Part shown: positions 1 through 32,000 of the stretch, in pieces
Layout: the number at the start of each line of letters is the position of its first letter
Numbering within the stretch: the first letter of the stretch is position 1
Source of the DNA: Candidatus Hermodarchaeota archaeon
Lineage (GTDB): Archaea > Asgardarchaeota > Heimdallarchaeia > Hodarchaeales > Hodarchaeaceae
Assembly (NCBI GenBank): GCA_048886185.1
Contig: JBHLKY010000003.1
Location: 88,495-120,494, forward strand
Reading direction: 5' to 3'
DNA length: 32,000 nucleotides
Translations under genes and position numbers: made by a program
Notes under the pieces: generated by a model
The model's database searches: none
Seen by the model: the letters and a program-made list of their open reading frames with translations, nothing else
Told to the model about the DNA's origin: nothing

Positions 1-2
1 AA

Positions 3-377
3 GCATTTTTGATCAAAGGAATCAAAGATGACCTTGCAATACAAGATATCATGGATAAAATACTAGATTTAGAAGCAGTAGGATATACAAATATTGAAGA
101 TGCCTTGAGAGTAGGGGCGTTACAATTACAAGGACTAAAAACTCGATTCAAATGGGCAATTTTATTAACTGATGGTGCCTATAACAAGGGAGATGATCCA
201 CGCTACTTGTGTAAACAGTTTGAAAAGCTTCATGTGCTAAATTTACCAGGAGGGAAGAAATGGGGTGAGCGTGTCTGTAAAGATTTAGCCCGCTTAGGCG
301 GCGGACGATATGTTGTCGTTAGAGACTATTCTGAAGTTCCGCGCGCACTGATGAAGATTCTCAGATCTCCTTGGTGA
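3..377 (+). CDS. VWA (von Willebrand A) domain protein, C-terminal part (5' truncated by window edge)
   Basis: Frame is open from the window start. T-N-I-x-x-A-L and ILLTDG motifs are typical of the VWA MIDAS fold. The 3' end overlaps the convergent glpQ-like gene by 17 nt. Confidence 0.75.
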   Translation, partial: AFLIKGIKDDLAIQDIMDKILDLEAVGYTNIEDALRVGALQLQGLKTRFKWAILLTDGAYNKGDDPRYLCKQFEKLHVLNLPGGKKWGERVCKDLARLGGGRYVVVRDYSEVPRALMKILRSPW

Positions 378-1101
378 GAACTTTTTTCAGCCGATCAGGA
401 AAATTGGTCAGTATTCCATCCACTCCTAATTTAATGACTTCTTTTATATCAGCTATTTCATCAGCATAAAAATAGAAGATTTTGATGTCTTTCTCCTTAC
501 ATTTCTTTAAAAAGGAGGATTTAAGTGCAGACCAACGGATTTGAGCTGTTTTCAGCTCTAATTTTAGTAAAAGGTCAAAATATTCTTCAGGATTGCGTTC
601 TTTTTGTAATAGGGCACAATTAATGTCTGGCGCTATTTCTTGTAATTTAACTATATTTTCAATATGTCTCGCTGTTATCACCGTTCTATCTTCTATGTTA
701 AATTTCTTGATAGTATTAATGATCTCTTTCTCAAACCAGTTAGAGAGGGGATTATAATATTTCAGCTCTATATTATATGACACTTTTGTGGATGAAGTGT
801 TTTTTAATACCTCAGAGACAGTTGGAATCCTTTCACCTTTAAATTTCTGATCGAACCAGCTTCCTGCATCCAGTGATTTCAAATAGTCAAGAGTTAAGTC
901 TGGTATTTTTCCTTTACCATTAGTAGTTCTTTCAATTCCATCACGATCATGATACACCATTAGCTGTGAATCTTTAGAAGGTTGGACATCAAATTCAATC
1001 ATATCAGCATAAATTACTCCTCGCTCAAAGCATGCAAGAGTATTTTCTGGAGCTAATCCTGCTCCTCCACGATGGGCTATATTGAGGATCATTTGTGTCA
1101 C
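361..1101 (-). CDS. Glycerophosphodiester phosphodiesterase (GDPD, UgpQ/GlpQ family)
   Basis: Motifs IAHRG, PENTL, IEFDVQ..KD..LMVYHD, IPTVSEVL, NIELK and GVDGILTNFPD. The start may be ATG at 1092. Confidence 0.93.
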   Translation of the reverse strand: MTQMILNIAHRGGAGLAPENTLACFERGVIYADMIEFDVQPSKDSQLMVYHDRDGIERTTNGKGKIPDLTLDYLKSLDAGSWFDQKFKGERIPTVSEVLKNTSSTKVSYNIELKYYNPLSNWFEKEIINTIKKFNIEDRTVITARHIENIVKLQEIAPDINCALLQKERNPEEYFDLLLKLELKTAQIRWSALKSSFLKKCKEKDIKIFYFYADEIADIKEVIKLGVDGILTNFPDRLKKVLTKEI

Positions 1102-1230
1102 TCACTTTCTTTAAAAATCCTTGTCGTTTTTATTATGTAAGTTTATAGGTAAGTATTTGGTTATATGGTAAGAAATAGTTTTCATCTAATAATAACCTGG
1201 TAAGAATCATCATGTTATGTTATCCTCCCA

Positions 1231-1256
1231 CACCTACCTTTCCTTCCATTGGAAAC
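1231..1256 (-). promoter_or_regulatory. ORB-like origin recognition box 1
   Basis: Minus strand reads GTTTCCAATGGAAGGAAAGGTAGGTG. Dyad TTCCAnTGGAA at 1244-1254 is followed by a purine/G-rich tail, like archaeal ORBs. Confidence 0.7.
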
Positions 1257-1445
1257 ACTTAATTAATAATAATTTAATGTCTTACCATATGATTTTATAT
1301 ATCTCAATAACATGATTCTATTTCGATGGAAATTCTCAGAATATTAGCTATTAAGGCCACTATTGATTTTTTATAATTAACAAACTAGTTCTAATCATTA
1401 TTCAATAAAAAATGACTTTTTTGTCGTATATAATTTTTCTTTAAA
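1255..1445. other. AT-rich tract, candidate DNA-unwinding element
   Basis: Non-coding. By hand count 1261-1320 has 10/60 G+C and 1381-1440 has 12/60 G+C. It lies between ORB1 and ORB2. Confidence 0.4.
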
Positions 1446-1478
1446 ACCTTCAGTTTTCGCGGTTATCTAGTTCCTGAT

Positions 1479-1506
1479 GTTCCATTGGAAATCAACGGGT
1501 ACGGGG
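1479..1506 (+). promoter_or_regulatory. ORB-like origin recognition box 2
   Basis: GTTCCATTGGAAATCAACGGGTACGGGG closely matches the ORB pattern GTTCCAnTGGAAA-n-G-string. Confidence 0.8.
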
Positions 1507-1610
1507 TTCCGACTTTAATATGAAATCTGATAATACCTCTTTTGAGAGTAGAATTTAAGGTTAAAAATAATTATTTATAAAAGATAAAAGAGATTTCCAA
1601 TACTCTAGGA

Positions 1611-1904
1611 CTAAGATAATCGATAAAAGACTTGTGGCCTTCCTTTTGTTTTCCTAGGAGGTGAAAATTTTACTACAATCTTTTTTAGCATCAATCTGTT
1701 TAAAGCATCATAGATAGTTGTTCTTGGAATCCCTGTTTTTTTACAAAGATCCATACGTGTTGAAGGTTGGATTTCTGAGAGTGCTCCTAGTACTATTCGA
1801 TCTGTCTCATTCGTTAATTCCATATCTGAGATGATTGAATGTTTTTGAGTAAGATTCTCGGTCTCTTTTTTTGACGAAAACGATTTCTGAAGATATTGGT
1901 TCAT
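1611..1904 (-). CDS. Small TrmB-like winged-helix DNA-binding protein (paralog A)
   Basis: HTH segment TRMDLCKKTGIPRTTIYDALNRL and wing KGRPQVFY. 30/64 residues are identical to the 3329-3700 product over the domain (hand alignment). Confidence 0.8.
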   Translation of the reverse strand: MNQYLQKSFSSKKETENLTQKHSIISDMELTNETDRIVLGALSEIQPSTRMDLCKKTGIPRTTIYDALNRLMLKKIVVKFSPPRKTKGRPQVFYRLS

Positions 1905-2139
1905 ATCTTATCACAGTGATGTTATATCCTTTTACATATCTCTATAAGCGGCCATATTTAAGATTTTCAGTATTACATTAATATTAAAGACAACAGAAAC
2001 ACCATGAAATAGCTTTTAAAAAAAATATTCTCATAAAAAACTAATTTCAGTAAAAGAGACTATTATTTCACACATTAAAAGTGTAAGTAGTAACCATGAT
2101 CAGTCAACACTTTCATTAAAAGCAAAAACGCTAATGATA

Positions 2140-2159
2140 GTTTCACCGGAAATGAAGGT
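2140..2159 (+). promoter_or_regulatory. Degenerate ORB-like element
   Basis: GTTTCACCGGAAATGAAGGT matches ORB3 (GTTCCAATGGAAATGAGGGG) at 15/20 positions and faces it across about 150 bp of AT-rich DNA. Confidence 0.45.
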
Positions 2160-2307
2160 CAAACTAGCTGTCAACTAGGTTTCTCTATAAAAAAAGATAA
2201 TTTTCCTAAAGTTTCCTTCTTTAATAGACTTAAATTTAACTAATAGCTCATCCAAGGGAAATTTTAAAGATATTTATGAAATAAGATATAGTTCACATTG
2301 ATAGATG

Positions 2308-2331
2308 CCACCCCCTCATTTCCATTGGAAC
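2308..2331 (-). promoter_or_regulatory. ORB-like origin recognition box 3
   Basis: Minus strand reads GTTCCAATGGAAATGAGGGGGTGG, a near-canonical ORB with G-string, inverted relative to ORB2. Confidence 0.85.
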
Positions 2332-2723
2332 TTTTTTATGAGAAGGAATGAAAATATATGATGATTTTTCACATTGAGAAAATATTAATCTATTAAATAA
2401 TTGAGTAAAAGATTTCTAAATAGCAAAAAAAAGTGACCGATGGTAATATATCACAATTGTAGCCAATAACTTATCGCATAACGACAAATTAAGAGATTCT
2501 TCTTGTTCACAACATATAAAAAATTATTAATTCACATGAGAAAAAGCATTAACATGATAAAAGATATCTAGGAAAAGTCAATGTCGATAGGTAAAGATGT
2601 TATTGAGATATAGATTAAACTTTATTAGAGTGAAAGTAGAAATCTAACTTGTGAAAGAATTAAGTTGAAAGATGTTCCTTGAAGGGTATATCCATCGGGA
2701 AAATCGAATTTAAGGTTATTATT

Positions 2724-3200
2724 ATGCGTGAAACGGGTCCGAAAGTAACTGCAAACAATGATAAAATCACAATATCCTTTGATAGGAAAATTAGGTTAGG
2801 TCCTTTACATACACTTATTGAGGGATATTTACAATTGACTAGAGATCAACAAAAGCAGATCGACTATTTAATGGAATCTCTTTTGATGGAAAATGACATT
2901 CAGGAAGAATATTCAGAGTCTCATGGTGATAGATTTGCAGTTCTTACTGATCTAAAAACGAAGAAAGAAAGAATTCTCAATATTGTTGGAAATAGAGCAA
3001 ATCCGAACTATTTAACTGCTCGAGAAATCCAGGAATTATACCAGCATTACATGAAAGAGGAAATAGGGATCTCAACTATTCAGACAAATTTGAATCGATT
3101 AGTAGAGCTTGGATTAGTTGAGCGGCAGGAAGGAGTTAATCCCATTGAATATCGGATTAATCCTAACAGAGCTCATGAGATCCCAAAAGTGTTAATGTAA
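2724..3200 (+). CDS. Winged-helix DNA-binding protein (C-terminal wHTH, uncharacterised N-terminal region)
   Basis: LTAREIQELY...ISTIQTNLNRLVELGLVER...EYRI is a wHTH pattern. ATG at 2724 is preferred over the upstream TTG at 2679. Confidence 0.75.
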   Translation: MRETGPKVTANNDKITISFDRKIRLGPLHTLIEGYLQLTRDQQKQIDYLMESLLMENDIQEEYSESHGDRFAVLTDLKTKKERILNIVGNRANPNYLTAREIQELYQHYMKEEIGISTIQTNLNRLVELGLVERQEGVNPIEYRINPNRAHEIPKVLM

Positions 3201-3328
3201 CGGGCGTACTCCACTAAATCTTTTAAGATTTTCTGAAATACATAGTTTTTTGGCGAGAAATTGGCTTTTTGTTTCTTTATTTTATTTTTACTTCATTATT
3301 AGGTTCTTAACCAATTTTTCAAAACATA

Positions 3329-3700
3329 ATGTCTAGATATTTTCGAATCTTAAATTTTTATGAGATGAGTAATAATACAGAAACCCATGCGGTGGATTAT
3401 ATGTCCAAAAACCAAGTTATTAAAATATCTGAAAAAAGAGGTCAATCTTCTTCTGAATTGAAATCTACAGCAAGAACAGAAAAACCAGCAATTGTTCATG
3501 AATTGGATCGGAATGTCTTGGAGATTCTAAAGAATCAAGGACCAATAACTCGGGCAAAACTGGTATCAATCACAGGAATCGCACGATCAACTCTGTATGA
3601 TAGTTTATTACGCTTAATCTTGAAAGGGTATGTCGCAAGATTCTCTGAAGAGCGTAGACAGAGAGGGCGTCCAAAAGTTTATTACAAGGTTGCCCATTAA
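3329..3700 (+). CDS. Small TrmB-like winged-helix DNA-binding protein (paralog B)
   Basis: TRAKLVSITGIARSTLYDSLLRL HTH and RGRPKVYY wing. The true start is uncertain because of several in-frame ATGs. Confidence 0.8.
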   Translation: MSRYFRILNFYEMSNNTETHAVDYMSKNQVIKISEKRGQSSSELKSTARTEKPAIVHELDRNVLEILKNQGPITRAKLVSITGIARSTLYDSLLRLILKGYVARFSEERRQRGRPKVYYKVAH

Positions 3701-3762
3701 GAAGAATCAAAGGACAATAATCATATGGTAAGATTTTTGTATTCCATGAAAAAGTAACCAGT

Positions 3763-4101
3763 ATGGCCTCCGTGATTGTTAAGTGGCAAAAATGTGGTAA
3801 ATCTGCTTGTAGATGTAGTGAGGGAATGTTACATGGCCCTTATTTTTGGCTTGTAGCATATGTTTCTAAGAAATCTGAGGATAAGAGAAAAGGAAAATAT
3901 TCTTGGCGATATCTTGGAAAAAATCCTCAAGATGCATGGAAAAAACTGGAGATTTTTGACCGAAGATTTAATGAAAAATATGATTTAATGGACTTGAATG
4001 AGAAAATAAACAGATTAAGACAAATAAGAGAGAGAAACGTTAGGCTAAAAACAATGGAAAAAGTTTTAGTAATAGAAGAACAGATAATAAATGAAAAATA
4101 G
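3763..4101 (+). CDS. DUF6788-like putative Zn-binding protein with C-terminal coiled segment
   Basis: KCGKSACRCSEGMLHGPYFWL matches the CGKxxCxCxxGxxHGPY pattern I recognise from DUF6788. It is followed by WRYLGK. Confidence 0.7.
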   Translation: MASVIVKWQKCGKSACRCSEGMLHGPYFWLVAYVSKKSEDKRKGKYSWRYLGKNPQDAWKKLEIFDRRFNEKYDLMDLNEKINRLRQIRERNVRLKTMEKVLVIEEQIINEK

Positions 4102-4256
4102 GCTATTTTCCAGTATAATAATAGTTTTGGAGGGAAAGGCCTCTCATTATAGGGATTAGCTAGGCCAATGTATCCAAATAAATTTGAGTACAAAGAACCG
4201 ATACTTGTGATGAGAAAGGTGTCTACCCAAAGAATAAATGAGCTTTCAAATATATA

Positions 4257-4469
4257 TCTCCAGTCCTTTTGACTATTTTTAATAATATTGGTGAAATAAA
4301 AATTTAAAAGAAGGCTGTAGAGATCCCTATCCTCCTGAAAAGCGCTAATCATTTGTTCTAGGACACGGGCGCGTATAATACACCCTTTACGTCATATTTG
4401 GGCTATTTTTCTTAGATTTAATTGCCATTTGTATTCTTCTGAAGCTGCTTTTAGTAATGAAAATCCCTG
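4257..4469 (-). pseudogene. gnd: Remnant of 6-phosphogluconate dehydrogenase (Gnd) C-terminal domain, with an in-frame nonsense codon
   Basis: Minus strand translates QGFSLLKAASEEYKWQLNLRKIAQI*RKGCIIRARVLEQMISAFQEDRDLYSLLLNFYFTNIIKNSQKDWR. This matches the Gnd segment AQGF..L.AAS..Y.W.LN...IA.IWR.GCIIRA. TGA at 4392-4394 replaces the conserved aromatic (usually W). No upstream or downstream Gnd sequence was recognised. Confidence 0.88.
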
Positions 4470-4489
4470 TCAAGGATCCTTCACATGTT

Positions 4490-4500
4490 TTCCACTGGAA
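4490..4500. promoter_or_regulatory. Isolated ORB core (mini-ORB-like)
   Basis: TTCCACTGGAA (minus strand TTCCAGTGGAAAA), with no clear G-string. Confidence 0.4.
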
Positions 4501-4588
4501 TTTCCATTAGCAGTTCAAAAAATGAAGCAAATGGATCGAAATTACCCTTATTAAAAAAATAGTGTCATGATAGATCTCTTTGGGGTCA

Positions 4589-5998
4589 CTAAATTTTTCG
4601 TTTCTTGAATATAATAATCATAGTTGATAGGGATATTAAAACGGGGATAAGGCTTAATGCGTCCAAACTGCTAATGTGAAATCCAGGAATTTCCAATGAA
4701 GTTGGAGGTTCTGATGTATCTAAGCTAACACTGGTAAAAGATGGCTCTATTATCGGAGGATATTTAACCAACCAAAAGTCAAGATCACCGACTCCATATG
4801 AGTCAGTATCTCCTGCTATTGCAAATCCCCCATCTGTAGTTCGGATGATCGCATTACCACAGTCGTCATTCCATCCCCCATAAGTTTCATTCCATAGTGT
4901 TACACCTTTCCTAGTAGTTTTGATAAGCCATAAGTCAGAAAAACCAAGTCCACTTGATTGGGTTACACCGGTTATTATCGATCCCCCATTGGGAGTCTGG
5001 ATGAGATCATAACAATAATCGCAATTCCAACCTCCATACGACTTATTCCAGATTGTTGCTCCCTTGTCATCCGTTTTGACAAGCCAAAAATCAGAACAGC
5101 CATTGCTTAATGATGCTGACCCTGTATATCCAGCTAGTAAAAATCCGCCACCATTAGTCTGAGATAGGGCATTAGCGCTCTCTGGTTCAAGTCCTCCATA
5201 TGTTTTATTCCACATTATATTACCCTTAGCATCTGTCTTAACAAGCCAGAAATCCGCATTATTTGTTTCATAGTCAAATGAAGTTGTTGTGCCTGTTATT
5301 GCAAAACCACCATTAATAGTATGGAGGAGATCATAAGCCACTTCATAACCTGTTCCTCCATATGTTTTGTTCCACTCAATAATGCCCTTTTTATCTGTCT
5401 TAACCAACCAAAAATCACTATGACCAGCTCCAAAGGAATAAGTGGATCCTGCTAATATAAATCCCCCATCATCAGTACTAATAAGAGCTTGGGCTCTCTC
5501 AATGCTCGTACCTCCATATGTTTTATACCATTCTGTTTGTCCGTTCTTATCTGTCTTAATCAACAAAAAATCGTCTTGACCAGCTCCAAATGACTCAGTG
5601 TAACCTGCTAACACGAAACCACCGTCATAAGTTTGTAAAAGAGCCTCAATAATTTCATCTTCTGTGCCTCCATAAGTCTGATTCCATTCTTCGTTTCCAT
5701 TTGTGTCTGTTTTGATGAGCCAAAAATCCATATCACCAGCACTATAGGATCGTGTATAACCACCTATAGCGTAACCTCCATCGATAGTTTGGATTAATGC
5801 ACTTGCTTGATCTACGTCCCTCCCTCCAAAGGTTTTATACCACTTTATTTCTGGGGCATTCTGTTCTATCTTATAATTCCCAGATAATTCTTTAGGTGGT
5901 ATGACGTCAAACAACACAAGGGTGAAAGATAGAGAGACTAAAACCAAAATAATGGAAAATCTAATCTTCTTAATTAATAACAGCTTTATCACCATCAA
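4589..5998 (-). CDS. Secreted/surface beta-propeller repeat protein with PGF-type C-terminal sorting signal
   Basis: N-terminal hydrophobic signal, seven ~50-aa repeats W-x-K-T-Y-G-G...GG.....G.T.S...DFWLVKTD..G, a Ser/Thr/Pro linker, then IPGF, a hydrophobic helix and KKRKI. Confidence 0.85.
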   Translation of the reverse strand: MMVIKLLLIKKIRFSIILVLVSLSFTLVLFDVIPPKELSGNYKIEQNAPEIKWYKTFGGRDVDQASALIQTIDGGYAIGGYTRSYSAGDMDFWLIKTDTNGNEEWNQTYGGTEDEIIEALLQTYDGGFVLAGYTESFGAGQDDFLLIKTDKNGQTEWYKTYGGTSIERAQALISTDDGGFILAGSTYSFGAGHSDFWLVKTDKKGIIEWNKTYGGTGYEVAYDLLHTINGGFAITGTTTSFDYETNNADFWLVKTDAKGNIMWNKTYGGLEPESANALSQTNGGGFLLAGYTGSASLSNGCSDFWLVKTDDKGATIWNKSYGGWNCDYCYDLIQTPNGGSIITGVTQSSGLGFSDLWLIKTTRKGVTLWNETYGGWNDDCGNAIIRTTDGGFAIAGDTDSYGVGDLDFWLVKYPPIIEPSFTSVSLDTSEPPTSLEIPGFHISSLDALSLIPVLISLSTMIIIFKKRKI

Positions 5999-6404
5999 TA
6001 GTAATAATGCAGGTTTACATCAATCCTCCCAATTTCTTAGTATCAAATTCCTCTTAATTATAATATGGGTTCTAATTATGTTCAATAATGATTCAATAAT
6101 AGATTACTATTGGGATGGACTATAATTCTCACTTCTTTTAATGAACTATCCTTGGATTAGCTACTTAAAAAATTACCCAATGATGATGATGATTTTCAAT
6201 CATCAGAAGTATACCATTTCTCAAGATGGTAGATTTTATCCCTATCTTTATCAATTCTTTCAAAATCATGGGCACCAAAATAGTCTCTTTGTGCCTGAAC
6301 CAGATAAGCTGGTAGCGAAGGATTTCTATAGCTATCAAAATAGCTTAGGGCTGACGATAAGGCTGGTACAGGTATACCATTTTCTATAGCTAGTGTAACT
6401 ATAT

Positions 6405-6418
6405 AATACCATGGTATT
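6405..6418. promoter_or_regulatory. Perfect 14-bp palindrome upstream of cdc6
   Basis: AATACCATGGTATT. The ATACCAT half-site recurs near 6211 and 6374 and inverted near 6446. Coordinates are +/-1 because the printed line at 6361 appears one base short. Confidence 0.45.
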
Positions 6419-6516
6419 TTCGTAACTTTTATTTCATCCGAAGTAATGGTATTTCCTGTCTAACTTTACTAATCTGATTCAGAGAGGCATTACTTTGTGT
6501 TCTCGCTGTTAAAGTA

Positions 6517-6534
6517 TCGAGTGGAAATACAGGT
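6517..6534 (+). promoter_or_regulatory. Degenerate ORB-like site in cdc6 promoter region
   Basis: TCGAGTGGAAATACAGGT has one mismatch to TCCAGTGGAAA and lies about 35 nt before the cdc6 ORF. Confidence 0.45.
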
Positions 6535-6566
6535 AATGCATTTGGAATGAAGTAATTTGAATATAA

Positions 6567-7814
6567 TTGGTGAGAGGTTTTCTATTGAATCAATACAATG
6601 ATTCGGATATAACATTAGATGAAATATTTGAAGGTTACCTTAAATCGCCTAAATTATTTAAACGCCGCGACGTTCTTGATAGTTCTTTTGTTCCTGAGAA
6701 TCTTCCCCATCGTACCGAACAGATCAAACAATTGGGCTATATTTTGGCGTCTGTTCTTCGTGGGGCAAAGCCTAGTAATATTTTGTGTTTTGGTAAGACA
6801 GGAACTGGAAAAACAGCTGTTTCTAAGTATGTTCTTAACATATTAGGAAAAAAGGCACCTCAACATGGCCTACGGATCGAGGTTGCTTACTTAAATTGTA
6901 ATTCTGTTGATACTAATTACCGAGTTTTTGCTGATTTATGCAATACTCTTGGGATTGAAGTACCCTTTACTGGTCTTGCTACAGATGAAGTTTTTACTAG
7001 ATTTAAGCAGGGATTAGATCAACGAGAGTCGTTATTTATTGTTGTGCTTGATGAAATTGATAGTTTGATCAAGAAATCTGGCAATGAAACCCTCTATAAT
7101 TTAACCCGCATTAATTCTGATCTAAGTCGTGCAAAAGTGAGTCTTATTGGTATTTCCAATGATCTTAAATTCAAAGAATATCTTGACCCCAGAGTCTTGT
7201 CTTCATTATCGGAGGAGGAGCTGGTTTTCAAGCCATATGAAGCTCCTGAAATCACTGATATTTTAGTTGAGAGGAGTGAATTAGCATTTCAGACAGGAAC
7301 ATTATCAGAAGGAGTGATTAATATGATCGCAGCAATCGCAGCTCAAGAACATGGTGACGCTCGTCGCGCAATGGATCTTCTACGGGTGTCTGCAGAGATT
7401 GCTGAGAGAGAGGGGACTAATAAGATCAATCAAGCACATGTCAAAAAAGCCCAAGGCGCAATCGAGAGAAATACTATAACTGAAGTAACAAGTACTTTAC
7501 CCCTACAGTCAAAAATAGTAATTCTTTCCATCTATTTATTAGAAACAATGATTGATAATTCTGAAACTGTTTCTACTGGAGATGTTTATGAAGAATATAC
7601 TCGGATCTGTAAAGAGATGGGAATGGATTCTTTAACTCAGAGACGTGTCGGTGATCTTATCAATGAGTTAGATGCTCTTGGAATAATTAGTGCACGAGTT
7701 GTGTCACGAGGTAGACATGGTAGAACAAAGGAAATTCGCTTCAGTGTTCCCAAATCATTATTAGAGTCCACTTTAAAAGAAGATAAGATGATCTCTGGAA
7801 AACTCTCCTGGTAA
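6567..7814 (+). CDS. cdc6: Orc1/Cdc6 replication initiator (ORB-binding Orc1-1 type)
   Basis: Walker A GKTGTGKT, Walker B VVLDEID, GISND, HGDARRA, and C-terminal wHTH TQRRVGDLINELDALGII with wing GRHGRT. The start could be TTG at 6567 or 6585. Confidence 0.97.
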   Translation: MVRGFLLNQYNDSDITLDEIFEGYLKSPKLFKRRDVLDSSFVPENLPHRTEQIKQLGYILASVLRGAKPSNILCFGKTGTGKTAVSKYVLNILGKKAPQHGLRIEVAYLNCNSVDTNYRVFADLCNTLGIEVPFTGLATDEVFTRFKQGLDQRESLFIVVLDEIDSLIKKSGNETLYNLTRINSDLSRAKVSLIGISNDLKFKEYLDPRVLSSLSEEELVFKPYEAPEITDILVERSELAFQTGTLSEGVINMIAAIAAQEHGDARRAMDLLRVSAEIAEREGTNKINQAHVKKAQGAIERNTITEVTSTLPLQSKIVILSIYLLETMIDNSETVSTGDVYEEYTRICKEMGMDSLTQRRVGDLINELDALGIISARVVSRGRHGRTKEIRFSVPKSLLESTLKEDKMISGKLSW

Positions 7815-7842
7815 TTCAGGAAACTATGAAAACATGAGTTTT

Positions 7843-9468
7843 TCATTGACTTTTCAAATCAATCATGTCCACATTACCTGTAACAGTATCAAGGACTGGA
7901 ACTATGCCAACAGATACATTTCCTCCAAAAGCAGATGTTTTTTGGTCATCTCGTTTGAATGTTCCACACATGATGATTTTGACTCCTTTATAATCCTCAA
8001 AATGTGCTTGATGCAAATGACCTGAAACAATGACATTTGGTATCTCATCGATTACTAGGTAGTCTCGTTTAAATGGGGCAAGAGGGATGAATGATCCATA
8101 TTCAGGACATAGATGACGATATTCTAATAGATGTTTTATACCTAAAGCTGGATTCGATTGATCATCTAGGAATTGCTTCTGAAAGAGGGTATAAGTTCCC
8201 TGTCCGTGAAATATTAGCATATTCATGCCTTCAATGGATATCCGCAGGGGATTTCCATGACTAGTCAAATTCGGGAGTGATAAAAGCGCCTCACCTATCT
8301 GTTTATCAATCGCTGGTTGAGGAATGGCTGTTTGTGTTGCATCATGTTCTCCAGGAATGACAATAATTCGAATGTGGGATGGAATTTCTTCTAGCAATGT
8401 GGTTAAGTTCTCATATTGAGTATAGAGTGAATGAATTGATATTTGGTCTTTTTGAGCCGAAAAACGACCGATTCCATCTACGAGATCTCCAGCAATAACA
8501 ACAGTATCGATTTCTCTAGCAATGACCTCATTTTCAGGTGATAGATTTTCTCCCGTTAAAACATTGACTAATTTTGCAAACACTCTTCGTGAAAAGGATT
8601 TTGAACCAAAATGGAGGTCTGCCACGAATAAAACTCGGTGATGAGTAGAACTAGGAGTAAATTTTATTGGAGTAAATCCTGGTCTGATGACATCCTTTCC
8701 CCAAAACGCTGTTACATCTCCTCCCTGAAAGCTTTTTGGTAGTATTCCTGAAATTCCAATGACTGTGTCACGAATTATATCGCGATATTCTCGAAAACTC
8801 TTACTTTCTTCTACCATTACACAATTAGTTAAAATTTCACTCATTGGATCCTCTAAATGAATAACAAATTTGTTAGTATGTAATACACGGGTATCTTGAA
8901 CCATCCCAATAAGAATTCCGTTTCTAACTTGGGAAGCTTCTTCTGCTGGGATATATCGTTTTAATATCTGTTGGGATTCATTAAGATTATCTAAGAGTAT
9001 CCTTGAAAGTCGATCATAACGATCCTGAAATAAGTGCATAAACTCTGAAATATCTGGTTTGACAGATGTTCTTTCAGGAATATCTAACTTCACAGTAATA
9101 TTTAAAGAAGGAAGACGATCAACTCTAGGCCTAATTACTTTTTCTAGTTGCTTTAGGGCTGGTGGAGGGGATCTTGTGATTTTATCGTCATCAAATTCAT
9201 CATTCTGGGGTATTTCACTTACTAAGCGTCCCATTTTCGTTTTAACTTCTTCTGTTCTCTTTTTAATTGGTTGAAGATGCTGATCAAGAGGTTCTAAAAA
9301 TTCTCCTAATACTTTCATGGTTATAACAGGAATATCTCGAGGGATTTTCTGAATTCTTTCATGGAGAATCTCTTCGGAGATATCTTTCTGCAAGATGTAA
9401 TCTAAAGTATCAGCAGCGACATTAAAGTTGTACTCCAAGAAAATTTTGATTAATTTCATTCTTTCCAA
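7843..9468 (-). CDS. polB: DNA polymerase D small subunit DP1 (divergent; GNH motif reads GEH)
   Basis: N-terminal helical domain, OB-fold (IGMV..R.....LED), and calcineurin-like motifs ADLHFGS, AGDLVDG, PGEHD, FHG, RHLCPEYG and SGHLH. The symbol follows the archaeal DP1 convention. Confidence 0.88.
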   Translation of the reverse strand: MERMKLIKIFLEYNFNVAADTLDYILQKDISEEILHERIQKIPRDIPVITMKVLGEFLEPLDQHLQPIKKRTEEVKTKMGRLVSEIPQNDEFDDDKITRSPPPALKQLEKVIRPRVDRLPSLNITVKLDIPERTSVKPDISEFMHLFQDRYDRLSRILLDNLNESQQILKRYIPAEEASQVRNGILIGMVQDTRVLHTNKFVIHLEDPMSEILTNCVMVEESKSFREYRDIIRDTVIGISGILPKSFQGGDVTAFWGKDVIRPGFTPIKFTPSSTHHRVLFVADLHFGSKSFSRRVFAKLVNVLTGENLSPENEVIAREIDTVVIAGDLVDGIGRFSAQKDQISIHSLYTQYENLTTLLEEIPSHIRIIVIPGEHDATQTAIPQPAIDKQIGEALLSLPNLTSHGNPLRISIEGMNMLIFHGQGTYTLFQKQFLDDQSNPALGIKHLLEYRHLCPEYGSFIPLAPFKRDYLVIDEIPNVIVSGHLHQAHFEDYKGVKIIMCGTFKRDDQKTSAFGGNVSVGIVPVLDTVTGNVDMIDLKSQ

Positions 9469-9738
9469 GCTAGAATTGACCCCAAGAATGATTGATACAT
9501 ACAGGAATAATTTGAAGATGTAATCTCATTAGTATTATCTTTAAGTTTATCCTTCTTTTATCAATTTGCTAAGATTCAACCAAAGTTGATAAACTGGTTT
9601 TACTAATGAAGAAGATTTATGACTAAAATTATGACTAAAGTTCAGGAACAAAGATTGTTGATTTCTTTCTGATAAAGGGGAGTTAAAAAATGATAAGGCT
9701 AGAATATAATTCGTACTCAGAAAGGATTTTACAACTTT

Positions 9739-11907
9739 TTAAGGTGTAATTGCTCCTGGCGGAATAATATCCCAATTGATACGCCATATATATATCCAAT
9801 TATGTTCTGTTTTATACGCTAGTTCATAATAATTCGCATACTCAGCGTAATCATCAACGAAACCCTTTGTTGCAGGAGCATTATCTGTGATAGGAGCATA
9901 TTGCGTTATTCTACTAGAGTATGTCTCATCTGAGACCTCTGCTGTAAAGAGAGCCCAAAACACTGATTCATAGAATCGATTAACGTATCCCTGTATATAT
10001 TGGCCTCGGGAATCGTACTCAAGATAATCATCTTCGTCTATTTGGATTATATTACCATTAGCTTCCCCAATTCTGACAAACCATGGAACTTTACCAAGAT
10101 CAGAATCGAGTTGCCAATAACCATCGGACACTAATAGAACAATATAGGTTATATCATAGATATCCGCAATTTTAAGGGAGTCTTTTGGGTTGAGAACTAA
10201 CATACATCCAATATTACCAATTTTCGTCTTGTTAATTGTCGCATTGTCCACTAGAATAGTAGTATTAGAAATTCCACTAATCCAGTATCCATAGTCCCAC
10301 CAAGAAGCCACAACATCTGTTGGCCCAGCATTATAGTCTAACCAACTTATCGCTTCTTGCCAATCATATCCTAAAACAATTTGGGATTGATTTATTACTA
10401 CTGGAGTAGAGATTGAGGGAGCCTGTGTTGTCTTAATTGCTTGATCTATTGCTGTACCTATAAAGAAGAATATTATAATTCCAATAAATGCAAAAGCTAT
10501 TGCTGTCTGTTCATTAGATAATGGCTGTATAAAACGAGCTTTTCTTCGACTTAATGCGAATCGTTCTTGGAAGGCTAATACAAAAGGTAGAAGAGTTTGA
10601 TCAATCGCTTTTGCTGCAAGTAATGAAATAGCTGGAGCTAATATTAAAGCTAATCTTACCATGGAACCAGCGAAATATATTGCTGTCATGCCAAATAATA
10701 GTAGTAAAAGGTTCCTCTCAGTTGGTTTTTCATAAAGGTAGTAAAGGCTTAATGGTAAGAAAAAGATCAATAATCCTGTATTTCTAAAAAATGTTGCCCA
10801 TGTGACAATTTGATGTTCGCTAACTGACTTTAAAATTGGTGTTTGATCTCGATATATTGGTAGAAGTACAGTAACGAATTTTGAAGCTATATTGCTTAGA
10901 AATCCAGTAGAAAAGAGAACAACAATTCCCAAGACTGCAGCGACTCCAATAAAAGGAGCGATGGTTTTAAAACGTGCACGGAATCGTGTTGTGTCAGAAA
11001 AGGTATTAATATAACGATAAATTTCCATTATGGCTATTAAACCAAGAACACCTAAACCTGTTAAAGCATTTGAAGTTATGAGTGAATCTGGACCATTTCT
11101 CGGAATTAACATCATGATAAAGTATCCTATCAGGATTGATCCTCCATACGAAAGAAATAATCTATCTGAATGTTTCTTCATAACTAACAGAACTAATGCA
11201 TGAAGTGCTATTAAGTTGAAGACGTAAGTCGAAGCTCCCCATGAGCCAGATAGAATACCCAAGCATATTCCAGAAAGTATGGTCGAAGTAAGCGATCCTG
11301 TTCGTAAAGATCTTGCATAGAAATATAGCGCGAGGACAAGAAAAAGAATTCCTAGTGACTCGTGATCAAAAAATCCAACCACAGTTCTTTGAAGATGACC
11401 AGGGGAAATTACTAAGAAAAGGGCAGCCATTACTCCAATTTTCTTATTCCCTAGTTCTTTTCCCAAGAAGTATATTGCTACACATGTAAGCGCTCCCATA
11501 AGAGCTGGTTGATAATAGCAAATTATCCTTAGTGGGATATCTAAGCCTAAAAACATGGTTAATTGATGAATTAAGACTGCTGAGAGTGGGGTTCCAATAT
11601 ATTGATTTCGCCCCCAAAATCGGCCTTCAGGGTACCAAGTTTGTGTGTCGACCCAGCTAAAGAACTTGGCGAGACCATTTTCTTCAATGTATACTGCTGC
11701 ACGGTATTGGGAAAAAGGATCATTAGCTGTGAGGATAATTTCATATGAAGGTACATGAAGAGAGCCGAAGATTCTAACGAGGTAAGCTAAAATAAAAATT
11801 AATACAAGCGTAGTATAAAGTAAAACCATTTCTTTGTTAATTGATGTAGTAGCTGTATTATAGCGAGTTTTGAGGTCGTTTACAATTTTATCAATGAAAA
11901 CAGACAT
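9739..11907 (-). CDS. aglB: Oligosaccharyltransferase AglB / STT3
   Basis: Multiple TM segments, DP...YR, GFFDHE, SVSEHQ, WWDYG and DNAT motifs. Confidence 0.96.
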   Translation of the reverse strand: MSVFIDKIVNDLKTRYNTATTSINKEMVLLYTTLVLIFILAYLVRIFGSLHVPSYEIILTANDPFSQYRAAVYIEENGLAKFFSWVDTQTWYPEGRFWGRNQYIGTPLSAVLIHQLTMFLGLDIPLRIICYYQPALMGALTCVAIYFLGKELGNKKIGVMAALFLVISPGHLQRTVVGFFDHESLGILFLVLALYFYARSLRTGSLTSTILSGICLGILSGSWGASTYVFNLIALHALVLLVMKKHSDRLFLSYGGSILIGYFIMMLIPRNGPDSLITSNALTGLGVLGLIAIMEIYRYINTFSDTTRFRARFKTIAPFIGVAAVLGIVVLFSTGFLSNIASKFVTVLLPIYRDQTPILKSVSEHQIVTWATFFRNTGLLIFFLPLSLYYLYEKPTERNLLLLLFGMTAIYFAGSMVRLALILAPAISLLAAKAIDQTLLPFVLAFQERFALSRRKARFIQPLSNEQTAIAFAFIGIIIFFFIGTAIDQAIKTTQAPSISTPVVINQSQIVLGYDWQEAISWLDYNAGPTDVVASWWDYGYWISGISNTTILVDNATINKTKIGNIGCMLVLNPKDSLKIADIYDITYIVLLVSDGYWQLDSDLGKVPWFVRIGEANGNIIQIDEDDYLEYDSRGQYIQGYVNRFYESVFWALFTAEVSDETYSSRITQYAPITDNAPATKGFVDDYAEYANYYELAYKTEHNWIYIWRINWDIIPPGAITP

Positions 11908-12076
11908 TCTTTTTATTCACCAAGGGAGATCTATGCTGGATTGTTTGTGTCTATGAAGATAATGGATAATTATAATAAGGTGGCTTACTTGCCTTGCAAA
12001 CAGCACTCTTTTACAAGATTTTATTTGTTTAATGTAATACAATAATTTGATTGTTTAGAGTTATCGTCACCGGTGT

Positions 12077-12424
12077 ATGGTGTCAATTATGACAAAACAG
12101 CCCATGGATGTAGATTTAGAGCTATTTGAAATCGTGTTTCCAGGTAAACTCATTGGAAAAGCAGTTATTGATGCGAATGCCCGTATGATTGGGGTTATTC
12201 GTAATGTTCGAATTCGTATTCCTTCCCCAACTATTAGTTTGACCGTAAAAGGTCTTGATACTGAATTTACTGTAAAATCCGAGGATATTCAAGCAGTTGG
12301 TAATGTTGTACAACTGAATGTGACAATAAAACATTCTGAACCTATTGAGATTAATGAAATAATAAAATTGAGAACTGAGATTCAGGAGGAGTTGATTCAC
12401 TTTTTTTCTCTATTAAAGCAATAA
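12077..12424 (+). CDS. PRC-barrel domain protein
   Basis: KLIGKAVIDANARMIGVIRNV...EDIQAVGNVVQL follows the PRC-barrel pattern, with a C-terminal helical tail. Confidence 0.7.
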   Translation: MVSIMTKQPMDVDLELFEIVFPGKLIGKAVIDANARMIGVIRNVRIRIPSPTISLTVKGLDTEFTVKSEDIQAVGNVVQLNVTIKHSEPIEINEIIKLRTEIQEELIHFFSLLKQ

Positions 12425-12487
12425 AGGAAACAATAATTCTTTCCTGAATATTTCTTATGCATCATTCAGAGCTATACAGGGAAAAGT

Positions 12488-13351
12488 ATGGTAGATATAA
12501 GCCGTTTGAAATCTTGGTCAAAACATTTAAGAGCTAGACGTGGAAATAAGATTTTTCTTCAAGCTGTAAAGATGTTTCATTATCATATAACTCCTTTCTC
12601 TGTACTATTACAGAGAATATGTGAAATTCTTGAGGAATTTGATGCTAAATTCACTTTTCCTCTTGTTGCATCAATAGCTCAATCTAATCCGACATTAGTT
12701 AAAAAGTTGAGATCTACTCCTCATGAAATTGCAATCCATGGCTATAAACACGTTCGATATCCATTCTTATCATTTAATCAACAATTATTTGAATTTAGAA
12801 AAGCTATTGAGATTTTTAGGGAGCTAAATATTCCTTTCGTAGGTTTTAGAGCCCCATATAACATCTATTCTGAGACTACTATTGAATTAATTGATAATTT
12901 TGGCTTTTTATGGGATGCAGGAATAGGATTTCGTCGTGATTATAGAGATGGTCATAAATTCTTTAAGGTTCCATTAAAAGATCGAAAAGTATCGTCTTAC
13001 ACCTGTATACCTCTATGTGAGTGGTCTGATGACCGTATGATTGATAATTATAAACTTTCATCAGAAAAAATGGCCAAAATATTAATCTATCATTTAGAGA
13101 AAGCTCGAAAGGTCAACGGGTTGATCATGTTTGATCTCCATCCAATAAGAATCGGGCAGAATCAATATATCAAGAGCTTAAAGCAGTTACTAATTCATGC
13201 AACGAAGATTGATGCGTGGGTTCCCACGGTGTCAGAGGCTGTGAATTATTGGTCAAAGCATCATCAATGGAAAGATTCTGCCCCCGTATGCTGTCTCCTT
13301 ACAGGAGATATTGATAACTTTACATTTTTTGATTATCTAAAAAGAATATGA
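12488..13351 (+). CDS. Polysaccharide deacetylase (CE4/NodB-like)
   Basis: KFTF, HEIAIHGYKH (metal His pair), GFRAPY and FDLHP motifs. A TGDID motif sits at the extreme C-terminus. Confidence 0.85.
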   Translation: MVDISRLKSWSKHLRARRGNKIFLQAVKMFHYHITPFSVLLQRICEILEEFDAKFTFPLVASIAQSNPTLVKKLRSTPHEIAIHGYKHVRYPFLSFNQQLFEFRKAIEIFRELNIPFVGFRAPYNIYSETTIELIDNFGFLWDAGIGFRRDYRDGHKFFKVPLKDRKVSSYTCIPLCEWSDDRMIDNYKLSSEKMAKILIYHLEKARKVNGLIMFDLHPIRIGQNQYIKSLKQLLIHATKIDAWVPTVSEAVNYWSKHHQWKDSAPVCCLLTGDIDNFTFFDYLKRI

Positions 13352-13361
13352 ACAGAAGGTT

Positions 13362-13862
13362 TTGGTTTTCTTGACTTATTGGTCTATAGGTATCGACATT
13401 GTAGAAATTCAACGTTTTAGGTCGTATCCATTACTAGATTACCCACGTTTTTATGAACGTGTTTTTGATGAATACGAATTTCAATATTGCACTCGTCATT
13501 CAGATCCCTATCCCCATTTTGCAGGAATTTTTGCAGGAAAAGAAGCGGTACTCAAAGCAATAAACAAACTTTTTCCCATCTCGCTTTCTGAAATTTCTAT
13601 TCATCATGATGAAACAGGAAGACCTGTTGTCTGGCTAGAAAAAAATGAAAACTCCCCAAAATCAAGAGAAAAATGGTTTATTAATAATCAGAATCTTGAA
13701 GTTCAAGTCACTATTACACACTCTAGTGACCTAGCGTTAGCATGGGCATTAATCTTTACAAATAATTCACGAAATGATCCATTTAGGATATTAGATAAGC
13801 TTAAAGCTGAATTGCAGCGAGAGATTGAGAATGAGTTCGTCGAGTATCGATGTACTACGTAA
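13362..13862 (+). CDS. acpS: Holo-[acyl-carrier-protein] synthase (4'-phosphopantetheinyl transferase)
   Basis: IGIDIVEI.RF, FAGIFAGKEAVLKA, GRP, and VTITHS..LA.A motifs. TTG start. Confidence 0.92.
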   Translation: MVFLTYWSIGIDIVEIQRFRSYPLLDYPRFYERVFDEYEFQYCTRHSDPYPHFAGIFAGKEAVLKAINKLFPISLSEISIHHDETGRPVVWLEKNENSPKSREKWFINNQNLEVQVTITHSSDLALAWALIFTNNSRNDPFRILDKLKAELQREIENEFVEYRCTT

Positions 13863-15687
13863 ACAGGATGAATTACTTGATTTAGTTAGGAAAAAGCCAA
13901 CTCACAGGAATTATTGGAACTCATACAAGAGGATCAGAAAATTAGATTTTTCTAATGTTGAGCTTTCCTCACAAGAACGTATTAACATAAGCTTGTTGAG
14001 TTCTTTCACAATAGATCCATTAGCAGTATATCTTGACATTGATTGTCGCTTATTAGGACTTTTTCCAGAGATTTATGTAGCACCCTTTAATAGATATCAT
14101 GAAGAGGTTCTCGATAAAGAAAGTGGCCTTTACAAATCAAAACCTGACTTAGTAATCTTTTTTATTAGAGTGGAGTCATTAATAGAAGATACATTCAGAG
14201 TAAAATATCCTCAAATGAAAACCAAACATATACAAACAGAAATTAATAGAATAATTCATGATATTAAACAACTATTAGCTCTGATAAATCAACAGAGTGA
14301 AGCAATAACTATTTTCAGTAATTTTGTTGTCCCCATGTTCTCTCCTTTTGGAATTTTAGATAATAAACAGCAAATTGGGTTTAAAGGCTTCTATAAATTA
14401 TTAAATCTAAGGCTTGAAGAGTCATTCCTGGATAATAATCAAAATTTCATCTTTAATCTAAATGAAGTTGCAAGTGGTTATGGAAAAGACAGATATATGA
14501 ATTATCAGATGAATTATCGGGGCTCAATATTTTTTAACGAACCATTCTTATCACGACTTTCTTACGAGTTAATGGGTTATGTCAAAGCACTCAAATCAAA
14601 AAATCGGAAATGTATTGTTCTAGATTTAGATAATACCCTTTGGGGTGGTATTATTGGAGAAGATGGACTAGAAGGCATTAAGCTTAACGTTAGCTATCCT
14701 GGTAACGAATTTGTCGACTTTCAGCGTTCTTTATTAAGCTTAAATAGCAAAGGTGTCATTTTAGCCATCAATAGCAAGAATAATCTTGATGATGCTCTAG
14801 AGGTTTTCCAGAAGCATCCTTACATGCAAATTAAGGAAAAAAACTTGGCAGCTTATCGTATTAACTGGAATGATAAAGTACAAAACCTTATTGAATTAGC
14901 TAAGGAGATAAATATAGGATTGGATAGCATAATATTTATTGATGATAATCCCGTTGAAAGGGCACGTGTACAGACTTCTCTTCCTGATGTACTCGTCTTG
15001 GATATGCCTTCTAGTCCTTTATTGTTTCGTAAAACTTTGGAAGAATTAAATGATTTTAATACCCTATCGCTTACAATAGAAGACCTCCATCGGAGTGAAA
15101 TGTATTATGCTAGACGCAAAAGACAGGATCTCGAACAGCATGTTCAATCCATGGAGGAATTTATAGAATCATTAGACATTGTTGCAATAATTAAACTAAC
15201 AGATAATTTTGTACTCCCACGTGTTACGAGTCTTCTGAACAGAACAAATCAATTTAATTTAACCACTAAGCGTTATACGGAATCTGAAGTTCAATATCTG
15301 CATTCTAATCCAGAGAAATATCTTATCTATACCGTACAAGTCCAGGATAAATTTGGTGATGAGGGAATTGTAGGTGTTGCTATAGTTGAAAAAGACTCAG
15401 TTGATAAATGGATTGTCGATAGTTTCCTTCTGAGTTGTAGGGTAATTGGTAGAAAAATCGAAACAGTTTTTCTCACAAAATTAATTAATGATGCTAAAAG
15501 TCAAAATGTAAAGGTACTTGAAGCAACATACATCCCGACTAAGAAAAATACATTAGTAAGTGACTTTTACTCCAAACATAGTTTTCAGTTGGTAAAAGAA
15601 TACCCTAATGGAGAGACACAGTGGGTACTCTCTTTAAGTGATTTTAATTTAGATTATCCTGAATATATTCGCGTTGTGGAAGAATGA
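13831..15687 (+). CDS. FkbH-like HAD-IIIC protein (glyceryl-ACP-forming enzyme family)
   Basis: N-terminal extension, HAD motif VLDLDNTLWGGIIGEDG (14623), SKNN, RINW.DK, FIDDNPVER, R...L..RTNQFNLTT, DKFGD.G, and SCRV (Cys 15436). It overlaps the acpS end. ATG 13831 is preferred to TTG 13825. Confidence 0.93.
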   Translation: MSSSSIDVLRKQDELLDLVRKKPTHRNYWNSYKRIRKLDFSNVELSSQERINISLLSSFTIDPLAVYLDIDCRLLGLFPEIYVAPFNRYHEEVLDKESGLYKSKPDLVIFFIRVESLIEDTFRVKYPQMKTKHIQTEINRIIHDIKQLLALINQQSEAITIFSNFVVPMFSPFGILDNKQQIGFKGFYKLLNLRLEESFLDNNQNFIFNLNEVASGYGKDRYMNYQMNYRGSIFFNEPFLSRLSYELMGYVKALKSKNRKCIVLDLDNTLWGGIIGEDGLEGIKLNVSYPGNEFVDFQRSLLSLNSKGVILAINSKNNLDDALEVFQKHPYMQIKEKNLAAYRINWNDKVQNLIELAKEINIGLDSIIFIDDNPVERARVQTSLPDVLVLDMPSSPLLFRKTLEELNDFNTLSLTIEDLHRSEMYYARRKRQDLEQHVQSMEEFIESLDIVAIIKLTDNFVLPRVTSLLNRTNQFNLTTKRYTESEVQYLHSNPEKYLIYTVQVQDKFGDEGIVGVAIVEKDSVDKWIVDSFLLSCRVIGRKIETVFLTKLINDAKSQNVKVLEATYIPTKKNTLVSDFYSKHSFQLVKEYPNGETQWVLSLSDFNLDYPEYIRVVEE

Positions 15688-15932
15688 TGGTTAATACACA
15701 GGCAATATTCGAAGATATTGTTTCTAAAATACTTTTATTGGAAAAAAATCAATTAAATGACGATATCTCAAGAGATGACCTTGAAGAATGGGATTCTATG
15801 ACTCATCTAGCGTTAATTTCAGAGTTAGAGCAAGCTTTTGACATAATTCTTTCTGATGATGAAGTTACCGAAATCAAGACTATTGGTGATGTTAAAAGAA
15901 CCTTAATCAAGCACAAAATTAAAATTCTGTAA
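15684..15932 (+). CDS. Acyl carrier protein
   Basis: 82-aa acidic protein with WDSM attachment motif (Ser38, 15795-15797) and ELEQAFDI. ATGA overlap with the FkbH stop. Confidence 0.9.
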   Translation: MMVNTQAIFEDIVSKILLLEKNQLNDDISRDDLEEWDSMTHLALISELEQAFDIILSDDEVTEIKTIGDVKRTLIKHKIKIL

Positions 15933-15999
15933 TTTTTTTCTTCGAAAGAAATTCATTAAGTGGAATCTTATGTAAGTAGACCACAAGAAGATATAATTT

Positions 16000-16407
16000 C
16001 TATAATTCTAGAAATTCTAGAAGATAATGGGTCGGTGTCCAAACAAAAGCTATTCGGCGGCCATTAAAAAGCGCTGAAGGTGTTGGACGGAGTGCAATTA
16101 CAGCATGGTTTTCCCGTGCTTTCTTAAGTGCTTCTTCTAGGCCTGGTACCTCTATACAATAGTGGTACAAGTGATTATTTTGCTTTAATATTTGATCAAT
16201 AGTGGATGGTGATTCAGTTGGTTCTACTAATTCAAGTAAGCAGTTTTCAGACGATTGACCGTTGATAGCTAGAAGAACTACCTTTACTTTCAATCTTTTG
16301 TCATCAATAACATTACTTACTTGCTTCATACCTAATGCTTGAATATGAAATCCTAAGCTTTCTTCAATTGAGTTAACAGCAACACCGACATGGTGAATTT
16401 TGGTCAT
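16000..16407 (-). CDS. VOC-fold protein, methylmalonyl-CoA epimerase-like
   Basis: IHHVGVAV, LLELVEP, LYHYCIEV and LLEFLE supply the H/E/H/E metal-ligand pattern of VOC enzymes. Confidence 0.8.
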   Translation of the reverse strand: MTKIHHVGVAVNSIEESLGFHIQALGMKQVSNVIDDKRLKVKVVLLAINGQSSENCLLELVEPTESPSTIDQILKQNNHLYHYCIEVPGLEEALKKARENHAVIALRPTPSALFNGRRIAFVWTPTHYLLEFLEL

Positions 16408-16415
16408 AAGTTATT

Positions 16416-16883
16416 TCATCCTTTTGATGACACTTCATTTGGTTTTGGTAATTTTGAAACCACTCGAGCTGGATTACCTGCAGCGATATTAAAATCTGGA
16501 ATATTTCGATTGACAACAGCGCCAGCAGCTATGATTGAGCCTTCTCCAATTGTCACTCCTGGGAGAATAATAGCCCCAGACCCAATCCATGCTCCTCGTT
16601 TGATAAGTACCGCCTGTGATGGTTGTTTAAAGATCTTTGTTTGGTGGTGATATGGACTTCCACCTGAATGAGCTAGAATTGAAACAAGAGGGCCAATACT
16701 GACATCATCTTCTAGTGTAATTAAATGTGGGTATTCTCCGTCAAAAAAGACTAAATTTCCTATATATACTCGTTTTCCAATCTTCACACCGCATTTACGC
16801 CATATACTTGCCCTAAATTGGTATATAGGTGCAATCCAAGCAAGAATGCGAAGAAGTCTTCCTATAACTCGACCCAATGACAA
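16416..16883 (-). CDS. Left-handed beta-helix (hexapeptide repeat) acyltransferase
   Basis: GVKIGKRVYIG, ITLEDDVSIGP..SILAH, VLIKRGAWIGSGAIILPGVTIGEGSIIAAGAVV and AAGNPARV. Confidence 0.9.
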   Translation of the reverse strand: MSLGRVIGRLLRILAWIAPIYQFRASIWRKCGVKIGKRVYIGNLVFFDGEYPHLITLEDDVSIGPLVSILAHSGGSPYHHQTKIFKQPSQAVLIKRGAWIGSGAIILPGVTIGEGSIIAAGAVVNRNIPDFNIAAGNPARVVSKLPKPNEVSSKG

Positions 16884-16935
16884 TCAACAGCTGTAAATTT
16901 TCCTAATGCGTATTTTTCAGATTTTTTACTTTTAT

Positions 16936-17307
16936 TTACTGAATAGAAGTAATTTTAATTATCACATCTAATAACAGATCTATTATTTGAAGAGTTTTTC
17001 TTATTTCTTCAACTTCATCACATTCAGCAAGTTTTTGTGCTAGAAAGTTTAATTTCCCAGTTAAAATGTCTTGAACCATATCACGGGTTTCTAAAAATGA
17101 GTGAGCATATTCGACTCTCTTAGCTTCATCATCCGAACTCACAAATACAGCTTTTCTTCCACATTTTGGACAAAAAGTGTTTTTATTCTTTCTAAACAAT
17201 GGAACCTTGCAATCAGGACAGGAATCAGCTAACATTGTTGCTCCTGAAAGCAATAGATCACTCATACTCTTAATATCAGAAGAAGAATTTTTTTTCTCTC
17301 TTGACAT
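16936..17307 (-). CDS. Sjogren syndrome/scleroderma autoantigen 1 (UPF0148) family Zn-ribbon protein
   Basis: MSDLLLSGATMLADSCPDCKVPLF......FCPKC. Confidence 0.85.
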   Translation of the reverse strand: MSREKKNSSSDIKSMSDLLLSGATMLADSCPDCKVPLFRKNKNTFCPKCGRKAVFVSSDDEAKRVEYAHSFLETRDMVQDILTGKLNFLAQKLAECDEVEEIRKTLQIIDLLLDVIIKITSIQ

Positions 17308-17330
17308 TGAAAATAAGACCTTCTGAGAAT

Positions 17331-19913
17331 TTAGATTTTTATAGAAATTAAACCATTATGAATAATATTTTCTTCGTCAGTATTAGGTTTAGTTGTGTCA
17401 ATAATTTTAACATTATGCATTTCTTTAAGATCTGAAATAAAATCCTTTAGAGTTATTGGAATATAAACTCTTGTTATTTCTGCTTTTAAAGAGAGACCTC
17501 TTTCTTTTTTTGTTTTCCAAATAAAAGAATTAGTTTTGATCAAATCATGAGTACAGGGATCTTCTGCTTTCTGGTTGTATACACATTTTGGTAACAATTC
17601 CTGGTGAATACTTTTTGGTGGTTGGTATAAGCTTTGGTAAATACTCTCGGTTATAAAAGGTGTGATCGGAGCTAATAACTTTAAAACTGCTTGAAGGGTG
17701 TAATGAAGACAATAGTGAGCACTTTTTATTTCTTGAAGCCTTGTTTCATCTTGGTCGTATGCACGTTTTTTTACCAGTTCAAGATAATGAGAGGCGAAAA
17801 TATTCCAAACCCAGTTATATATGTTCTCTGCAGGGATAGAAAAATCCAATTGTTTATAACCCTCTAAACAGCGGCAAATTAAAGCATCCAAGCTTCTTAA
17901 TATCCATTGATCTGTTTGAAATAACGATTTAGGATCTTTTTCGATAGGGAATGTAGAAATAAATCTAGCAATATTCCATATTTTTGTAATAAATTTTGCA
18001 TTTCCATCGAGTTTAGCTAAGGAAAAACGAATATCCGAACCATGGCTACCCTGTAAGCACGAAGATAGTCTTAAACTATCAGCTCCATAATGAAGATTTA
18101 GTTTGGCTTCTTTTTTTGTATTATTCGACGATTCTGACATTTCTGCAATTATTTTCCAGCTATTTTGATCAGGTCTTAACATTCTTGGGGTATCTGTTGG
18201 TAAATTTGGAGGTTGTAGGAATATCAGGGGATCAATGGTATTCCCAAGAGATTTTGACATTTTACCTCCATATGGATCTAATACAAGACCAGAAATCCAT
18301 ATTTGTTTGAATGCTGGCTTCTTAAACATATGATATGTCCGAAGAACTGAATAATAAAGCCAAGTTCTTATAATTTCTTTTCCCTGAGGTCGAATAGAAC
18401 AAGGGAAGTTATCTGAAAAGAATCGTTCATTCTTATCATCAAAAAAAGCATTTCCAAAATTACAGGCAATTAATCCTGAGATAGAGGAATCAAACCAAGT
18501 ATCAAATGTTCTATCCTCACCAATTGCGTTTTCAAGGGAGGTTCCGCATTGATAGCAAACAGATATTGGTGATTTTTCCTTCCATGCACTATAATATCGC
18601 TTTAATTGAGTCTCACTTGGTACATTAGCAGTATTACATTCTGAACAATACCATATAGGAATAGATGTTCCATAATACCGTCTTCGACTAATAGCCCAAT
18701 CCATAGTTACCGACTCAAGCCATGTATTAAGAATAATTCTTGATGATTCTGGATAGAATTTCATCTGATCTATAATATTTTCAAGTTCAGGAAGAACTTC
18801 TATCTGCTGTAAATAATACTCATCCATGGCTATGATTTCAATAGGAGTTTTTGATCTCCAACAGACTGGAATTCGGCGAGAGGTAGGTCCTGAATCAATA
18901 AGTAATCCTTGATTTTCTAGATCTCTCAATATTGCCTTTTGTGTTTCTTCGACTGTTTTTCCTTCGTATTTTCCTCCTAATTCATTTATGTGACCATCAG
19001 GTTTAATCATGGTTTTTGGAAACGTTATTCCAAAATTTCGAAGGATTTTCACATCAGATTTGTCACCATAAGCACAAATCATCATGATTCCTGATCCATA
19101 ATTTGGATTTGCTTCTCGATGAGCTTTAATTGGCACAATTTTCTTGAAAATTGGAGTGATAGCATTTTTCCCTTTTAAATGAGTATATCTTGAGTCGGAG
19201 GGGTGAAAGATTATTAGTTCACATGTTGGGATTAATTCTGGACGGGTCGTTACAATGATAATACTTTCATCACAGTTTTCAATGTCAAATCTTATGGAAA
19301 AAAGTTTTGATTCATCGTCACGGTATTCTATCTCTGCATCAGCAATTGTTGTTCCACATTCGATACACCAATTGTTTGGTCGTGTTGCTCTAGATATCTT
19401 ACCTTCGTGCCAAGCTTTGCAAAATGTACGTTGGGTATTAAAGCGGTATTGGGGAGAATCTGTCTTGTAAAATATTTCAGGAGAACCATAAAATGAATTA
19501 CACGATAATCCCATCCATTTCATTACCTGAATCGTATTCTCCTCTGCTTTGTCTAGCTCTTTTTCACATATTTGTAGAAATTCTTCACGATTCATGTCGT
19601 GCATAGATTTCCCGAGTTTCTGCTCAACTTTTACTTCTACTGGGAGTCCATTCCGATCTACACATGCAGGAAACATAACATTATAACCTAACATTCTATG
19701 GTAACGTGCTATCATATCTATTTGTGCATAATGAATGGCAAATCCAAGATGAGCCCGTCCTGAAACATAAGGAGGTGGTGTGTCAATGATGTAATTTTCT
19801 CTTCTTGGATCTTCTATAAATTTAAAACTCTCATTCTCCTCCCAAAATTTAATAATTTCTCGTTCATTGATTGCCTTCCAACGTTTCTGTTTAATTTTTG
19901 GTTTGAATTTCAT
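17331..19913 (-). CDS. valS: Valine--tRNA ligase (archaeal type)
   Basis: IDTPPPYVSG..HLG, DRNGLPVE, TTRPEL editing domain, DWAISRRRYYG, DTWFDS, RPQGKEIIRTW and KMSKS. Confidence 0.95.
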   Translation of the reverse strand: MKFKPKIKQKRWKAINEREIIKFWEENESFKFIEDPRRENYIIDTPPPYVSGRAHLGFAIHYAQIDMIARYHRMLGYNVMFPACVDRNGLPVEVKVEQKLGKSMHDMNREEFLQICEKELDKAEENTIQVMKWMGLSCNSFYGSPEIFYKTDSPQYRFNTQRTFCKAWHEGKISRATRPNNWCIECGTTIADAEIEYRDDESKLFSIRFDIENCDESIIIVTTRPELIPTCELIIFHPSDSRYTHLKGKNAITPIFKKIVPIKAHREANPNYGSGIMMICAYGDKSDVKILRNFGITFPKTMIKPDGHINELGGKYEGKTVEETQKAILRDLENQGLLIDSGPTSRRIPVCWRSKTPIEIIAMDEYYLQQIEVLPELENIIDQMKFYPESSRIILNTWLESVTMDWAISRRRYYGTSIPIWYCSECNTANVPSETQLKRYYSAWKEKSPISVCYQCGTSLENAIGEDRTFDTWFDSSISGLIACNFGNAFFDDKNERFFSDNFPCSIRPQGKEIIRTWLYYSVLRTYHMFKKPAFKQIWISGLVLDPYGGKMSKSLGNTIDPLIFLQPPNLPTDTPRMLRPDQNSWKIIAEMSESSNNTKKEAKLNLHYGADSLRLSSCLQGSHGSDIRFSLAKLDGNAKFITKIWNIARFISTFPIEKDPKSLFQTDQWILRSLDALICRCLEGYKQLDFSIPAENIYNWVWNIFASHYLELVKKRAYDQDETRLQEIKSAHYCLHYTLQAVLKLLAPITPFITESIYQSLYQPPKSIHQELLPKCVYNQKAEDPCTHDLIKTNSFIWKTKKERGLSLKAEITRVYIPITLKDFISDLKEMHNVKIIDTTKPNTDEENIIHNGLISIKI

Positions 19914-20342
19914 TCATTCAACCTCTAATAATCTCTTATGATATAATTTTAATTCTAAGGTCTTTATTCTACCAAAAAAGTGTCTTATAATGGATATTTT
20001 TAAGTTATAAGAATAAATATTGCAAAAGAAAATATTTATTACCGCAAAAATACAGAGATAGAAAATTAAATGGAGATAATGTGATTTTCCACTAGCTGGA
20101 TAAGCTAGAAGAAACAACAAAGTGATCCCAGCTGGTCATCACTATTTATCACCCATTTTGTTTATTTTAAGGAACCATTTTTAAACTTTAATTTATGGCA
20201 TTTATTAAGATCCATTCTGATTGAGTTTCTAAATTTATCCCTAAATTATTAGAAAATAAATAGAACATTCAATCATTAGTGACGGATACTTCTTAGTTCC
20301 TTTCCTTTACATCATAATAATTCTACTAGAGAGAAACATTAT

Positions 20343-21428
20343 ATGACTCCTGACATTCTGGCCGAAGAACAGTTAAAATTAGAGTTGATACGTGTTCTAA
20401 CCAGATTTTTTTTAAGCCATCTCGAAGAGTTGGTGAGAAACCAATCAGGAGCCTTTTTTCCAATCGAAAAAATTGAGAATGTAAAATTAGGAAAGAGATT
20501 AGGAAGACGAAAAGAATTGCAACTAATGACTGTTGAAGTTGTTGATTCGTTACAGAACAGAAAATACAATGTTGATCTTGCATTCAAATTTTTAAATGAT
20601 CCCGAAATGGCAATAAAAGAAGGAAATGGAGCCGTATGGTTGGGAGATGTTTTAAAAAATAATGTGAAAGTTCAGACACCCTCTCTACTTTATTTTTCTC
20701 ATGAAAATTCCTTATTGATATATGAAGGTCTTAGAGAACCTCTTGAATTCTTTGATAGTGAACTTGATCAACCACAGAAGTTTTTCTTGGCAGGATTGGC
20801 ATTACCTTATGTCCACGGAATTTTTAAACATAAAGTTTTAGTTGATAGATATTTACATCTGATATCAGAGGTGGTTAAGGGTTTAGCTCTTGCCCCTGGA
20901 GATAAGAATGATCTTTTTTTTCTTTTTAAAGGAGATCTTCGTCGTGTTGGATTAAGTAGCGCAGGTGCTAATTGTTTTGGTGATTATCATCCTGGAAATA
21001 TAATGTTTAGGGAAAAAGAAGTATCATCAAGCAATACTGGAGATTTAAAAATTGATCGTACAGAAATATTTCTGATAGATCCTGCATATTTGGATAGAGA
21101 GGGGAATGTCGATCGTGCCGAAGATATTGGTACATTTTTCTCTAAATTTGCATATAATGACTTTTATCTTTCTCAATCATTTGATAAAACAATATCTGAA
21201 TTTGAAATTATTTGTAAAGGATATGATTACACAATCTCCCAAAATGGGATCACCCTGGAGGAATTTTATCCTGAAGGTACAACATTTGACTTTCACATTG
21301 CTCTAGGAATTTTAATTGATGCAATGTTTAAAGTACGTAATCCAAAGTTCATAAATCCCCAAGCTAGGCTCCAATCAAGCTTAGAAGCGGCGAAATACAT
21401 CTTGAAAAAACATCCATTTGAGATTTGA
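20343..21428 (+). CDS. Protein-kinase-like phosphotransferase (APH/choline kinase superfamily), substrate unknown
   Basis: LAFK (beta3 Lys), GDYHPGNIMF catalytic loop and IFLIDPA metal-binding loop. Confidence 0.75.
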   Translation: MTPDILAEEQLKLELIRVLTRFFLSHLEELVRNQSGAFFPIEKIENVKLGKRLGRRKELQLMTVEVVDSLQNRKYNVDLAFKFLNDPEMAIKEGNGAVWLGDVLKNNVKVQTPSLLYFSHENSLLIYEGLREPLEFFDSELDQPQKFFLAGLALPYVHGIFKHKVLVDRYLHLISEVVKGLALAPGDKNDLFFLFKGDLRRVGLSSAGANCFGDYHPGNIMFREKEVSSSNTGDLKIDRTEIFLIDPAYLDREGNVDRAEDIGTFFSKFAYNDFYLSQSFDKTISEFEIICKGYDYTISQNGITLEEFYPEGTTFDFHIALGILIDAMFKVRNPKFINPQARLQSSLEAAKYILKKHPFEI

Positions 21429-21946
21429 ATCATAACCTATTTTACATCTGATTATGAGGATAAAATGCAAAACATCTTGAAAATCGAGTCTCATGTAGTA
21501 AACCTAACTGAAATCTGCTATCAAAACCCATTACATAAAAATTGGAATGAAATATTATTTTTTTACTCAAAAATTAAACCATAACGGGAGGTGTCTTAAG
21601 ATATTTAATTTTATGTACTATATTGACATCTTACAGGAGGATATCGAAAACAATAAATCATATGTCCTTCAAATAAACTCATTCGACCGGGTACCCTTTC
21701 GATTATGAAGTAACATTAGATTTAAATTCCTATTAATTTCCTTTTAACTGCCTTTCTCGATGAGCTCAATTGATGTATGCCAAAGGAATAAAATTCAGCT
21801 ATAATAGATAACTTTTAGACGGTTCTTTCGCTGTATTTCGTCTTTAAAGGGTAATAATTTACGTTTGAATGGATTTAACGGTAATTAATATAATCTTAAA
21901 GTTACATTAACTTTTTAAAAAGGTGATAGTATCAGGGGTCTTTTTC

Positions 21947-24900
21947 ATGGAACAGATTACTAATGATGATAAATGGGAAGTCCTCAAATCAATGTACAAT
22001 GAATTTGGACTTGTGAGGCAGCATCTTTATTCTTTTAACGAATTTGTAGAGAAAAAATTAAATGAAATAGTTCAGGAACGTCCAAAAATTGAACCTGATA
22101 TTGAGGGATTTTATGTTAAATTAGAGGGGATAGAGGTAGGAGAACCTTCAGTAAGAGAAGCAGATGGTTCAGAACGTACTATATATCCTATGGAGGCTCG
22201 TGTTAGGAATTTAATCTATTCAGCTCCTCTAAATCTAAAAATGAGACCTGTTTATGTGGACGCAGGCATCGAGAAGGAGGAGGAGGTTGTCACAGCTTAC
22301 ATCGGCCGACTACCAATTATGTTGAAATCTAAATCTTGCTTATTATATAATTTAGGTCGAGAAGAGCTGACAAGATTAGGGGAGGATCCTGAGGATCCTG
22401 GTGGATATTTTATCATCAATGGTTCAGAAAGAGTAATTGTTACACAAGAATATTTAGTTTCCAATCGTGTTTTGGTTGATAAAGGACGCAAGGGTTCTTC
22501 TACAACTGCTGTGGCTAAAGTCTTTAGTACTGTTGCAGGATTTCGTTCTTTAGTTTCAGTGCAGCGACGAAAAGATGGAAGACTACTTGTTAATTTCTTT
22601 AGTGTCCCCAGGCCACTGCCCCTCGCAGTCCTTATTAAAGCGTTAGGAGTGACTATTGACCGGAATATAGCCAATTTAGTTACAAATGATCCTGATCTTA
22701 TCCAAGAGTTATTACCAACCCTCCGTGAGGCAGCAGAGATAGTTGATCAGGAAGAGGCATTAGATTTTATTGGCAAAAGAGTTGCGGTTGGTCAAACGAG
22801 ACAATATCGAATATTAAGGGCAAAACAGGTTCTGGATAACTATTTATTGCCTCATGTGGGTAAGGATGAAAGTTTCCGTCATCAAAAAGCACTTTACTTA
22901 GCCCAAATGGCTCTAAAAGTAATTGAGCTTAATCTTGAGCAGATCGAGCAAGATGATAAAGATCATTATACAAACAAAAGACTGAAATTAGCTGGAGAAA
23001 TGCTTACTAGTCTATTTAGAGTAGCATTCCATTCATTATATCGCGATATCAAATATCAGTTAGAAAAAGGGGCAAGAAGAGGTAAATTACCCAATTTAAG
23101 GGTAGCAATGAGGGCTGATGTTATTACTGAACGGATTCGTCATGCTCTTGCGACAGGAAATTGGGTTGGAGGAAAAGCAGGAGTTTCTCAACTGTTGGAT
23201 CGTACAAACTATATGTCGACTTATAGTCATCTCCGTCGTGTCATTAGCCCATTAATCCGAAGTCAAGCTCATTTTGAGGCACGAGATTTACATGCAACTC
23301 ATTGGGGAAAAATATGCCCAAACGAGACTCCAGAGGGTCCTAACTGTGGTTTAGTGAAAAATCTAGCTATGCAGGCATATATATCTATAGGAACACCTGA
23401 AGAACCTGTAAGTGATTTCATATTCCAAAATTGTGATGTTAAAGCAGTTGCAGAGACGATTGACCATCAAGGAGTTCATATTCTCCTGAATGGTAATCTA
23501 ATTGCAACAACACGTAATCCTGAGCAGACTTTTGATCTGATTCGGGAGGCTAGAAGATCTTCCAAGTTGTACCATGAAATAAATCTGGCTTATTTTGAGG
23601 AGAATCGTGTTATATCTATAAACACCGATGGAGGACGTGTACGAAGACCATTAATCATTCTAGACCACGAACTAGAAGGTACAAAAAAAATAGCCAAACC
23701 TCGACTAAGAAAAAATCATATTGAAAAATTAAGAAAAGGCGATATCCGATTTTCTGATCTTCTGAAAGAAGGAGTTATTGAATTTCTAGATGCAGAAGAA
23801 GAGGAAAACGCTTATATTGCCATGACCTTGGAAGAAATTCAACCTGAACATACTCATGCAGAAATTTCCCCTTCCGCGATACTAGGAATCTGTGCATCTA
23901 TTATTCCTTATGCAGAACACAATCAATCTCCTCGAAATACGTATGAGGCTGGAATGACAAAACAAGCTTTAGGGTTATATGCTTCCAATTTCTATTTTAG
24001 GACAGATAGGCGTTCTCATATTCTGCAAGCACCGCAAATTCCATTAGTCGGTAGTAAATCAATGGATGTTATTGGATTTAATGATCGCCCTGCTGGCCAG
24101 AATTTCATTGTTGCCATTTTAAGTTTTCAGGGTTATAACATTGAAGATGCCATTATCTTAAATCGCGCTAGTATTGAAAGGGGTCTTGCTAGAAGTCATT
24201 TTTTCCGATCATACATTGGTGAAGAGAAAAAATATCTTGGAGGACAAGAAGATAGATTTGAAATTCCCCAAAAGGGAGTCCGTGGATATCGTGCGAAAGA
24301 AGTTTATAGGCATTTAAGTGAAGTTGATGGGATCATTGAGCCAGAAATTGAAGTAGGAGGTGGGGATATTTTAGTAGGACGTACTTCAAGGCCAAGATTT
24401 TTAGAAGAATATATTGAATTAGAATCCCTGGAATCCTCGACCCCTCAACGCCGTGAGACCAGCATTGCGATACGTCATGGAGAGAAAGGAATAGTAGATG
24501 GGGTGATTTTAACAGAAACATCTGAGGGGAGTACATTGGTAAAGATTAAAGTACGTGATCAACGTATTCCTGAATTAGGAGATAAATTCGCTTCTCGTCA
24601 TGGCCAGAAAGGAATCATTGGGCATATTGTACCTCAAAGAGATATGCCATTTACCGAAGAGGGTATAGTTCCTGACCTTATCATAAATCCGCATGCTATT
24701 CCAAGTCGAATGACATTGGGGCAAATAATCGAGTGCATGAGTGCTATTGTTGCATGTTATGATGGAAATCAGATAGATGCGACACTATTTGAAGCACCAG
24801 ATCCAGAAGATATTGCCAACCAGCTCCGTAGCTTAGGTTTTCATCCTTACGCTGAGTCAGTAATGTACGATGGAATGACTGGACAAAAACTCCCAGCACG

Positions 24901-25321
24901 AATTTTTATTGGACCCACCTATTATCAAAAGCTTCATCATCTTGTTGCGGATAAGATTCATGCTCGAGCTAGGGGGCCTATTCAAATTTTAACTAGGCAA
25001 CCTACTGAGGGTAGAGCTCGAGAAGGAGGTTTACGATTTGGTGAAATGGAGCGAGACTGCTTAATTGGTCATGGAGCTGCGCTCCTCTTGAAAGAGAGAT
25101 TGTTAGAAGAATCCGATAAAACAGAGATCTTTATTTGTGAAAAATGTGGACTAATAGCTACATGGGATCGTAAGAAAGACCAGACATATTGTAATGTTTG
25201 TGGAAATGTTGATACAGGCATTTATAAGATCGCAATTTCTTATGCGTTTAAATTACTTCTTCAAGAGTTAATGTCTCTCACTATTAAACCTCAACTCATC
25301 TTAACTGATTCAACTCACTGA
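21947..25321 (+). CDS. rpoB: DNA-directed RNA polymerase subunit B (Rpo2), unsplit
   Basis: GGYFIINGSERV, HWGKICPNETPEGPNCGLVKN, HNQSPRN, GDKFASRHGQKG, NPHAIPSRMT, GGLRFGEMERD and a C-terminal Zn ribbon. ATG 21947 is preferred to GTG 21923. Confidence 0.98.
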   Translation: MEQITNDDKWEVLKSMYNEFGLVRQHLYSFNEFVEKKLNEIVQERPKIEPDIEGFYVKLEGIEVGEPSVREADGSERTIYPMEARVRNLIYSAPLNLKMRPVYVDAGIEKEEEVVTAYIGRLPIMLKSKSCLLYNLGREELTRLGEDPEDPGGYFIINGSERVIVTQEYLVSNRVLVDKGRKGSSTTAVAKVFSTVAGFRSLVSVQRRKDGRLLVNFFSVPRPLPLAVLIKALGVTIDRNIANLVTNDPDLIQELLPTLREAAEIVDQEEALDFIGKRVAVGQTRQYRILRAKQVLDNYLLPHVGKDESFRHQKALYLAQMALKVIELNLEQIEQDDKDHYTNKRLKLAGEMLTSLFRVAFHSLYRDIKYQLEKGARRGKLPNLRVAMRADVITERIRHALATGNWVGGKAGVSQLLDRTNYMSTYSHLRRVISPLIRSQAHFEARDLHATHWGKICPNETPEGPNCGLVKNLAMQAYISIGTPEEPVSDFIFQNCDVKAVAETIDHQGVHILLNGNLIATTRNPEQTFDLIREARRSSKLYHEINLAYFEENRVISINTDGGRVRRPLIILDHELEGTKKIAKPRLRKNHIEKLRKGDIRFSDLLKEGVIEFLDAEEEENAYIAMTLEEIQPEHTHAEISPSAILGICASIIPYAEHNQSPRNTYEAGMTKQALGLYASNFYFRTDRRSHILQAPQIPLVGSKSMDVIGFNDRPAGQNFIVAILSFQGYNIEDAIILNRASIERGLARSHFFRSYIGEEKKYLGGQEDRFEIPQKGVRGYRAKEVYRHLSEVDGIIEPEIEVGGGDILVGRTSRPRFLEEYIELESLESSTPQRRETSIAIRHGEKGIVDGVILTETSEGSTLVKIKVRDQRIPELGDKFASRHGQKGIIGHIVPQRDMPFTEEGIVPDLIINPHAIPSRMTLGQIIECMSAIVACYDGNQIDATLFEAPDPEDIANQLRSLGFHPYAESVMYDGMTGQKLPARIFIGPTYYQKLHHLVADKIHARARGPIQILTRQPTEGRAREGGLRFGEMERDCLIGHGAALLLKERLLEESDKTEIFICEKCGLIATWDRKKDQTYCNVCGNVDTGIYKIAISYAFKLLLQELMSLTIKPQLILTDSTH

Positions 25322-25335
25322 ATAAAGGGGATAAT

Positions 25336-25533
25336 ATGTCCTTAGATAATAGTAGATTAGCAACAGCAAGTTTCTATAAGAGAGCAATAAGAATATTAAA
25401 ACTCGCTAAAAGACCAGATAGATCAGAGGTTTTCTTGATTATTAAGATTACTACTGCTGGAATGGCAATCCTTGGTTTGATAGCTTATGTAATCCGAATT
25501 ATCCTTGCTTTAGTTTTGCAAAGGCAAATATGA
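25336..25533 (+). CDS. secE: Protein translocase SecE / Sec61-gamma
   Basis: RILKLAKRPD..E.......T..G...LG.I.Y.I pattern, single TM, upstream of spt5. Confidence 0.9.
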   Translation: MSLDNSRLATASFYKRAIRILKLAKRPDRSEVFLIIKITTAGMAILGLIAYVIRIILALVLQRQI

Positions 25534-25581
25534 TATCCTCAATAATTGTTACAATAATTTGATCCTGAAACAAACGAGAAC

Positions 25582-26064
25582 GTGACAATATTGCTCGAGA
25601 AAGTTGGAATATATTGCTTCAAGGTGAAGAAAGGACAAGAATTCAATGCAGCAGAAGCTGTTGCTAATCGTGCAGATATAAATCAACTTGACATCAAAAC
25701 TGTATTAGTAACAGAGATTCAAGGATATATTTTCATCGAGGGGGATGTTCAAGATATTACTCAAGCTGTTGATAGTGCTCATTATATTGGTAAGCAACTA
25801 GGTCGTGTACCTGTATCAGAATTAGAGGGACACTTAATTCCGACCCCTGTTATTGAGGGATTAAAGAAAAATGACATTGTTGAAATCATAAATGGTCCAT
25901 TTAAAGGGAGTCGTGCTAAAATCTCTTCAATATACCAAGCTCGAGAAGAAATTACTGTTGATTTACTTACTAGTAGCGTTACCATCCCTATTGTTCTTCA
26001 TGCAGATTCAGTTAAACTTATTCAGTCGAGTGAAGAAGAACAGGAGGAAGACTCGGAGATCTGA
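25582..26064 (+). CDS. spt5: Transcription elongation factor Spt5 (NusG)
   Basis: NGN domain (GQE.N.A, GYIFIE) plus KOW VEIINGPFKG..AKI, and a short acidic tail. Confidence 0.93.
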   Translation: MTILLEKVGIYCFKVKKGQEFNAAEAVANRADINQLDIKTVLVTEIQGYIFIEGDVQDITQAVDSAHYIGKQLGRVPVSELEGHLIPTPVIEGLKKNDIVEIINGPFKGSRAKISSIYQAREEITVDLLTSSVTIPIVLHADSVKLIQSSEEEQEEDSEI

Positions 26065-26311
26065 TGCAATGGGGTTTCAAGCTTAATATTAACTTTCATA
26101 TAAGTCGTACTCCATTTGATTCTGGTAATCCTGTTATTATGATTCTTTTAATATAAGAAAAACTCTCAAATATAAGTCCCTGACTTTAATCAGTGGCAAT
26201 TAACATAACTTATTAATACTGGAAAAAAACGCCCAAATGTTGGATATATGAAACAAGAGTCTTTAAACCAGAAGAGATAACTGAGAAAAAGGTATTTCAA
26301 GGGTGAACATC

Positions 26312-27211
26312 ATGGTAATCTCGGCAATCCGATCAAAAGGAACAGAAAATAGGAAGAAGGAACAAATTGACACAATAGTTGACTTAATAGAACAGAACTC
26401 GGTTATAGGTCTTGTTAATCTAAGTGGGATAAGTTCAAAGGCTCTTCAAGGTATTCGTTCTTCAATGCGATCAGGAGAGGTTTTAGCGACAATAAAAGTC
26501 GCTAAAAATACTTTGAAAACGCTAGCCATGGAAAAAGCCGATAAAAAAGGGATTAAAAATCTTATTCCGTCTATAGACGGCTCTTGTGCAATGATATTCA
26601 CAAATACTAATCCTTTCAAACTTCAAAAGTATTTAAATCAAAATCAAGTACCTGCTCCTGCAAAAACTGGACAAACATCTCCTGTTGATGTTTTTGTATC
26701 CGAAGGTGTCACTAATCTAGATCCAGGGCCTATTATTAGCGAACTCGGGGCAATTGGTTTACAAACACGAATTGAAAAAGGAAAAATAAGGATTGTAAAG
26801 ACAACTAAAGTGCTTTCAGTTAGTGATACTGTAACAGAAGCTCATGCCTCAGTACTTGCTCGTCTTGGAATAAATCCCTTTAAAGTAGGTTTAAAACTCA
26901 GTACTATTTTAGAAAATGGGGAATTGATTGATGGAAGCATTCTTGACACAGATGAGGGTCAAATAATCACAGATTTACAACAAGCATATTTAAATGCCTT
27001 ATTTTTAGCAATTAATCCTAATGTCGCGTATTATTCCACTTCAACAACTCCTTTTTTGTTGAAAACTGCTATATCCCAAGTAATGGCGTTGTCAGTAAAC
27101 TGTGGCTATGTTACAGATTTAACAATAGATCTTATCCTGACTAAAAGTGTTAAACAAGCTGAACTATTGAAAGAAGAAGTTTTAAAGAAGAATAAAGAAT
27201 TAAAGTTTTAA
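26312..27211 (+). CDS. rplP0: 50S ribosomal protein uL10 (P0), lacking the acidic C-terminal tail
   Basis: KVAKNTL, IFTN.NPFKL, APAK.G...P.DV, T...PGP.ISEL..IG, GKI.I. GGGTGA SD-like element at 26301-26306 precedes ATG 26312. Confidence 0.93.
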   Translation: MVISAIRSKGTENRKKEQIDTIVDLIEQNSVIGLVNLSGISSKALQGIRSSMRSGEVLATIKVAKNTLKTLAMEKADKKGIKNLIPSIDGSCAMIFTNTNPFKLQKYLNQNQVPAPAKTGQTSPVDVFVSEGVTNLDPGPIISELGAIGLQTRIEKGKIRIVKTTKVLSVSDTVTEAHASVLARLGINPFKVGLKLSTILENGELIDGSILDTDEGQIITDLQQAYLNALFLAINPNVAYYSTSTTPFLLKTAISQVMALSVNCGYVTDLTIDLILTKSVKQAELLKEEVLKKNKELKF

Positions 27212-27320
27212 TGAGAACCACATCTGTTCATTTTACAAAATTCTTAACTTTTCAATAATGGAGAAAAAGTAAAGAATTATGGATAAATCTAACCTCAAAG
27301 GGGAATAAGATTTGATATTT

Positions 27321-28244
27321 TTAACTCAACAACTGATTAATGTACTTCTCTGGTTGAAATGATTCTAAATCTGTGTATTTTTGTCCTGTACCAATAAAAA
27401 GGACAGGAACTCCTCCAGTAGCCGAAGTAACAGATATTAGAGCTCCTCCGCGAGCATCCGCGTCCATTTTTGCTAAAATAATTCCATTCAAAGGGATTTC
27501 TTTATGAAAATCCTTCGCTTGTTCTGTAGCATCATTCCCCGCTAATGCGTCCACTACTAGTATTGTATAATCTGGGTCAACAACACGATGAATTTTTTTC
27601 ATTTCTTCCATCAGATCGCGGTTTACTGCCATCCGTCCAGAAGTGTCTATCATCACAACATCGGCGTATTTAGCTTTTGCATGGGCAATAGCATCGTAAG
27701 CAACAGCTGCAGAATCACTACCGTACTGTCCTTTTATTAATTTAACACCGATTCTTTCAGCATGGATTTTTAGTTGTTCTTGTGCTCCAGAGCGAAATGT
27801 ATCACTTGCTGCAAGTACAATTTGGAATCCCTTCTTCTTTAATATATATGCTAATTTTGCTATGGTGGTTGTCTTTCCAGTTCCATTTATTCCAAGGAAT
27901 AAGATTTTCAGAGGATCTTTTTTAGTAGATTGAGAAGATGCCTTCTGATGATTTTTAAGTACTTCAATAAAGTCCAATGGATCTTTCGGGGAAATAATGT
28001 CCAGAATAATTGGTTTTGCGAACACTGGGATCATTTTTGACAGATCACTGAATCTTTTAGCACGTTGTCCAAGCATTTTTGTTGTCAGTTTATTAGAGAT
28101 TTGTTTTGCTACCTTTAGAGAAACATCATTTGATATAAGGAGTAGCTCGAATTCACGGATAGCTTTTCTAATGTTTTTTTCGTTAATTTCATATGTTGAA
28201 ACCTTTTTGAGAAATCTTTCTATTCCTTTTTTCAAAGATGTCAA
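27321..28244 (-). CDS. ftsY: Signal recognition particle receptor FtsY (NG domain only)
   Basis: GINGTGKTTTIAKLA, DTFR.GA.EQL, DTSGR, DALAGND, KMDADARGG and GTGQ.Y.DL. TTG start. Confidence 0.95.
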   Translation of the reverse strand: MTSLKKGIERFLKKVSTYEINEKNIRKAIREFELLLISNDVSLKVAKQISNKLTTKMLGQRAKRFSDLSKMIPVFAKPIILDIISPKDPLDFIEVLKNHQKASSQSTKKDPLKILFLGINGTGKTTTIAKLAYILKKKGFQIVLAASDTFRSGAQEQLKIHAERIGVKLIKGQYGSDSAAVAYDAIAHAKAKYADVVMIDTSGRMAVNRDLMEEMKKIHRVVDPDYTILVVDALAGNDATEQAKDFHKEIPLNGIILAKMDADARGGALISVTSATGGVPVLFIGTGQKYTDLESFQPEKYINQLLS

Positions 28245-28353
28245 TCTTATCTTAAACCTCCAAAAAACACCTAGTTGTCTTGTTATCTATCTTTTGGCCA
28301 ATAAAAGGATATAATATGTTTCATACTCCCTTATTAAGAAGAAGGGGTTTAAT

Positions 28354-28797
28354 TCAGAGAAGCTGGTATTTTTGAACGATTCCTAGTAATTCCTGTCTAT
28401 TTGAATTTAACTTCTTAGATAATTTAGAGTGTTGTTCTTGGAGTTGATTTAGACTTTTCTCTAAGTTTTGAATTTGAGATTTATTTTGTTCTTCTGAGTT
28501 TACTAACTCTGTAAGAAGGCTAACTCCTGATCCGAGAGATATAAATGTTTTATGAGGATCTTTTAGGGTACATTGAATATAGTTCGAGCCTCCGATAGGG
28601 ATCAATATTTCGTCCCCAGTTTTCTTTGATTTAAGCTCATTCTGAACCATAATGGCATCATTTAGAGAATTCATTGCTCTATAAAAAAGATTGATTTGCT
28701 GCTCAATTGCACCAATATTAACCTGTAATTGATCATTTTCCTCTTGAAGATTTTTCACACGTGTGACAACTTCATCAGGTATAACTGATTGTGACAT
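28354..28797 (-). CDS. pfdA: Prefoldin alpha subunit
   Basis: Coiled coil - EILIPIGGSNYI...V.LGSG - coiled coil architecture, in its conserved operon position. Confidence 0.92.
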   Translation of the reverse strand: MSQSVIPDEVVTRVKNLQEENDQLQVNIGAIEQQINLFYRAMNSLNDAIMVQNELKSKKTGDEILIPIGGSNYIQCTLKDPHKTFISLGSGVSLLTELVNSEEQNKSQIQNLEKSLNQLQEQHSKLSKKLNSNRQELLGIVQKYQLL

Positions 28798-28800
28798 CAA

Positions 28801-29067
28801 TCAATCCTCATAAGGTATCTTGAAATCCGTGTTAACAAGCTTTTCAACAAAAGTATCTGTAATATTTTCTGGGGAAATCTCGTCAATTGAAGTAATTCGA
28901 ATTTGCCTTCTTTTTAAACGATTTCGACTTCCAAATTCTGAAAAAAGCTTGTCCTTTGCTTGTTCTTCTGTTAAAGCACATAATTCTTTGGAAAAGGATG
29001 TTATTTGTCTTCTTTGTTTGAAAAATCCCGAAATTCTAAAGATTTTAACAGATATATCATTTTCCAT
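28801..29067 (-). CDS. rpl18a: 50S ribosomal protein eL20 (L18Ae/LX)
   Basis: KIFRISG, FSKE..A..E..A....FSEFGSR.RLKR..I.I..I.EI. Confidence 0.92.
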   Translation of the reverse strand: MENDISVKIFRISGFFKQRRQITSFSKELCALTEEQAKDKLFSEFGSRNRLKRRQIRITSIDEISPENITDTFVEKLVNTDFKIPYED

Positions 29068-29160
29068 TTTATCTCTCTCTTTACAAGGAATTTCTTTTCT
29101 ATTTTTTCTTTTTTTTACTGTCTTTATATCAATTCGTAATTAAATTGAGTTATTTTGGAT

Positions 29161-29829
29161 TCATTGAGAAAAACATCTTGTTATTTCTATAATCTCAATA
29201 CCAGTTGTTTCTCTCCCAATAAGTATCCCTTTAGTATTTCCGATCATTCCAGAGGCAACGAATTCAGAACCTTTGTTAACACTCCCAACTCCAACATGTT
29301 GTAGGTGGAGTATTTCCTTTATTTCTTGTATTTCTTCCTCACTTGCTAGTGGGGTAAATAATCCTCCATGATTTGTAACAAATGCAAGACTTCCTACTAA
29401 ATCCGATTTAGCAATTGTTCTTGCTTCTAAAGGAATATTTAATGTATCAGATATTGCTTTCTTGATTGTTTGAGGGACAATTGGTGAGATTAAACCACCA
29501 TAATCATTCACGAGGACAACATTACCAAATGCAAAGAATTCGGAAGATTGGTAGGTTGGTAGATTGATCGATTTAATTTCATTTAATACCTCTGAACTAA
29601 TCGCATTTGAGATAACGTTTCCAAAGGAGTTACCTACAGCAAGAGAACCTATAATATTATCTGAAACTTGGACTATTTCAACTTTTAAAATACGATGAAC
29701 TAGATTCTTAAGCTTAAAGGGTGTATTGATGGGTAAAAATGCAATATTCTCTGTACATAACATTTTGACGCCTATATGAATACTACCGAGAAAATCAGCA
29801 AATTCTATGTCCATATTCATACCTACCAT
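29161..29829 (-). CDS. eif6: Translation initiation factor 6 (aIF6)
   Basis: GNVVLVND.G.LISP, TIA....VGS....TN.GGL..P, GSVNKGS.FV.SG...N.KG...G..TTG.E. Confidence 0.93.
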   Translation of the reverse strand: MVGMNMDIEFADFLGSIHIGVKMLCTENIAFLPINTPFKLKNLVHRILKVEIVQVSDNIIGSLAVGNSFGNVISNAISSEVLNEIKSINLPTYQSSEFFAFGNVVLVNDYGGLISPIVPQTIKKAISDTLNIPLEARTIAKSDLVGSLAFVTNHGGLFTPLASEEEIQEIKEILHLQHVGVGSVNKGSEFVASGMIGNTKGILIGRETTGIEIIEITRCFSQ

Positions 29830-29880
29830 TATGTAAAGAATAATGCCACCTGAATGAAAAATTAGATGAAAAGTCGTTGA

Positions 29881-30162
29881 TCATCCGAGGAAAACTGTTA
29901 CAATATCATCTTCTGTTTTAACAGCGCGGATTCGAATTTTTCTTGGAGGATGTTGAATTCCACGAGCCCACATAAACTCATTTACCTCGGGATCAATAAT
30001 AACGTCATCACACCGCAGATGACGTTTAACAAAGGCCCTGAGATGTCTTACAGCTCTTGGGGTTCTTTTAATACGAGGAATGCGTCGTCCATAAACCACT
30101 TTGCTGAATGGAATTGTATAAATCCTTTCTTCGATAATTGATTCTGAAGGCGTCTCGCTCAT
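29881..30162 (-). CDS. rpl31e: 50S ribosomal protein eL31
   Basis: ERIYTIP, KRTPRAV..LR.FV.RH, ID..VNE..W.RGI..PP.KIR.RA. Confidence 0.95.
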   Translation of the reverse strand: MSETPSESIIEERIYTIPFSKVVYGRRIPRIKRTPRAVRHLRAFVKRHLRCDDVIIDPEVNEFMWARGIQHPPRKIRIRAVKTEDDIVTVFLG

Positions 30163-30180
30163 TGAATTCTCCTTCTGTCA

Positions 30181-30336
30181 TTATGGTTTAATTTTTTGGG
30201 TTCGCCATTGTCTTTTTTTTGGATGTGTACTCACTTTTCGCGACGTTTTCATAATGACCCAAGTTGGAACAGTCTGGTTTGTATTCATTTTTTTTCCAAG
30301 ACGGATTTTTTTCGCATAAGGTTTGTATCTTGCCAT
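30181..30336 (-). CDS. rpl39e: 50S ribosomal protein eL39 (missing from the ORF track)
   Basis: 51 aa by hand translation: [58 protein letters not shown]-like site upstream, and directly upstream of rpl31e as expected. Confidence 0.95.
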
Positions 30337-30348
30337 CCTAAAGTCTCC

Positions 30349-31008
30349 TTATTTCTTTTCAACTTTTGCAGTTGGACCCATTGTTGTTTTAAAGCTAATT
30401 GATTTGATTTGTGCAGCCCCTTTTGGAAGTTTTGTACTTAATGTTTGTAAAATTGCACTTGCATTCTCTGCTAAAGTTTTATCATCTTGATTGGCTTTTC
30501 CAATTTTTGTATTAACTACAGGGGTTGATTTTAATCTTAATTTCACTGTACGATTGTATCTTTCAATGAATCTATCAATTTCAACTCTAGGTGGAATAGG
30601 TTTAGGCATTTTTCCCCTTGGTCCCAGGGTTTTTCCTAAAAATTTAGCCACAATGGGCATCATTTGTGGTTCTGCAAGGAAAAACGAGAATTCGTTTGCG
30701 ATTTTTTTGGCATTTTTCGGTTCTTTAGCTAATCCTTCTATTTCTTGACGATCTAAAGTTGTTAATCCAAACTCCTTCGATTTGACGGCAATGTCGCCTT
30801 CTGCAAAGACGGCAACACTAGATTTGCCTCCCAAATCATTAGGAACTAAGGTTTCTAAATTAATTCTATTCGCAGGATTTTTTAAATCAATATCCCGAAG
30901 ACCTATAGAAATTTCAACAGTTTCAGTGAATTTTCTTTTCCTTCTCTTAATGCTTTCTGTTTTAGCTCGAGATATTGCTTCTTCCAATTGATTTGGTGTA
31001 TAGGACAT
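30349..31008 (-). CDS. rpl1: 50S ribosomal protein uL1
   Basis: RKFTETVEISIGLRDIDLK, FFLAE..MMP.V...LG..LGPRGKMPKP and KTTMGP. Confidence 0.96.
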   Translation of the reverse strand: MSYTPNQLEEAISRAKTESIKRRKRKFTETVEISIGLRDIDLKNPANRINLETLVPNDLGGKSSVAVFAEGDIAVKSKEFGLTTLDRQEIEGLAKEPKNAKKIANEFSFFLAEPQMMPIVAKFLGKTLGPRGKMPKPIPPRVEIDRFIERYNRTVKLRLKSTPVVNTKIGKANQDDKTLAENASAILQTLSTKLPKGAAQIKSISFKTTMGPTAKVEKK

Positions 31009-31226
31009 GAAATATTCCCTTTTGAAGTGCTAATTAGGTTTTTTTAATCTTTTTAGTCCATTATAAGGTTTTTTAGTAAGGTTTTTTGTGTGTTTTGAGA
31101 ATTAAAATCTCAAGGGCTTAAAAAGAATCATCAAAATATTTAATTTTTCGCTCTAAAATTGGTTCTCCTTGAATTATTGATTAAAATCAGCATTTAGGTA
31201 TTTCTTTATTATCTTAGGTGAATTTA

Positions 31227-31700
31227 ATGACCAAAACTATTGAAGCATTAGTCGATGCAGGACAAGCAACTCCAGGTCCACCACTCGGTCCACAATTAGG
31301 CCCTTTGGGTGTGAATATAAAATCAGTTATTGATGAAATCAACAAGAAAACTCAAGGGTTTAAAGGGATGAAAGTCCCAGTAAAAGTCGATGTAGACGAT
31401 TCACGGAACTTTACAATAACAGTCGGAGTTCCTCCGACCTCCTCTCTATTACTAAGAGAAGCGGGCGTTGAGAAAGGAAGTGGAACCCCAAATACAGAAA
31501 AAGTAGGAAATCTTACTTTTGAACAATGTATAAAAGTTGCTCAAATGAAATTAGAATCTATGTTGGCTATAAATTTACGTTCTGCGGTAAAAGAAGTTGT
31601 AGGAACATGTATATCCATGGGATTAACAGTTGACAATGAAGATCCAAAAACAATAATCGAAGCTATCAACACAGGTAGTTACAACAATTTTTTTGAGTAA
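31227..31700 (+). CDS. rpl11: 50S ribosomal protein uL11
   Basis: LVDAGQATPGPPLGPQLGPLGVN, FKGMKVPVKV, VGVPPTS.LL and KEVVGTC.SMG. AGGTGA SD before ATG 31227. Confidence 0.97.
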   Translation: MTKTIEALVDAGQATPGPPLGPQLGPLGVNIKSVIDEINKKTQGFKGMKVPVKVDVDDSRNFTITVGVPPTSSLLLREAGVEKGSGTPNTEKVGNLTFEQCIKVAQMKLESMLAINLRSAVKEVVGTCISMGLTVDNEDPKTIIEAINTGSYNNFFE

Positions 31701-31702
31701 TT

Positions 31703-32000
31703 ATGTCAGATGATAACTCTTTTGAGTCGTTAGTTGGAATTCATGGTTATACGTATGCACAATTGAAGGGGACTGGGGGCACGATTAAACAGCAAAATCA
31801 GGATTTCATTGTTCGAGAGATACCTCCTAGTGGTAAACCAATTTTTAAAGGATCAGAAATTGGAAACGACGTAGGAGGATTATTTATTCATGCTGTTCTC
31901 TGGAAAACAGGGCTTGATACGTTTAATGCGATAAGAAAGCTGAGTAATCACTTAAAACATCCAGAAAGAGATTTTGGATTTGCTGGTTTAAAGGATGCCG
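31703..32000 (+). CDS. truD: tRNA pseudouridine(13) synthase TruD, 5' part (truncated by window edge; missing from the ORF track)
   Basis: Hand translation MSDDNSFESLVGIHGY...GGTIKQQNQDFIVREI...LWKTGLDTFNAIRKLS......FGFAGLKDA, containing the catalytic GLKD motif. Confidence 0.88.
   Translation, partial: MSDDNSFESLVGIHGYTYAQLKGTGGTIKQQNQDFIVREIPPSGKPIFKGSEIGNDVGGLFIHAVLWKTGLDTFNAIRKLSNHLKHPERDFGFAGLKDA

Follow-up and report, generated by a model that had tools for sequence, protein, structure and literature searches.

A discrete, portable cassette of six genes gives this Hodarchaeaceae genome a private carrier-protein system and, on the balance of the sequence evidence, would serve to modify a sugar in the precursor of the AglB-dependent N-glycan. 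We have analyzed a window of 32,000 nt. The cassette occupies positions 12488 to 16883 and contains genes for a CE4 deacetylase, an AcpS, an FkbH-like loader and an acyl carrier protein (ACP) on the forward strand, followed by a VOC protein and a left-handed beta-helix (LbH) acyltransferase on the reverse strand. All these genes had been claimed in an earlier note, and profile searches have found each of them in its place. The features, with their immediate neighbours, are as follows:

9739-11907, reverse strand: AglB/STT3 oligosaccharyltransferase, neighbour (PF02516, E 4e-49)
12077-12424, forward strand: conserved 115-aa ORF, left boundary, outside the cassette (no family match)
12488-13351, forward strand: CE4-fold deacetylase, cassette gene 1 (PF01522, Polysacc_deac_1, E 2.2e-14; DUF2334)
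13362-13862, forward strand: AcpS-type 4'-phosphopantetheinyl transferase (PF01648, E 1.7e-16; TIGR00556, 61.9 bits, cut-off 45.35)
13831-15687, forward strand: FkbH-like loader, from ATG 13831, with an open frame from TTG 13825 (TIGR01686, 305 bits, cut-off 146.65; FkbH_N, PF21211)
15684-15932, forward strand: dedicated ACP (PF00550, 26.1 bits, cut-off 20.8)
15933-15939, forward strand: run of seven T directly 3' of the ACP stop codon (read from the sequence)
16000-16407, reverse strand: VOC-fold protein (PF13669, E 1.6e-12; TIGR03081, 54.5 bits, below cut-off)
16416-16883, reverse strand: LbH (hexapeptide) acyltransferase (PF00132, E 7e-15; best NCBIfam match, WcaF family)
16936-17307, reverse strand: zinc-ribbon protein (p27-like), right boundary, outside the cassette (PF06677, E 5e-17)

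The CE4 and AcpS genes are separated by 10 nt. The overlapping run of acpS, FkbH and ACP described earlier is indeed present: The first two genes overlap by 32 nt, counted from ATG 13831, where the database copies of FkbH begin (618 aa), or by 38 nt from the TTG, and the FkbH stop and ACP start share an ATGA. The seven-T run is likely an archaeal terminator of the CE4-AcpS-FkbH-ACP transcript. The aglB gene is divergent from the CE4 start and lies 580 nt away, in agreement with the 0.6 kb previously estimated. The 115-aa ORF between them had been overlooked. Cassette-bearing and cassette-less congeners alike have it beside aglB, so it does not form part of the cassette.

The boundaries of the unit can be read directly from related genomes. 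Four congeners (G001, G002, G004 and G011) lack exactly the 4.4-kb block and keep the same two flanking genes, in the order Orc1-PolD-AglB-115aa-p27-aaRS, with 28-69 nt where the block stands here. The cassette is dispensable, being absent from 11 of the 22 genomes of the genus. The same gene set is found again in at least 16 archaeal contexts, and the six genes travel together across unrelated surroundings in varying order. Such an arrangement is far beyond chance: The cassette is a discrete unit. We have found no description of it in the literature searched.

The carrier protein and AcpS go exclusively with the cassette. The whole genome has one PP-binding match, one ACPS/PPTase match and one FkbH match, all inside it, and the PP-binding search has not detected a second carrier domain. 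Within the genus, AcpS is present in all 11 cassette-bearing genomes and in none of the 11 cassette-less ones. The previous suggestion that ACP and AcpS are foreign to the standard archaeal toolkit is correct for most archaea, which have no ACP, but other families of this class do carry an ACP and a PPTase, placed inside a giant megasynthase.

The FkbH protein combines FkbH_N and a HAD-IIIC phosphatase, which match PDB 3SLR (BF1531, 2.9e-46), with a third domain, the C-terminal Cys domain. The motifs reported as intact are conserved in 14-15 orthologues, with D267 and D269 (DLDNT), S317, K351, D373/D374 and C538 (SCRVIG) invariant in FkbH, and W36-D37-S38 invariant in the ACP (15 orthologues). 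The loader looks intact by these residues, and glyceryl-type loading of the ACP is very probable. The label "bacterial-type" given to this system is justified only in part: The archaeal cassettes, judging from the FkbH phylogeny, are an old and well-supported clade of their own (Heimdall-, Thor- and Bathyarchaeia), with no identifiable donor.

The genomic surroundings of the cassette point to glycans. The aglB gene, which is single copy in the genome, is found within 5 kb of the cassette in 5 of the 16 archaeal contexts sampled, which belong to two phyla: at distances of 0.5-4.9 kb in the genus of the window, in the Heimdall-type loci L130 and L129 and in the Bathyarchaeia-type loci L124 and L132, where it stands at opposite ends of the cassette. 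Chance adjacency would be expected in about 0.5% of contexts for a single-copy gene in a genome of 2-5 Mb. Two further contexts have glycosyltransferase or sugar-nucleotide genes nearby. Genes for DegT, GFO/IDH/MocA oxidoreductase, UDP-sugar dehydrogenase, Glycos_transf_4, GT1 and GT2 are neighbours in L132, already counted among the aglB contexts, and L038. Both bacterial homologues that we have annotated also fall in glycan loci: one in Clostridium moutaii, whose FkbH-ACP pair lies in a flagellin nonulosonic-acid locus between Maf, NeuB and a CMP-sugar synthetase (CMP-transferase), and one in a polysaccharide locus (L081). The co-occurrence with glycosylation genes expected earlier is thus found. 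No glycosylation gene is present within 10 kb in the other 9 contexts. AglB is the likely functional partner of the cassette, a glycan is its probable target, and the AglB N-glycan specifically has a somewhat less than even chance.

The CE4 protein has its catalytic motifs in circularly permuted order. Residues H84/H88, R121-P123-Y124, W179-S-D-D182, D216-L-H218-P and T272-G-D-I-D276 are invariant in 15 orthologues. Its AlphaFold model (pLDDT 89) matches 3RXZ, PuuE and 1Z7A in Foldseek (TM 0.68). ArnD, a CE4 precedent acting on a lipid-linked sugar, appears at rank 12. The CE4 subgroup that this protein resembles includes non-sugar enzymes, such as the allantoinase PuuE. The VOC protein resembles glyoxalase I and methylmalonyl-CoA epimerase, and its PDB matches are 3HDP/2QH0 as well as methylmalonyl-CoA epimerases. 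It is facultative, since 4 congeneric cassettes lack it. In 14 of the 76 sampled loci that have no cassette, nearly all bacterial, a VOC gene stands immediately next to FkbH (<100 nt). The protein may edit the acyl group carried by the ACP.

The cassette has no transferase candidate other than the LbH protein, and none of its members is better conserved, the LbH orthologues being 59-85% identical. The LbH model (pLDDT 88) is nearest to maltose and galactoside O-acetyltransferases. The catalytic His115 of LacA aligns with Ser76 of LbH, although H72 and H79 are invariant nearby. Co-folding of LbH with the ACP scores 0.56, against 0.18 for the best control, with 95% or more of the contacts shared between runs and a partner pLDDT of at least 84. 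The mark adopted admits 58 of 80 solved complexes, together with 2 of 110 mismatched pairs, but passes at values up to 0.60 include just 7 of the 80 complexes and both passing mismatches. LbH-ACP complexes have already been solved, so the result may reflect memory of the model. The pairing is weakly supported by this prediction.

The nature of the linkage is the point on which other readings compete best. The pairing of a deacetylase with an LbH transferase follows the logic of LpxC and LpxD in lipid A synthesis, and bacteria offer a precedent for N-glyceroyl sugars (PMC5378307, PMC3068675). A strict replacement of N-acetyl by N-glyceroyl, the acyl form that the earlier note gave as an example, is nevertheless less likely than not: Gene context backs the glycan as target, but LbH is nearest to acetyl-CoA-dependent O-acetyltransferases and not to LpxA/LpxD or sugar N-acyltransferases. 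LbH might instead O-acylate a sugar hydroxyl, using the ACP-borne acyl group or acetyl-CoA, while CE4 works independently, for example by releasing GlcN with a free amine or by cleaving off an O-acetyl group. All the best LbH matches in sequence and structure are O-acetyltransferases (SACOL2570 1e-20, LacA 1.8e-16, WcaF family 2.8e-18, and maltose transacetylase as the first Foldseek match), and LbH shows the pair of N-terminal helices typical of such enzymes. We consider this unlikely, though it is the strongest alternative. The N-acyltransferases FdtD/WxcM-like, WlbB, QdtC and AntD are only slightly more distant, the deacetylase and the transferase are co-conserved in every archaeal cassette, which a swap best explains, and the use of acetyl-CoA would leave the cassette with no enzyme to unload the ACP. 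We know of no precedent for O-glyceroyl.

It is distinctly unlikely that the acyl-ACP modifies a small metabolite or the head group of a membrane lipid, the linkage with aglB being due to a shared membrane-proximal location or to chance. This would suit the contexts with no sugar genes, the EamA or ABC/FtsX transporter which lies next to the cassette or divides it in L127 and L125, and the non-polysaccharide enzymes among the nearest CE4 structures. Among NCBIfam models, heptaprenylglyceryl-phosphate O-acetyltransferase comes second for LbH (3.4e-17), but the 62.5 bits of this match are far under the cut-off of 300. The adjacency of aglB in two phyla, at either end of the cassette, the bacterial glycan loci and the L132 cassette, embedded in a full sugar-nucleotide and glycosyltransferase locus, also argue against it.

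The acceptor could be a pseudaminic- or legionaminic-type nonulosonic acid, such as bacteria use in their flagellin and O-glycan systems, and not a core GlcNAc-type sugar. This appears quite improbable. Pse in N-glyceroyl and di-O-methylglyceroyl form has precedents in Tannerella and Campylobacter, where deacylation followed by re-acylation has been proposed (PMC5378307, PMC3068675), the C. moutaii locus is of this kind, and the genome has two NeuB genes (contig C6). Nevertheless, NeuB is not associated with the cassette (7 of 11 cassette-bearing genomes of the genus against 6 of 11 cassette-less ones), and NeuB or CMP-transferase adjoins none of the 16 archaeal cassettes, whose recurring neighbour is aglB.

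FkbH-ACP pairs have just one role established by experiment, the supply of a PKS or NRPS, as in FK520, oxazolomycin and tetronates. Here, a glycerate-derived starter or extender (methoxymalonyl-, hydroxymalonyl- or tetronate-type) for such an enzyme elsewhere in the genome is highly improbable, in keeping with the earlier note. The genome has no true ketosynthase, as its three weak thiolase-like matches are also seen in control archaea, no second carrier domain and no NRPS apart from one stand-alone condensation-like ORF (contig C2), and the cassette lacks FkbI/K/G-type partners. The condensation-like ORF does not track the cassette: It is present in 7 cassette-less congeners, and searches of the 11 genomes of the genus with the cassette have not detected it in 6. 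Finally, although the genome is a bin of 75 contigs whose contamination is estimated at 4.96%, and FkbH, ACP and AcpS belong to mostly bacterial families, we reject bacterial contamination or a chimeric join, because archaeal core genes flank the cluster on both sides in a contig of more than 120 kb, the identical arrangement is found in at least 7 other genomes (single-contig assemblies included), composition is like that of host genes (GC 0.341, 0.347 in the window; GC3 0.22-0.27), and the stretch is present in four possible source runs and also, for half of the sampled words, in one or more runs from a different study.

Returning to the tailoring of an N-glycan precursor, family membership and gene context suggest six steps, whose C3 substrate, acceptor, sequence and linkage (N or O) are inferred. 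AcpS would convert apo-ACP to holo-ACP. FkbH would capture 1,3-bisphosphoglycerate on Cys538, its HAD domain would remove the 3-phosphate and the glyceryl group would pass to holo-ACP. VOC, where present, may edit the thioester at C2, epimerisation being the likeliest reaction. CE4 would remove the acetyl group of an N-acetyl sugar in the cytoplasm, probably a dolichol- or nucleotide-linked GlcNAc-type residue, LbH would transfer the ACP-bound acyl group to the deacetylated sugar, and AglB would later attach the completed glycan to protein. The literature that we have searched reports no archaeal glycan with a glyceroyl group. In summary, this archaeon has, by its gene content, a private carrier-protein system, which most likely places a three-carbon glycerate-type acyl group onto a sugar of its N-linked glycan.

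An archaeal gene set is found in the window: Orc1/Cdc6, the PolD small subunit, AglB/STT3, a class I aminoacyl-tRNA synthetase, an unsplit RpoB, Spt5 and L10. The names given in databases to nearly identical proteins indicate Hodarchaeales/Heimdallarchaeia. A cassette of six genes, all of which had been listed in the earlier note and are indeed present, is placed among them:

Genes of the cassette and the adjoining ORF (window positions)
12077-12424: 115-aa ORF between aglB and the cassette, without family match
12488-15932, + strand: CE4 deacetylase, AcpS-type phosphopantetheinyl transferase, FkbH-like protein and ACP
12488-13351: CE4 deacetylase, within the preceding run
16407-16000, - strand: VOC-fold protein, 8 nt beyond LbH
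16883-16416, - strand: left-handed beta-helix (LbH) acyltransferase, convergent on the + strand genes

The + strand genes are closely packed (10 nt, then a 32-nt overlap, then a 4-nt ATGA overlap) and are followed by a run of seven T. An aglB about 0.6 kb away had been proposed as the divergent neighbor: it is divergent from CE4 and lies 580 nt from its start, but the 115-aa ORF is found in between.

The order Orc1, PolD small subunit, AglB, 115-aa ORF, cassette, p27, aminoacyl-tRNA synthetase, 361-aa ORF, RpoB is kept in six other genomes of the genus, as determined by tblastn of the window proteins against the fetched regions. The same kind of search in the regions of relatives shows that VOC is absent from four congeneric cassettes. 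Four congeners which lack FkbH have the same neighborhood, with a gap of only 28-69 nt between the 115-aa ORF and p27. The block 12488-16883 is therefore a clean presence/absence polymorphism, a discrete dispensable unit, and its limits are exactly those proposed before. The edges of the cassette present just 7-nt chance matches as flanking repeats, and no mobility genes (integrase, transposase) are found next to it in the window.

The 115-aa ORF is outside the cassette. All congeners have it immediately next to aglB, at 70-93% identity, whether the cassette is present or not, and it may be an aglB-associated protein. No similarity was found between it and the ORF adjoining the cassette in L124, a Bathyarchaeota locus. 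A different situation is found in L021 (G007:C1), another locus of a relative, where the cassette and the 115-aa ORF are present and no aglB is found in the 7 kb past this ORF. The PolD small subunit and Orc1 are also absent there, and no STT3 is found in the whole assembly, a single contig of 1.4 Mb which is 71% complete. Either a rearrangement or an assembly gap accounts for this absence.

The carrier system of this genome is confined to the cassette. In the 4.84-Mb genome (96% complete), PP-binding, ACPS and FkbH are each matched just once, inside the cassette. Stand-alone AcpS is found in all 11 cassette-bearing genomes of the genus, always beside FkbH, and in none of the 11 cassette-less ones. 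FkbH matches TIGR01686 with 305 bits (cut-off 146.65) and TIGR01681 with 69.6 bits. Its HAD-IIIC core contains DxDxT and motifs II-IV, with D267, D269, S317, K351 and D373/D374 invariant in 14 orthologues. C538, in S-C-R-V-I-G, is also invariant and the profile match extends to residue 589; from OzmB/FkbH work, we take this to be the catalytic, acyl-accepting Cys. The motifs pointed out in the earlier note (DLDNT, the Cys of SCR, the Ser of DS) are present, and invariant across orthologues. The substrate of FkbH/OzmB enzymes is 1,3-bisphosphoglycerate, a phosphorylated acyl-phosphate. Phosphatase motifs and Cys are both kept, so by analogy the cassette FkbH would fit this substrate. In two relatives (L125:14020-15210 and L129:14019-15206), the cassette is followed at about 2 kb by a gene for phosphoglycerate kinase, which makes 1,3-bisphosphoglycerate, the presumed substrate of FkbH; this could be a coincidence.

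The ACP is a dedicated one, its start codon overlaps the FkbH stop. It matches PF00550 with 26.1 bits (cut-off 20.8), and W36-D37-S38 is invariant. Its scores do not reach the cut-offs of the fatty-acid ACP equivalogs, which means that this ACP is no FAS AcpP. An ACP is present in all but 8 of 80 homologous FkbH loci, directly adjacent in most; these loci, taken among the matches listed by an alignment-based search, are a sample and not a census. AcpS is above the cut-offs of PF01648 (60.6 bits, cut-off 25) and TIGR00556 (61.9 bits, cut-off 45.35) and under that of the equivalog TIGR00516 (53 bits, cut-off 59.8). Its G-I-D and K-E-A motifs are conserved.

A second FkbH-like type, with a long branch, about 30% identity and 610-640 aa, is found in seven loci (L022, L023, L025, L029, L033, L034 and L035), including one in the same genus (G008:C52). 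No ACP, AcpS, LbH, CE4 or VOC is found near these genes, whose neighbors are unannotated ORFs, a THUMP protein and an alpha/beta hydrolase. They appear to code for an FkbH-like enzyme without carrier protein. They belong to a different system, and they have been excluded from the argument.

The other three genes code for putative tailoring enzymes. The model of CE4 (pLDDT 89) has the barrel fold, with TM values of 0.63-0.69 to 3RXZ, 3CL6, 1Z7A, 3S6O and 3QBU. In predicted structure it resembles the cytoplasmic CE4 proteins 3RXZ, PuuE and HP0310, and ArnD is also matched. Candidates for all five CE4 motifs (Asp-Asp, His-His, Arg-Pro-Tyr, Asp-Trp type and Leu-His) are invariant in the cassette enzymes. 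The Asp motif, T272-G-D-I-D276, is near the C-terminus and the usual N-terminal Asp-Asp motif is absent; this order is consistent with a circular permutation of the CE4 barrel.

LbH (155 aa) is the most conserved member of the cassette, with 59-85% identity. By sequence and predicted fold, N-terminal helices included, it is placed in the LacA/maltose acetyltransferase/WcaF class of O-acetyltransferases, and sugar N-acyltransferases rank slightly below these among its relatives. This placement is the main evidence against a strict swap of N-acyl groups. LpxA and LpxD are not among the best 60 of 87 sequence matches, nor among the first 50 matches by structure. Where LacA has its catalytic His115, LbH has Ser76 when aligned with LacA and Gly74 when aligned with SACOL2570; H72 and H79, in the same loop, are invariant. 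Co-folding of an LbH trimer with ACP gives a score of 0.56, against 0.18 for the best control, a weak support to which the caveats of the tool apply.

VOC belongs to PF13669. With 54.5 bits it is under the TIGR03081 (methylmalonyl-CoA epimerase) cut-off of 114.95, so it can be assigned to the VOC superfamily only. It is facultative in archaeal cassettes. Among the loci listed, 14 of 76 non-cassette ones, nearly all bacterial, also have a VOC gene less than 100 nt from FkbH. It probably acts on the ACP-bound acyl group. By likeness to methylmalonyl-CoA epimerase, our best guess would be an epimerization at C2. Two Bathyarchaeia-type loci also have a class I SAM methyltransferase just upstream of AcpS-FkbH-ACP (L124:8025-8603, L132:6998-7654). 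It recalls the O-methylated glyceroyl of Campylobacter pseudaminic acid; the Hodarchaeales cassette has no such gene.

The distribution of the cassette is wide. FkbH orthologues with at least 50% identity are labelled Hodarchaeales, Kariarchaeaceae, Njordarchaeota, 'Asgard group' and Bathyarchaeota. All the archaeal loci examined have the set AcpS, FkbH, ACP, LbH and CE4, some with VOC and some without it, in several orders, for instance VOC-LbH divergent from CE4-AcpS-FkbH-ACP, or AcpS-FkbH-ACP convergent with LbH-CE4-VOC. An FtsX/ABC transporter lies between the genes of the cassette in L125, which could be a coincidence. The archaeal cassette FkbH proteins form one clade (SH-aLRT 98 in the 98-row tree; bootstrap 99 and SH-aLRT 98 in the 35-row tree), with Thor-, Bathyarchaeia- and Heimdall-type subclades. 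The cassette is old in archaea. The bacterial homologues listed have 32-41% identity to the cassette FkbH, and among the bacteria of these loci the sister of the archaeal clade, in an unrooted tree and with weak support, is a Nitrospinota sequence. The earlier note expected phylogeny to find a donor: a bacterial origin is plausible, but from these bacterial sequences no donor can be named.

Co-occurrence with glycosylation genes, which the earlier note would expect, is found in part of the contexts. In five of the 16 distinguishable archaeal contexts, aglB is within 5 kb of the cassette:

Contexts with aglB (STT3) close to the cassette
Genus of the window: aglB 0.6 kb from the cassette
L130: Orc1, 493-aa ORF, STT3, TruA, cassette; aglB at 1.5 kb
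L129: PolD, STT3, two ORFs, cassette; aglB at 4.9 kb
L124 (Bathyarchaeota BA2): STT3 divergent from methyltransferase, ORF, AcpS-FkbH-ACP; aglB at 1.3 kb
L132: STT3 0.5 kb past the CE4 end

Sugar genes surround some of the cassettes. L132 has GT1, an epimerase/dehydratase, DegT, a GFO/IDH/MocA oxidoreductase, a UDP-sugar dehydrogenase and DUF354. Glycos_transf_4, a UDP-sugar dehydrogenase, a nucleotidyltransferase and glycosyltransferases are found in L038, and GT1 with a second LbH in L126. The two bacterial homologues annotated are also placed in glycan loci. Nine of the 16 contexts have no sugar genes within 10 kb. Since aglB is single-copy in the genomes with adjacency, the probability of a chance adjacency is about 0.5% per independent context. 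PolD or Orc1 is next to aglB in all three Heimdall-type contexts, which may share ancestry, so we conservatively count two to three independent cases and not five. The adjacency is scattered over the FkbH tree, including early branches of the Bathyarchaeia and Heimdall subclades. It needs at least five changes on this tree, a lower bound, as L021 was scored as aglB-adjacent though none is seen there. Whether it is ancestral or was regained, this adjacency points to a functional tie.

These features allow us to suggest a pathway. AcpS would activate the ACP, and FkbH would load it with a glyceryl unit from 1,3-bisphosphoglycerate, which VOC may edit. CE4 would strip the acetyl from an amino sugar of the N-glycan precursor, LbH would move the ACP-borne acyl group to the same sugar, by an N- or an O-linkage, and AglB would later hand the glycan to protein. 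As the proposed chemistry depends on ACP, it would all have to be cytoplasmic; CE4 and LbH have amphipathic N-termini, which would be suited to a substrate linked to lipid. Glycan acylation is supported by comparative genomics. Its full form is a tentative proposal, which we consider less likely than not: in Hodarchaeales-type Asgard archaea, Thorarchaeia and Bathyarchaeia, the cassette might acylate the dolichol-linked N-glycan precursor, adding a group derived from glycerate to one of its amino sugars, on the cytoplasmic face and before AglB acts, with ACP and AcpS serving solely for that.

Several known systems may be compared with the cassette. The FkbH/OzmB loaders (FK520 methoxymalonyl-ACP, oxazolomycin, tetronate) share with it the TIGR01686 family, the architecture FkbH_N, HAD-IIIC and Cys domain, intact DxDxT and Cys motifs, and a dedicated ACP immediately downstream. 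On the other hand, the cassette has no FkbI/K/G-type tailoring enzymes and the genome no true KS, PKS or NRPS; the archaeal FkbH is partnered with CE4, LbH, VOC and its own AcpS, beside aglB. The sole solved FkbH relative, the uncharacterized BF1531 of Bacteroides fragilis (PDB 3SLR), shows the N-terminal and HAD domains (E 2.9e-46); its 387-aa chain aligns to residues 49-417 of the cassette FkbH only, the C-terminal Cys domain being outside.

In lipid A synthesis, LpxC removes the N-acetyl group from a GlcNAc derivative and LpxD, a left-handed beta-helix enzyme, then N-acylates it from acyl-ACP. The same two-step logic is proposed for CE4 and LbH. However, LpxC is not a CE4 enzyme, LbH is not LpxD-like among the matches listed, and what is transferred would be a C3 hydroxy acid, supplied by a private ACP, instead of a fatty acyl from FAS-ACP. 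ArnD is a CE4 deformylase which acts at the cytoplasmic face on an amino sugar carried by a polyprenyl-phosphate (undecaprenyl-phosphate-Ara4FN). It matches the cassette CE4 (rank 12, E 1e-5), but identity is just 10%, the cassette enzyme is nearer to the 3RXZ/PuuE/HP0310 subgroup, and its first catalytic motif is at the C-terminus. The WcaF/LacA/maltose O-acetyltransferases, with N-terminal helices in common, are the nearest relatives of LbH, although they use acetyl-CoA on hydroxyls, whereas LbH is shorter, has Ser at the position of the LacA His and is always encoded with an ACP system.

The predicted product class is that of the N-glyceroyl and 2,3-di-O-methylglyceroyl pseudaminic acids of Tannerella forsythia and Campylobacter jejuni 11168, where a glycerate-derived acyl replaces N-acetyl on a protein-linked sugar. 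For Cj1295, deacylation followed by re-acylation has been proposed (PMC3068675). The N-glyceroyl acids are a bacterial precedent whose acyl-transfer genes are still unassigned (PMC5378307). A nonulosonic acid might then be the obligate acceptor. One of the two annotated bacterial homologues, an FkbH-ACP pair of a cultured Clostridium, is in a flagellin nonulosonic-acid locus; the other is in a polysaccharide locus. We have down-weighted this alternative: NeuB is found in 7 of 11 cassette-bearing and 6 of 11 cassette-less genomes of the genus and does not co-vary with the cassette, so such an acceptor is unlikely to be obligatory. The precedents are also O-linked bacterial glycans, while the recurring partner of the cassette is AglB and NeuB is not tracked. 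A probable nonulosonic-acid biosynthesis locus is found in the same genome, outside the window (G000:C6:13050-24251), with two NeuB-family genes within 11 kb and an LbH gene just downstream.

A link with PKS/NRPS elsewhere in the genome, one of the objections considered in the earlier note, is rejected. The PF00109 matches are three weak thiolase-like ORFs, of a kind also found in control archaea, and there is no true KS and no second carrier domain. A stand-alone condensation-like ORF on another contig is present in seven cassette-less genomes of the genus, and among the 11 cassette-bearing ones there are 6 in which no match to it was found; it does not co-vary with the cassette, so it is not its partner. 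No genes for methoxymalonyl-ACP or tetronate supply (dehydrogenases, O-methyltransferase) are found in the cassette.

The GC content of the cassette is 0.341 and its GC3 0.22-0.27, the values of host genes. Recent transfer is rejected on this basis, and an assembly artefact or chimeric contig because, in addition, the neighborhood recurs in six other genomes of the genus. Among the sequencing runs listed as containing the stretch, none is of RNA.

Other families of the same class contain a megasynthase of about 3,500 aa, found at L128:1390-11934 (+ strand; G038:C1) and in about 30 other genomes (families f3, f4, f5 and f7). Its gene comes after one for a carboxyltransferase, and Pfam places in it an NMO-like enoyl reductase, KS, AT, a KS-III-like stretch, three ACP domains, KR, DH and a C-terminal Sfp-type PPTase. 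It was found in none of the 22 genomes of the genus of the window, and the literature searched holds no account of it in Asgard archaea.

According to the literature, nearly all archaea lack ACP and its synthase (PMC3533463; bioRxiv 10.1101/2024.07.05.601840). In the papers searched, FkbH is not joined with archaea in substance nor assigned to any glycan pathway, and no archaeal glycan with a glyceroyl group is described. The enzyme families are known, and so is the deacetylate-then-acylate logic; what is new is their combination, the domain of the host and the association with AglB.

In summary, the ACP and AcpS of the cassette are conserved and vertically structured across Asgard archaea and Bathyarchaeia, and have nothing to do with fatty-acid synthesis. 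Surveys in which they are scored as evidence for bacterial-type lipid synthesis in Asgard archaea would misinterpret the cassette. Its presence or absence within one genus provides natural isogenic-like pairs for glycoproteomics. Glycan acylation also offers a testable genetic basis for the bacterial N-glyceroyl sugars, whose genes are unassigned (PMC5378307). If true, the proposed acylation would make this the first N-glycosylation pathway known to have a step which depends on a carrier protein: archaeal N-glycans would gain a glycolysis-derived hydroxyacyl group delivered by a carrier protein, a new N-glycan chemistry in the lineage closest to eukaryotes.

Follow-up and report, generated by a model that had tools for sequence, protein, structure and literature searches.

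A VOC-fold protein and a left-handed beta-helix acyltransferase associated with an FkbH/ACP module in Asgard archaea

FkbH domains load D-1,3-bisphosphoglycerate and dephosphorylate it to D-glyceryl-S-ACP (PMC8949500, PMC10099666). The FK520 FkbH protein, the FkbH domains of vioprolide, cystomanamide and corramycin, and the tetronate clusters all have, as the locus described here does, a TIGR01686 FkbH with a dedicated acyl carrier protein (ACP) and a phosphopantetheinyl transferase (PPTase). On the other hand, the module we describe has an archaeal host, is without PKS, NRPS, ketosynthase and FkbK/FkbI, and carries a CE4-type gene, a left-handed beta-helix (LbH) acyltransferase gene and, optionally, a gene for a VOC-fold protein. 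In the flagellin-glycan locus of Campylobacter jejuni 11168, the 'epimerase' gene cj1301 adjoins the fkbH-domain gene cj1302, and the flagellin carries a dimethylglyceric-acid pseudaminic acid (PMC7099621). This is an annotated epimerase beside fkbH, as here, likened by annotation and position alone; the Campylobacter glycan is a bacterial O-glycan, and the paper assayed neither gene product. Papers on Tannerella call the genes for N-glyceroyl sugars 'elusive' and 'a major challenge' (PMC6120980, PMC5378307). Among bacteria with solved glycans, Pragia fontium 97U124 has glyceroyl of the D configuration (PMC10609480).

Our literature search, which took in few subscription papers, returned no paper on FkbH with a glyoxalase or on a VOC-FkbH link, none on an Asgard phosphopantetheinyl ACP pathway, and nothing useful on L-glyceroyl sugars. 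To our knowledge, a glyceroyl group has yet to be described on any Asgard glycan.

The locus and its gene parts

We analysed a window of 32,000 nucleotides (the whole stretch of DNA) from a Hodarchaeales contig, with the following features:

9739..11907, minus strand: AglB/STT3 oligosaccharyltransferase, context only, a neighbour of the module in several lineages
12488..13351, plus strand: CE4/NodB-type deacetylase-like protein, module core gene, with a TxDxD-like motif at the C-terminus
13362..13862, plus strand: AcpS-type phosphopantetheinyl transferase
13825..15687, plus strand: FkbH-type loader with an FkbH_N domain (TIGR01686; DLDNTLW at 267, SCRV at 537)
15684..15932, plus strand: acyl carrier protein (PP-binding), WDSM motif, Ser38
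15933..15999, no strand: gap of 67 nt between the converging stop codons of the ACP and VOC genes, opening with a run of seven T
16000..16407, minus strand: VOC-fold metalloenzyme of the FkbH-associated subfamily, putative optional tailoring step (135 aa; PF13669)
16416..16883, minus strand: short LbH acyltransferase, module core gene (155 aa; Pfam Hexapep)
16737..16739, minus strand: codon (GGA) of LbH Gly49, the putative pocket position that tracks the VOC gene

The VOC and LbH reading frames of the original prediction were found exactly where it had placed them, on the minus strand, and they converge on the ACP gene (end 15932) over the 67-nt gap. They do adjoin each other, as was claimed, but the 9 nt given as their distance is a coordinate difference, and the real spacer has 8 bases (AAGTTATT). 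The LbH reading frame starts with TTG; a second TTG at 16877 matches the 'MGR..' start of many orthologues, and the true start may be this one, two codons inside. In Pfam, the VOC protein matches Glyoxalase_4 (E 1.6e-12) and the LbH protein Hexapep (E 7e-15). Upstream on the plus strand lie the CE4-like, AcpS, FkbH and ACP genes, and further out aglB, PolD DP1 and cdc6.

The FkbH protein scores 305 bits on TIGR01686 (cut-off 146.65), and the marks of its family were all found here, namely the score, the DxD and SCRV motifs with the conserved Cys, an adjacent ACP with the Ser motif, and a PPTase. FkbH is single copy and the ACP is the sole PP-binding match in the genome, with a WDSM motif that is invariant in the alignment. 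Enzymes of the AcpS family prime ACPs. The original prediction also held that the window has no MBOAT-type transferase, which was borne out, since a profile search for PF03062 found none either in the window or elsewhere in the genome, which is 96% complete; Dlt-like, MBOAT-dependent acylation was rejected on this result. A scan for sigma-70 promoters and terminators gave counts at chance level, with a sigma-70 model ill-suited to archaea.

Three other reading frames in the window deserve mention. The CE4-like protein (12488-13351) has its TGDID motif among the final 20 residues rather than close to the N-terminus, and from its sequence it looks circularly permuted. A 361-aa reading frame (20343-21428), kept in 9 Hodarchaeales loci, and one of 469 aa (4589-5998) have no Pfam match.

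Distribution of the module in archaea and bacteria

The VOC and LbH genes belong to a CE4-AcpS-FkbH-ACP module found in archaea, among them Hodarchaeales and Thorarchaeota. The module of CE4, AcpS, FkbH, ACP and LbH is kept through about eight archaeal gene orders and its neighbourhood also recurs in many bacteria; thus, it is not a chance neighbourhood. FkbH lies within 1.5 kb of LbH in 48 of the 52 archaeal loci, while the other four keep LbH with VOC, and the CE4 gene is present in 51/53 loci. Among the matches listed, only 2 of 75 loci of more distantly related LbH proteins have an FkbH gene in the vicinity. The two genes had been taken for a unit; they are indeed linked at many loci, but the unit is not obligate, LbH being a fixed part of the module and VOC an optional one. 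The aglB gene is found next to the module in Hodarchaeales, LC_3, Kariarchaeaceae and a MAG labelled Nitrososphaerota, an adjacency that was not seen in Thorarchaeota or in family f7. No other transferase family and no reductase was found to be conserved in the archaeal module.

Several archaeal loci depart from the common arrangement or extend it. One contig labelled Nitrososphaerota (L188, GCA_033581255.1) holds the whole module with VOC and LbH Gly49, beside aglB and GT4 genes. In one Thorarchaeota genome (G364, L077:7682-10254), AcpS, FkbH, ACP, LbH and half of CE4 are missing while VOC is left, so that the module appears deleted. At four other loci (L075, L076, L078 and L072, in G356, G346, G353 and G049), LbH and VOC stand together, apart from AcpS-FkbH-ACP, in three of them with CE4 too; FkbH was located elsewhere in G353 and G049, and not found in G346 or G356. 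Counting G364, three genomes thus have a VOC gene but no FkbH that could be located. At L073:2087-2995 and in Thorarchaeota equivalents, an LbH paralogue of about 300 aa with a hydrophobic N-terminus is encoded a short distance of a few genes away from the module, and its neighbours are a gene of about 410 aa that is reductase-like by its sequence, a ThrRS editing domain and a helicase.

Bacterial genomes were scanned with a narrower bacterial VOC alignment, biased to Acidobacteriota and Proteobacteria, and the 80 matches listed comprised 29 loci of the subfamily and 51 controls. The former score at least 100 bits, and the latter, which resemble methylmalonyl-CoA epimerase (MCE), at most 72. 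Among the matches listed, FkbH lies within 10 kb of VOC in 25/29 subfamily loci versus 1/51 of these lower-scoring controls, and an ACP gene does so in 24/29 versus 1/51; at loci of at least 15 kb, FkbH was near the subfamily VOC in every case (21/21). VOC-FkbH fusions occur in six clusters, and an LbH-VOC fusion in one, within an operon of the order LbH-VOC, FkbH, ACP (L102:6494-10921); a 384-aa gene without a Pfam match precedes this fusion, and the operon is flanked by very large genes. The slot beside bacterial FkbH-ACP-VOC is taken by LbH in 10 loci and by FemAB/GNAT or AAC(3)-type enzymes in others, again among the matches listed. FemAB/GNAT and AAC(3) are families of N-acyltransferases. 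One bacterial plasmid locus carries an MBOAT and an LbH gene together, bacterial versions of the module sit among glycosyltransferases, and many FkbH loci are without VOC.

Co-occurrence with FkbH and ACP, which the original prediction had named among its checks, is therefore seen for both genes, for VOC in bacteria and for LbH in archaea by the counts above, and the case in which neither would travel with them is excluded. The combination of a chance neighbourhood and a housekeeping MCE is largely refuted by this co-occurrence. We consider it highly probable that VOC and LbH both act in the FkbH/ACP pathway.

Sequence, structure and linked variation of the two proteins

Across about 145 diverse representatives, the metal ligands of the VOC protein, H6, E59, H82 and E131, are conserved at 97-100%, and the same alignment gives D36, S68, C84 (in YHxC), F114 and R117 as residues of the subfamily. 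Its scores lie below the cut-offs for both the MCE model TIGR03081 (54.5 bits, cut-off 114.95) and the glyoxalase I model TIGR00068 (24.9 bits, cut-off 120). The nearest solved relative is 3HDP of Clostridium acetobutylicum, by sequence (100 bits versus 66 for the next structure) as well as by fold (Z 20.2 and rmsd 1.5 A over 129 residues; next structure Z 17.7). An ESM Atlas search with the VOC protein returned generic VOC clusters only. The FkbH-associated, 3HDP-like subfamily has no curated model, and we assign the protein to it by the score gap from MCE, the D36/S68/YHxC/F114/R117 signature and an FkbH gene about 0.3 kb away. Across 400 Asgard genomes this subfamily forms a separate score band, with 31 genomes at 69 bits or more and the rest at 51 or less. 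One further member of the subfamily (P0352) is a 572-aa fusion with a radical-SAM/SPASM domain.

MCE had been put forward as the model for the VOC protein, and in part this stands. The structures 6WF6 (S. coelicolor) and 3RMU/6QH4 (human) share with it the VOC fold and an intra-subunit site (Z 17.2 and 15.9), the human enzyme has the same H/E/H/E ligands, and by analogy the VOC protein probably carries out a thioester C2 inversion of the same type. The nearest solved relative, however, is the Clostridium 'glyoxalase I', which has the H/E/H/E set, D36, YHxC and R117 at about 30% identity and belongs to the same subfamily. This enzyme (2QH0/3HDP) was reported as glyoxalase I by Suttisansanee et al. 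2011, as cited in PMC5412262. The gene context of the VOC protein here points to an ACP-bound substrate.

Unlike MCE, the VOC protein is not linked to a mutase gene, and in all 5 Thorarchaeota tested, a canonical MCE (165-169 bits) is encoded elsewhere, besides the FkbH-linked VOC (62-68 bits). A housekeeping MCE identity was rejected on these two points and on the TIGR03081 score. In Hodarchaeales, a methylmalonyl-CoA mutase-family gene occurs in 20 of 22 genomes and the FkbH-associated VOC in 7 of 22, always beside FkbH. None of the 22 has a VOC protein over the MCE cut-off, which leaves room for a side role of the VOC protein. The mutase-family gene of the source genome is at G000:C8:192946-194487.

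Among Asgard genomes, 52 others encode orthologues of the LbH protein at 49-90% identity, set apart from lower-scoring matches by a clear gap. R24, D48, H72 and W99 are invariant in the alignment, two N-terminal helices precede the beta-helix, and the structure model has a pLDDT of 90.6. In bits, with cut-offs in brackets, it scores 66 (192) on WcaF, 62.5 (300) on YvoF (NF058585), 61 (347) on GAT and 54 (314) on MAT. GAT/MAT/WcaF/YvoF enzymes (LacA 1KQA, SACOL2570 3FTT, NF058585) are thus its best sequence matches, but the gene here is tied to an ACP and its scores are far below their cut-offs. The nucleotide-sugar N-acyltransferases PglD, WbpD, QdtC and AntD have the LbH fold in common with it. 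PglD/WbpD, the model chosen by the original prediction, does not hold: the protein of 155 aa lacks the N-terminal alpha/beta domain of PglD, it scores 54.9 bits on the PglD/NeuD model TIGR03570 (cut-off 160.8), and a PglD-type assignment was rejected. By sequence, it is GAT/MAT/WcaF/YvoF-like rather than PglD-like. Fold search does not separate O- from N-acyltransferases, as QdtC, AntD, FdtD and Pcryo_0619 reach the same Z of 15-17 as O-acetyltransferases. Trp99 corresponds to GAT Trp139, so that the CoA-stacking Trp is kept, D48/G49 fall on the D92/D93 turn of GAT, and the invariant His72 aligns with Thr113 of GAT, whose catalytic His115 comes two residues later. All solved close relatives are acetyl-CoA enzymes.

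LpxA and LpxD are LbH enzymes able to use ACP donors, and they are not among the close matches. A complex of the LbH trimer with the ACP was predicted with a score of 0.46 versus 0.00 for the best control, with at least 87% of contacts agreeing between runs and a partner pLDDT of at least 80. In calibration, the mark was reached by 58/80 solved and 2/110 mismatched pairs, but those reaching it with a score no higher than 0.60 were just 7 of the solved pairs and both of the mismatched ones. Since structures of LpxA/LpxD with ACP exist, the score may in part reflect what the predictor learnt from them. The prediction lends weak support to binding of the ACP by the LbH trimer.

Residue 49 of the LbH protein, beside the invariant Asp48, tracks the presence of the VOC gene. 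All 34 loci with VOC have Gly at this position, and 27 of the 30 without it have Ser or Ala (64 loci). This residue ranks top of 1,267 columns (phi 0.91 versus 0.72 for the next), and FkbH, ACP, AcpS and CE4 have no column that tracks VOC in this way (best phi 0.66). The pattern was first seen in both Hodarchaeales and Thorarchaeota. Independent pairs on a tree of CE4 and FkbH proteins gave 6 changes in the same direction, 0 opposite and 2 unchanged (p ~0.03), a value that is optimistic because the residue was chosen after the column scan; the tree was a quick one, and short contigs underlie two of the VOC-less contrasts. For six unseen contigs, VOC was predicted from residue 49, and four with Gly (in four gene orders) had VOC while two with Ser had none, the two Ser look-ups belonging to already known VOC-less clades. 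A seventh contig had Ala and no VOC, so that 7/7 fit, six of them predicted beforehand. The exceptions are three Thorarchaeota with Gly49 and no VOC, and as they are nested among VOC-bearing relatives, they fit a recent loss of VOC.

Read without a gap, the alignment with GAT places residue 49 in the register of Asp93, one of the GAT residues listed at 4 A or less from the ligands (PMC12775004). By this register, residue 49 would lie in the acceptor pocket of the LbH enzyme. Its VOC-linked switch ties LbH and VOC to one substrate, and we think it likely that VOC alters the unit that LbH handles.

Proposed pathway and alternative readings

Starting from D-glyceryl-S-ACP, the VOC enzyme would chelate the C1 carbonyl and the C2 hydroxyl of the ACP-tethered glyceryl, and E59 and E131 would take and return the C2 proton via an enediolate, giving L-glyceryl-S-ACP. 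A 2-hydroxy thioester epimerase would share its enediolate with glyoxalase I, one glutamate standing on each face, and this common intermediate would explain the glyoxalase activity of the Clostridium relative. The LbH trimer would then use the ACP as donor and move glyceroyl to an amino sugar, the amine of which would probably be freed by the CE4 enzyme, and the glyceroyl-bearing glycan would be transferred to protein by AglB. Lineages with VOC and LbH Gly49 would thereby make L-glyceroyl glycans, and VOC-less lineages with Ser49 D-glyceroyl glycans. A step that is optional, as expected of a stereo-switch, and that changes only one pocket residue elsewhere in the pathway fits a change of handedness. 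C2 epimerisation has about even chances of being the change made by VOC. That LbH is a glyceryl-ACP-dependent transferase is slightly favoured, and whether the acceptor is the amino sugar of an N-glycan seems to us evenly balanced. As for the whole chain, in which D-to-L epimerisation of glyceryl-ACP is followed by transfer to an amino sugar, we infer it with somewhat less than even confidence.

The LbH enzyme could instead tailor the ACP-bound glyceryl (D or L according to VOC), O-acetylating it with acetyl-CoA, while the FkbH_N domain or an unlinked enzyme performs the transfer. Its closest sequences are indeed O-acetyltransferases that use acetyl-CoA, among them the YvoF family, which acetylates a glyceryl lipid, an LbH gene stands beside an MBOAT gene in one bacterial module, and the score of the ACP-LbH complex fits equally; moreover, as the GAT residue aligned with residue 49 belongs to the acceptor pocket, an ACP-bound glyceryl as the acceptor fits equally well. 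Nevertheless, we regard this as unlikely, given that no transferase family other than LbH persists in the archaeal module, that the same bacterial slot alternates LbH with AAC(3) and FemAB-type N-acyltransferases, and that a core CE4 gene suggests a free amine awaiting acylation. The core CE4 gene speaks equally against a lipid acceptor, where LbH, held by its N-terminal helices, would put glyceryl on an archaeal ether lipid or a lipid-linked intermediate, as do the adjacency of AglB in four lineages and the glycosyltransferases around the bacterial versions. The similarity to YvoF, the conserved basic and hydrophobic helices at the LbH N-terminus, and the reductase-like gene and membrane LbH paralogue near the Thorarchaeota module agree with a lipid, which we still find distinctly improbable.

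For the VOC enzyme, a different enediolate reaction could be envisaged, either elimination from (3-phospho)glyceryl-ACP to pyruvoyl-ACP or the joining of methylglyoxal and the phosphopantetheine thiol to lactoyl-ACP, with LbH transferring the product. An H/E/H/E site supports elimination and glyoxalase-type reactions too, the closest solved relative goes by the name glyoxalase I, and a changed acyl group would equally explain the residue-49 switch. Yet the module has no conserved reductase, the methylglyoxal route would need no FkbH while six clusters have VOC-FkbH fusions, and the dimethylglyceric acid of Campylobacter jejuni 11168 (PMC7099621; cj1301 likened by annotation) indicates that the three-carbon diol survives; we give such a reaction only a minor chance. 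Least probable by far, and hardly credible to us, is that the genes are incidental neighbours, VOC being an ordinary MCE or methylglyoxal glyoxalase and LbH an unrelated acetyl-CoA sugar acetyltransferase. The source genome does have a mutase and no VOC over the MCE cut-off, and database names often say MCE; this reading is opposed by the score of 54.5 versus 115 bits, the separate MCE of the Thorarchaeota, a VOC gene that follows FkbH and not the mutase, the fusions, the 25/29 versus 1/51 among the matches listed, and the residue-49 switch.

The epimerase-and-transferase pathway thus preferred consists of known component families and known glyceryl-ACP chemistry; what is new is the controlled co-occurrence count, the core or optional status of LbH and VOC, and the residue-49 switch. 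In its broadest and most tentative form, which we rather doubt, a long-conserved Asgard thiotemplate pathway would N-glyceroylate protein glycans, their handedness being set by the presence of a hitherto unassigned 2-hydroxyacyl-ACP epimerase together with a single Gly/Ser change in an ACP-dependent LbH enzyme, a switch thrown repeatedly; the VOC subfamily, including the Clostridium 'glyoxalase I', would then be the missing stereo-inverting step for bacterial glyceroyl sugars. If true, this would define the role of a VOC subfamily whose members often carry the wrong name of MCE or glyoxalase and the profile of which has over 2,000 matches at E 1e-10 (an upper bound that includes MCEs), and would show glycans being modified by an ACP-dependent route in the closest archaeal relatives of eukaryotes. 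The module offers candidate enzymes for the decoration of sugars with N-glyceroyl groups, all small and soluble, and its archaeal version is minimal, with five or six genes and no membrane transferase. Sister genomes with and without VOC, each with the matching LbH residue, provide a ready natural comparison.

In its ORF clusters, a second Asgard FkbH clade (240-266 bits; L094-L098 in G011, G028, G342, G074 and G019) is accompanied by none of the module genes, and each time it is preceded by a membrane-like gene of about 305 aa without a Pfam match.
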